Position numbers and translations under genes: made by a program | Notes under the pieces: model-generated | What the model was told of the DNA's origin: nothing | The model's input: only the letters and a program-made list of their open reading frames with translations | The model's database searches: none | Part shown: positions 1 to 64,000 of the stretch, in pieces | Layout of the letters: each line of letters opens with the position of its first letter | How positions within the stretch are numbered: the stretch's first letter is position 1 | NCBI RefSeq assembly: GCF_009914755.1 | Contig: NC_060940.1 | DNA: 64,000 nucleotides | Reading direction: 5' to 3' (one strand) | Source: the human T2T-CHM13v2.0 reference genome, Homo sapiens

Positions 1-7
1 AAATATC

Positions 8-120
8 AGTTTAGATTTTCAGATATTTATATGGCTTTCACAGTGTGCTAGGACCTATGTAGATGAGCTTAGATTCTCAGATATTTATTTGGCTTTAACA
101 GTGTGCTAGGATCTATGTAG
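8..120 (+). repeat. 58-bp tandem duplication
   Basis: ttagattttcagatatttat...ggacctatgtag at 11 repeated as ttagattctcagatatttat...ggatctatgtag at 69. Confidence 0.9.
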
Positions 121-130
121 CTGTTGTTAC

Positions 131-668
131 CAAAAGATGTACACAAGAAAGTTCCTAGCAACAATATTTGGAGCCCCAAAGTGGAAATAGTCCAGATACC
201 AGTTGAGAGTAGGATAGATAAAGAGACTCAATACAGCCACATAATGGAATACTCTATGATGATTAAGATAAAGATAAATATAGTAACCTGGATACTATAC
301 AGTGATCAGTGATTATTGTTATAGTGATTAGAATAAACTACCACAACTCACAGCCACATGATGAATCTCGTGGCATGTAATGTCGAATGAAGAAGCCAAA
401 TAGGAGAGAGTGCATACTGTATGACCACATTAGATGCCATGCAAATGCAGGTAAAACCAATCTGTGGTATTAGAGGCTAGAATAACGTAGCCTCTGGGGA
501 AGAGGTTAGGAATTTTACTCAGGAAGGGAGGGGACTGGTAATGTGTCATGTTATGGCCTGGTTGCTGGACAGTTGGTTGTGCTTACTTTGTAAAAATTCA
601 TTGGGTTGTATGTTCTGATTTATGTGCTTATATGTGTCTACATTATGCTTCAATTAAAGGTTTACTAA
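131..668 (+). mobile_element. Old L1M (L1ME/L1MC-type) 3' end fragment
   Basis: atggaatactct, gaagccaaataggagagagtgcatactgtatga and tgtaaaaattcattgggttgta...cttcaattaaa resemble old L1 3'UTR. Confidence 0.7.
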
Positions 669-1163
669 ACAAATAAGCCTGTTCAGCAGAGACCAAAAAG
701 CACGTAGTACAATTCTATGCTTACCCACAAGGGGCCTCAAAGTTTACAGGAGGAGGCAGACAGGCAAATGCATGCACAGATAATGAGTTGTGATACCCAT
801 AATAATAGAATTGTGTACCACATGCAGAATCACCATTGAGGGGAGCATGATCAGCCGTCACAGCCTCTGCTTGTGTCAATGCCCTGTGCTCCATTTGTTC
901 ATGCAGGGGGCCCATCTTCCCTATTCCTTCCCACACATGAATAAGGTATTCCATGGCAGGAACTTTGCTCACATCTGTCCACTCTCCATATCAGCACCAC
1001 TGCCTTCATTTTGTACAGCCATCTTTGATGCAACACTGAACTCGTTGGAACTGGGTCTCTTGGCCTCTCTTCCTGCCCTTCTTTAAATCACTTGCTATAA
1101 CCCAGATCTGCCAAATTATAATCATTGTATTGGGTCCTCTGGATTCTTAAAAAGTACCCTGTG

Positions 1164-1448
<285 letters not shown>

Positions 1449-1694
1449 GCACCCTGTGTGATTCTGATGCACCCCAATCCTTGAGAAGCACTCCTCTTCA
1501 CTGGAAGCAGAGCACACACCTGATCTTGACTCTCTCCACACAACAAATCGTCCAGGGCTACCAGAAAGCACCATAACTTACTGGCTTTTCCCAACTTGTT
1601 TCCCAGAGACATTTTCAGCCTCATTTCCACCCTTCCCTTCTAGATCCCCACCATTCTAGATTCCCACCATCCCTGCCCCGTTTTAAGTTTGCCT

Positions 1695-1949
1695 CTATTC
1701 ACCTAAAAACATATGGACTATTCCATATGGACTGAGCATGAAAGAAATATAGTTCCTCAAAGTAAATTAAGGAGCTGTTTTCAGAGGAAAGGAAATGGAT
1801 GGTGGATAGGCAAGAAAATGTGGCCCACTAGAATTCTATATGGTGCTGCATATTGTGCTGTATACATATATGGTGCATGCGTATGTGTACATATGTGTAC
1901 ATGTATACATTACATGCACATATACCATATGTGTGTATATGGTGCTGTA
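1695..1949 (+). repeat. Upstream copy of ~250-bp direct repeat (partner 3712-3952)
   Basis: About 90% identical, including a 62-bp exact match tagttcctcaaag...ggtggataggc. Confidence 0.95.
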
Positions 1950-1953
1950 GGTA

Positions 1954-2223
1954 TATACATGCGCATGTATACACCATATACATGCGCATGTATACACCAT
2001 ATACATGCGCATGTATACACCATATACATGCGCATGTATACACCATATACATGCGCATGTATACACCATATACATGCGCATGTATACACCATATACATGC
2101 GCATGTATACACCATATACATGCGCATGTATACACCATATACATGCGCATGTATACACCATATACATGCGCATGTATACACCATATACATGCGCATGTAT
2201 ACACCATATACATGCGCATGTAT
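1954..2223. repeat. 23-bp minisatellite (TATACATGCGCATGTATACACCA) x ~11.7
   Basis: Unit starts at 1954, 1977 ... 2161, 2184, 2207; identical copies. Confidence 0.97.
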
Positions 2224-2411
2224 CCATGCGCATGCATAGGCATGTATATATATGTATATGTATACACGTATATGGTATATACATGTACATGTATATGTAT
2301 ACACGTATATGTATATACATATACGTGTATATGTATACACGTATATGGTATATACATGTACATGTATATGCATACACGTATATGGTATATACATGTACAT
2401 GTATATGCACA
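2224..2411. repeat. Degenerate TA/CA/TG simple repeat
   Basis: Recurrent gtatatgtatacacgtatatggtatatacatgtacat units. Confidence 0.85.
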
Positions 2412-2504
2412 TCGTTAATTCTCATTCCCTGAATCTGTTTTGCTATTTAGCCCTCATCCCTGTGCCTTTGAATAGCCTATAATGTCTTCCACATTCTTAA
2501 GGGC

Positions 2505-2757
2505 CTTCTCATCTCCTACTTATCTTCAATACCCAGCTCAAATATTGACTCTGTGCAGCTCTCCTCAATGGTCCTGAGCACCCTGTGGTTCTGCTCAGTC
2601 ACCCACACATGCCAGGATTAGATCACTTCCCTCAAATGTCACTCTGCCAGATCTGACTCTTCACTCCACTGAGAAGGCACTCAAGTGTGCACACTCAGAG
2701 CTTAGCACCTGCCTGGAACACGCGAGTTCGTCAAGGACATGTCTTGATTGAGTGAAG
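2505..2757 (+). mobile_element. L2 3' end fragment
   Basis: cttcaatacccagctcaaatat; gcttagcacctgcctggaacac...gattgagtgaa. Confidence 0.5.
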
Positions 2758-2889
2758 TCCATCAGCACAAAGTCACTTGGGCACAGGCATCTTGCTGTGG
2801 GATAAAACGTAACATTTGTGAACTCTGGGTTGGGAAACTATGTGGTAATTCACACTTAATAGGTCAGAGATATCTCAGAGATAAGCTGC

Positions 2890-2932
2890 CCAACCTACTC
2901 ATGCTCCTTCTGTTGTTTCGTTTGTTTCCCAG
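2890..2932 (+). promoter_or_regulatory. CDH13: 3' splice site of CDH13 intron 2 (putative branch region ctactcat, polypyrimidine tract, AG)
   Basis: caacctactcatgctccttctgttgtttcgtttgtttcccAG directly before the exon. Confidence 0.9.
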
Positions 2933-3141
2933 TGACCTTCAGTGACTGTAAGGGAAACGACAAGCTACGCTATGAGGTCTCAAGCCCATACTTCAAGGTG
3001 AACAGCGATGGCGGCTTAGTTGCTCTGAGAAACATAACTGCAGTGGGCAAAACTCTGTTCGTCCATGCACGGACCCCCCATGCGGAAGATATGGCAGAAC
3101 TCGTGATTGTCGGGGGGAAAGACATCCAGGGCTCCTTGCAG
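2933..3141 (+). CDS. CDH13: CDH13 (T-cadherin) internal coding exon 3, 209 bp, prodomain; phase 1 start, phase 0 end
   Basis: Translates to (L)[69 protein letters not shown], which I recognise as the human CDH13 propeptide. Preceded by a pyrimidine tract and cccAG (2931-2932), followed by cag|GTAAC (GT at 3142-3143). Confidence 0.97.
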
Positions 3142-3227
3142 GTAACACATCTGTTTGAGATAACTTGGGTTCAAGGAGGACATTAGGTTCTGTCTGTCTT
3201 ATGTGGAAAATGGGTCTTTAATTTATT

Positions 3228-3833
3228 ATGTTGGCTAAGATTCCTTTTGTTATTGTTGTTGCAAATGACAGAAATCCAACTCAAAAAATGTAGATGAGGG
3301 GCAGCGGGAATTAATTGATTCATGTAACTAATTGAGGCATAGTTCGTGGATTAATTCATGGAACTATTTTAGGGATACTTCTGCCTTCAGGCGTGGCTGA
3401 AGCTGTCCAAATCAGCTTTAATCCCTGTGCATCTCGTGGCTCCATTTTCCTTTTATTAGATGTATTGAGACAGTCACATCTCTCCCTGCCTCCCAAGGTG
3501 GAGGTCTCAGCAACTACCCTCTTTCTGCTGGTCTGAAGTCGCCTGAGAAAGCATCTCTTCAAGACGATGCTAGCAAAACCTTGGAATTCAGTCTCGTAGG
3601 TTAGATCATGTGTCCACCCCTGAACTAAACATGGTGTCCATTGGGTTGTGATGTTCTGGTTGGCCACGTCTCGGTCACATTTCTTTTCCTGAAGCCAGGG
3701 CAGAGTCAGCCCTATTCACCTGAAAACTCATGGACTGAGAGTGAAAGAAATGTAGTTCCTCAAAGTAAATTAAGGAGCTGTTTTCAGAGGAAAGGAAATG
3801 GATGGTGGATAGGCCAGAAAAGGTGACCCACTA
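3228..3833 (-). mobile_element. MLT1K-like MaLR LTR
   Basis: gttgcaaatgacagaaatccaactcaa, gatcatgtgtccacccctgaac, and terminal aaggaaatggatggtggataggc...cccacta motifs. Confidence 0.7.
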
Positions 3834-4073
3834 GAATTGTATATGGTGCTGCATATTGTGCTGTATACATATACGGTGTATGTGTATGTGTACATATGTG
3901 TACATGTATATATTACATGCACATATACCACATGTATGTATATGGTGCTGTATGTGTATATGTTGTACATGTATGTGTATACCATATACAGGCATATGTA
4001 CCATATACTTATGTGTATATGTACACATACATATGGTATATGTGCATGTAATGTATACACATATGTATACATC
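3834..4073. repeat. TA/TG-rich simple repeat
   Basis: Alternating purine-pyrimidine low-complexity sequence. Confidence 0.85.
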
Positions 4074-4171
4074 CACATTTAATATATCAAAGATATCTCA
4101 AAGCTAACCTGCCCAACCTACTCATGCTCCTCCTGTTGTTTTGTTTTGTTTCCCATTGACCTTCAGTGACT
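4074..4171 (+). repeat. Degenerate copy A of the exon-3 acceptor region plus first 15 exon bases (AG>AT)
   Basis: Aligns to 2851-2947 at ~89%; cccAT at 4152-4156. Confidence 0.95.
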
Positions 4172-4266
4172 TCAGTATATCTATGTGTGTATATGTATAT
4201 ATGTATATGTAATTGTTTACGGTTCTGTATATATATACGGTGTATATGTATGTCTATATGTATACA

Positions 4267-4366
4267 TTTGCATTTAACAGGTCATAGGTATCTCAGAGAT
4301 AAGCTGCCCAACCTACTCATGGTCCTTCTGTTGTTTTGTTTTGTTTCCCAATGACTTTTGGTGACT
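4267..4366 (+). repeat. Degenerate copy B of the exon-3 acceptor region plus first 15 exon bases (AG>AA)
   Basis: Aligns to 2849-2947 at ~88%; cccAA at 4347-4351. Confidence 0.95.
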
Positions 4367-6299
4367 TCAGTATATATATGTGTGTATATGTGTATACGTA
4401 TGTACAGGCATACACATACTATATATGCGCATATACTGTGTATATGTATGTGTGTATATACATACACATGGTATATCTGTATTATATGTGTGTGTAATTG
4501 CATATCGTGCTTCTCGTTTGCCAGGCAGCAGTGCTTGTTCCCTTCCACAGGCACATGCATGCAGATCCCTGCACTCCCACACATATGCATACACTTTATA
4601 AGTGTCACAAACTGCCATTCAGGCTTCCCGATTGTGCCATTCGGAGACTTTTTGCTACTACTGACTCCTGCCTTCTTCACCAGGAGCTCAGGGACTCCAC
4701 CTTCGTGAGAAAAGGAGGGCAAGACACACAGCAGGATTCCAGCCAAACAATGACTTAATGATGGCATGCCCCTGCTTGGCATGCCTAGCCTTCTCTCCTA
4801 CCTGCGAGCTTGGTCTTCCTCGATTTTTCACAGCCCCTAATTCACATCCCTTTTCTCCACCTGCCATATTAGCCACATCCCTGCTTGATCTACTCATTTT
4901 GTTCAGTGGTGGAGCGAGTGTGGGTCACACAGCTGGGAGCAGAGACAGTACAACTGGCAATGTGAGAGTTACCTTCCCGCCAGTGCTGTCTGTGTGATCT
5001 TGAGAGCATCATATAGCTTCTTTATCTGTAGAATAGAGAGGTTAAACAGCCTGCAGTGGCAAATAAGTGGCTCATGTGCCACCCTACTGTCACCGTGCTC
5101 GTGGCAGATATTGCTAATAACCCCTGGCTTAGCCTGAGTATCCTTCTCACTGCAATGCTTCTGGAACCTACTATCAATTGATCATTTAGTGGTGTTTCTG
5201 AGGGTGGAACCTATCTGCCATTCCTGGGCTGGATGAACTTCACAATTCCCCTTCAGCATCTGTGAAGCTGTGAGTTAAGGATAGATGGCAACCTAAAAAC
5301 CAATGTACGGCACGTCAGTCATGTTTCAGAGCAAACTGGATATTGGTGAATTCATACCAGTGTGGAAATCCATTGACACCACAAAGGCAAGCTTTTCTCT
5401 TACTTAGCCATGACCAATGGTCACAGCATCTCACTAATCTGTGATATAAATTATGTGGCAAATATCTAAAGCAACAAAGTTGCCAGGATATACAGCAAAA
5501 ACAATGTTCCATAGAAACATGGAAATGGTATGGTGAGGGGGTTTGCCCATGGGCTTGAATGCATTTAGATGGCGATTGTTCTTCGTGAATGGTGGCTCAT
5601 CTTTCTATCTGGAAAAGATACTGTCATCGTATTTTGCTTCAAAGAGAGCAGAAGATCTTCTGGGCAGGTTCTCGGGACCAACCCCACCTTGAGGGCCTGG
5701 GAGAGCTGGGTTCATTATGAAAACTCAGCCACGCATTGTTTGTACCTCAAGTTTCTGTGAGATGCCATCCAGAGACAAAGCTCCCCTGAGTCCTGGCTGT
5801 TTCTCGCTTGCTGCTGTCTGTACGCATTTTCGACAAAACTTGCCTGTGATTGTTTTTGCTTCTTATAAAGGGGGCGGAGGCTGCCGTGTCCTTCAGTTTG
5901 CCAGACTTCAGCAGAATGGGGCATTCATCTCCCACGTCCAGTAATTTTATGAGATTTGAAAAAAGGCTTTGTGAAGATGTGTAGCTGTGTCCTTCATAAA
6001 AACGCCTCAAAAAAGGAAAAAAAAATAAAAAGAAAATGAAGGAAAACAAAATAGATAGCAAAAGAATCCCTCTGAAGAGAGCACATACCTCAATGGATAT
6101 GCACGTGGTATGTTTGCAGGTCCTACTGTGTGCAGCCAAGTGGGCCAGCTGCTAGAGAAGAAAATCAGTGAGTGCCTGAGTCAGCTCAGCTCCTGTTGGG
6201 GAGGGAATACGAATGTGTGCATTGATGCTTGGGTACCAGGCGGGGAGCTAACAGTGATGGATGATCTCTGCATTTGGAGAGGGGAGAGGTCAAGGGGAG

Positions 6300-7060
6300 C
6301 TGGGCTGGTCCTCAAAGCACCAACCATGTGCCAGGTGTTGCTCCATGGGCTACAAATGCTGACTCACGTAACCTCCTTAGCAACTGGAGGCAGATGCTAC
6401 TGTGTTCTGCCTCATAGTGAGTTTTTACTGATTTTACTGATGGAGGAACTGAGGCACAAAGAGCCAAGTGACATTTCCAAGGTCTAAAAATGAATAACAA
6501 GCTGGATGGAAGTGAGACTTGAGCCTGGGCAGCCTGGCCCCTGAGTCCGTGCCTCCAACCCCTGCATGAGCTGGACTTTGAAGGACGGGTCATTGTGCAT
6601 AGTTGGGAGGGTCTACGAGGGAAATGTTGGCCTGTCTTCATGGTGTTTCTCTTCTAAGCTGTGTTACCTTCAGTCAATTGCTTTACCTCCTGAGCCTCTA
6701 TGTAGTTTTGATTTTTTCGTCTGTAACATAGGGATAATAGACTTGTTTGGATCTTCCTGTGGATTCAATGAGACGATACATGTAGCAGTAATGTATAGCA
6801 CTCAGCTGATGCTACAGCAATGACCAACACTGATGCTTACGTAATACTTACTATGTGCTAAACCCTGGGTTTATTCAAGTCTTTCATCCTCACAACAGTA
6901 TGCTAAGGGAAGCTGTTACTGTTACTGGTGCTGTTATCATTTGCATCTACTGGGTGAGGAGACTGAGACACAATGGGGCTGTTTCTTGCTCTGGACACTT
7001 AGCTAGTAGGTGGCGGAAGAGGGCCTTAGACCTTAGCAGCATGGCTCTGGCTCTGGAGCT
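6300..7060. mobile_element. Cluster of MIR fragments
   Basis: gatggaggaactgaggcaca, cctcctgagcctc...tctgtaacataggg and gaggagactgagacac MIR core motifs. Confidence 0.65.
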
Positions 7061-7066
7061 CTCCTC

Positions 7067-7372
<306 letters not shown>

Positions 7373-7899
7373 TGGAGCTCTCTGCTTTAACAGTAGGTTC
7401 TATTGGCTCACCATCTGGAACAGAGTAAACCTGCACAATGTTCACTCCCACAAATGCAGTTACAACAGAGGCAAGCAAGGCCTGCAACCCAGAATGCCAG
7501 ATTGTCAGGACCAGCTCAGTGCCCTTCCCACTTTCCCTCTTCCCGTGGCTGAACCTGATAGAACACTCCTGTGGCTGCCTGTAAATTCTGACCCTTGATA
7601 TCTGGCTCCCACTCTGCATCCCTCTCCCTTGCACCCTGTGTTCTGCTTCTTCCCAGCCCTTTGGTTGGTGATCTTGTCGTGCAGCCTAGATGCAATTCAT
7701 CTTCTCATTCTCAGGCAGGAAATCTGCAGTTCCCGGAGATGATTTGGCTCCACCTCAAGGATTAGCCTGCACACCCATACACCCCACACAAGCCAGGGTC
7801 CAGCATCCCAGGGTCCACTTTTCTTGGCCAGAGGAAGCTGGAACAGAAAGGGAATGCTAAATAAAAGCATGGGAACATGTGGGCAGACAGGATGGAGAC

Positions 7900-8640
7900 A
7901 GCATCTGAAGACCAGGAGGAGGGATTCTAGATTGATATGACAGGAGCTATGGAGCCACTGTAGGTTCTTAAGCAGAGAAACAGGCAGGATAAAAATAGTC
8001 CTTGGTGGTGTTCATCCAGGAGCCTTGACTGGAGTAGGGAGAGACTAGAGCTACTAGTTGAAATAATAGCTACTACTATTTTTTGAGAATTGATTTCATG
8101 GAGCTTTCTTACGGTCATGCATCTTAGTCTATGTTTAGCCTATGTTATTTCTAATTCTCACAACCTCCCTGTGGGGTTACCGAGATTACCCCTTCCTGCA
8201 GATATGGGAACCTTGCCAAGAGACTCTAACTTGAAACTGACAAAAATGAGATTGAAATTCTGGCCTCTGCCTAAATACCCATTCTCCTTCCTGCCACTTT
8301 GCTGCTAGAAGGCTGTGCCACTGGGGAGGCTGCTGCCATTGCCCATGGGTCTAGGAGATGAGAGCATCAGTTAGAGCAACATGGGAGCAATGGAGGGAAA
8401 CCAGAAGCAAGATTTGCCAGAAAGGAAGAAAGAGCCAGGATCCCGTATCTGGATGATTCCAGATTGTCTAGCCTGGAGGATGGAGATGAATTGGACCAGT
8501 CAGGAAAGAAATGTTAGGGAAAGACGTCTAGTCAGGCTTGAGTGTGTTGATTTATATGCTCCTAGGGACATCTTTATAGAGATGTCCAGGAGTCAATGGA
8601 CAATGTGGGACTGGCTGCTAGAGTACAAATTTGAAGGAAG
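7900..8640 (-). mobile_element. L2 fragments (interrupted)
   Basis: ggagccactgtaggttcttaagcagagaa; ggagatgtccaggagtcaatgga. Confidence 0.5.
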
Positions 8641-8830
8641 AACAGCATAGTGGTGGGAGTTTTGGCTTATGTTGGACATGAGTGGGTTCAAATTTCTGCT
8701 ATGCCACTTACTCATTGTGTGACTTGGGCAAGTGACTCAATTATCTGAATCCCAATATCCTCATCTATCAAATAGGGATAAGAACAGTCTGTGTCACAGA
8801 GTTGTTCTCCTGGGCATAGCACCAGACATC
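8640..8830 (+). mobile_element. MIR
   Basis: gggttcaaatttctgctatgccacttac...ttgggcaagtgact...cctcatctatcaaatagggata. Confidence 0.75.
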
Positions 8831-11163
8831 AAGGGACAGTTCCCATCAATGGTATAATTTTGGAACCTCAGGAGGAAGGATAAGGAACTGAGGGCTAAGT
8901 GTATTCACTGAGGCCCTGAGACAGAAGCCAGAGATGGGGAACAGGAAGAGAAAGTAAAGCCAATGAAAAGAAAGGGAAGGCATGCTCAGAGAGGTAGGTG
9001 GGACCGCCAGCCTAACCAAAACAGGGGCGATTTCACACTTGCTCATTTCATGTCACTGTGTTTTGGAAGGAAAGATTCTCTAAGGCAAATATAATCACAG
9101 TTAAGCCTATTTTAGCTGTGGTAACTGGAGCCTGGCTCTTCTTTAATAAAAGGAGCCTGGCCTCTCTTATTTTTACCTGCTACTTATGACCCTGTCTCAC
9201 CTGCAAAACATATACCCCAAATCTGTGAGGTCTGATTGTTAATGACTTAATTATAGACTCACAAGCTATTTCTGCATTTTTAATGGGCTTCCCAGAATCT
9301 AGTACCTGCCTGGCTTATGTAAGATCACCTTAGATCTGAGTAGGCAGAAGAGCAGTTTAATTCCAAGTCTTTTGACAGGCTCTGACAAATTGTTATGGAA
9401 GATAGTGAGGTTAACCTTCCGTGCACAAAAGGGCTCTCCTGTCTGTGGAAGGTCATGATGAACTTGACACACCAAGTTATGTCTGGACAGAATCATGACT
9501 TTTCCCCACCAAATCTGCTGTTTCTCATGGCCCAACAAGGATGAAACGAAAAACAGTGGATGAGGGGTCTGCGTGTGTGTGTTTGTGTGCACACATGCGT
9601 GTTCGCCTTGTATGTAGTTTCAAAAGTTTACACAGAAAAGCTCCATGCTTCGTTCCTCACGCAGAAATGTCTTTATCTGCCATATAAATGGGATTCAACA
9701 ACTTCATTTTCTGGCCTGGCCAACGAAAACACTCACAAAGTAAAAACACCATACTTACTCTTTCTTTCTGAGTTAAGAACTTGTAGCTTGCCTGATTATA
9801 GATCATGGCAAGTAATTCTGACATCAGTTAACGAACTTGATGAAGTCAGGTTGGGAAGTGACATCAAGGGGCTTAGAGGAATTTATTCTGACATTGGGTT
9901 TGGGAACTAAAGATACTGTACCTCCAGGCTTCGTCTTGAAACATGGAAGCCCACACACTAAACAGTGGTAGAATTTAGATGCCTACGGCCAGGCAGCTGG
10001 TCCTTATGAACAAAGCAAAAGTCTCCCATGGCCCAGGTTCCCACGGAGAGTTATGAGGGCCACAGGCTATATACGCTTGGATCCAGCTTCACTGCTCCCA
10101 GTCTGGAGTTATTCCTCAAATGCACCTGATCACTTCGCTCCTCTGCTTAATAGGCTCTCACTTCCTGATCAGCTCACCTGGCCTTGGGGATAAATTCTAA
10201 AGACAGCATATGTCTGAAAAGGTCCTTTGTGGTTTAGCCTGACTGATCTCTGCAGCCTTCTTTCAAGTCTCATTCCTGCTCATCTCTAAGTGGCTTGACC
10301 TGCGGAATTGTCACCTTCTCCAAGAGCCTTCCCTTCCTGTCACCCTCGCCTCTTGTCCCCATCCCAAGAAAGGATCTCCCCTACTGGTCTCACTCTTGGC
10401 ATCAGTGCTTTTCCTTCCTAGGCTTCTTCTCAATTTGTAATTATGTATTTACTTTCTTGTTCAGGTGTTTAATGTCCGCCTTGGATGAATATAGGAACAG
10501 TCTCTTCCCTGCCTCCCTCCCTTCCTTGTTTCTTTCCCTTCTTCCTTCCTGTGTGTTCACCACTCTATCCTCAGCACCCTGCCCAGTGCCTGGCGCAGAG
10601 TATTCAGTGGATGCCTTTTGAATACATGGATGAGTGGAGCGAGTTACCCCTCTCACACCCTACATTGAACTCTCCCTCCTTCAATACCAAATCACTTGTG
10701 GTTTCTTGAATTGGCCAAGCTTTCCCATCCCTTCACACTGGCTACTCCTCTGTCTGGACATTGTTCCTTCCACTGAGGTTCCACCTACCCTATGGTCAGC
10801 ACCATTGATGCTTCAGAACCAGCCAAGATTTTCCTTCTTTGGGAACAGCTCTCTGAATATCCCCCAGCTGGCTAGGTGTTCTTTCTCCAGGCTCCTGTAG
10901 ACACCTGCCTGGCTCTCTCTACTCATAGTACTAAACAAAACAGTCTGCTTTCTTCTGCTTGTGCCTGTCTTAATGCTGAGCTCCTGAGCTGAAGGCCCTC
11001 GCTCCCATGCAGCACACTAAGATCACTCTGGGGCCAGACCACCTTGGCATGAATCCCAGTGCTGCATTTACTACCTCTGCTCCAGGTTCCTCAGCTGGAA
11101 AAGGGGTTCATAATTGTGTGAACCTCATGGGGATGCTGTGAGGATTCAATGAATCAACACGTG

Positions 11164-11694
11164 TGTATTAGTCAAGGTTCTTTAAAGACACAGAACTAAT
11201 GTGATAGATGAATATATGAAGGGGAGTTTATTAGGAGAATTGACTCACATCATCACAAGGTAAAGTCCCATCGTAGGCCATCTGCAGGCTGAGAAGCCAG
11301 GAAGTCAGTCTGAGTCACAAAACCTCAAAAGTAGGGAAGGTGATGGTGCAGCCTTCAGTCTGTGGCCGAAGGCCCCAGAGCTTCTGGCAAATCTCTGGTG
11401 TAAGTCCAACAGTCCAAAAGCTGAAGAACTTGGAGTGTGATGTTCGAGGCCAGGAAGCATCCAACATGGGAGAAAGATGGAGGCCAGAGACTCAGCCAGT
11501 CTGCTCTTTCCATGCCTGGTTTTATGCTGGCAGCTGATTAGTTGATGCCCACCCAGACTGAGGGTGGGTCTGCCTCTCCCAGTCTACTGACTCACATGTT
11601 AATATCCTTTGGCAACACCCTCACAGAAACACCGGGGAACAATATTTTGCATCCTTCAATCCAATCGAGTTGACAATCAATATTAGCCATCACA
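11164..11694 (-). mobile_element. MLT2A-type (ERVL) solo LTR inserted in a MIR
   Basis: tgtattagtcaaggttct ... caatccaatcgagttgacaatcaatattagccatcaca termini. Confidence 0.88.
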
Positions 11695-13077
11695 GCATCC
11701 AAAGTACTTGGGACAGTCAGTGTCTCACAACAAACTGGAGTTATTCATAGTGATTGCATTGTTAAATCCAGACCTATGATAAATGTTCAGCTAATGAACG
11801 AGGCAAACTGAGGTGACCCAGTCCTCCATCCATGCCCAACATGACCAAATTCTATGATTTCTGTAACCTGTATATATTCAGGATTATGGGCGAACTTACA
11901 CCATCACCACTCTTATTCCTCAGGTGCTCACTGTATAGGAAGCACTGACTAAACTTCCTAGAGAAGAAATTATTTCTACAGGTCCACTTAACAAACTCCA
12001 AAAGACCTGGCAGTATTTAAAAGTTCATTATGAACAATTTACCCTTCTTAACTGGAAGTCAATACAAGTTGCCTCAATAAAGGGAAACTGGTCTCTTAAT
12101 CAAGTTGCTTCAATTAAATGCAAAAAAATATTTTTCCCTTTTTTGTCATTACAAGAATTTCTTAAAAATAAAACAAAGAAGAAAAGTTATGACAGAAGCT
12201 GAAAAGGCTAAATTTAAGGCTCGTTTATCATGCTTGTTCATCATCGTTGCAAACATGCAATTTAAAAGACGTAATTTTGGCTCCTAATCCAGTTTCAAGA
12301 ATCAGGATGGAAATGGTTCCAAAAAAAAAATAAAAGGAGCAATCAGTAGAAGGAGCCACTTGGGAGAAACAGTTGTTTTTGTTTTTAATTTTTTTAATAA
12401 AAATATAAAATATATCGTCAATTGCCCAAAAGCCAACGACCCTGCTAATACGTCTCTTACTGCATTGGGTGGTTACAACTTTTAAATCCACTACCTATCA
12501 GAATCTCAGGAATTATTTGGTAAGTACCTTGAGGAAAACCTGGAGCTAATTGCCCCCTGTTTCTACACACATACATTCATGGGGATATTTAGCGAAAATT
12601 TTTGTGGATGATACTAAGAGGTACCTGAAATGACCAAAAATCAGAAACGAATCACACATTTTTCAGCCACATGATACTGAAAAGTTACGTAACTTCTCTG
12701 AGGTTCAGTTTTCTCATCTGTACAATGGACATAATACTCTGGCCTTGTGTGGATGCCATCATGAGACACATTCAATAAAACAAATGTCATGCTTCATTCA
12801 GTGCCTTGCTAATGGATGATTCTTAATCACTGATCAATTATTCTTAAGTGAAGTAGCCAGTAAGTTGCTATCACTTCTATACATTTTTCCCCTCTTTCCT
12901 GATCTCACACGTTCTAGACAAAAATACTTTTGCACATTTGTTACTGATGTAAACTGCAATTTTTTTCTACTCTGAGCCAACTGTTTGAATCCTCTGTTTG
13001 TTTTGGCCATGATGCCATCTAACCTTCAAGACACCCGACACGCTGCAGACATGTGACTTTACTTTATTTCTTTAAAA

Positions 13078-13607
13078 CAAGAGTGTCCCCCACCCACCTG
13101 TCTGAGTACCAGTCCGTGGCCTGTTAGAAACCGGGCTGCACTGCAAGAAGTGAGTGGCAGGTGAGCAAGCAAAGCTTCATCTGTATTTATAGCCACTCCC
13201 CATTCCCCACATTACTGCCTGAGCACTGCCTGCTGTCAGATCAGTAGCAGCATCAGATTCTCATAGGAGTGTGAACCCTATTGTAAATTGCACATGCAAG
13301 AGATCTAGGTTGCACCCTCCTTATGAGAATCTAATGCCTGATGATCTGTCACTGTCTCCCATCACCCCGAGACAGGACCATGTAGTCGCAGGAAAACAAG
13401 CTGAGGGCTCCCATGGATTCTACATTATGGTGCGTTGTATACTTATCTCATTGTATATTACAATTAACTAATAATAGAAATAAAGTGCATGATAAATGTA
13501 ATGCACTTGAATCATCCCAAAACCGCCACCATGAACACCCTCAGTCCATGGAAAAATTGTCTTCCATGAAACGGGTCTGTGGTGCCGAAAAAGGCTGGGG
13601 ACTGCTG
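13078..13607 (+). mobile_element. MER1A (hAT-Charlie DNA transposon)
   Basis: cagattctcataggagtgtgaaccctattg core; terminal ggctggggactgctg; degenerate 8-bp TSD ctttaaaa/ctctaaat. Confidence 0.88.
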
Positions 13608-14411
13608 CTCTAAATAATTCCTGAAAATGAGAGCAACAAGCTCGTGGTAAATTAATTACCTTGTCTCTAAACCGTCTCACATTGACTGGGAGTGACATGG
13701 AATCTGTTGACTTGGGTGATTATATCGATCCTGCTTACATGAAATATGTTTTACAACAATCCCAGTGGAGAATGAATCTGCACATTTGCTGTGACCATAA
13801 AGAAATGATGAGTTAAAGATGTGGACACTTAATATGCCCTGATTTAACAAGTGTGATAACTTCAAAAAACCTGTGAAGTACCATGCTCCATGGCAAAAGC
13901 CTCCCCAGGTACTGTTAAGGAAAGTTAGTATCCATTTAACTGTCACCTAAAGTGGAGAAAATATATAGCTTGAAAATTATTGTACGGATCCAAGAATTGG
14001 GCCTAGAATTCAATAATAGGCTGTTACATCTTGACACATGCCTAAATTGTTATGTTTATGTGGCTCTTAGCTCCAGGATACTATTCATATATAGATAAAA
14101 AGACATCCTTCAATTCATTAATTTAAATAGATAACAGATTACTTTAAGGATCAGAATCTAAGAAAACTATATTCTGGAGATTAATTTTAATTGAAATTCT
14201 TGGGGGAAAAACTGATCCCATAGAAAGTATAGATAACTAAAAATGGCTTCTTTTTGGCTTTTGAAAATTCTAAATTTTATTTTATACAGGAGCATGGTCC
14301 AATAGAAATGTAATGAAAGCCACGTATGTCATTTAAAGTTTTCTTATAGTCATGTTAAAAAACGAAACCAGTGAAATTAACTTTAATAATTTATATAATA
14401 ACTGTATATAT

Positions 14412-14413
<2 letters not shown>

Positions 14414-14451
<38 letters not shown>
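14414..14451. repeat. (GT)19 microsatellite
   Basis: Direct read. Confidence 0.95.
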
Positions 14452-14455
<4 letters not shown>

Positions 14456-14499
14456 ATAACAGATATATCTAACATATTATCATTTCAACAAGTAATCAA

Positions 14500-14768
14500 G
14501 GCCAGGCACAATGGCTCACACCTGTAATCCCAGCACTTTAAGAGGCCAAGGCAGGCGGATCACTTGAGGCCCGGAGTTTGAGACCAGCCTGGCCAGGATG
14601 GTGAAACCACATCTCTACTAAAAATACAAAAATTAGCTGGGCATGGTGGTGCATGCCTGTAATCCCAGCTACTCAGGAGGCTGAGGCAGGGGAACTGCTA
14701 GGTCATGCCATTGCACTCTAGTCTGGGCAACGGAGCAAGTGTGACTCTATCTCAAAAAAAAAAAAAAA
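14500..14768 (+). mobile_element. AluS with right-arm deletion
   Basis: Alu start, gap after ggaactgct, A-tail; short TSD aatcaa. Confidence 0.93.
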
Positions 14769-16279
14769 TCAATATGAACATTATTCATAAGATACCTTTT
14801 TACATTCTTCTTTTCATATTAAGTCATTGAAATGTAGTATATATTTTATGCTTAAGGCACATCTCAATTTAGAGTATTTAATTTTTAAGTACTTAATAAG
14901 CACAAGCAGTGAATAGCTAAGGATTAGATAGGATGCTCTACAGTTCTACAGGAATATTGCATTTTTTGAAAGGATGGAAAGGATCATTCACTGAGTTCCT
15001 ACCACATGTTAGAACATTGCCTTTGGCCTTAGAGCCCCTCACACATCCATCTGTTTTTCTCCTATAGCTAGCCTGTTCCTATATTCCAGATGCAGAAGTA
15101 GCTCAGGCTCAGAAAAGTTAAGTAACTTAACCAGTGCCATCATCCATCAGTAAGTGGCAGGACTGGAAGTTGAGCTGGGCCTTCTGATTTTGTGGAGTCA
15201 TTGCTATTTTGCTAATACTGACATTTATGGCAGAACTATTGTGCTTTTCTATTTTTCAGTAAATTTCCTGAAATAGCATAGGAAATTAAAAAGTTGTTAG
15301 TAATAAAAAATAAATCCAGAGCTGAGCAAAACTCCTAAAGAAATTTTAGGAAGGTGGGCAAGCCCTGTATTGTCATGACACATTTTAAAAACTTTTCCTG
15401 TGAATAGAACCTTTACAAAAAGAACCTTGTGGAAACAGCACGAGGTGTCTAAATGTAAATTTCTCCCAGGCCAGGGACCTGATCTCATTCATCTTCATAG
15501 TCCCATAGGCTAGAGAAAACGTCTTGCGTTTATATTTTTAAAACTATAATTTACAACTTTGTTTATATATGCATTACCCGATTTAAGCTCACAACAATGC
15601 CTGGATGCAGATGGTGTGTTTTTCGTTTTCTGAGTGAGGACAGTGAGACTCAGAGGTGGGTCTTAGGTCGCGGTCGTGGAGTTGGTTGAGTGGCAGCCAG
15701 TGCGGCCATCCACAGGCTTTCCCAAGTGCATCGCTGCAGCCATAGTTAGCTCCCCAGCAGCTGCTCGGGGCTTTCACATAGATGGAATATAGTGTTGTCA
15801 GAGGTAAATTTCCAGCTAGTATATAGGATAGAACAAGATAATGTAATAAAATGTACATTTTCTAGGCTCTCTGATATGCTTCTACCCTCCTATCTCTTGT
15901 TATTACCATAAATCAAATACTAGTCAATTCTAAATGTAAATATAGGGATGATAACCTCTTTTTACAATTCCTCTCTTATCTGCAACTCCCAGAGAGATTC
16001 ACATGGAGATACTTGGTCACTGCCGGCTTTGCGGTCGGCATGACTCCTATTAGAGATTAAATGACATAGAGTAATCTCAAAGTAGTTAGCAATAAAAATT
16101 AATACAAAACTATGCAAAACTCCCAGAGAAATTTTAGGCAAGTAGACAAGTCCTGTGTCATCATGACCCATTAATAAAACTTTCCTCGTGAACAGAACCT
16201 TTGGAAGTAGAATCTCATGGAAATAGCATGAGATTTCCAAATGTAAATGTCTGCCAAGTCTCTCTGTAAGAGATGGGTT

Positions 16280-16582
<303 letters not shown>

Positions 16583-19500
16583 GATGGGTCTGCATTTCTC
16601 AAGGGAAAAAAACATCTCCAATGATGAGAAAATACAGTGTTTGATAAAGACCATGGATTTTCTCTATTTGATTCTCTGTTCTCAACACCCAAAACTTAGG
16701 CAGTAAAGAAACAGGGGAAGAGGTACCATTTATTCAGTCTTTTTCCACCCAGCACATGGGATGATCAAATTACATGGTCTCATCCAAAGTTTTCAGGCAG
16801 AAGCCTGAATGTTTGTAGAAAAATTAGCCTATTTGGCCCTAGCCAAATACATCCTCCAGTCTACCCATGTTGGGCAGATGCCTGTGGACTTTTGGACCCT
16901 TTGGCCTGGGAGTGATGTGTGATAGTTGCCAGGGTGGCATCTGCTGTTGGGCCAGACTGTTGGTGCTGTTTGATTCTCAGCCCAATTGCTTGTTTAAGCA
17001 AAGCCAAGTCTAGTCTCAAGGCCTAATCTCATCATAGTTGATGTTGTCTTTTTTTGATGGCTTCTAATAAATAAATAGAAACCTCTTTTCCTCTGGTCCA
17101 TACCCCTTAGAAGTGCCACATTTAAAAAATAAGAGGAAAGCCTTCATCTCACTGGGGCCCATAGCAGTGGCAGATATTGTTATTTGCTGAATTGCTTCTA
17201 TCTTTCTTAATTAGGTAGGAAGTAGCAACCATCAAAAAACAAATATTGTATGTAGGCGGCCATCAAAACATAAGACAACTGTTTTTCTTCCAGCAGAAAA
17301 CCAATTTGGCAAACACTTATTTTTCTTTCTCTATCACACAAAGAAAGTCAATTCTCTAAGAAAAAGGATAGAAAAAGAAAAGAAAAGAAAACTTTTAAAT
17401 AATATCCCATATATGTTTTGAGAATTTTATACATCAATACATTAAAACATAGGCAGGAAAATTTCAAATGCAAACAAAAATCACATCTTATAGCTCTTAG
17501 CAATTCCTTGTCTTCAAAGACTGGAGGAAATAGCCCACTGGGAAGGCCTTTAACAGAGCAGGTGCTTCCCTAGGGGAAGGAGTAACTACAGATATTTGAG
17601 GGCTACTCAGAGGCAAAAGGGCTCAAAAAACTTCAGACTGTCTTCCAAGCAACAGCCCCAGAATGCCTCCTAGATAGTGAGGCTGCCTTCAGTTGGCCTG
17701 AGATTGTTGCTCTGACCCTGGTGCCACCCTTCCTCTCCAACCTTGTTACAAACAATTCAGAAGGGAGGATTGTGAAATCCTTCCTGCTGCTCTTTCTGTC
17801 TTCTGCCAATCAGAGAAGACTGGACATGAGATCCAAGAGAGGGCTTTCCCTTTCCCCGATGGCTACACTGTGTCTCCTGCCTCCCAGCTGTTTATGGAAA
17901 TCAGATGGTTTCCTCAACTGTCTATCTTTCTGCAGCAAATCCTTTGACAGAGAATGTGCACTGTCAACCAACCCCTTCATCGAGTCAGGCAAATTAGGAT
18001 TCCTTTGACAGCAACTTTTTACAACTTCCTTCCTTTGAAGATATAAAGCTTTAAACAGTAGTAGTTCTCCGTGAGACCCAAGGAAAGGTCTGCAGACTAT
18101 AAGCAGACTTTATCTGAAGACCACCTCCTGCCCCTCACTCTTACTCCAGAGGCCTGTGTATTTATTTATTTATTTATTTTTTTGGTAAAGGCCTCTGCTG
18201 TGAATTTAAGTCATCTAATCAAAATGCATTATTTCTGTCCTTGCATTGTCCATTCTCGTAAACCGTGGTTAACACAGATAATTGAGACTTGAGTGCTTTT
18301 TTATTCCAAGTCCCTTATTCGATTTGGCCCTTGTTAACAAAGCCTAGTCTGTAAGAGCGTGACCACCAGTCTTATTTACCTTGTTATCTGTAATTTCCTC
18401 TTTCCCTCAGGCCTTTGCGTAATATTTTCTCTGCATGGAAGGGGAGGATAAGAAAGAAGACCTAAAAACTGAATTTTTAAAATACAAACAGAAAAAAAGC
18501 TCCCTGTATTTTCCCAAATTCTGCATAAATAAAATAATATGCTCCATAATGGCAGAGATTTGACTGACTTGTTCGTTGCTATAAATCTAGCACTTACAAT
18601 ATCTGGCTGTGAATAAATAATTTCTTAATGACTTAGCAAATGCTGGAGACAGAATGAATATTGATATTAATAATGCAGATCGTAGTCAATTTATTTAGCT
18701 CAAACGTTGTGCGGGGCACCACTTTAAGTGCATTTCTTACATTAAGTCATATAATCTTTATAATAACTCTATAATATAGGTCCTATTTTATCTTCATTTT
18801 ACAGGTGAATAAAGGAAGACGGGGAGACTATGTGTGACCAGCACAGGGTCATACATCTAGAATATTTTGGAGACATATTTTTGCACTCAGACTCCTCAAA
18901 AAAACATTTAACAAAATATGTTATCTTTTTTGTCACAATAGAAAAATATGAACTGAATATTATTACAGTAAAGTAGATTCAGGTTGGTTGAATAGCTGTA
19001 TCCAAAAGGGTTAAAATATAATCTGTGTCGTCCTGGAGAATGATTTCCGCATGCAGAAATCTAATTGAATTTAATTGCTTTCATCTCAGTGATGGAGACC
19101 AAGATATGAACACAAGTTGGTTACTTTGAAACTTTCATAACTCAGGTATTCCCATTGTACAATAGCCTTGAGTTTTGAAAAGAACTCAAGCATGTATAAG
19201 GATTGACTGAAATTAATAAATTGATACTCAGCAGGTATAAATATGAAGCCCAATAGATGGGCAAAAGAATTTCTGAAACACAGGATGGGGGTGATACGAA
19301 AATGACTTGGTTGATGAGGTATTCACGCTCCTGGACCTGTGCCAACTCCCTCTCTGCAGGTTCCTGCCCTTATTGCTACCCTGTAATTATTCATCTTTAA
19401 TTTATTGCTCTTCACCTTGAGCACCACTCTAAGGCTTTTCCATTTACCTAAAGCAGTAAGTTGTACTCTAGTGCCTACAGTTTTCTGTAGCTGGCCTTGC

Positions 19501-20001
19501 GGGTTCCTCTGCTGAGAAAAGTTCATACCATCCATTTCAGTTCCCTTTTCCATCTCTGAGTACCCCTAACTCCTTTCCTCCCTCTCAGAGAAAGACCGAT
19601 TCTTCCTCCTTTTCATGACATATCCCTTCACTTGTACCCTTGAACTCACTCTTTTCTGCCTCTTTCTTCATTTCGCATTTCCCCTCACACTCTTACATCT
19701 TAAATTTTCCCTCCTCTGTGAATCCTCCCCCAGCCTCCAAACGTGGTCAAATCTTCCCAGGCGAAACCAAATTATTTCTCCTTCAAATCGCTGCCTTCCT
19801 TCCCCAGTCTTCTTGAAAGCCATCTTCACTCAACATCTCTATTTCCTTGCAAGTTCATACCTTAATACTCCGAAATGGAGCTCCTGTCCTCAACATTTTG
19901 GTGAAAATTCTCTCTTTTGAAGGTCGTGGAAACTGAACAGCTGATTTCCCTCAACTGTTTCTTAGTCCTGAGGCTGCTTGAAGTCTCTGAAGCAATTAAT
20001 T

Positions 20002-21340
<1,339 letters not shown>

Positions 21341-23333
21341 GGCAGTCCTTGAAATGCTCTTCCGTTTGCTGTTTAAGACACCATACTGTCCTTGTTCTCC
21401 CACTCTTTCTGTATAGAAACCCATATGTTTTCTTCCTCTAGTTCTTCTTATTATTCCTCCTGCCATTGGAAGTGCCTGTCCATTTCCTGTCTTGATTTTC
21501 CTTTGCTGTTTTCTACCATCCTCAACAATTTTATCCAACCTAGCAGCTTTAAAGATCTCTTCTTCAGCATGTCTCCAAATTTATAGCTTCATTTCTGACC
21601 TCAGGTCCGTCGTGTCTACAGCGCATCTCCACCCGTACATTTCACTTGCCTCTCGGGGTTAACTGTGTGTTTCTGAACGCTCATACTGGGGTTAACTGTG
21701 TGTGTCTGAACACCTGTACCTCATTACCTCATTACTTCCTTACCTCATCTTCCTAAGTGCACGGTTTCTTGCAGTGCCATCCTCGTCTTCCCATGCACCT
21801 GAACCCACCACCTTGTATTTGTCTTTAGTTCCTCACCACCTGGGAGGTCAGTGGTACTTCTTATCCTTTCTCTCTCTCCCATGTGGTTTCTACCTGCAAA
21901 CTCTTCATTACAGTGGTCACAACTGGTTTGAACATCATTTCCTCTTATCCAGCCAAGACAGGGCCACTTTCTTTTAAGTTTATCTTTCTCCCTTTTCCTG
22001 TGATCCAATCTGCGTGCCTGTTACTATCTAATTGACTTCCCGAAGAATAACTGTGATCATATCATGCCCTCTTCAAAGGCTGTCAGTCTTCCCATGCTTA
22101 CTGAGCCACAACCAAATGAGTCCCAACCTGCTTTGTCACTTTCAGCCCTCACAATTCCCTGTCATTCATGTGATTCTCCTACCAAAGTAAGCTGCTTATC
22201 TTCTATGTTCACTGAAAATGGTATGTTTCCTTCCACATCTATCTCTAAGGGATGGCATAAGTGGGTTGCAATAGGTTTACAGGAATGAGGATCAGATTAA
22301 GAGCTGTGGCATCAGTAAAACCAATAACTCTTGATTTATTATGTAACAATGTATATTTTTAGCCAAACAAATGCTAGATACCAATAGGTAAACCTGGTAC
22401 TAGGAATTTCTTTTCATTTTTGCTTTCTTTGAGATCTGTAATTAATCATGGTGAAAATAATGCTACAGAAACATCATATACTTACAAGATTTGCAAATTC
22501 CATAATTTACAATGATTGCATGTGGGTGGCTCTGTTATCTGGATTTCATTAAGACACTCCGGATTCTTCACAAACATGCCAAGTTCCCACTTAGAGCAAG
22601 ATCTCTTAAGTAAACCTCTGCTTATGGACCACAGCAGCCAGATCTGAACCTCCTGCTACCATCCCTGTAACTCTAGTTATGACTTGTATTATCCATCACA
22701 TTATTTGTTGTCTTATGAAGGATGAAGTGTTCAAATCCCTGTAGGAAACAGACCGAAAACTTTGAGTCTGTTACCCCTAAGAGACACAGCCCTCTTTTCT
22801 GAGGCGTCTTTCTTTCCTTGATTTATTTGGACTATGGTTTCTTTGGCCAACCATTTAATTTTTTTTTTGTTGTTAACTTTGTCCTTGTTAACATTAATTC
22901 TCTCATGTCATGTGGAAATGAGAATAATTCAGATATTGTAAGAGAAGGAAAATGGTTAGATAAATTAGAAGCATGAATAATTGATAGAGAAATAATTCAA
23001 GCAGCTAACTATATCATGCATTCTCTGCTTACTTCATGAATGATCCGTATGCCATGTCCATACGACTTAATATTTATTTTTAGAAACCTTTACCAAAATG
23101 AGCAAGAAGTAGTAAATGCCTCATTATCCTTTCAGAGCACCTAATGATACATTATTTTCTGTTATAAAACTTCAAGGTTTTTGAATGCATTGTTATAAAT
23201 CCAGACTGTCAACATTTCTTTGGCAAGAAGCAGCACACCATCCTATAGAAATAAGATGTAAGATTAACAATTCAGGTTCATATATTTTCATCTGTCCCTG
23301 AATTCCACCATACATGGCAGAAAACCACAATCA

Positions 23334-23729
<396 letters not shown>

Positions 23730-24730
23730 AGAAATTAAACCTTAAATAGCAAAATAGAAAAGACAGATCATCAGCAATGATTAATAAAAAAGCTATTTTA
23801 TAAAGCGGTGATTGGGAAAGTAAAATAGGTTGTATAGATTGGGCCAAAGCCTAAAGATATTCTGGTGATTCTTTCCACGATAGAAGACCGTGAAAGAGGC
23901 AATGCAGTGAGACCATAAGCCTTGTGGTTTGGGACACATTCTTTTCGAAGGCCTAACTTTTTCTGTTGGTGAAATGGGAATAAAAATAGTACGAATTTCC
24001 AGGAGTTAAATTAGAGTTGAATGAGATAATTCACGTGAGGCTCTTAGAAAGATGCCTGGAACATAGTAAGAATTAAATAATATCATCTAATAAAGTGAGA
24101 ATGACCACAGAATATGTCTTTATATGGTATTCATTGTTAAAATGCCTAGGGATGGAGAGTTCTGGCTTTAGCTGTAACTTAATATAGGAGTTAAAAAGGT
24201 ATCATAACCTTAATATTAGGTCTCGGGAGGTGTCACTAGGACTCTGTTATCCTTTCTTCCCTTCTTTCTTTTTTGGCTTTCTGTATGTCTTCATTTTCAG
24301 ACAGCCTCTCTCCTGGGGTATCAGAAGACACACTCACATTAGGATAATGCAGATAAGATCAATTCACAGTAAGAAGATTTATCAAGGTAAAGTGAAGTAT
24401 AGGAGAAGCACATGAGAACCCAGGAGCATAAATTGATAAACACACCAATTGAAAACAGATTGGCTGAATTTTAAAGCAATAGATATATGTTTCTTAAATT
24501 AGATAGACCTTGAATGGAAGGGTACAGAAAAATACAAAATGAAAAAAAGTAAGAAAATATATCCTGTAAATATTAACCAAGAGAAAGTTGATAGAGCTAT
24601 GCTATTATCAGAGGAAATAGACTTTAAGGAGAGAAGTATCGCTACAGATAAAGAACGCTATATCATATTTATAGAACTATACAGCAGGCAGATATAATAA
24701 TTCCAAATTAGGATGCATCCAGTAACATAT

Positions 24731-25604
24731 ACAGCAGCCCCCCTTATCTATGGGAAACACATTTCGAGACCCCGACCGGGTACCTGAAACCTCTGATAGT
24801 AGCAAAGTCTGTGTATGTATATAGTCACGTGTGACATAACAACGTTTTGGTCAATGACGGACCACATATGTGATGGTGATCTCATAAAATTATAATACCA
24901 TGTTTTTACTGTACTTTTTGTGTTTAGATATGTTTAAATACACAAATACCATTGTGTTACAACTGCATACAGTATTCAGCACAGTAACATACTGTACGGG
25001 TTTATAGCCTAGGAACAATAGGCTATACCGTATTTCCTAGGTGTGTAGTAAGCTATACCATCTAGGTTTATATAAGTGCACTGTGTAATGTTTGCACAAT
25101 GCCAGAATCAACTAACAATGCATTTCTCAGAACATATCCTTGTTAAGTAACGCATGACTATAGTATGCTTTTCCTATACATATGCAAATATGACAAAGTT
25201 TAATTTATAAATTGGACACAATCAGAGATTAAAAACAATAACGAATAGTAAAATAGAACAATTACAGTAATATGCCAGCATCACTAATCTTGAACTTTGG
25301 GGCCATTAAGTAAAATAAAGCTTACTTGCATACAAGCACTGATATCTCAGCAGTTGACATAACTACACAGCTACTGAGTAACTAATGGGATAGTATGTAC
25401 AGTGTGGATACACCGGACAAAGCCATGATTCATGTCCAGAACAGGACAGCAGGATATTTAGTCACACTACTCAGAATGGCTCAGAATTTAAAACTTACAA
25501 ATTATTTCTTTCTGAAGTTTTCCATGTAATATTTTCAGACTGCAATTGACTATAGGTAACTAAAACTACAGAAAGCAAAACTACAGATAAGAGGGTGACT
25601 GGTG
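24731..25604. mobile_element. MER44 (Tigger7-derived) DNA transposon
   Basis: TIRs cagcagccccccttatct ... agataagagggtgactg. Confidence 0.72.
24822..25160. mobile_element. Tigger3a nested in MER44
   Basis: TIRs tagtcacgtgtgacataac / gttaagtaacgcatgacta; ggtcaatgacggaccacatat core. Confidence 0.8.
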
Positions 25605-27576
25605 TATAAAATAAAACTAATATATATAATAGAAGTAGTCAAAATAGAAAAACCCATCATCATAGCTGAAAACTTTAACACATTTCTACATAGCTGATAT
25701 AACAAGTAGTCTAAATATAAAAAAGAGTAATAAAAATTTCACTAAAATCTGTAATATAGATTTTACTAAACAAAATTTGGTTCTAACAAAATTTACAAAA
25801 ACTAAGGGTATGCATTCTGCAGTGTTCACGTGGAATACTTATCAATATATTGTAGGCTGGTCATAGAGTACATCCAAACAAGTTTCAAAAGATAGAAATC
25901 ATACAGATTGTATATTCTGACCATTTTAAATTTAAAACAGAAATTAATAACAAAAAAACTAAAGGATCCCCACATATTTAGAAACTATGCAATATATGTT
26001 GAAATATTCCATGGGTAAAATAAGAAATAATAGTAAGAAGTAGAAAATAGTTTGAATGGAATATAATGGAAATACAACATAACAAAACTTGAGAATCCAG
26101 ATAAAGTAGAGGAAAGATTTACAACCTTGAATGCATATATAAATCAGAGAACACCAAATTTAACTCTAATAAAATGGAGGGAAGGAAATAACAAAAATAC
26201 AATTTATAACATAGAAAGTAGACATGCAAGAGGATAAGTCAATAAAGTTTGTTCTTTGAAAGTTCTGTAACTTGATATCAATAGTCCCTAGTAAGGGTAA
26301 TTAAGAAAAAAAAAAGAAAAGACACTATGGCTAATTAAACAAATGGAGACAGCACTAGAGATCTTTCAAGAATAAGAAAAAAGAAGAAGGCATTGTTAAT
26401 ACATTTATAAAAATTAATTTGAAAATTAAAACTGGCAAATTCTGTAAAATAAATAAAAAATCAGTGTACCAAAGCATACCAAAAAAAAAGAAATATAAAA
26501 TCTGGTAAGTTCTACATTTATTAAATGAAAACTCTGTAGCCTAAGATAATTCCAAGTCCAGATGGCTTCATGGTAAATTCCACCAAACTTTTAAAGAAGA
26601 AAATACACTAATCTTATGCAAACTCTTCTGTAAAATAGAAAAAAAATGAAACGCTTTCCAGCTTCTTTCTGAAGGCCAACATAATCTTCTTTGCAATAAC
26701 TGACATAAACATTGAAAGAAGGAAAAATTATAAGCCAGTCTCTCTAATGAATGTATATGAGAAGGTAGATAAATTTGACTTCAATAAAAGTAAAAACCTG
26801 TGCTCATCAAAATACATCATTGAGAAAGTGAAAAGGCAGGCTATACAGTGGAAAAAAAATCTTTGTAATATATGGGTCTGTTACAGGACATTTATCTAGG
26901 ACATGTTAACAACTCCTACAACAATATAACAAAAGGGCAGAGAACCCAACTAACAATGGAGGAAATATTTAACAGGCTTTTAACAAAAGAGGATATCTAC
27001 ATGACCACTAAACATATTAAAAGGTTTTTAGCATCACTAGTCATCAAGGAAATGCAAAGGAAAACTACACGGAAATTATTCAGATACTATTATACACACA
27101 TGTGAAAATTAATTAGAATTTAAAAAGTAAGTATAATAACAATAGCAAGGACGTGTGGCAATCAGAATTCTCACACACTGTAAAGCTGAACATTCTTGAC
27201 CTAGAAATCCTACTTCCAGATCTATAACTAAAACAAATGTATACACATGTACACTAAAGGCTCTTACAAGAAAGTCCAGAATAACACTTTGTAATAGCTA
27301 AAAACTGGAAACAACTCAAAAGTCCATCAAGGGACAAATGGATAAATTTTGGCACATATATCATATGTATATACCAAATACATAGCAAAAAAAAAAGCAA
27401 CTGTTATTATGCTCAAAAATATGGATAAACTTAATAGGCATAACATTGCATGAAAGAAGCCAGATAGGGAAGGGAATATCCTATGGAAATGAAGTTCAAC
27501 AGCAGGCAGAACTAACTAATCTCTGTTGAGCTATAGATGGTGATGTGAACTAATCTATATTGAGCCAGGATGGTGG

Positions 27577-28229
27577 TGATATGGTTTGGCCGTGTCACCA
27601 TCCAAGTCTCATCTTGAAGTGCAGCTCCCATAATCCCCACATGTCACGGGAGGGATCCAGTGGCAGGTAATTGAATCACGGGGGTGGGTTTTTCCCATGC
27701 TGTTCTCGTGATAGTGAATAAGTCTCACGAGATTTGATGGTTTTATAGAAGAGAGTTCCCTACACACGCTCTCTTGCCTGCTGCCGTGTAGGATGTGCCT
27801 TTGCTCATCCTTCACCTTCTGCCATGATTGTGAGTCCTCCCCGGCTATGTGGAACTGTGAGTCCATTAAACCTTTTTTACTCTTTTTTGTTTGTTTGTTT
27901 GTTTTTTGAGATGGAGTCTCACTCTGTCGCCAGTCTGGAGTGCAGTGGTGCATTCTCAGCTCACTGCAACCTCTGACTCCCTGGTTCAAGTGATTCTCCT
28001 GCCTCAGCCTCCTAAGTAGCTGGGATTACAGGCACGTGCCACCACACCCAGCTAATTTTTATATTTTTAGGAGAAATGGGGTTTCACCATGTTGGCCAGG
28101 ATGGTCTTGATCTCCTGACCTCGTGATCCACCTGCCTGGGCCTCCCAAAGTACTGGCATTACAGGTGTAAGCCACTGCACCCCAGTCTCAGGTATGTCTT
28201 TATTAGCAACCTGAGAACAGACTAATACT
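27577..28229 (+). mobile_element. THE1B-like LTR interrupted by an Alu
   Basis: tgatatggtttggccgtgtc ... gagaacagactaatac. Confidence 0.9.
27883..28185 (-). mobile_element. AluS (Sc/Sg-like) inside THE1
   Basis: (tttg)n tail then reverse-complement Alu. Confidence 0.93.
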
Positions 28230-29912
28230 TGTGGTTACCTTTGAAAAGGTGATGACTGGAAGGGGCCTGAGGGAGGTTTCTGAGATCATGACAGAGTTGT
28301 ATGTCTTCATCTTTATGGTGGTGACATAGGTGTGTTCACTCAAAAAAAATTCACCAAACTGTACACTTACACTTTTGCAGTTTAATATATGAATGATACA
28401 TGTTATGCTTTAATTAGAAAGTTAAAAGTAAGTTTTTTTCAAAAGTAGTAATTGGATGACTCCCGCTTTTATTGAGTTAGCAAGTATCTTTTACTGCCAC
28501 TTTCTATTGTTAAAAAAAAAAAAAGGCTCACCACTGAGGCTGTAAGGCTAAATCCTTAGCATGACACACAAAACCATCTATAAACCAGTTTCTAGCCTTT
28601 CTTCCTGGCCATTCCCTTTGACCTGAGCTGTCTTGAATATTCTTAAGACTTGACAATACTAATTTTAAACCGTCTAAGATAAGATCACCTCCCACTCCAG
28701 AAAAGGGGTGAGGGTAGATGTTAAGACCAGAGTGTGCTTCCAGCACACTTGTATTTTTTATGGTACTAAGAAAGAAAAATGCTGACGCTTAAACCTGCAC
28801 ACAGTAATTCCTTAACATCAATGGTAAGGTTCCTCCCTAATTTTGAAGGCATTAAAATGGGGTCGGGGAAATGTCTTACAAATGATATTTTTTAAAAAAA
28901 TAAAATAAAACAAAGATAATCATGTCTTGGATTATCATGACTCACAGCAACTTTACTTTCAAAAGTAAGAATATTTACTTCTAAAACTATGAAATCTTCA
29001 CTATATTCTTAAAAATATAAATCGTTAAATGTCATTCTTTAGCTCTAAATACAAAGTTAGTTTGTTGAACTTCATGAGTTACGTCTTTTATCGGGCTTGG
29101 GGTGTGACCTTAGCCCCTCTCCTTTGTGAGGGGAGATGGCAGAACTCTCAGAAGCTTTTTCTATTCTCATCTTTGTTGGTTACTGGGGAAAAACTGGATT
29201 TCGCTGCACTCATCAAATAAAGAGGCCCAGGTAGCAGCGCCTCCACGTTTTGTTCAAGTGGGGTTTTCTGCGTGTGCCGCTGGCCAATTCTTCAAGAAAA
29301 GTGTTTGTTCTTCTCTGGCGGTTTGGTGTTCCTATGTTTCAACATGGGGGTACCAAATAATTCATTTCCCCTTTTCCCAACAAATGCATTCTTGTGACCT
29401 CACTGATGACAGGGGCGTCGTTTATTCTAACAAATGCTCTTGTCCAAATTCCAACCATGTTGCCAAGAGATGGCATAGCTGGTGAGGGCTGGACTTTAGG
29501 GGCCAATCTCCACTCCTGAGCTCCCCTGACCACACAGGAAGAAAACATTAATGATGTTCCCATACTGATGTTGTGGTGTAAGTGTCTCCTGTGTAAATAG
29601 AACTAAATATTTAGGAAAGAAAACAGAAGAGTCTTATGTAGTGCATTACAAACTAGAAAGCTTTTGAAGTCAGCATCTGGGATGGTCTTAAAAACAAACG
29701 TGCAGTCTGAGAGAAAGAATTACTGCTGACACACGCTGACCTCACAGAAACTATCTGGTGATGAGATTATCTCTCTTCCAGGACTCTAACAAGGCTTTGC
29801 AAGGATATTTTCTTGCTTTGCTTTGCTTTTTTTAATCTTCTTAACTGGTGGAACCTCTTGTTATGTGCAAATCTAATCCATTCTCATTCAAAGATGGATG
29901 TCCCGGTTTTAC

Positions 29913-30445
29913 TGTATCTGCCTTAGTTGGAGATTCCCGGGAAGAAAAGCCCAGGACAAGTGGTCAGGTGCAGGAACTTGATCTGAGAGGTGGTCCCAGG
30001 AAGCAGAAGTGAGTTCATGGGGACATTGAGAAGAGGAAGGAGGCCAATCAAAAAAGAGCATTTCTGAGGTTGCTTCTGTACACAGGGGCTTCATTTCTTC
30101 AATTCTCCCAGATCCTCTGGGAACCCTATGAAATGCTTTTCAGAATTCTCAGAGTCATCCACCTGAAAAATAGAGGGACTGGAGCCTTTTTTCCTAGTCT
30201 CCCTACTGTCCATGGATTGAGAGTTGCCTGGGAGCAGGGAGAGCGGGTGTTAACTGCCTTCTGTTTAGAACAAGTTCCTGTATGTGTCAGAGATCTGGGG
30301 CAGGATGATTTGCAGTCATGTAAGCTTAGGTTGAACTCTGGGAGAGCCAGGTGAGTGTGTGCTCAAAAAGAACTGTCCAGTGCAGCTGCTGCTGAAATCA
30401 GAGGTGACTGCAAGGATGTAACACTGGCGCTCGGGTGTCTGCCAT
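29913..30445 (-). mobile_element. LTR33-like ERVL LTR
   Basis: gagaggtggtcccaggaagcag...gaaggaggccaatcaa motif. Confidence 0.6.
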
Positions 30446-30695
30446 GGCCTAGGTTTCTTATGAGAGATTGAACTCTTCGGAGATTCCATCATTCAGAGCA
30501 GGCACAAGACGGTTTGGCCACCAATCTGGGTAGAGCCAGGCTGTTGCATGACAAGTCAGTCAGGAGAAAACTGAGGCTAGCAGGCTGACTTTCTGGTTCC
30601 ATGACACACATCACATCTGCAATAGAGCTTAAAGACAGGGTGCTTATCCCTCAAACCTCCCTGTATCACTAACTTTCTTAATCCAGACTTTTGCC

Positions 30696-31015
30696 TTTGT
30701 TTTTTTTTTTGTTTGTTTTTTTTTTTTTTTTTTTTAGAAGGAGTCTCGCTCTGTCACCCAGGCTGGAGTGCAGTGGCAGGATCTTGGCTCACTGCAAACT
30801 CCACCTCCTGGTTCTCGCCATTCTCCTGCCTCAGCCTCCCGAGTAGCTGGGACTACAGGTGCCCGCCAGCACACCCAGCTAATATTTTTGTATTTAGAGT
30901 AGAGACGGGGTTTCACCGTGTTAGCCAGGGTGGTCTTGATCTCCTGACCTTGTGATCCGCAAGCCTCGGCCTCCCAAATTGCTGGGATTACAAACGTGAG
31001 CCACCGCACCCGGCC
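30696..31015 (-). mobile_element. AluY
   Basis: cgccattctcc and cgtgttagccagg diagnostics; CpG-rich. Confidence 0.93.
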
Positions 31016-33591
31016 TACTTTTACGTCTCATAACCCAAAAGCTCTATGGCTTCAAAAATTCCCAACTCCTCAAAAAGCTGATTTTCTGTTTTATCAGTGC
31101 CCCTTTGATTGATAAACAATATATTAATATAAGATGGATATAAAGCAGATGTATTTTGTTGCCACAACTTCTTTGGTTCAAATTAAAGAATATAGGTCAT
31201 TTGTCCCAGAGAGTCAGTCCAGCTGAAAAATTGTGGATGTTGATAAATGCGTAGGTCTCCATTCTTAAAAATCCAGCATTTTTGTATAGGAACAAAACTT
31301 TACTTGGATTATAAATTGCAGGCCTTCTTTGAAAAGACAAAGTGTGAAAGGGAAGAGAACTGTAGAGTCTTCCTGATGTTTACTGAGCCCTTACTCCAAA
31401 CCAGGACTTAGGCTTGTTGCATCCCCTCCATTAACTCATGTCATATTGCCTAATTCATAAAGAGGCCCAGAGAGGCAGTCGAGGTGTAGAAAGGTTAAGT
31501 AACATTCCCACTGCCTCATAACTTGTAAGTAATGAAACTCTCCGGAAAAGTTGAGCTCAGATCTGAATCCAGAGCCTGCATGCCTAACCGCAGTGCAATG
31601 CTATCCTCACCTCACTGTGCAAATACATCTCAGATCTCTGCATTAGGATGCACAGGTTTACATTTTTTAAAAGCAGGTAATAACTGTCTTATTCTGTACC
31701 TATTGTCTGTTTTCACAGTCTGCTGTGAACCCTTGCTTTCAGCTGGGACACTGTTGCCTTCCACTGCCTTCCACAGCCTCTTTACTTCCCCTTAAACAAC
31801 CTATTCCAACTGGTACTACTTGATAATAGTCATTTTCTCTCACCTGAAAGCATGCCTCTGTCAACCAGGCTCTTCCCCTCAATGGCTAATGACTCTCACT
31901 CCTACACTCCTGCAGAGGGCCTGGCACATAGTGGGTGCTTAATACAAGTTCCTTGGCACAAAGAATATAGGAATAAATACGGGGACTAAGGTATTGCGCT
32001 CTCCATTTTACAAAGGAGAAATCTAGCCTTGGTCTCTCTGATACCACAGTCTTTCCCAAAGTTGCACAGCACAGTGGAGGAGAGTTGGACCTAGGGCCCA
32101 GGTTTCCAGGATCCTGGTCTAGTGTAATGTCAGTTTCTAATTATGTGGTCCACACACATGAATATTTAAATCAGCATCTCCTGGAGATAACTCAAGAGGT
32201 GACTCTAATGGTAGACAATTGAGGCTGTACATCAGGGTTGCAAAGGGGCTTTGTCCGGATGAGTGGATTTTTTGTGTCCCTTACACCATGTGAATTCCCA
32301 GCATCATGGTTTATGCTAATCCTCTTTCCAAAATAGTTTCCTGGTGACCTTCTCCCTGTGCCAACCCCGGAATACAATGGGATGAGTAACTGGCAGGTCC
32401 AGATACAGAAAATGAGTGAGCAATGCCTTTCCCAGCTAAAAATTCTTCCAGCTCACCCATGGTGTGCTAGGGAAGATGTTCTCCTATGTCCTGAATGACC
32501 AGCAGCAGAGGATTCAGGGCACCCAATGCAAAATTGTCACCAAATGACTGTGACACTGAAGTGGCTCATGCTGCTCTTTGCACTGCATTAAGTGAAACCA
32601 GACGCCTCCAGTTAAACTCCAGTGAGCTAAAAAGTATAGTGATAAATATATGAAATGAGTAGAAAGAACAAAAATAAAGAAGCCTCACCCCAGATACGGC
32701 ACTTATGAAGAATCTGTGTCTCAGTCTCCCAGCAAAATTGAAACGTAATTCAACTTCAGATGGTCAATGCCTGCCTTAATGCCCCATGCTAATGTCAGCC
32801 CTGAGATGTCACAATAGTCCAGGAGATGCTTACCTGAAGGAGAGGCCCTCTAGAGAGGCTGTGAGAACTGTGATTTGGAGCTCGAAACTGAGATAGTGAG
32901 CTGGGCAGGGTGACAATTTATGGAGAATGGGAAAAGGAAGAGGGAAGTATTTTAGCAAAACGGATGCTATCAGGATGGCTGAGGCTTTAGAACCAGATGG
33001 AGTGCTGTGGCCTCTCTTGGATGGATGCTGTTTCTGAGCTTTGCATCTGGAAAGACAGAGCCTGCTCTAGGAATAATGATGTCAAAGATCTTTCTCATTT
33101 TACTGTCTGGTTAAATATCACCTCTTCAGAGAAGCCTTCCCTTATCAACTTACTTAAATTGAGTACCCCCTGTCAGTTTTCTATCACAGTACCTCACTTG
33201 TGTGTGTTTTCCATTCATAGCATTTGTTACACTTTCACATTTTTAAAAGCGTTGTTTCTTTTTTTGTTTTTTGTCCATCTCCAGTTCCTATCAGTGCCCT
33301 ACCATGTCCTTAACATTTAGCTTAGTGCCTGACACGTAGTGCTTCAGTAAGAAGTATCAATGTGGTAAGTGAATTTCTAATCGAATAGCAGTTACATCAT
33401 AAATAGTCAATGATTCTTGTGATGTCTCATGGTCCCAGGGATCATGAGATACAGAGTGACAGAGGATGGAAGTTCAGTTTTCTTCTCTATGTAACAGGAA
33501 GCAAGGAAGTGATCGTCAGAATAACTGCAAGATGACCCTGCTGGCTGCTGTGTGACAGGGGATTAGAACAGTCATAAAAGCAGGTAGAGAG

Positions 33592-34444
<853 letters not shown>

Positions 34445-34554
34445 TAGCAATAGAGATGGACAGAGATGATTTAGCTGAAGATATAGCTGTAGTTAGCATG
34501 ACCAGACTTGCCAATGGTTGTAATAGGGTGTCTGGATTAGGGAGATGTTGTTTA

Positions 34555-34800
34555 TCTCTACTAGTTTCCTGTTAATTACTCTATGAACAAATTAGCACAA
34601 ACTTTGTGGCTTAAAACAACACAAATTTATTCTGTTTTAGTTTTGGAGGCCAAAAGTTCAAAATGAGTTTCACAAGGCCAAAATCAAGGTGTCAGCAGAA
34701 CTGGTTCCTTCTGGAGGCTCCAAGGAGCATTTGTTCCTTGTCTCTTCAGTCTCTGGAGGCAGTCGTGACCCCTTCTTACAACTTCAAAGGCAATTGTGTA
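34555..34800 (-). mobile_element. MLT1C/D-type LTR fragment
   Basis: gtggcttaaaacaacacaaatttatt; aaatcaaggtgtcagcagaactggttccttctggaggctc. Confidence 0.72.
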
Positions 34801-35009
34801 ACATTTTTGCAGGGAGAGTCCTGGGAACAGTGAGACAAGTTGGGGAGAGGCAAGTGGAAGGGACAGAATCAAGATTGAAGCAGGCTAAGTATGAAAAATT
34901 TGTAAGATGTCCAAGCGGAGATGCCAGAAAAAGTCAGATGAGTGTATGAGTCTCACATTTCAGAGCTAAAAATATACACTCTGGATTTATCAATATAAAG
35001 TTAGATGAG

Positions 35010-36101
<1,092 letters not shown>

Positions 36102-36318
36102 CTTTAGAAAGAAGAGATTCTAGAAGTTATCCCTGAGGAATCCCAGCATTTAATGGTCGGATATAGAAAAAGCTTGAAGGTAGAAGAAAAACCAGGACAG
36201 TGTAGTATTGCACAGGTAGGAAAAGCCTTAAGAAGTGAGTTGATCAGCTATGTTGAATGCTGGTACAAAGATGGGTAAGATGGGATGGAGAAGTTTCTAC
36301 AAAACTGCTGCTAATTCA

Positions 36319-36846
<528 letters not shown>

Positions 36847-39800
36847 TTAAAAGCAACTTCATCCAAGAAGAATTGCAGTTTGGATGCAGTCCAGGTATAA
36901 AACAACCACCTTCACTCCTGTGTGTTACTGTAAAGCTTGCCTTCTGTAAAATGTCTTAAGCATAAGAGCTGTAAAGGAAAATACTCATGGATTATATTGT
37001 GATTTGAAATCAGGATGTAATACGATAGTGACAGCTTAAAGATTCTTCTAAAACTAGATATGAAATTTGAATGTGGCACCTGTCTATAATTTGTAAAGCA
37101 CTTTGGCTTTTTCTCAGCTACATGGTGATGATGAGTTCTTCTCAACAAGTGACTAAGCTCTAGGGGAATCAGTTTCTCAATTTGCATGAGATACGGGAGC
37201 TTCCTAAGACATGAGACTTTCAGTTTTAAAACCAGGATAGTCTTGAGAGAGCTGCCCTTGTTTTTCGGAGACATGCAGGCTTCCCAAGATGTGAGACTTT
37301 CAGTGCTAATCCCAGGAAAAGTCCTAAACAAAAGGCAACGAGTTGGTTGCCCAACCAAGCTGGGAGGCCTTCTGACCGAGGACCTCCTGAAGTCATCAAC
37401 CCAAAGAGAAGAACTGCCTCTTAGGGCTGACTGATGCTTACAAAAGGGATTATAAAGCCTGAATACCAATTTCTTAATTTGCAAAGAGAAATGATGTGAC
37501 AAGGACCAGGAAACTCAAAGTCCATATGGTCAGCATTTTCTGTCTCTGTATAAAGCCAATCTATTAATTTAAAGAACAGAATGATTATCACATGCATTGA
37601 AATACACAAAGTCCAAACGATCAGCAAATTCTCGCCCGGTGTGAAGTCAGTCTTTTAATTTACAAAGAAAAATTACTGTCACAGAGACTGGAATGCTCAA
37701 AGTCCACATGGTCAGCACATTTTCTGCTTCTACTCTACCCTTCATGGAAGACCAATTCATAATCAGAAGGCTGCTTAGTGAGCATGAAGTGTTGGTTAGA
37801 GTGAGTGCTTAAAGGCACTGGACTAAGAAAGCCTAACTTTACCAAGGGGTTCAGACTGTCTTTGTCACCAAATGCTGAAGTCTTTGCTTCAGCAATTTTT
37901 CCTGCCTCTAGGATGAGTACTGCAAAGTTGCCTCCAGGAGGCATCTTATTTTCCAAGCTGCCATGGATGACTGACCGTTTTAAGCGTCCTTCATTCTTCA
38001 GATGTGCTAATACCATCAATTAGGTAGTAGAGTTTCACTTCCCTAGGAGCCATTTTGTCTTTGCTACATTTATCTTTGCTCTTATTCCAAAGAGCAGCCT
38101 TCATTCTCTTCCTATCAAATCTTTCAGCAGCAGAAGGCAACTGACTGTATCTCTGAGTAATGTTGATAAGTATTGTGTTGTGGAGGCTCTGCATAGTACA
38201 GTGGTTAACGGCACGGGCTGAGAACTGAGGAATACCTACTGTCTACTTGTCTACTACCATGCAGAACTATAGTAAGTCACTATATCCCTTTGAGCCATAG
38301 TTTCCAGTTCTATAAAATGGGAACCATCCATAGTTGGTTGTATCAAGGACTCAATGACAGCAAACAAGTAAAAGAACCCATATAGTGTTTGAGACATGAT
38401 TGTGCTCAAGAAATGATAGGAAACAAACGTACAAACGACAAGCATTTTTTGCTGCAGTTTGGAAGTATTAATGTTTTACAACCTCCACAAACTAAGGTTC
38501 ATGATCGAAGAACCTCACTGAATATTTAACTTTAGGGATAAAATGCACAACCTATAATAATTTTAGTGCAATTGATTTATTATAGTCAAGGGAAACATGA
38601 CTGAATAACAAAAGTAGGTTAGGAAAATACTGAAACAGAATAGGATGAAGAAAAGCATTTTAATGAAAAAGGAAAAGCAGAGAGCAGAGTAGTAATCTCT
38701 CTTGGTTCCTCTCCTTCCGTCAGCCTGCTGTTCCTGCCCCTCTCTTCTTCTCTCTGGCCTCTAGATACCGGAATGTCTCAGGCCTCCCATCCCCTCTATC
38801 CTCCATTTCGCCACCTGCTCTGGCCAAAAAGTTTGAAGGAGGACCTATGAAAAATATCCCTGGCCTGGGCTTAAGAAGCCTTCACCCTCATTCTCAACTC
38901 TGAGGCTACCAGAGCATGATCAGTTCATCATCTCAGTCAATCCTCCCAGCTCCTCTATTAGATCCATATGACTGCCACTTTGTGAAAGATACAAGGAGGA
39001 CTTGGCAAAACAAGGGCCCCACCTGAAATGGATAGCTGAGAGCATTACCACAGTCGGATCTGCTGGGTTGAATTGTACACAGCAGATGCCAACTTCCAAT
39101 GAAATTAGAATCATATTTCTATACATTTTCTTAAGTGCCAGACATCATTCTAATCATTTTATAGGCATTATCTCACTTAGTGTCTAAAAAACCCTAAGGT
39201 TTTGCCATATAACTTTCATCCCCACTTTATTATCTATCTAGAATAACTGAGGCTTATGGAGGAAAACTGACTGACTCATTGCTGCTTGGCTATTAAGTGG
39301 AACTTCCCAAGACTCTGTAACTTTGGAGACTAGTCACATATGAAATATGCTACCCTCTCACTTGTGTGATGGCGTTCAGGGTTTGGCGAATGTTGAGCAA
39401 GCCAATAAGGTAAGGCTGTATGCGGTACAATTCTCACACTCGTTGCTCTTTTTGTTGTAACCAGCCTCTTTAAACACTATGGCCTGACCCTCTGAACCAG
39501 CCACCTGACCATTCTTCTGACTTCCCAATAAGCCTTTGCCATCACCAAACATACTGGCCTCCATGGTCTTCATCTTTAATGCCATTAATTAAAAAAATAT
39601 GCCCCACAGCTCTGCAAGAAGAATTCAGCAGGCAGTTGGCATAAAAAGGTTGGGAATGGTTTACATCTTTGAGCTTCAGTATTTTAAGTCTGCAAGTTCA
39701 TGGAGTGCAAGGGCTGTGGACACCCTGCTTGCCAATTTTTCTGCCTTAACCGTTCCCTGCCCCCTTGTTGTTCAATTTCTGGCCAATGTCTACATTTTCC

Positions 39801-41734
39801 AAAAGGAAGTATGGTCTTTTGCATTATGACACATGATTGCCACCCACTGGTTAAGAATGTTTTCACTATGAAGGTTTAGAAGGTTTGCTGTTGAGGCAAA
39901 AGTTACCCATTTCCCATGCCCCCAGTTCAGTTGTCTGGATATCCCAGAACAAGAAGCATTAACTGCTTCAATTTAAGTCAGATTCTCAAAATCCCAAAGG
40001 CATGTCTTTCACTTATCCCATAAAACATCTAATTAAATTATTTCATTTAATTGTACATCTTGAATTATTTGTTTGCATCTTGAATTATTTTTGTCAATGC
40101 GCATTTTCCAATAAAGGAGTAATCAGTGGTCTCAATGTCATTCAGATGAGGCCACCCTTATTTATCAGAGTTCTAACACCAATCAGTATTCATCCACAGG
40201 GCTCTTTAGTGGAACTGTGGCACTCTTTAGTGGAAATGTGAGTTTCAGATTTCTGATTAATAAAAATAATTTGTAAATATGATCACATAATTTTTGCAAT
40301 ACCGTTTTCTTTTCTAAGAATCACCTATAGAAACACCTACTACGTGCCAGGCATTGTTTTATGTGAACATTTCATGTATGTAACAGCCCCCCCTAAGGTA
40401 GAAATTGTTATTGTCATTCTTATTTTGAAGATGAAAAGCTGAGGCATGAAGAGGGTAAGTCACCATCCAAAGTCACCTATCTAAAAAATGCAAAGCCAAG
40501 ATTCAAACTCAGGAAATGTGTTACTAGAATCTTATCTACTATGCCATGCTGCCTCTCAGAAAGACTATCACTGCTTCCTCCAGCCTCATCCTCTTGTCTT
40601 TTCCTGGGCTGGGGCCATCCTCACCCTGATTGGCTCTCCCCAAAGGCTCACTCTGACACCCATTCCAGTGCTAACCCTGTTCAGAGTGGACAGGAACTGG
40701 TCCATGCATCTCCTTAGATTTAACACGATAGGCTCTGTCTCTCACAAGGGCAGGCAGCAAGCAATTGTCTTTTAGAGGAAAACAAACCATTTGAACTAAA
40801 TGTTGATTCTTGCTCTCTCTAGAAATGCAGACAGAAATCGGCAATCAGTGTAGTTGATGGATACCAGAAAAAGAAATAAAAGTAAGGAAATGAAGAAAAA
40901 TTGGGCCAATGGCACTTTAAAAATTTCCCAAAATTTTGAGGACAACTTCCCTTTTTTTCAAGGCACTTGATGCTTCTCTAGATAGAAAAATTGTTTTCAC
41001 CTAAAATATCACACTAGCTGTTCTGAAATCCTCTTGCTTCTTGGCATGCTTATTAAGAAATTCTGCTCTTGCAGCAACAAATCTCAGCTTTCTTTGCTTC
41101 TAGAGAACTTTAAAATCATTAACTATCCTTTAAAAACTCACTCTTGGAAATACATGTGGTCTCTTTCCCTATAACTAAATATTTGATACAAGCCACTATC
41201 AACTTGATACTGACAGTTTAAGGGTGTTGGGTACGATGACCTTTGAGGTGCCTTCTGGCCATAAGTACCAAGGAATTCATAAAGTTGGATTAAATGATAA
41301 CAAAAATTGGAACTTTCCCTTTATCTTCTTTTCTTCTTAAAGAATAAGTTAAGATACATTGATTTCATTTCACAACTTGCACGGAAATGAGTGTTTTACT
41401 GTTGATGTTTTTATGATCTGTAGTTTCCATTCTTTTTAATAGCCTTGGTGCAGTATTAAAAAAACTATCTTGGTGATAAAAGTTATTTTAGAAGTAAAAG
41501 TTGCTTTAGAAAAGCAAACATGACTAATATAATCCAAGTTTTCTCAGGAAGGAAAGCGCTAGTGTGACTGGACAATGCTGAGACGCCCAAGAAGATGATT
41601 GACCTTCAATTACATTGAAGGGAATGACTGAACTATTTATCTGTGAGGGATTGTAAATCAGGAGCCAAGGGAAAGCCTTGGAAATTCAAATGTAAAAACC
41701 TAGTTCAGCAAAGGAGTTGTCTTAAGCAATAGTA

Positions 41735-42140
41735 TATAAATCAGGCAGGGTTAGGTTATACTACAGTAATAAACAGCCCCCCCCCCCCCAAATATCAATG
41801 ACCTAAACAACAGGAGTTTATTTATTGCTCATGATATACAACCAATTTAAGTTAGGAGGGGAGTTATGCTTCACGCAGTCATGCCACATGAGGTCATGAT
41901 AGCACCGTCTTAACATGATGCACCTGAGTTCTCCTGGCAAAGGAAAAGAACATTCCAGATTCTGCATTCACAACTGAAGGCTCTCCTAGGCATGAGACAC
42001 CATGCCTCTTACTGTGATTTATTGATCATAATAATGTATAGCCTCATTTAATTGCAAAGGGATCAGGAAAGTGTCATTCTGAACATTCTCAGAAAAGCAG
42101 AGACCTGATTATACATGAGTGTTAGAAGCCTCTACAACAC
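41735..42140 (-). mobile_element. MLT1J-like LTR containing a C13 run
   Basis: gttaggttatactacagtaataaacagcccc...tttatttattgctcatg. Confidence 0.65.
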
Positions 42141-44233
42141 AGCAATTGTGGACTGAATGCTTCATTCAGGCAATAAGCAAAAGCCTCCTTCAGCAGCGTA
42201 TTATTTAATCCTCACATAACCCTGCAAGGTGTGGGCTTTCATGATCCCCCTTTCTCGGATAAGGAGACTGGGAATCAAGGAGGTTAAATAGTCTGCCCAG
42301 AGATGCTCCCCTTCCTATTAAGAGCCCAGTTGTAAACCTGTGCTCCTGACTACCATGTAGCTCTTCCCTGAGAGCTCCTCCAAGCCTTGGTTAAAGGGCC
42401 AGACCCTTTGCTCTCTGAGCAGGAGGAGAGCAACGTCTGCCCTCACTGACCCATTAATAGACACCTGTCAGTGAGGAAGGGAGGCTTGTTCACTTCAGGG
42501 AGCTGTGGTCGCTTCCCCTGTGCCACTGGAAAACTAATAATTCATGAAGTTGGCTTTCAGGTACGAGCAAGCTGGACTGAATAGTTGTTTCAAGTCATAA
42601 ACATAGAAAAGTAAGTTGATAGGAGAAGACTATGTGGAGAAAATTTAACCATGTTAAATATTTGAATAAACATTTAAAAATACATAGCATATATAGGTGC
42701 ATATATAATAAATTTGAGACAGTAGGCATGACAGAGTTCTGAAATAGTTTATAAGTATGTGAGTTGTAAATATCCCATTTATATTATGCATAGATTATAA
42801 GTAAAATACACAGAATTGATTCTATGCTCCATCATCTATGTGGTCATCTAATCATCCATCTCTCTAAACTAACGTCAAAGAGACATATAATTTAAAGCAC
42901 ATATGCAATTCTAAATTTTCTTGGATAAGCTTTTAAAAACTAAAAATAAATATATAAAATTAATTTAATAGTATATTTTATTTAACCCAGTGCATGCAAA
43001 TATGATTATTTCAACATTTAGTCAAGTCGAAAATTGTTCCATCTTTTTGGTACTTAGTTTCTGAAATTGTGCATGTATTTTACCCTTAAAGCTAATCTCA
43101 ATTTGGGTGCTAAACCTTCAGTGGAAATCCTTGCTCTGTATTCAGTTTATAAAAGATGCGGTTAAAGAAACCAAACTCACTTGTCCAAGGTGTTCCAAAG
43201 ATACTTCAAAGTTTGCAATCGTTTAGTTAATCTGTTGACAATGGTTAGATTGCTGTTGTGTTTATATATAATGCTAGAAATAATGCATATGTTGGGCATG
43301 TACATTACAATATGATCCTGTCTTCCAGACCATAAACACAATTAGTTTTTCCTGGAGGATTCTAACTCACCATTGGGTACCTCTTATATGGAAAATCATT
43401 AGAAATGCCTGTCCTCTCTGCAACCAGCTGGGAAGAATTTTCTGTCAAAAGCTAGAGATGTTTGTGTGTTTTTGTCAATGGGATCACAAACTTGAAGTCA
43501 GAACAGTTGGATTCTGGATATGAGTCTTCTTTTACCAGCTGTGTGATCTTAGGTGTTCTGGGTCCCATTTGGGAAATGAGGGGTTTAATTGCCTCCAAGC
43601 TTGATCTGTGCATGGAGCAATGTCGTTATGAGAATTCCCCACATTTTGCTCCCTTTTGGACCTCCCTAAAATTCCCCTAAGAACACCCCTCACTAGTAGA
43701 AATGTAGAATCCCAGACCTTACCCCAGATCTACTGAATCAGAGTCTGTATTTTTAACAAGATCCCCTACATTGGAGGAAAGTTGTAGAAAGACTGCCCTG
43801 GAGGATTTCTAACATTTCTGTGGGCTCTCATATTCCTTTTAAATATACATTAGAATGAAATGCAGATATTTTAAGATGATGTGGCCTTTCAGAGAGTAGT
43901 TGCATTTACTAGGATGTGAAAGAAACACTTTTCAAATGGTAACGATGTGAAGGTGTCCTAAGTGCTTGTGTTGAGTCCAGCACTGTGCTGGTAGCTCACG
44001 AACTCCTCGTGACAACCTGGAACCCCATGAACCCCATTTTACAGGTAAGGAAGCACAACCTGAGAGACATGAAATTATCCAGGCAGGCTTGCGTGGCTAG
44101 TGATTGTGAAGCTTGGATTTGAGTACAGGTCGTCTGGTTCCAGAGCTTGCACGAAATCACTGTGCTAGTAAGAAACAGAGTTCGAGGTTGAACCCGGGTG
44201 ACTCAGCATCAAGGAATGGGCTCTCTCTTTGGG

Positions 44234-44237
44234 GTGT

Positions 44238-44298
<61 letters not shown>
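44234..44298. repeat. Compound (TG)n(AG)n microsatellite
   Basis: Direct read. Confidence 0.95.
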
Positions 44299-44766
44299 CT
44301 TTCTTAATTACCACACCATACTACCTCCATTTTATATTAAACAGAATATTGGAATCTTGACCTTTTTCTGTATTTAATTAGATGCTGCTGTTTAATAACC
44401 TATCACAAAAGTTAGGCAGGCATTCACACACATGGCGATGAGAATTCCCCACATTTTGTTCCCTGTGAGCCCTCCCTAAAACTCTCCTGAGAATACAACA
44501 GCTGCATTTAAAGAAGCTGAATCCCCTATTGCAGATTTTATTCCTGTAAAAATATATTGAACTTGACGAAACAGAGAAAATGTGGCCTGCTTAGTCAGTT
44601 ACCCTGACACTATAGCTCTTCACAAAAGTTTTAAGATATGATCATATATTTAATATAATATACTTAGTATAACATGATATATGTGCTATACTATAGCATA
44701 GTATGTATATGTAATATATATAATATACAGTACAGCATAGCAATTGTCTACCAGTGACAGATTTAT

Positions 44767-45591
44767 TTTTAAGTTTTTTATTGACACATAATATTTTTAC
44801 ATATTTTTAGGATATATGTGGTATTTTGTTACATGTACAGAATGTGTAATGGTCAAGTCAGGGAATTTAGAATATCCATCATCACAATCATTTATCATTT
44901 CTATGTGTTGAGAACATTTCTAGTCCTCCCCTCTAGCTATTTTGAGATGTACAATACATTGGTGTGAGCTGTAGTCACCGTACTTTACTATTAACATTAA
45001 AACTTCTTCCTTCTGTCTACTGCCTGTTTGTACTTAACTAATTTCTCTTCACTTACCCTCCCAGACCGACAAACATCTGCATCCTTCCCAGCCTCTGGTA
45101 ACCACCATTGCGCTCTTTTTCTCCATATTTTAGGTCCCATCTGTGAGTGAGCATGTGCGATATTTCTCTTTCTGTGTCTGGCATATTTCATTTGACATAA
45201 CTATCTCCAGTTCCATTAAGGTTGCAGCAAATAATATGATTTCGTTCTTTTTTATAGCCAAATAGTATTTCATTGTGTAAATATACCACAATTTTTTAAT
45301 CCGTTATCCATTTATCCACTGATGGGCACAAGGTCCGTTCCATATCTTTGCTATCGTAGATAGTGCTACAATAAACATTAGGGTGCATGTATCCCTTTGA
45401 TAGACTGATTTTCTTTCCTTGGTATAAATACCAAGTAGTGGGATTGCTGGATCATACGGTAGTTCTATTTTTAGTGATTTTTTAAGAAATATCCATACTG
45501 TTTTCCATAATGGCTATACTAATTTACTTTTACACCAACAGTGTATGAGTTTCCTTTTCTCCACATCCTTGCTAGCATCTGTTATTTTTTG
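44767..45591 (-). mobile_element. L1MA (MA5-like), 5'-truncated insertion
   Basis: L1 3'UTR motifs; degenerate 15-bp TSD cagtgacagatttat/caatgactgatttct. Confidence 0.88.
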
Positions 45592-45824
45592 CAATGACTG
45601 ATTTCTATGAACAGGAGTCTTTGGAGCCTTCCTTCATAGCCATCGTCTCACACAGTCCTCACTGGTGCTATTACCAGCTCCATTTGCAGAAAAGGAAGCT
45701 AAAGCCAAAGCTTAAGTGAGTTCCTGATAAATAGTCCATATTTTACCTCAGGTCTTCTGATTCCAGACATCACGTGGACTGTCTGAAAGACGCAAAATTA
45801 GACAAACAGCAAAAAAGAGACCCT

Positions 45825-46220
45825 GTTGGTGTCCAACACTTATAATGAGGCTCACTTCTGAGGACACGTGCAGCCTAAGCAAGGCAGCCACTGCCTCTCA
45901 CCTTACAGCTTGCTGGGCTGATAATGGCCATAGGGGATCCTCAGCCAATGAGGGGTAAGATCTGTAGATAAACATCCTTGGGTCCAGCATCCTTGACCCT
46001 TAATGGACAATTCTGGGGGATGTTTCTCACTGTCTCTTAGAGAGTCCCCAGTAGGATTGAGCTCCAGTTGCCCACAGTGGAAGTCTTTCCATGAATGCAC
46101 CCTTTATTGGCTTGTGTCCACACCCTGTCTTACTTCCCAACTCCCTCACTTGTGATTCCTGGCATAACCTCCCAAATAAAAGAGTTTCACCCCAGTTCTT
46201 GTCTCAGGGGACCACAAAGA
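45825..46220 (+). mobile_element. LTR16-type ERVL LTR
   Basis: gagtccccagtaggattgagctccagttgcccacagtgg; acctcccaaataaa. Confidence 0.75.
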
Positions 46221-47783
46221 GAGTGACTATGTGGCCCCGTGAAGATGAACTTGTGACAATGGCATGACCAAGGTTTACCACCTGAGCTCTCCCTGTTAGC
46301 GCTAGTTACATGTAGCATGTGAGCTGGGTTCTTCTTTCCCAGTCATTTTCCTGTCTTAACCTTGGGGTGAAGGACAATGTTCTTGACCTAGAATGGCCTA
46401 GGCAGAGTCTGATAAGATTGTTGTGGATGCAAAGGGAACAGGGTTGTGGTTGCTGAGCATTGCATCCAGTGCGTACCTTGTTCCCTTGCTGCACTCTCAT
46501 CATGTTTGGATTCAGATGAACTTTGATGTTCTGTGTGAGGTGGACGTTAGCACTGTATCTGTACTGAGTTAGGCGAGGCGGTCCCGGCAAAGTAATTACA
46601 AGGAAATGCTGTATTTTAGATTGTTTGAGTTTTCCAATAGAGACATATCAATCTTGCTTGGGAATACTTTGACTTGTGCTTTGTGATCAGATTTCCCTGT
46701 GCTTCTGGTGAAGCTTATGGATTCATGAGTTAGCTCTGCAAATGGAGAGTTTGTGTTAGAAGTCAAATCAGTTAAAGCTCTTTGATACTGCACATATTCA
46801 TGGGCAGAATTGCTGCAAAAATCCTCTAAACACATACGAGGAGCTACATTATACCTTTAAGTGGCAGGATCAGCTTCGTGACAAAAACCAAACCAGGAAT
46901 GAGAGGGGAAAATAATCTAAATGTGTTAAGGGAAGTATGCAAAATGGCTGAAAGCTGACAAATGGCAGAGCCAGAACGTGAGTTCTGCTGATTCCAGACA
47001 TCCTGCCTGATGAACATAAAATTGGAAGGAAAAAAAAGTAAATGAGCTATGATGAGACCAAGTGGCCCATATGGGTATCAAACTCAACAGGATGGCATGA
47101 CCAGGCTTTTTTACTCAGGCACAAAGAGCTTTTGAGCATTGTTTGATAATATTCCAAAAAGAAAATGATAGAGCCAAATTTCCCAAATGTTCCATGTAAA
47201 ACTAGGAAATGACTGAAGCATTCACCCTCATTTCTAAGTATTGTAAGTGTCTGGATCAGAATCCATTGCCATGGCTTATTCATTCAGAGCTTGTTGCTGG
47301 GGATTGGGATGCTTAGACTGGCAGGACTGGTGTCTCCTTGGCTAGACAAAGATCCTTGCATGGCATTAAGGGAGCCTGTCCTGACATTTCATAAAATCAT
47401 TTCTGAACCGTGACGTTTCCAGTATTTTATTGTGAACATTTTCAAACATAAAGTTGAAAGAATTTTACACTAAACCACCATGTGCCCATAACCTCGATTC
47501 TACAGTTTACATTTGACATTTCCATATACTTGCTTTATATATATAAATATACACATCACACACACACACACACAGTCCCTGCCTCTATACATCCACCTTA
47601 CTTTTTATGCATTTCAAAGTAAGCAACAGATATGTAACACTCCACCCCCTAAATAGATCTGCATGCATATTGTTAATTAGAATTCAATATTTGCTTTTGG
47701 TTATTTTCTTCTTCAGAGGAAAATTTACATACTATGAAACCCACAAAGCTTATGCGTCATGTTTACATTTTGACAAACATATA

Positions 47784-47863
47784 TTACTTTGGTGCAAAAG
47801 TAATTGCTGTTTTTGACATTAAAAGTAATGGCAAAAACCGCAATTACTTTTGTGCCAACTGAA
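47784..47863. mobile_element. MADE1 (Hsmar1-derived 80-bp MITE)
   Basis: ttggtgcaaaagtaattgc...gcaattacttttgtgccaa inverted repeats, flanked by TA. Confidence 0.92.
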
Positions 47864-48072
47864 TACAACTGTGCAACCCAAACCCCCATCAAGATAGAAA
47901 CCATCATTATGACCTCAGAAAGTTTCTTCATGACCTTCCTAGAGGCCACCAATATTCTGATTTTTCCCATCATAGACTTGTTTCAAGTTTCATTGGTTCT
48001 AGAATTTTATATGAATGAAATCGTATGGTATATATATTTTTGTTTGATTTCTTTCACTCAGCATAAGATTTT

Positions 48073-48417
<345 letters not shown>

Positions 48418-49194
48418 TAAGATTTTTTAGATTCATTCATGCTCATACATCAGCATTCATTTCTCTTTGTTGCTAGGTAATATTCTGTCACCTGGTCACT
48501 TGTATAGACCATATTTATTATCTACTCTCCTATTGATGGATGTCTGAGTTGGTTCCAGCTTTTGATTACAATGAATAAAATTGCTATAAAAACGTTCATG
48601 CACAATTCTGTGTATAGACCTGTTTTTCTTTCGCTTGGGTAGACTCCTAGCAGTAAAAGGGTATGTCATGGGGTAGACTCATATTGAGTGTTATCAGAAG
48701 TGTTCACTTATTTTTCTGAATTGGTCGATCCTCTTCCGGATAACGCGTGAGAGCAGTGACGGCTTTGCATCCTCACAAACATTTGCTGTTACTGATCTTT
48801 TTAATTTTAGCGATTCTGGTGAGTGTGTAGTGGCATCCCATTGTGGATTTAATTTGCGTTACCCTAACTACCCATATGTATGCTTATTGACCATTCTGTT
48901 CTGTTCTGTTCCTTAAAGGAACATTTTGTTCGTTTATTGGCTTTGTTTGTTTTTGGCTTGGCTAAAGTCAAACTTGCATCCTCCATCTGACCTGAGATGA
49001 GAGTCAGCTCAAATAGGGATACCTGGAGACTGCTCACGCGTGCATGGTTCGGGGGTCAACATCGGCAGAGTTTTGGGCAGAATTCATACACAGAAGTTGG
49101 GGCTTCCTGTCACTGAGTCTCTTCTATCTGGATTTTCCTCCCTTAATTTCCAACAGCTACTGTTGTCATGAACTCTGTTCTCTGTTCTGTAAAC

Positions 49195-49551
49195 AAGCAG
49201 TCCCCAACCTTTTGGCACCAGGGACTGGTTTCATGGAAGGCAATTTTTCCACATATTGGGGACGGGGATGATGGTTTGGGGGTGAAAGTGTTCCAGCTCA
49301 CATAATCAGGCGTTTGTTAGATTCTCATAAGGAACGTGCGACCTAGATCCCTCGCATGTGAGGATCACAATTGGGTTTGTAGGTTTGTACTTTGTACTCC
49401 TATAAGAGTCTAATGCCACTGCTGATCTCACAAGAGGTGGAGCTCAGGCAGTAATGCTCACTTGTCAGAGGCACATCTCCTGCTGTCCGGCCAGGTTCCT
49501 AACAGGCCACAGACCAGTACCGGTCCATGGCCGAGGAGTTGGGGACCCCTG
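49195..49551 (-). mobile_element. MER1B (hAT-Charlie)
   Basis: gcagtccccaacctttt ... gttggggacccctg TIRs; TSD ctgtaaac/ctataagc. Confidence 0.88.
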
Positions 49552-49683
49552 CTATAAGCCACCAAGACTATGGGTTTTCAGTCAGAATGTAGTTTCCCAT
49601 CTGGCACTGGTTGGTCCTCTTATCAGGCTGAAAGCCAGAAAAATGGGAAATTTACCCAGTGTCAAATTCTTCCAAGTGTTTAG

Positions 49684-50031
<348 letters not shown>

Positions 50032-51774
50032 TGAAGTTCACACTCCACATTCCCCAGGTAGTTGTTTATTATATGTGGCCAAAAGTTTATAGCAGTTTTC
50101 TACAGGAGAATTGGTCAAACAGGGGCTACTCAGCTATACCAGAAGTAGTGTCTTCTGCACTATAAATTTGAATGGCTTTAGAATATTCCATTGTATGAAC
50201 GAACACACCTTCTTTTATTAACCTTGCCTTCTATGGATGGTTATTCATATTCTTCTTATTGTTCTCTGTTATGATAACTTTGCCTCTGACACAAAATCAA
50301 CCTCACTGTGATGCATACTGGATGTGGAACTGAAGCAAGGGACAATTTATCTGAGCTCAAGCTTGCTCATCTGTAAAATGGGATAATTATAATAACAGAA
50401 AATATGTGCTTTAATGAGACTTAAATGGAAATAATATTTCCACCAAATGCAAGTAGTAATTTAGTGAAACAATGTGTGCAAAGTACCTAGCACTCTCTGG
50501 CATGTAATTAACTCAAATTAGGTGCTACTTGGTTCTCTTTGTAGTTGTCATTGTTACCATTATCCTTGCTGCCTACACTCATAAATGTATAAATAAAAGA
50601 TTGGAGAACAAATGGCATGTACGCAAATGTGTTTCTTCCTTTTTATAAATAAACATACCATGAGGATTTTTTATGTCAGTCAAGTTGTTTTTGAGAACAT
50701 GATTTTAATGACTGCATAATATTTATTTGGATGATCCATGGTGTTGGAAAATAATAAGTTACATATCTACCTTATATAAATTTCTCTGGGGAAACAAGTC
50801 ATTAAAAACAAGCTTATTTCTAATTTCAGCCTAATGCTGATAGACAATGTCAACTGGATAAAGTTGAGTCGCACATTTCAGTAGCTAGAATGCTTTTTAA
50901 AAGTACTTTCACGTTTGGACTAATAAAAATGACATATCTGTCTCATCCCTTTTCAAGGAAGCTGAAGTGCCTCATCAAATTTATTTTATTAGGATCCCGA
51001 CAGCAATCTTGTGGCCTGGGTGAAGGTCAAGGAGGTTTTGCCTTTTGCAGAAGGGAGTAACAAGTGATGTGATGATAAAGTGTTCTTTCTCTCTCGGTTC
51101 ATCCATGGTGGGAAAGAGCCCTTCAGCTCATTCTTCAGTTGGAGGTGGTTCAGGGCCCCATGTTGCTCAAATTGGTGATGACAGCCAGCTGTTTGGTCCC
51201 AATTCGCTGAGACTAGGAATTCAAACCCAGGAAAATTGAGACACCTGTGTATGAAAAGCATAAAGAGAAAATTTGGTTGCCCTCATGCTCACTCTTATGC
51301 CAAGTATTTATTCAAGAATTAAATGAATAAGAATAGGGATTTCAACTACGTTCTATCCTCCTCCTCCTCCTGCATCTGCCTGACCTTCTTGGGAGCCAGA
51401 TGTTCCACTGAACACTTTGCATGCACTGTGACTATCTAATGCAATCCTTGGGACAGATCTGTGAAATAGAGTCTGTTATTAGTCCCGTTTTAAAGATGAG
51501 GACACTAAGATTCAGATGGTTTAAGTAACCTGTCCAGTGTCCACAGCTCCTGTATTAGCTGAGAGTCTTGTGCCATTATATCAGAAAAGTCTGCTTGTGT
51601 CTTACAGTCTTGATCAGAAACAAGTATATCCCTCAGAACATAGAGGCGGCAATGGGGGGTGACTTTGTTCTAACCCACAAGGAAGATTATTACATGAATA
51701 GTATGGGAATCTTGGCAGAAAATTAGTGGGTTATTTTTTAGTCCTTATTAGTAAGGACTCCAGGCAAGATAGAG

Positions 51775-52101
<327 letters not shown>

Positions 52102-52427
52102 AAGATAGAGTCTTTTAACTTTGAAAAGTTAGGATTCAAATCAGTCTAGCCATTGAATCGTATTTATTGAGCACCTGCTGTGTATCAACCTCAGTAGAAG
52201 ACCCAAGAGATATACTGGTGAATGGGATAGACATGGTCTATATTTCAGAGGCCTACTAGTATACAGTTGAAGACGGGCATTGAACACAGGATCACAGCTA
52301 TGCTAATAGGGGTGTTACTGCAGGGCCATCCAACCTAGAACAAGGATCATATTACCAGCGTTTAGAGAATAGGGTATACACATGCTTTTAAATGCACAGA
52401 GTGTACCACTTCAGAGAATACTGATTT

Positions 52428-53228
<801 letters not shown>

Positions 53229-53281
53229 TGTCAAACAAGCTAGTACAGGAGTTGAACATTTTCCAGATTCAGAAAGATCTC

Positions 53282-53592
53282 CCTGCCCTTAATCCCAGCA
53301 TTTTGGAAGGCTGAGGCAGGTGGATCACTTGAGGTCAGGAGTTTGAGACCAGCCTGGCCAACATGGTGAAACCCTGTATCTACTAAAAATAAAAATAAAA
53401 AAAAAATAGCCAGGTGTGGTGGTGGGTACCTGTAATCCAAACTATTTGGAAGGCTGAGGCAGGAGAATAGGAGGATTGACTGAACCCGGGAGGCAGAGGT
53501 TGCAGTGAGCCAAGACCATCGTGCCACTGCATTCCAGCCTGGGCAACAAGACAAGACTGTCTCAACAACAACAGAAAAGAAATAAAAACACC
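53282..53592 (+). mobile_element. AluS, 5'-truncated
   Basis: TSD agaaagatctc. Confidence 0.93.
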
Positions 53593-55527
53593 AGAAAGAT
53601 CTCACTAAACTGGAGCAATGGACTAAAGCCTCAAAGAGGAAATTTCATTTATAAGGTTAGGCTGTAGAAGTAAGTACAGAATCAAGAGATTTGGCATAAG
53701 AAAAACCTACGTGGAAAAGATCAGAAAAAGTCCCTCAAGCACAGAGTCAATATTAATTAGCAAAGCATTCGGTGCTGCTGTTTTAACAGCAACAGTGAAT
53801 TCGCACGTTTGTTTTTCAGGCCATGCAAAGGGAAAAATGATTTATGTCTATTCCCAGACAGTGTGTTTTAAACGGTGTCTTCCCTTTCAAGAGACTTTTC
53901 TAGTAAGAATTTTTTTAATAGGGAAATAAGTAATAACTTTGAGAGCAATTTAACTTGATCATGAATCAGAATGATTCAGAACCACAAAAGAAGCTGATAT
54001 TCTTTCATGTTCTCTAAATATCTTCACTAAATGTAAAGTAATTGGACATTTATAAGAATTCAGACTCTCCCATAACAAAAGTAATACCAATCATGGGTTG
54101 GTATAGGATGCACAGTTTTAAATACAGCATCTTACTTGATTCTCAAAATACTCTTGGGAGAAGAGCCCAACTGGTGTTTTTATGTGTAGTCACTGTGTGT
54201 CCACCTGTTTCAGTAAAGCATTAGGACAATTTACATAACTCTATACCGTACAGTATAAACAAGGCTGTGATGAAATTTGAAAGGAAGACAATAAGGATAG
54301 GAGAGCTATAAAGAAGGCAAAACAAGTGAACACAATTCCAATCTGTGTAGTCCTGCACATTTGCTGGAGGTGGAACAAAATCCTTGCCCCCATGTTATGC
54401 ATATGGAAATTGAGATTTGGAGAGATTACTGACATGCCCAGTATCACAGAGCTAGTGAGTAACAGAGCCCAAAACACATCAGCCCCACCGAAATTCTGTT
54501 GTTTTCTCTAGTACTCTATGCTGCCTTCCAATAACATGAAATATGGAATTTGTATTGGAAAAGATGCCAACTCGCAGAGAAACTCGATAGAACTATAGTT
54601 GGAAGTGTCTTTTCAATATGAGCCTCTAGCTATAAATGGATGAAATTTCCACTCCCTCAAAGCTTAGAACTTTCTTACTCTTAGCAGCTCACTAGTTGTT
54701 TAACATACCTAATATTAACCATCTGGTCAGGGAGCTAAATACAATGAAGGGCATCCAGCTATTATCCCACCCATTTGCCTATCCCAAGTTATGTTTTATT
54801 AGGTTGAGTTGTCAATTTTAAATAATCAAGAAAGATAGCTCCAGGTAAGTCTCACTATCTCGTTAATAACCCTTTACCAATTGCAGCTGTTTCGAGACCA
54901 GACCTTTGCAATGAGTTTAGAAAGCTGCTGTGGACCTATCATAATTTTTACTACACTTTGTGGCCACATGAACTGGCAGAAGAGGCTGTCCTAAAATCCT
55001 AATGTGGCAAAAACCAATTTTCAGAAGTCAATTTGGATGTTATAGGTAGCGCTCTTCACACCCAATAAATTGCTTATCTTTGGCTTTGAACTGATGGGCA
55101 CGTACACAAAAGATTGGAGCCAACTGATTGCATTATTAGCTGAGGAAAAAGTGTGTGACTGTGGCGAATTTAGCAAGGGGTAGTCTGGAGAAGGATCTGT
55201 GACCTGGGAAAAGTTTGTTTTGACGTGGAAGGTCAGGAGTTTTTGTTTGTCTCTTGTGTCCCTTTTTACGTTCATGTCTGTCCAGAAGTATTCATCTTCT
55301 CTTTGTGGTTTAAATGCCCTGGGCAGCTGAATTACTGTGTGACCTCCTATTGTCAGAGCATCTTTGTGGAGGAGAACCCATCACCTGTCTCTCGAAAACA
55401 GTTGTCCTTTGAACTTTCAAGATTATGGGGAAAAAATGTACTTATTTTCTCAATCATGGAGAGCATGTCCTTTAGAGATACCTTTGGCTGCAGATATGTG
55501 ACACAGCTGATTTAAAATAGCTTAAGT

Positions 55528-55851
<324 letters not shown>

Positions 55852-55986
55852 CTAACGAGAAGTCTCAGTGTAGGTGATGCTGGGTTTGGTTCAACTATTC
55901 AACAGTGCTATGAGAAATTCAGGCTATTCCTCTACTTCATCTCAGCATCCTTAATTGTCTGGCTTTAATCTTCATAGTTTTCCCCT

Positions 55987-56339
55987 TATATTGGTCTGTT
56001 TTCATGCTGTTGATAGAGACATAGCTGAGACTGGGAAGAAAAAGAGGTTTAATTGGACTTACAGTTCCACATGGCTGGGGAGGCCCTAGAATCATGACAG
56101 GGGGCAAAAGGCACTTCTTTCTTGGTGGCGGCAAGGGAACATGAGAAAGAAGCAAAAGCAGAAACCCCTGATAAACCCATCAGATGTCTTGAGATTTATT
56201 CACTATCATGAGAATAGCACAGGAAAGACCAGCCCCCAGGATTCAATTACCTCCCCTAGGTCCCTCCCACAACACGTGGGAATTCTGGGAGATACAGTTC
56301 AAGTTGAGATTTGGGTGGGGACACAGTCAAACCATATCA
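55987..56339 (-). mobile_element. THE1C-like solo LTR inside an older MLT1 LTR (~55820-56650)
   Basis: tatattggtctgttttcatgctg ... acacagtcaaaccatatca; 5-bp TSD cccct/ctcct. Confidence 0.9.
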
Positions 56340-58308
56340 CTCCTCATGGTGTGCAAGATGGCTGATACATGTCTAGCTATCATGTCAGCAAGACTGGGAG
56401 AATGTGGAAAGGGTGAGCCAGCCAGCCATGCTTGTCCTCTTTGGAATAAGAAAGTCTTATCAAAAACCACTAGAAGTCTACTGTTTGTCTCTCATAGGCC
56501 AGGACTGTGTTATGACACAGCTATGCTTAGCTGCAAAGGAGGCTGACACAGCAAGCATTTGGCTGTTTTATTTGTGCCTTAAACAAAATACAAGCTCTAC
56601 AGCAAGAAGAAGGAGAGAAATAAATGTTAGGGAGATGAGCAACCATGTCACTATGGGTTGTATAGTCAAATACATATATTTGGGAAACGTTATTTTCTTG
56701 CTGACAGAACTTCTCAGAGGTCTCAATATGCTAAGACACATTGAAGCTCTTGATGGGGAATAGTCATTATATTTGGCATTTTGCCAGAGTAAACAAAGAA
56801 CCCTTAATTTATTCTTTAGAATACCTATTAATTCAGAAGTGTTCTGAATGGCGTCATGAAATACTATGTTAGTGCCAGCTCACATCCTTTGCTGAGAGAG
56901 TTAAACGTATTTGTCTCAAATCAGCACAGCCTTCTACAGCTAAGGCAGGTGTACTGGCTGCTCCAATTGAGAACAAACAAGGCACCAGGGCCTTTGCATG
57001 TACCCCATGATGAAAAGATGGTGGCCTAAGTGCAAAATGGTTAATGAAATACCAAACTCAGATACCAGGCCACTGGTGTCTTCCAGTTCACTACATGTTT
57101 AAGGCAAAAATAAGAGAGCGGTTTTCTCAGACAGAGTCTTGAGACTACAAAACAGTCAAGACATTTCCCCAAGCAAACTCAGAAAAATATTAAGCCTAGA
57201 CAATGTAGAGCGTTAGTAGTTAGGGAATGCAGTATTTCAATTCCAGATCTACCATTTATAAGCTGTGTGTTTTTGGGTAAGGTACTCTGAGACTTAGTGT
57301 TCTAATCTGTAAAAGGGGATAATTCCTTCCACTGGAGTTCTAATTAAGACTCATTGGGGTGACGATGGTTGTAAAGTGCTTATTGCAGTACAGTGGAGCT
57401 GTTTCTGTCCCAGATCCTTTATCAAGGATTGAGCCAAGCGGAATCCTTGTCTTTGTTAGTCCAAATTGGATTCCCCATTCCTCAAGGTCTTGTATAGCTT
57501 AACTTATAACTTTCAAAGCAAGATATCCTGACATTGCTGTTTTGACCTTGACATTTAAACCATGCTTTGAAATTAAGTTTTGTGTCTTTACCTTGCCAGT
57601 AGTATTTGCTCCAAGAAGTAAGTGCACACCACCAGTCTCAAATTCAGTTCATAATATTGCTGCTAAGAATGATGCACACAAAATAAAACAAGCAATGGCA
57701 AAAACTGGGCACAGTAAAATTTGCTGGAGATAGGAAATTGGCTAAAAGATCAAATATTGCTGGCATCATGAAAAACCACAAAAAAATCCTATGAAGAATT
57801 AGACTTGGCAGAAAGAACGAGAGCAAAATAAAATTATAATGGCCAAAACTACATAGAAGAGGTTTTATTATTGACTAGAAATCAATGCAAATATAAAAAA
57901 AGACTTCCTGTCAAAAATACACAACTGCAAAACTGGCTTTGGCGGACTAAGGCTACCAAAGAAAATCCACAAGTCAGCAGTTGCCATTGGTAAAATTTAA
58001 CTTGGCAAAAAACAATCAATGAACCAAATAGTTGACATAAAATGTACACACAGCACAATTAATCCTGATGAAAATAATTCCAGCAAAGTAAAATTGATTT
58101 TTTTAATTCAATTGTTTATGCCATGTAGGAAACTGATCAATGACTTAATTTGACTTGATAAAGTTTGCTTTGAGAAACATTGGATGAACAATGTTGGAAA
58201 AAGTCTGACTCATTTTATTGCTTTGAAATATATATAAAAAGCTAGCAAGGTCCAAATGATAGGATTAAAATATCCTATACTCATTTTAAATATACAATGC
58301 TTAGCACC

Positions 58309-58619
58309 GGCTGGACACGGTGGCTCACGCCTGTAATCCCAGCACTTTGAGAGGCCGAGGCGGGCAGATCACGAGGTCAGGAGTTCGAGACCAGCCTACC
58401 CAACATGTCGAAACCCTGTGTCTACTAAAAATACAGAGATTAGCCAGGTGCGGTGGCATGTGCCTATAGTCCCAGCTACTCAGGAGGCTGATGCAGCAGA
58501 CTCACTTGAACGCGGGAGCCGGAGGTCACAGCGAGCCAAAACCGTGTCATTGCACTCCAGCCCGGGCGACGAAGCAAGACTCCCTCCGTCTCAAAAAAAA
58601 AAAAAAAAAAAAAAAAAAA
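58309..58619 (+). mobile_element. AluSg-like
   Basis: TSD gcttagcacc/gcctagcacc. Confidence 0.95.
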
Positions 58620-58946
58620 GCCTAGCACCAAAGTATTAGCAAGTTCCTCTTATTTATTAATGTTCTCATACTTTCATTGAATTTTTAAACCTAATGATGT
58701 TTATTTTCAAACACTTCAGTCCATTTATTATTGAATATAAAATGGGTGCTAATTACAAATGGGTCTTATGTATGCCCTTGGGTTGTCTAGCAAGATGGTT
58801 TCATAGGTAGTAATAAGAGCAGCAAGAGAAGAAAATAGTGTGGCCTTTACCTTTACTGAACACTCAATTTGGAATAGGCCTCATGCTTGGGACTGCCTCC
58901 ATCAGTGTGCAGCCTTCAGCGGCTACATTTGGAAATGGTACAAGTA

Positions 58947-58998
58947 TTAGGTTGGCGCAAAAAGTAGTTGCGGTTTTGCCACTGAAAGTAATGGCAAA
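58947..58998. mobile_element. Truncated MADE1
   Basis: ttaggttggcgcaaaaagtagttgcggttttgccactgaaagtaatggcaaa. Confidence 0.85.
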
Positions 58999-59771
58999 TA
59001 TTTAGAAATATTCAGAATATTTAGAAAGTACCTGCTGTTCTGACTATCTTAATTCAGATGTGCACTCACCTTTTGGCTCACGACAACAAAAGCCTTCGAA
59101 ATTCCTGCCTGTTTAGTTTGTGTTGACACATTGCAGATTCAACTCTGACATGTTATTTCCTTATGCTGAGGGTGTCTTGTTGAGTTTCATGGGTTTTGTG
59201 CTTCCCTGGTGCCTTATTAGGCTTATAACTCACAGAGCTATGACTTTAAATGTCAGGGTTGTCACCAAAACAATGGAGCAAAAAGCAAGTTGTTGACATT
59301 CTTTGGACGCAATTTGCAATCCCCTTTATTTTCCTGTAACGTTTTTGTGTTTCCAGGTGACAGTTGCCCACCGAACCACAGAACCACAAAGCCCAGAGTT
59401 TTAGTTACATACTGCTGCTCTAGGATCAGTAGCCCTTAGGTCCAAAAGCCGTTTCTGATACAGCCTTGGGCAAGCTGGTTCCTTCTCTGAGCCTGGGCCC
59501 CTGTCCTATAAAGTAAAGGTGTTATTACCCTTCATAGGATTGTTGTGAGAACAAAGTATTTACATTCTTCATATAATCAGAACTTTTCCAAAAACATGGG
59601 ATCTTTTACATGGCTCAACATGTTTAAAGCTGTTTATGTTCATCTGATATTTTAACATTTTGTAGAGTAGAAAATGCTTCAAGCAAATAAATGAGCTTTA
59701 TGGTAATTTTTTTTGCCAGCATTTAGAAGCTGGTGGTTAATAAATACTAATATGTATTTAGAAGTTTAGAA

Positions 59772-59993
59772 CAGAGATTTTTCAGCAACAACCACAGGCT
59801 AGATATAGCCCACTACCTGTTTTTGTCAATAAAGCTTTAATGGAACATAAGCATGGCCATTCATTAATATATGATCAATAGATTTTTTTTGGTACAAGGG
59901 CAGAATTGAGTAGTTGCAATAGAAACAGTGTGGATTACAATGCCTAAAATATTTACTACCTGGTTCTTTATAGACAAAATTTACAGACTCCTG
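59772..59993. mobile_element. MER58A-like DNA transposon
   Basis: cctgtttttgtcaataaagctttaatggaaca; gcctaaaatatttactacctgg. Confidence 0.75.
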
Positions 59994-60724
59994 GGGCAGG
60001 GTTTTATCAATTCCTTTCCATGTCTATGGATTTAGATATAAGCGTATATTTTGTTAAATATTACAGCAGACTTTGAGGTGGCTATCATCTCCATTTTACA
60101 GATGTAGAGGATCAGGCTCACAGGTAGTGAATGGCAGAACCAAGTATGAATTCCAGCCCACTAACGTCACATCTCTATTTGATCATTAGCGTATAGACTT
60201 TTGGTCCTTCATAAATTTTACTTTATAAAGATATTTTATGTTGTATAATTGATGTCATGGCCATATTGTTTAATCATCACTCACCATGCACCTATTGTGT
60301 GGCAGGCACTATTCTATCCATTAGGGCACAATAGTGAACGAAAAACTTGCTGCCATCAGAGAACTTGTGTTCTGGGCTTTCATGCACCTGCCTTGCAGGC
60401 GTCAGGAATCTGAATCACACTCATTCCCTCCATCACTTGGCTCACCAGTGGGACCAGACAGGAGTCCTGCAGTTTCAGCAATGAACCCCAGGGCTTGGTG
60501 CCTGCTCTGGAGGTGGGGAATGGGGTTCACAGTTTAGTGGAAGATTGCCTTTAGGGAGCACTCTTGGTTTCTAGAACCTGATATAGATGAGGGATGTAAT
60601 GAATTCGAGTCTGAATGTTTATTTGCCATGGACTTCTATCTCACGACTTTGCTATAAGGGCTACACGTCGGAAATGGGATCTAAGTAAACGTAGAGTCCA
60701 CAAGTTTCAGGACTTATATAGATG

Positions 60725-60878
60725 AGTGAATCTCAGATTTTCACGTGCCTACAGATTACCTGAGGATCTTGTAAAAAATGTAGTTTCTGATTTCAAGTCT
60801 CTGGGATAGGGCCTAGGACTCAGCATTTATAACGACATCCTAAGAGATGCTCTGAGGACCATACTTTGCATAGCAAGA
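60725..60878. mobile_element. MER5A-like fragment
   Basis: gattacctgaggatcttgtaaaaaatgtag; gaccatactttgcatagcaag. Confidence 0.6.
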
Positions 60879-61215
60879 AATGAGAACAGTCCAGGAGCCT
60901 CTAAGATCCCTCACATTTGAGGCTAGAAGCATGTAACATGAGTGGGTTCTCAAACCTAAAAGTCAGGGCTTGGGCATAAACTAAAACTGTGATCACCTCG
61001 CGTAGATTTGAGGCTTTGACTGGTCGTCAACCCCACCCACAAAAGCCTACAGCTTCCTCCTACCCCAGGTCCCAGCTTCTCCACTTCTCTCCAACTACCT
61101 CCCACTTTTCCTCAATTTCAGGCTCTTTCGTGCCTCCAGCCCAGTCTACAGCATGTTCCCTGGTTCAGACCATCCCAATCAGACCCCTATAGAGATGCCA
61201 AGCCATTCGTTTGTG

Positions 61216-61542
<327 letters not shown>

Positions 61543-62080
61543 TCAGAAATGGCAGCAACATTCCTAGCCCAGGCTCTGCACTCTCGGTAATCCCTCTGAC
61601 TGACTCTCAAGTCTTCCCCGTCTGTCTGCTCCGACTGCACGAGTTGGTGATTAAACTTTAAAACAACAATTAGACCCTTGATTTTCAAAGCAAACTTGGT
61701 TTATAGACCAGACTTCAGCATTCATTACAATACAGACTAATAAAAACAAATCCGGAAACATACGCTTTTTAAGCTGTGGTGGTGTGAAATCTGTAACAGC
61801 ATTAAAACCATTTTGAAAAAAAAAAAAGTCATTTGGGAACCCCCAGCAAAATACTGTGTGGATATTCTTTTCTATTCCTCATTCAAGTATATTGCATATA
61901 TATAAACATAATATATATGTTTGTTACTGTAATTTTTCTACTTATTATATAACATTTTCTATGTTGCTACATGATCTTTGTAAATATTATTTTTAAAGAC
62001 TGTACAATATTTCATGTAGTTGACAAGCCACAATATTTGTAAACATAAAACATTTCTCCCCTGGGAAATATTTTAGTGAT

Positions 62081-62188
62081 CTCCTTCTTCCTTTCTCTCT
62101 CTTCTTCTTTCTTCCTTCTTTCCTTCCTTTCTTTTCTCCTTCTCCTCCTCTTTGCTTTTCCCCCTACTCCCTTTTTCTCCATCTTCTG
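62081..62188. repeat. CT-rich polypyrimidine low-complexity tract
   Basis: Direct read. Confidence 0.85.
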
Positions 62189-64000
62189 CTATCAGAAAAA
62201 AAAAAATTCCATGAGCACTTGGTAACCATCTACTTTATGTTGAATTATTTCCTAGGGTAAATTCTCAGTCAGTAGTAGGAGGAATATTTTTCCCATTGAA
62301 TGTAGTTTGAGAAGCCCAATGACCAAATCATGAGATGTTGCCATTCTCTATGAAAATCACAAAGGATGACTCCCTAAATACATTTTATGTCTACAGAGAA
62401 ACTGTATAATTCTGACATTAATTTCAGTTCCTTACAACTGCCTTCATTCCTTGGGGAGGGTACTGAAATGAGCTCCAGCTGGAGACTAAGTCAGCTCAAG
62501 CCACTAAGTCATGGGCTGGTCTTGCACAAATTATTTTCTGTTTCTCTGTTTCTGTAAGCTTACAATTTATATATTGTATATTTTATAAACATACCTCATC
62601 AGATAAGGTTATAGTGAAAAATATATCTGCTAGGGTATTCACTTCATAAGGGAAGGCTTTTTTGTCTGTTTTGTTCACTACATACTATATCCCCAGCATC
62701 TATAGCAGTGCCTGGCACATGGTGGGTGTATAATAACTGTTTGTTTCATGATTCATTTTTTAAAAGATCTAGAAAAAGAAATCTTTACTCCAAAGGGTTT
62801 GAAGCAGTGATTCATAAGTATTTTAAGAATAAATGTATCTTTCACACCTGTGTGCCTATAAATATAATTTCACAAATAATTCTAGTAAGTTCAGAGAATC
62901 TAGAAATTTTTTTCTGTGCATACCAGGCAATGCTGGCATTAAAAATTTATTTTGAAAATCCTCTAAGTTCTAATTCACTTGACATTATCCTACCAAGTTA
63001 AAGAACCATGAAATAATAAGTAATTCATATCACTGCATTCATTTCTCATTATGGACTGTCAAAATTGACATTCTTGTTCCCGTTTTATAGAAGCAAATCT
63101 TAGACTCAGAAAATTTCAAAGAACTTATCCAAAGTGACACAATTCTTCAATAGAGAGCAGGGACTACAACCTAAATTTTCTAATTCAAGTCCAGTAGGGT
63201 CTGCCTTAAATGCCTCCCACTGTCACCGTGTTGATTTGTATAACCTTTGTCTTCCTAGCATTTGATTGACGGCTACTGTTAGTACAGATCATCTGGGCTC
63301 CTTGTAGTGATGGACACATTTTCATGAGGCAAGGTCTTAGATGATTAAAACAAGGCAGATGCTAATGCCATCCTCACCTTCATCTGGAACTGTCTAACTA
63401 GAGTTCGTTAACTTGTCAGCCCTAGTTCCTTTTGAGCACCAGGCTGATATAATAAAATATTGCAAATCAATAGAAGCTTTAAACAAGCTTCATCTGTCTT
63501 TCTTTGTTACTTTTTTCCTTTCTTCTTCTTTTATTACTACTTCTTTCTTTGCCGCTTTAAAGGGAAAACTGCTATCCCTCTTATTGGCTGTACAATTCTG
63601 TTTTCTCTGTTTATTTTGAGTTGTTGGAAATTCAGGTACATCCAGCTTTTCCCAAATACACCTATTATTACCCCAAAGAGTAGGAAGCCGATCTTATCTA
63701 GATTCACTCAGCAAATCTAGAATCTCCCAAGAGACTCCAAATTTAGTACGTTAATTTTTCTTAAGTATAACATTGCTCAGTAACTATGTGGGTGAAGATC
63801 TGAAAGTTCTGCAGCACTGTTTCATTTATAAAAATAAAGGTAACGGTACTTTTGCCCAAGATTTGTGTGGAATCTAAAAACTTCCCCAAGTTAGTAAGGA
63901 AGGCACTGTGATAGTATCTACTAATGAAAATGTGAGCACAGAGATGGTTATAAAATACCTTATTTTTCTCTTCTTCATTATTATTGCTCATTTCATTTGA

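What the first reader, a model, noticed from the sequence alone, without database searches (positions are those of the whole stretch)
4074..4370. Two copies of exon 3's own splice acceptor in intron 3, each with the AG destroyed differently
Seen: 2851-2947 (branch region, pyrimidine tract, AG, first 15 exon nt) recurs at 4074-4171 and 4267-4366 at ~88-89% identity. Both copies keep ctactcat and the pyrimidine tract. The G of the AG is T in copy A (4156) and A in copy B (4351), and copy B has also lost the next AG (cag>tgg). Both share a 1-nt insertion and a tcagtatat tail, so they derive from one insertion that then duplicated with a period of ~195 bp. Inference: two different hits at one critical base suggest selection against a competing acceptor at the start of a very long intron. 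The remnants could still bind SF1/U2AF2 as decoys. Residual TTCAG sites (AG at 4165-4166, 4174-4175, 4369-4370) could serve as cryptic or recursive acceptors.
Basis: partly seen in the sequence, partly recalled or inferred. Interest (0 to 1): 0.8.

Follow-up and report, generated by a model that had tools for sequence, protein, structure and literature searches.

The report
Decayed acceptor copies from local duplication
Two broken copies of the CDH13 exon 3 splice acceptor really do sit in intron 3, but they are part of a larger, repeat-driven local duplication and look like ordinary decaying debris rather than sites disabled by selection.

Summary
The native acceptor (about 2848-2947; AG 2931-2932) recurs at 4071-4171 (88%) and 4271-4366 (89%). 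These are the only three matches in the whole assembly.

The 171 nt at 1727-1897, in intron 2, recur at 3730-3900 at 94.2%, followed by the same TA/TG-rich hairpin-forming minisatellite. The acceptor copies therefore lie inside a roughly 0.8-kb copied block (about 3706-4520) derived from 1690-2426 plus 2848-2947. The 411-nt stretch 2428-2838 is absent from it. The 195-nt period is a secondary duplication within the array.

Selection on the AG is not shown:
- A second three-state site exists at 2867.
- AGs upstream of the branch site are lost as often (5 of 12) as acceptor-competent ones (3 of 4; p=0.57).
- Copy A loses G generally (6 of 17 G against 2 of 80 other bases).
- Copy A keeps a good AG 10 nt further on.
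- No residual AG is followed by GT, so simple recursive splicing is out.

The branch-site/pyrimidine core is less diverged than its flanks (p=0.002), and this is unexplained. No primate sequences or RNA data were available. Interest is low.

The parts
1690..1834 (+). Native 'leader': unique intron 2 sequence that is copied into intron 3
   Evidence: 1727-1897 matches 3730-3900 at 161/171 = 94.2%. There are only 2 matches in the whole assembly. The left end of homology lies at about 1690-1693 / 3706-3709.
1835..2410 (+). Native TA/TG-rich palindromic minisatellite. It includes a 23-mer repeated 11.8 times at 1953-2223 and a 37-mer repeated 4.2 times at 2252-2407.
   Evidence: TRF. Inverted repeats I1-I25. 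As single-stranded DNA, 1940-2240 folds at -121.6 kcal/mol, z = -13.7.
2428..2838 (+). Single-copy intron 2 stretch that lies between the minisatellite and the acceptor and is absent from the intron 3 block
   Evidence: One match in the assembly. It has no homologue at 4519-5600: local score 11 against a shuffle mean of 11.8.
2848..2947 (+). Native exon 3 acceptor, the source of the copies. It holds the branch motif ctactcat at 2895-2902, the pyrimidine tract 2904-2930, the AG at 2931-2932 and the first 15 nt of the exon.
   Evidence: The exon start at 2933 comes from the supplied RefSeq annotation.
2933..3141 (+). CDH13 exon 3 (coding). Its donor GT is at 3142.
   Evidence: Supplied annotation. 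The donor reads CAG|GTAACA, 7 of 9 consensus positions.
3706..3837 (+). Copy of the leader, starting 565 nt into intron 3
3838..4061 (+). Copy of the 5' part of the minisatellite. It is hairpin-forming, and the hairpin ends where copy A begins.
   Evidence: 1727-2071 matches 3730-4078 at 83.7%. Inverted repeat I10 has arms 3886-3942 and 4022-4078. Fold z = -3.9.
4062..4171 (+). Acceptor copy A. Branch motif and tract are kept, AG is now AT (4155-4156), and the next AG at 4165-4166 is intact.
   Evidence: Firm homology starts at about 4071.
4172..4256 (+). Minisatellite spacer between the copies. It begins with the shared tail tcagtatat.
4257..4366 (+). Acceptor copy B. Branch motif and tract are kept, AG is now AA (4350-4351), and the next CAG is now TGG (4359-4361).
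4367..4520 (+). Distal minisatellite stretch, ending in a possible remnant of the native boundary between the array and the single-copy stretch (4498-4518 against 2405-2426)
   Evidence: 2284-2426 matches 4371-4518 at 69.7%. The boundary match itself is weak: 42 of 1000 shuffles and 6 of 110 control stretches reach its score.
3694..3706 (+). Possible direct repeat flanking the whole copied block. Its partner is at 4520-4532.
   Evidence: 12 matches with 2 gaps. 64 of 2000 shuffles and 24 of 374 control pairs reach the score, so this is weak.

Best explanation
The two acceptor copies are non-functional debris of a complex local duplication centred on a fragile, hairpin-forming TA/TG-rich minisatellite.

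Proposed sequence of events:
- A block of intron 2 was copied about 2 kb downstream into intron 3, at about 3706. The block comprised the leader at 1690-1834, the minisatellite, and possibly the first ~17 nt after it.
- Either in the same event or soon after, about 100 nt spanning the exon 3 acceptor (2848-2947) was copied into the new array. The likely route is template switching or templated break repair at short TATGT/GTA microhomologies.
- Array slippage or unequal exchange then duplicated a 195-nt unit of array plus acceptor, giving copies A and B.
- Since then the copies have decayed. The AG losses are part of a general, G- and AG-biased excess of substitutions in the parts of the copies next to the array junctions. 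They are not a targeted removal of the acceptor.

Shown: the copy structure, its confinement to this locus, the shared derived characters, and the pattern of substitutions.

Inferred: the copying mechanism, the order of events, and neutrality.
For: Confinement to the locus:
- The acceptor segment has 3 matches in the assembly, the leader 2, and the intervening 411 nt only 1. This is a local duplication, not an interspersed repeat.

Structure:
- Leader plus array start: 1727-1897 matches 3730-3900 at 94.2%, and 1727-2071 matches 3730-4078 at 83.7%.
- The copies are embedded in array sequence on both sides.
- The arrays are strongly self-complementary, with z = -13.7 and -3.9 (inverted repeats).
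- Copies A and B share 2 substitutions, one insertion and the tail. The unit spacing is 195 nt.

No acceptor-specific signal:
- There are two three-state sites, 2867 and 2932, against 0.82 double-hit sites expected. P(>=2) = 0.20.
- AG is lost at 5 of 12 upstream positions against 3 of 4 downstream, p = 0.57.
- In copy A, 6 of 17 G are hit against 2 of 80 other bases, p = 0.0003.
- The core's lineage-specific rate (2 of 90) is close to half the leader's pairwise divergence (10 of 171). The core therefore looks neutral and the flanks look accelerated.

No sign of use:
- Copy A retains a usable AG at 4165-4166, with 14 of 18 pyrimidines and 42 nt from the branch A.
- None of the 52 GT sites in 4150-4800 reaches 7 of 9 donor-consensus matches. 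The native donor has 7.
- The supplied RefSeq table lists no exon here.

Published background:
- Elevated variant density around structural-variant breakpoints is described in PMC4937565. I saw only the search listing and the start of the abstract.
Against: - The branch-site plus pyrimidine-tract core is significantly less diverged than its flanks: 2 of 90 against 16 of 104, p = 0.002. I chose that partition after seeing the data. If the flanks are the true neutral clock, the core would be constrained or gene-converted.
- The canonical AG is lost in both copies by different substitutions. If the leader rate is the neutral rate, this has probability of only about 0.003.
- Downstream AGs are lost at 3 of 4, and the test against the upstream AGs has very little power.
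- The microhomologies are short.
- The flanking direct repeat and the boundary remnant are both weak, at p about 0.03-0.06.
- No outgroup, RNA or binding data could be consulted.
Confidence: 0.65

Rival explanations
1. Purifying selection disarmed the copies. An intact duplicate of a strong acceptor about 1 kb into a very long intron captured the exon 3 donor. Alleles that destroyed the AG were therefore favoured, independently in each copy.
For: - Different substitutions fall at the same critical G in both copies.
- Copy B also lost the next AG.
- The neutral probability of losing the AG in both copies is 0.003-0.08.
- 3 of the 4 acceptor-competent AGs are gone.
- Intron 3 extends beyond the window, so it is more than 60 kb long (supplied annotation).
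Against: - Copy A keeps an AG 10 nt downstream with the same tract. This is the position of the native exon's own second AG. The acceptor is therefore shifted rather than removed.
- Upstream AGs that cannot serve this tract are lost at a similar rate, 5 of 12.
- A second three-state site lies at 2867.
- Copy A shows a general loss of G.
- No good donor lies downstream to define a pseudoexon: 0 of 52 GT sites reach 7 of 9 consensus matches.
Confidence: 0.2
2. The AG-less remnants are functional. The conserved branch site and pyrimidine tract bind SF1/U2AF2 as decoys, or a residual TTCAG serves as a regulated cryptic acceptor flanked by UG-rich repeats. Either would tune the processing of the long intron.
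For: - The core is kept better than the flanks, 2 of 90 against 16 of 104, p = 0.002.
- The branch motif is exact in all three copies.
- The flanking arrays are TG-rich, with 11-37 TG dinucleotides per array.
- Decoy exons that regulate intron retention are a published concept (PMC6097662, PMC7373989). I saw only the search listing and the start of each abstract.
Against: - Core divergence matches the presumably neutral leader, so constraint is not needed to explain it.
- The published decoy model calls decoy splice sites essential for activity (abstract start of PMC7373989). Here the canonical AG is gone and no convincing donor follows.
- The residual AGs are not followed by GT, so they are not zero-length recursive sites.
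- No paper links CDH13 to a cryptic exon or to recursive splicing at this place. The searches found 6, 0 and 12 papers. I opened two, and neither is relevant to this site.
- RefSeq lists no exon here.
Confidence: 0.1
3. Retroposition of an unspliced CDH13 pre-mRNA fragment by L1 machinery, with a target-site duplication, followed by rearrangement.
For: - A possible 13-nt direct repeat abuts both ends of the block, at 3694-3706 and 4520-4532.
- The block has the same orientation as the gene.
Against: - The repeat is weak: 64 of 2000 shuffles and 24 of 374 control pairs reach its score.
- There is no A-rich tail at the 3' end of the block (sequence 4488-4545).
- The order of the parts differs from the source transcript.
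Confidence: 0.05

Closest known systems
Replication-based complex local duplication (template switching of the FoSTeS/MMBIR kind) and templated break repair at unstable AT-rich palindromic repeats
   Same: - The copies are confined to one locus.
- Source segments are joined in a non-collinear order, with the 411 nt between them skipped.
- Short shared motifs occur at the junctions.
- There are extra bases at the 3' junction, the tcagtatat tail.
- Hairpin-forming arrays lie at the breakpoints.
- Substitutions are in excess near the junctions, as reported around structural-variant breakpoints (PMC4937565, listing and abstract start only).
   Different: - The event is old and overlaid by array turnover, so the junctions cannot be read exactly.
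- The names FoSTeS and MMBIR are recalled, not taken from a call.
- One event cannot be told from two or three.
Intronic pseudo-acceptors and pseudoexons (false splice sites that are not used)
   Same: - A branch motif and pyrimidine tract of native quality lie deep in an intron with no annotated use.
- No adequate donor follows.
   Different: - Most pseudo-sites arise by chance or from transposable elements. This one is a direct paralogue of the neighbouring real acceptor, so its decay can be read against the original.
Decoy exons that regulate intron retention (PMC6097662; PMC7373989)
   Same: - Splice-site-like elements inside a large intron that could engage the intron's terminal splice sites.
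   Different: - The published decoy model calls decoy splice sites essential for activity (abstract start). Here the canonical AG is lost in both copies and no good donor follows.
- No retention data were available.
Recursive splice sites in long vertebrate introns
   Same: - Position near the start of a very long intron, with a strong pyrimidine tract.
   Different: - The defining AG|GT juxtaposition is absent at all residual AGs.
- No paper pairs CDH13 with recursive splicing: 0 papers.
Segmental duplication that creates a new intron (PMC3265369)
   Same: - A small genomic duplication that copies splice signals across an exon-intron boundary.
   Different: - In that case the duplicated signals become a working intron (title and abstract start only). 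Here the copy lies wholly within an existing intron and is not known to be used.

Membership tests
Interspersed repeat / transposable element | Many dispersed copies in the genome | tested here: not met
   The acceptor segment has 3 matches and the leader has 2, all at this locus. The intervening 411 nt has 1 match. The tool notes that counts of very common words are lower bounds.
Local complex duplication by template switching or templated repair | Paralogous segments restricted to the locus and joined in non-collinear order | tested here: met
   1727-2071 is copied to 3730-4078, and 2848-2947 is copied to 4071-4171 and 4271-4366. The stretch 2428-2838 is absent from the copy.
Local complex duplication by template switching or templated repair | Microhomology or small insertions at the junctions | tested here: inconclusive
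   TATGT is shared at 2839-2843, 4062-4066 and 4257-4261, and there is a tail of extra bases at the 3' junction. However, these motifs are abundant in the arrays.
Local complex duplication by template switching or templated repair | Secondary-structure-forming repeats at the breakpoints | tested here: met
   As single-stranded DNA the arrays fold with z = -13.7 and z = -3.9. Inverted repeat I10 ends at 4078, inside the start of copy A.
Recursive splice site | AG immediately followed by GT, so that a 5' splice site is regenerated | tested here: not met
   The residual AGs are followed by TGA, TAT and TAT. AGGT occurs in 3700-4700 only at 3821, 4279 and 4286.
Recursive splice site | Junction reads or saw-tooth RNA-seq profile | not testable with these tools
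   No RNA data were available.
Decoy exon | Intact 3' and 5' splice sites bounding a cryptic exon | tested here: not met
   The canonical AG is lost in both copies. 0 of 52 GT sites in 4150-4800 reach 7 of 9 donor-consensus positions. This is a crude consensus count, not MaxEntScan.
Decoy exon | The host intron is retained, and retention depends on the decoy | not testable with these tools
   No RNA data were available.
Sequence under purifying or directional selection | Substitution pattern differs between splice-critical and non-critical equivalent sites | tested here: inconclusive
   AG loss is 3 of 4 downstream against 5 of 12 upstream, p = 0.57. The core against the flanks gives p = 0.002, but the core rate equals the leader rate. 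No outgroup was available.
L1-mediated retrocopy | Target-site duplication plus a 3' poly(A) | tested here: not met
   The direct repeat is weak, and there is no A-rich tail at 4488-4520.

The most novel reading that the evidence does not exclude
After a local duplication planted two exact copies of the exon 3 acceptor about 1 kb into a very long CDH13 intron, selection removed the tract-proximal AG in each copy. It left the branch site and pyrimidine tract intact, with 2 lineage-specific changes in 90 core positions against 16 in 104 flank positions. The result would be AG-less SF1/U2AF2 landing pads, flanked by UG-rich hairpin repeats, that influence how the exon 3 donor is paired across the long intron. 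That would be a naturally 'disarmed' decoy whose history can be read against its living parent site.
Probability: 0.1. Interest if true: 0.55.

Novelty: new member of a known kind. Interest (0 to 1): 0.2.

Why it matters
As it stands this matters little. It is a small, old, locus-specific duplication of the kind that unstable AT-rich palindromic minisatellites produce, and it left decayed splice-signal copies in an intron.

It has some modest uses:
- It is a clean natural example in which a pseudo-acceptor can be compared base by base with its parent.
- The three look-alike sequences (84.5-89% identity by the different measures) can mislead read mapping for CLIP or RNA-seq at the real exon 3 acceptor.
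- The perfect 23-mer array beside exon 3 is probably length-polymorphic.

If primate comparison showed repeated, independent AG loss with a preserved core, it would become a tidy case of selection against a competing splice site.

Tried and rejected
- **Interspersed repeat.** Rejected by the whole-assembly searches.
- **Simple tandem duplication of 1690-3705.** Rejected. Nothing at 4519-5600 matches 2428-2838, and the self-BLAST gave no match of 2950-3705 to anything downstream.
- **Simple 'copy 1690-2950, then delete 2428-2838'.** Not favoured. Array sequence, and possibly the native boundary between the array and the single-copy stretch, follow copy B. That boundary match is weak.
- **Target-site duplication.** A candidate 13-mer pair was found but is not significant enough to rely on.
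- **APOBEC-type context for the G losses in copy A.** I checked this by eye, and only 2 of 6 hits fit. Dropped.
- **Literature.** The searches for CDH13 with 'cryptic exon', with 'recursive splicing', and with TDP-43 plus intron gave nothing on this site.
- **Not available here.** MaxEntScan and SpliceAI, primate orthologues, population variation, RNA-seq and eCLIP were all unavailable. Donor strength was judged only by a count of matches to the textbook 9-mer consensus.
Full report
**1. The observation**

The native exon 3 acceptor has the following parts (exon start from the supplied annotation):
- branch motif ctactcat at 2895-2902
- pyrimidine tract to 2930
- AG at 2931-2932
- exon from 2933

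It recurs twice in intron 3. The repeat finder gave families with spacings of 1223-1224 and 195 nt. A self-BLAST gave 2839-2947 against 4062-4171 at 85.5% and against 4257-4366 at 84.5%. A search of the whole 3.1-Gb assembly gave 88% (2848-2947 against 4071-4171) and 89% (2853-2947 against 4271-4366), and no other match anywhere. An 18-mer covering the branch motif is exact in all three copies, where 0.06 matches are expected.

In the 97 aligned columns 2851-2947 the differences are:
- 6 changes private to copy A
- 8 changes private to copy B
- 2 changes shared by A and B (2855 C>T; 2919 C>T at the native CpG)
- one shared 1-nt insertion (4144/4339)
- 2 sites where all three sequences differ

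One of the three-state sites is the G of the AG, which is 2932 G in the native, 4156 T in A and 4351 A in B. Copy B also changed 2940-2941 CA to TG, which removed the next AG. The shared tail and the residual AGs at 4165-4166, 4174-4175 and 4369-4370 are also there.

**2.

The acceptor copies are not an isolated insertion. The same self-BLAST shows 1727-2071 (intron 2) matching 3730-4078 (intron 3) at 83.7% over 355 columns. The first 171 nt, 1727-1897 against 3730-3900, are 94.2% identical. This 'leader' occurs only twice in the assembly.

Behind the leader, in both places, lies a TA/TG-rich minisatellite. The native array runs to about 2410. It contains a perfect 23-mer array (1953-2223, 11.8 copies, 100% matches) and a 37-mer array.

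The 411 nt between the native array and the acceptor (2428-2838) are single-copy. They have no counterpart behind the intron 3 arrays.

The map of the intron 3 block is therefore:

| Coordinates | Content |
|---|---|
| 3706-3837 | leader copy |
| 3838-4061 | array |
| 4062-4171 | acceptor copy A |
| 4172-4256 | array |
| 4257-4366 | acceptor copy B |
| 4367-4500 | array |
| 4498-4518 | possible remnant of the native boundary between array and single-copy stretch |

The boundary remnant is weak. 42 of 1000 shuffles reach its score.

A possible 13-nt direct repeat abuts both ends of the block (3694-3706 and 4520-4532). It is also weak: 64 of 2000 shuffles and 24 of 374 control pairs reach its score.

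The arrays are strongly self-complementary as single strands, with z = -13.7 for 1940-2240 and z = -3.9 for 3838-4061. One long inverted repeat (3886-3942 / 4022-4078) ends inside the start of copy A.

**3. Most likely origin**

The parts are confined to one locus, are joined in a different order from the source, skip 411 nt, and sit in hairpin-prone repeats. This points to a replication-based or break-repair event, or a few such events, at an unstable array:
- The leader and array were copied about 2 kb downstream.
- The ~100-nt acceptor segment was copied into the new array, with TATGT shared at the 5' junction and a few extra bases at the 3' junction.
- A 195-nt unit was then duplicated (4051-4206 against 4246-4401, 85%).

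The mechanism and the number of events are inference. A plain tandem duplication, and a plain 'copy then delete' model, fit less well (see Tried and rejected).

Using recalled primate neutral rates of about 1-2 x 10^-9 per site per year, the leader divergence of 5.8% suggests an age of roughly 13-30 million years. This is an estimate, not a result.

**4. Is the double hit on the AG evidence of selection?**

Under neutrality, the chance that both copies lose the AG depends on the rate assumed:
- about 0.003 at half the leader divergence
- 0.025-0.04 at the copies' own lineage rates
- 0.08 at the rate of the flanks

Three internal controls weaken the inference.
- Site 2867 also shows three states (G, A, T), and it lies upstream of the branch site. 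With 0.82 double-hit sites expected, two or more occur with P = 0.20.
- Of the 8 AG dinucleotides in the native 97 nt, those upstream of the branch site were lost in 5 of 12 copy-instances. Those downstream were lost in 3 of 4 (p = 0.57). AGs as a class were lost in 8 of 16 instances against 17.7% expected (p = 0.003).
- In copy A, 6 of the 8 lineage-specific hits are at G. That is 6 of 17 G against 2 of 80 other bases (p = 0.0003). Five of the six are the G of an AG.

The AG losses therefore belong to a broader loss of G or AG that is not confined to splice-critical positions.

Copy A is also not disarmed. Its next AG (4165-4166) has C at -3, 14 of 18 pyrimidines upstream, and lies 42 nt from the branch A. 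It is the counterpart of the native exon's own second AG at 2941-2942.

**5. An observation that cuts the other way**

The branch-site plus tract core (2886-2930) carries 2 lineage-specific substitutions in 90 site-lineages. The flanks carry 16 in 104 (Fisher p = 0.002). I chose this partition after seeing the data.

There are two readings.
- If the leader is the neutral clock (10 differences in 171, about 2.9% per lineage), the core is neutral and the flanks are about five-fold accelerated. That would suit error-prone copying near junctions. Elevated variant density around structural-variant breakpoints is in print (PMC4937565; listing and abstract start only).
- If the flanks are the clock, both the leader and the core would have to be homogenised by gene conversion or constrained.

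The leader is the largest sample and has no evident function. Without an outgroup this remains open, and it is entered in the notebook as unexplained.

**6. Function**

Nothing supports use of the copies.
- The supplied RefSeq table lists no exon here.
- None of the 52 GT sites in 4150-4800 matches 7 or more of the 9 donor-consensus positions, whereas the native donor matches 7. This is a crude count.
- The residual AGs are followed by TGA or TAT, so they cannot regenerate a donor as zero-length recursive sites do.

The literature searches found nothing on this site:
- CDH13 with 'cryptic exon': 6 papers. I opened one, which only lists CDH13 as differentially expressed.
- CDH13 with 'recursive splicing': 0 papers.
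- CDH13 with TDP-43 and intron: 12 papers. I opened one, which lists CDH13 among FUS-bound long-intron genes.

Decoy binding of SF1/U2AF2 cannot be tested with these tools.

**7. Comparison with known kinds, and verdict**

The thing works like a pseudo-acceptor left by a local complex duplication.
- It is not a transposable element. That was tested and not met.
- It is not a recursive site. The defining AG|GT was tested and not met.
- It is not a decoy exon in the published sense. Intact paired sites were tested and not met; retention could not be tested.

The 'one insertion' is really part of a larger block, and the selection and decoy inferences are not supported by the internal controls, though they are not excluded.

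Confidence by reading:
- neutral debris: 0.65
- selection against the AG: 0.2
- functional remnant: 0.1

Interest: 0.2. Novelty: a new member of a known kind.

Noticed in passing
window 1953-2223: A perfect minisatellite lies about 700 nt upstream of exon 3. It has 11.8 copies of a 23-mer at 100% identity, each unit holding an 18-nt palindrome, and folds into a row of hairpins as single-stranded DNA (z = -13.7). Perfect identity suggests very recent expansion and probably length polymorphism. The intron 3 copy shows only one recognisable unit of this kind, near 4425-4440 (seen by eye in the sequence, not counted).
   Followed up: partly
window 2931-2946: The native acceptor carries the hexamer AGTGAC twice, 10 nt apart (2931-2936 and 2941-2946). 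This gives a second TTCAG acceptor 10 nt inside exon 3. Use of it would shift the reading frame. Whether it is ever used was not checked.
   Followed up: no
window 1709-1735 versus 3725-3739: The native leader has an extra ~15 nt that looks like a small tandem duplication (catatggact...catatggact). The intron 3 copy lacks it (alignment).
   Followed up: no
window 2864-2883: The native intron carries tcagagata twice, 11 nt apart, just upstream of the branch site. The G residues of these CAGs are among the sites lost in the copies.
   Followed up: partly
window 3694-3706 and 4520-4532: A possible 13-nt direct repeat flanks the whole copied block. Statistically it is weak. An empty orthologous site would settle whether it is a target-site duplication.
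   Followed up: partly
window 1400-1449: An A-rich tail of an Alu-type repeat, with matches to many other places in the window (rows starting at 1400). It is ordinary.
   Followed up: no
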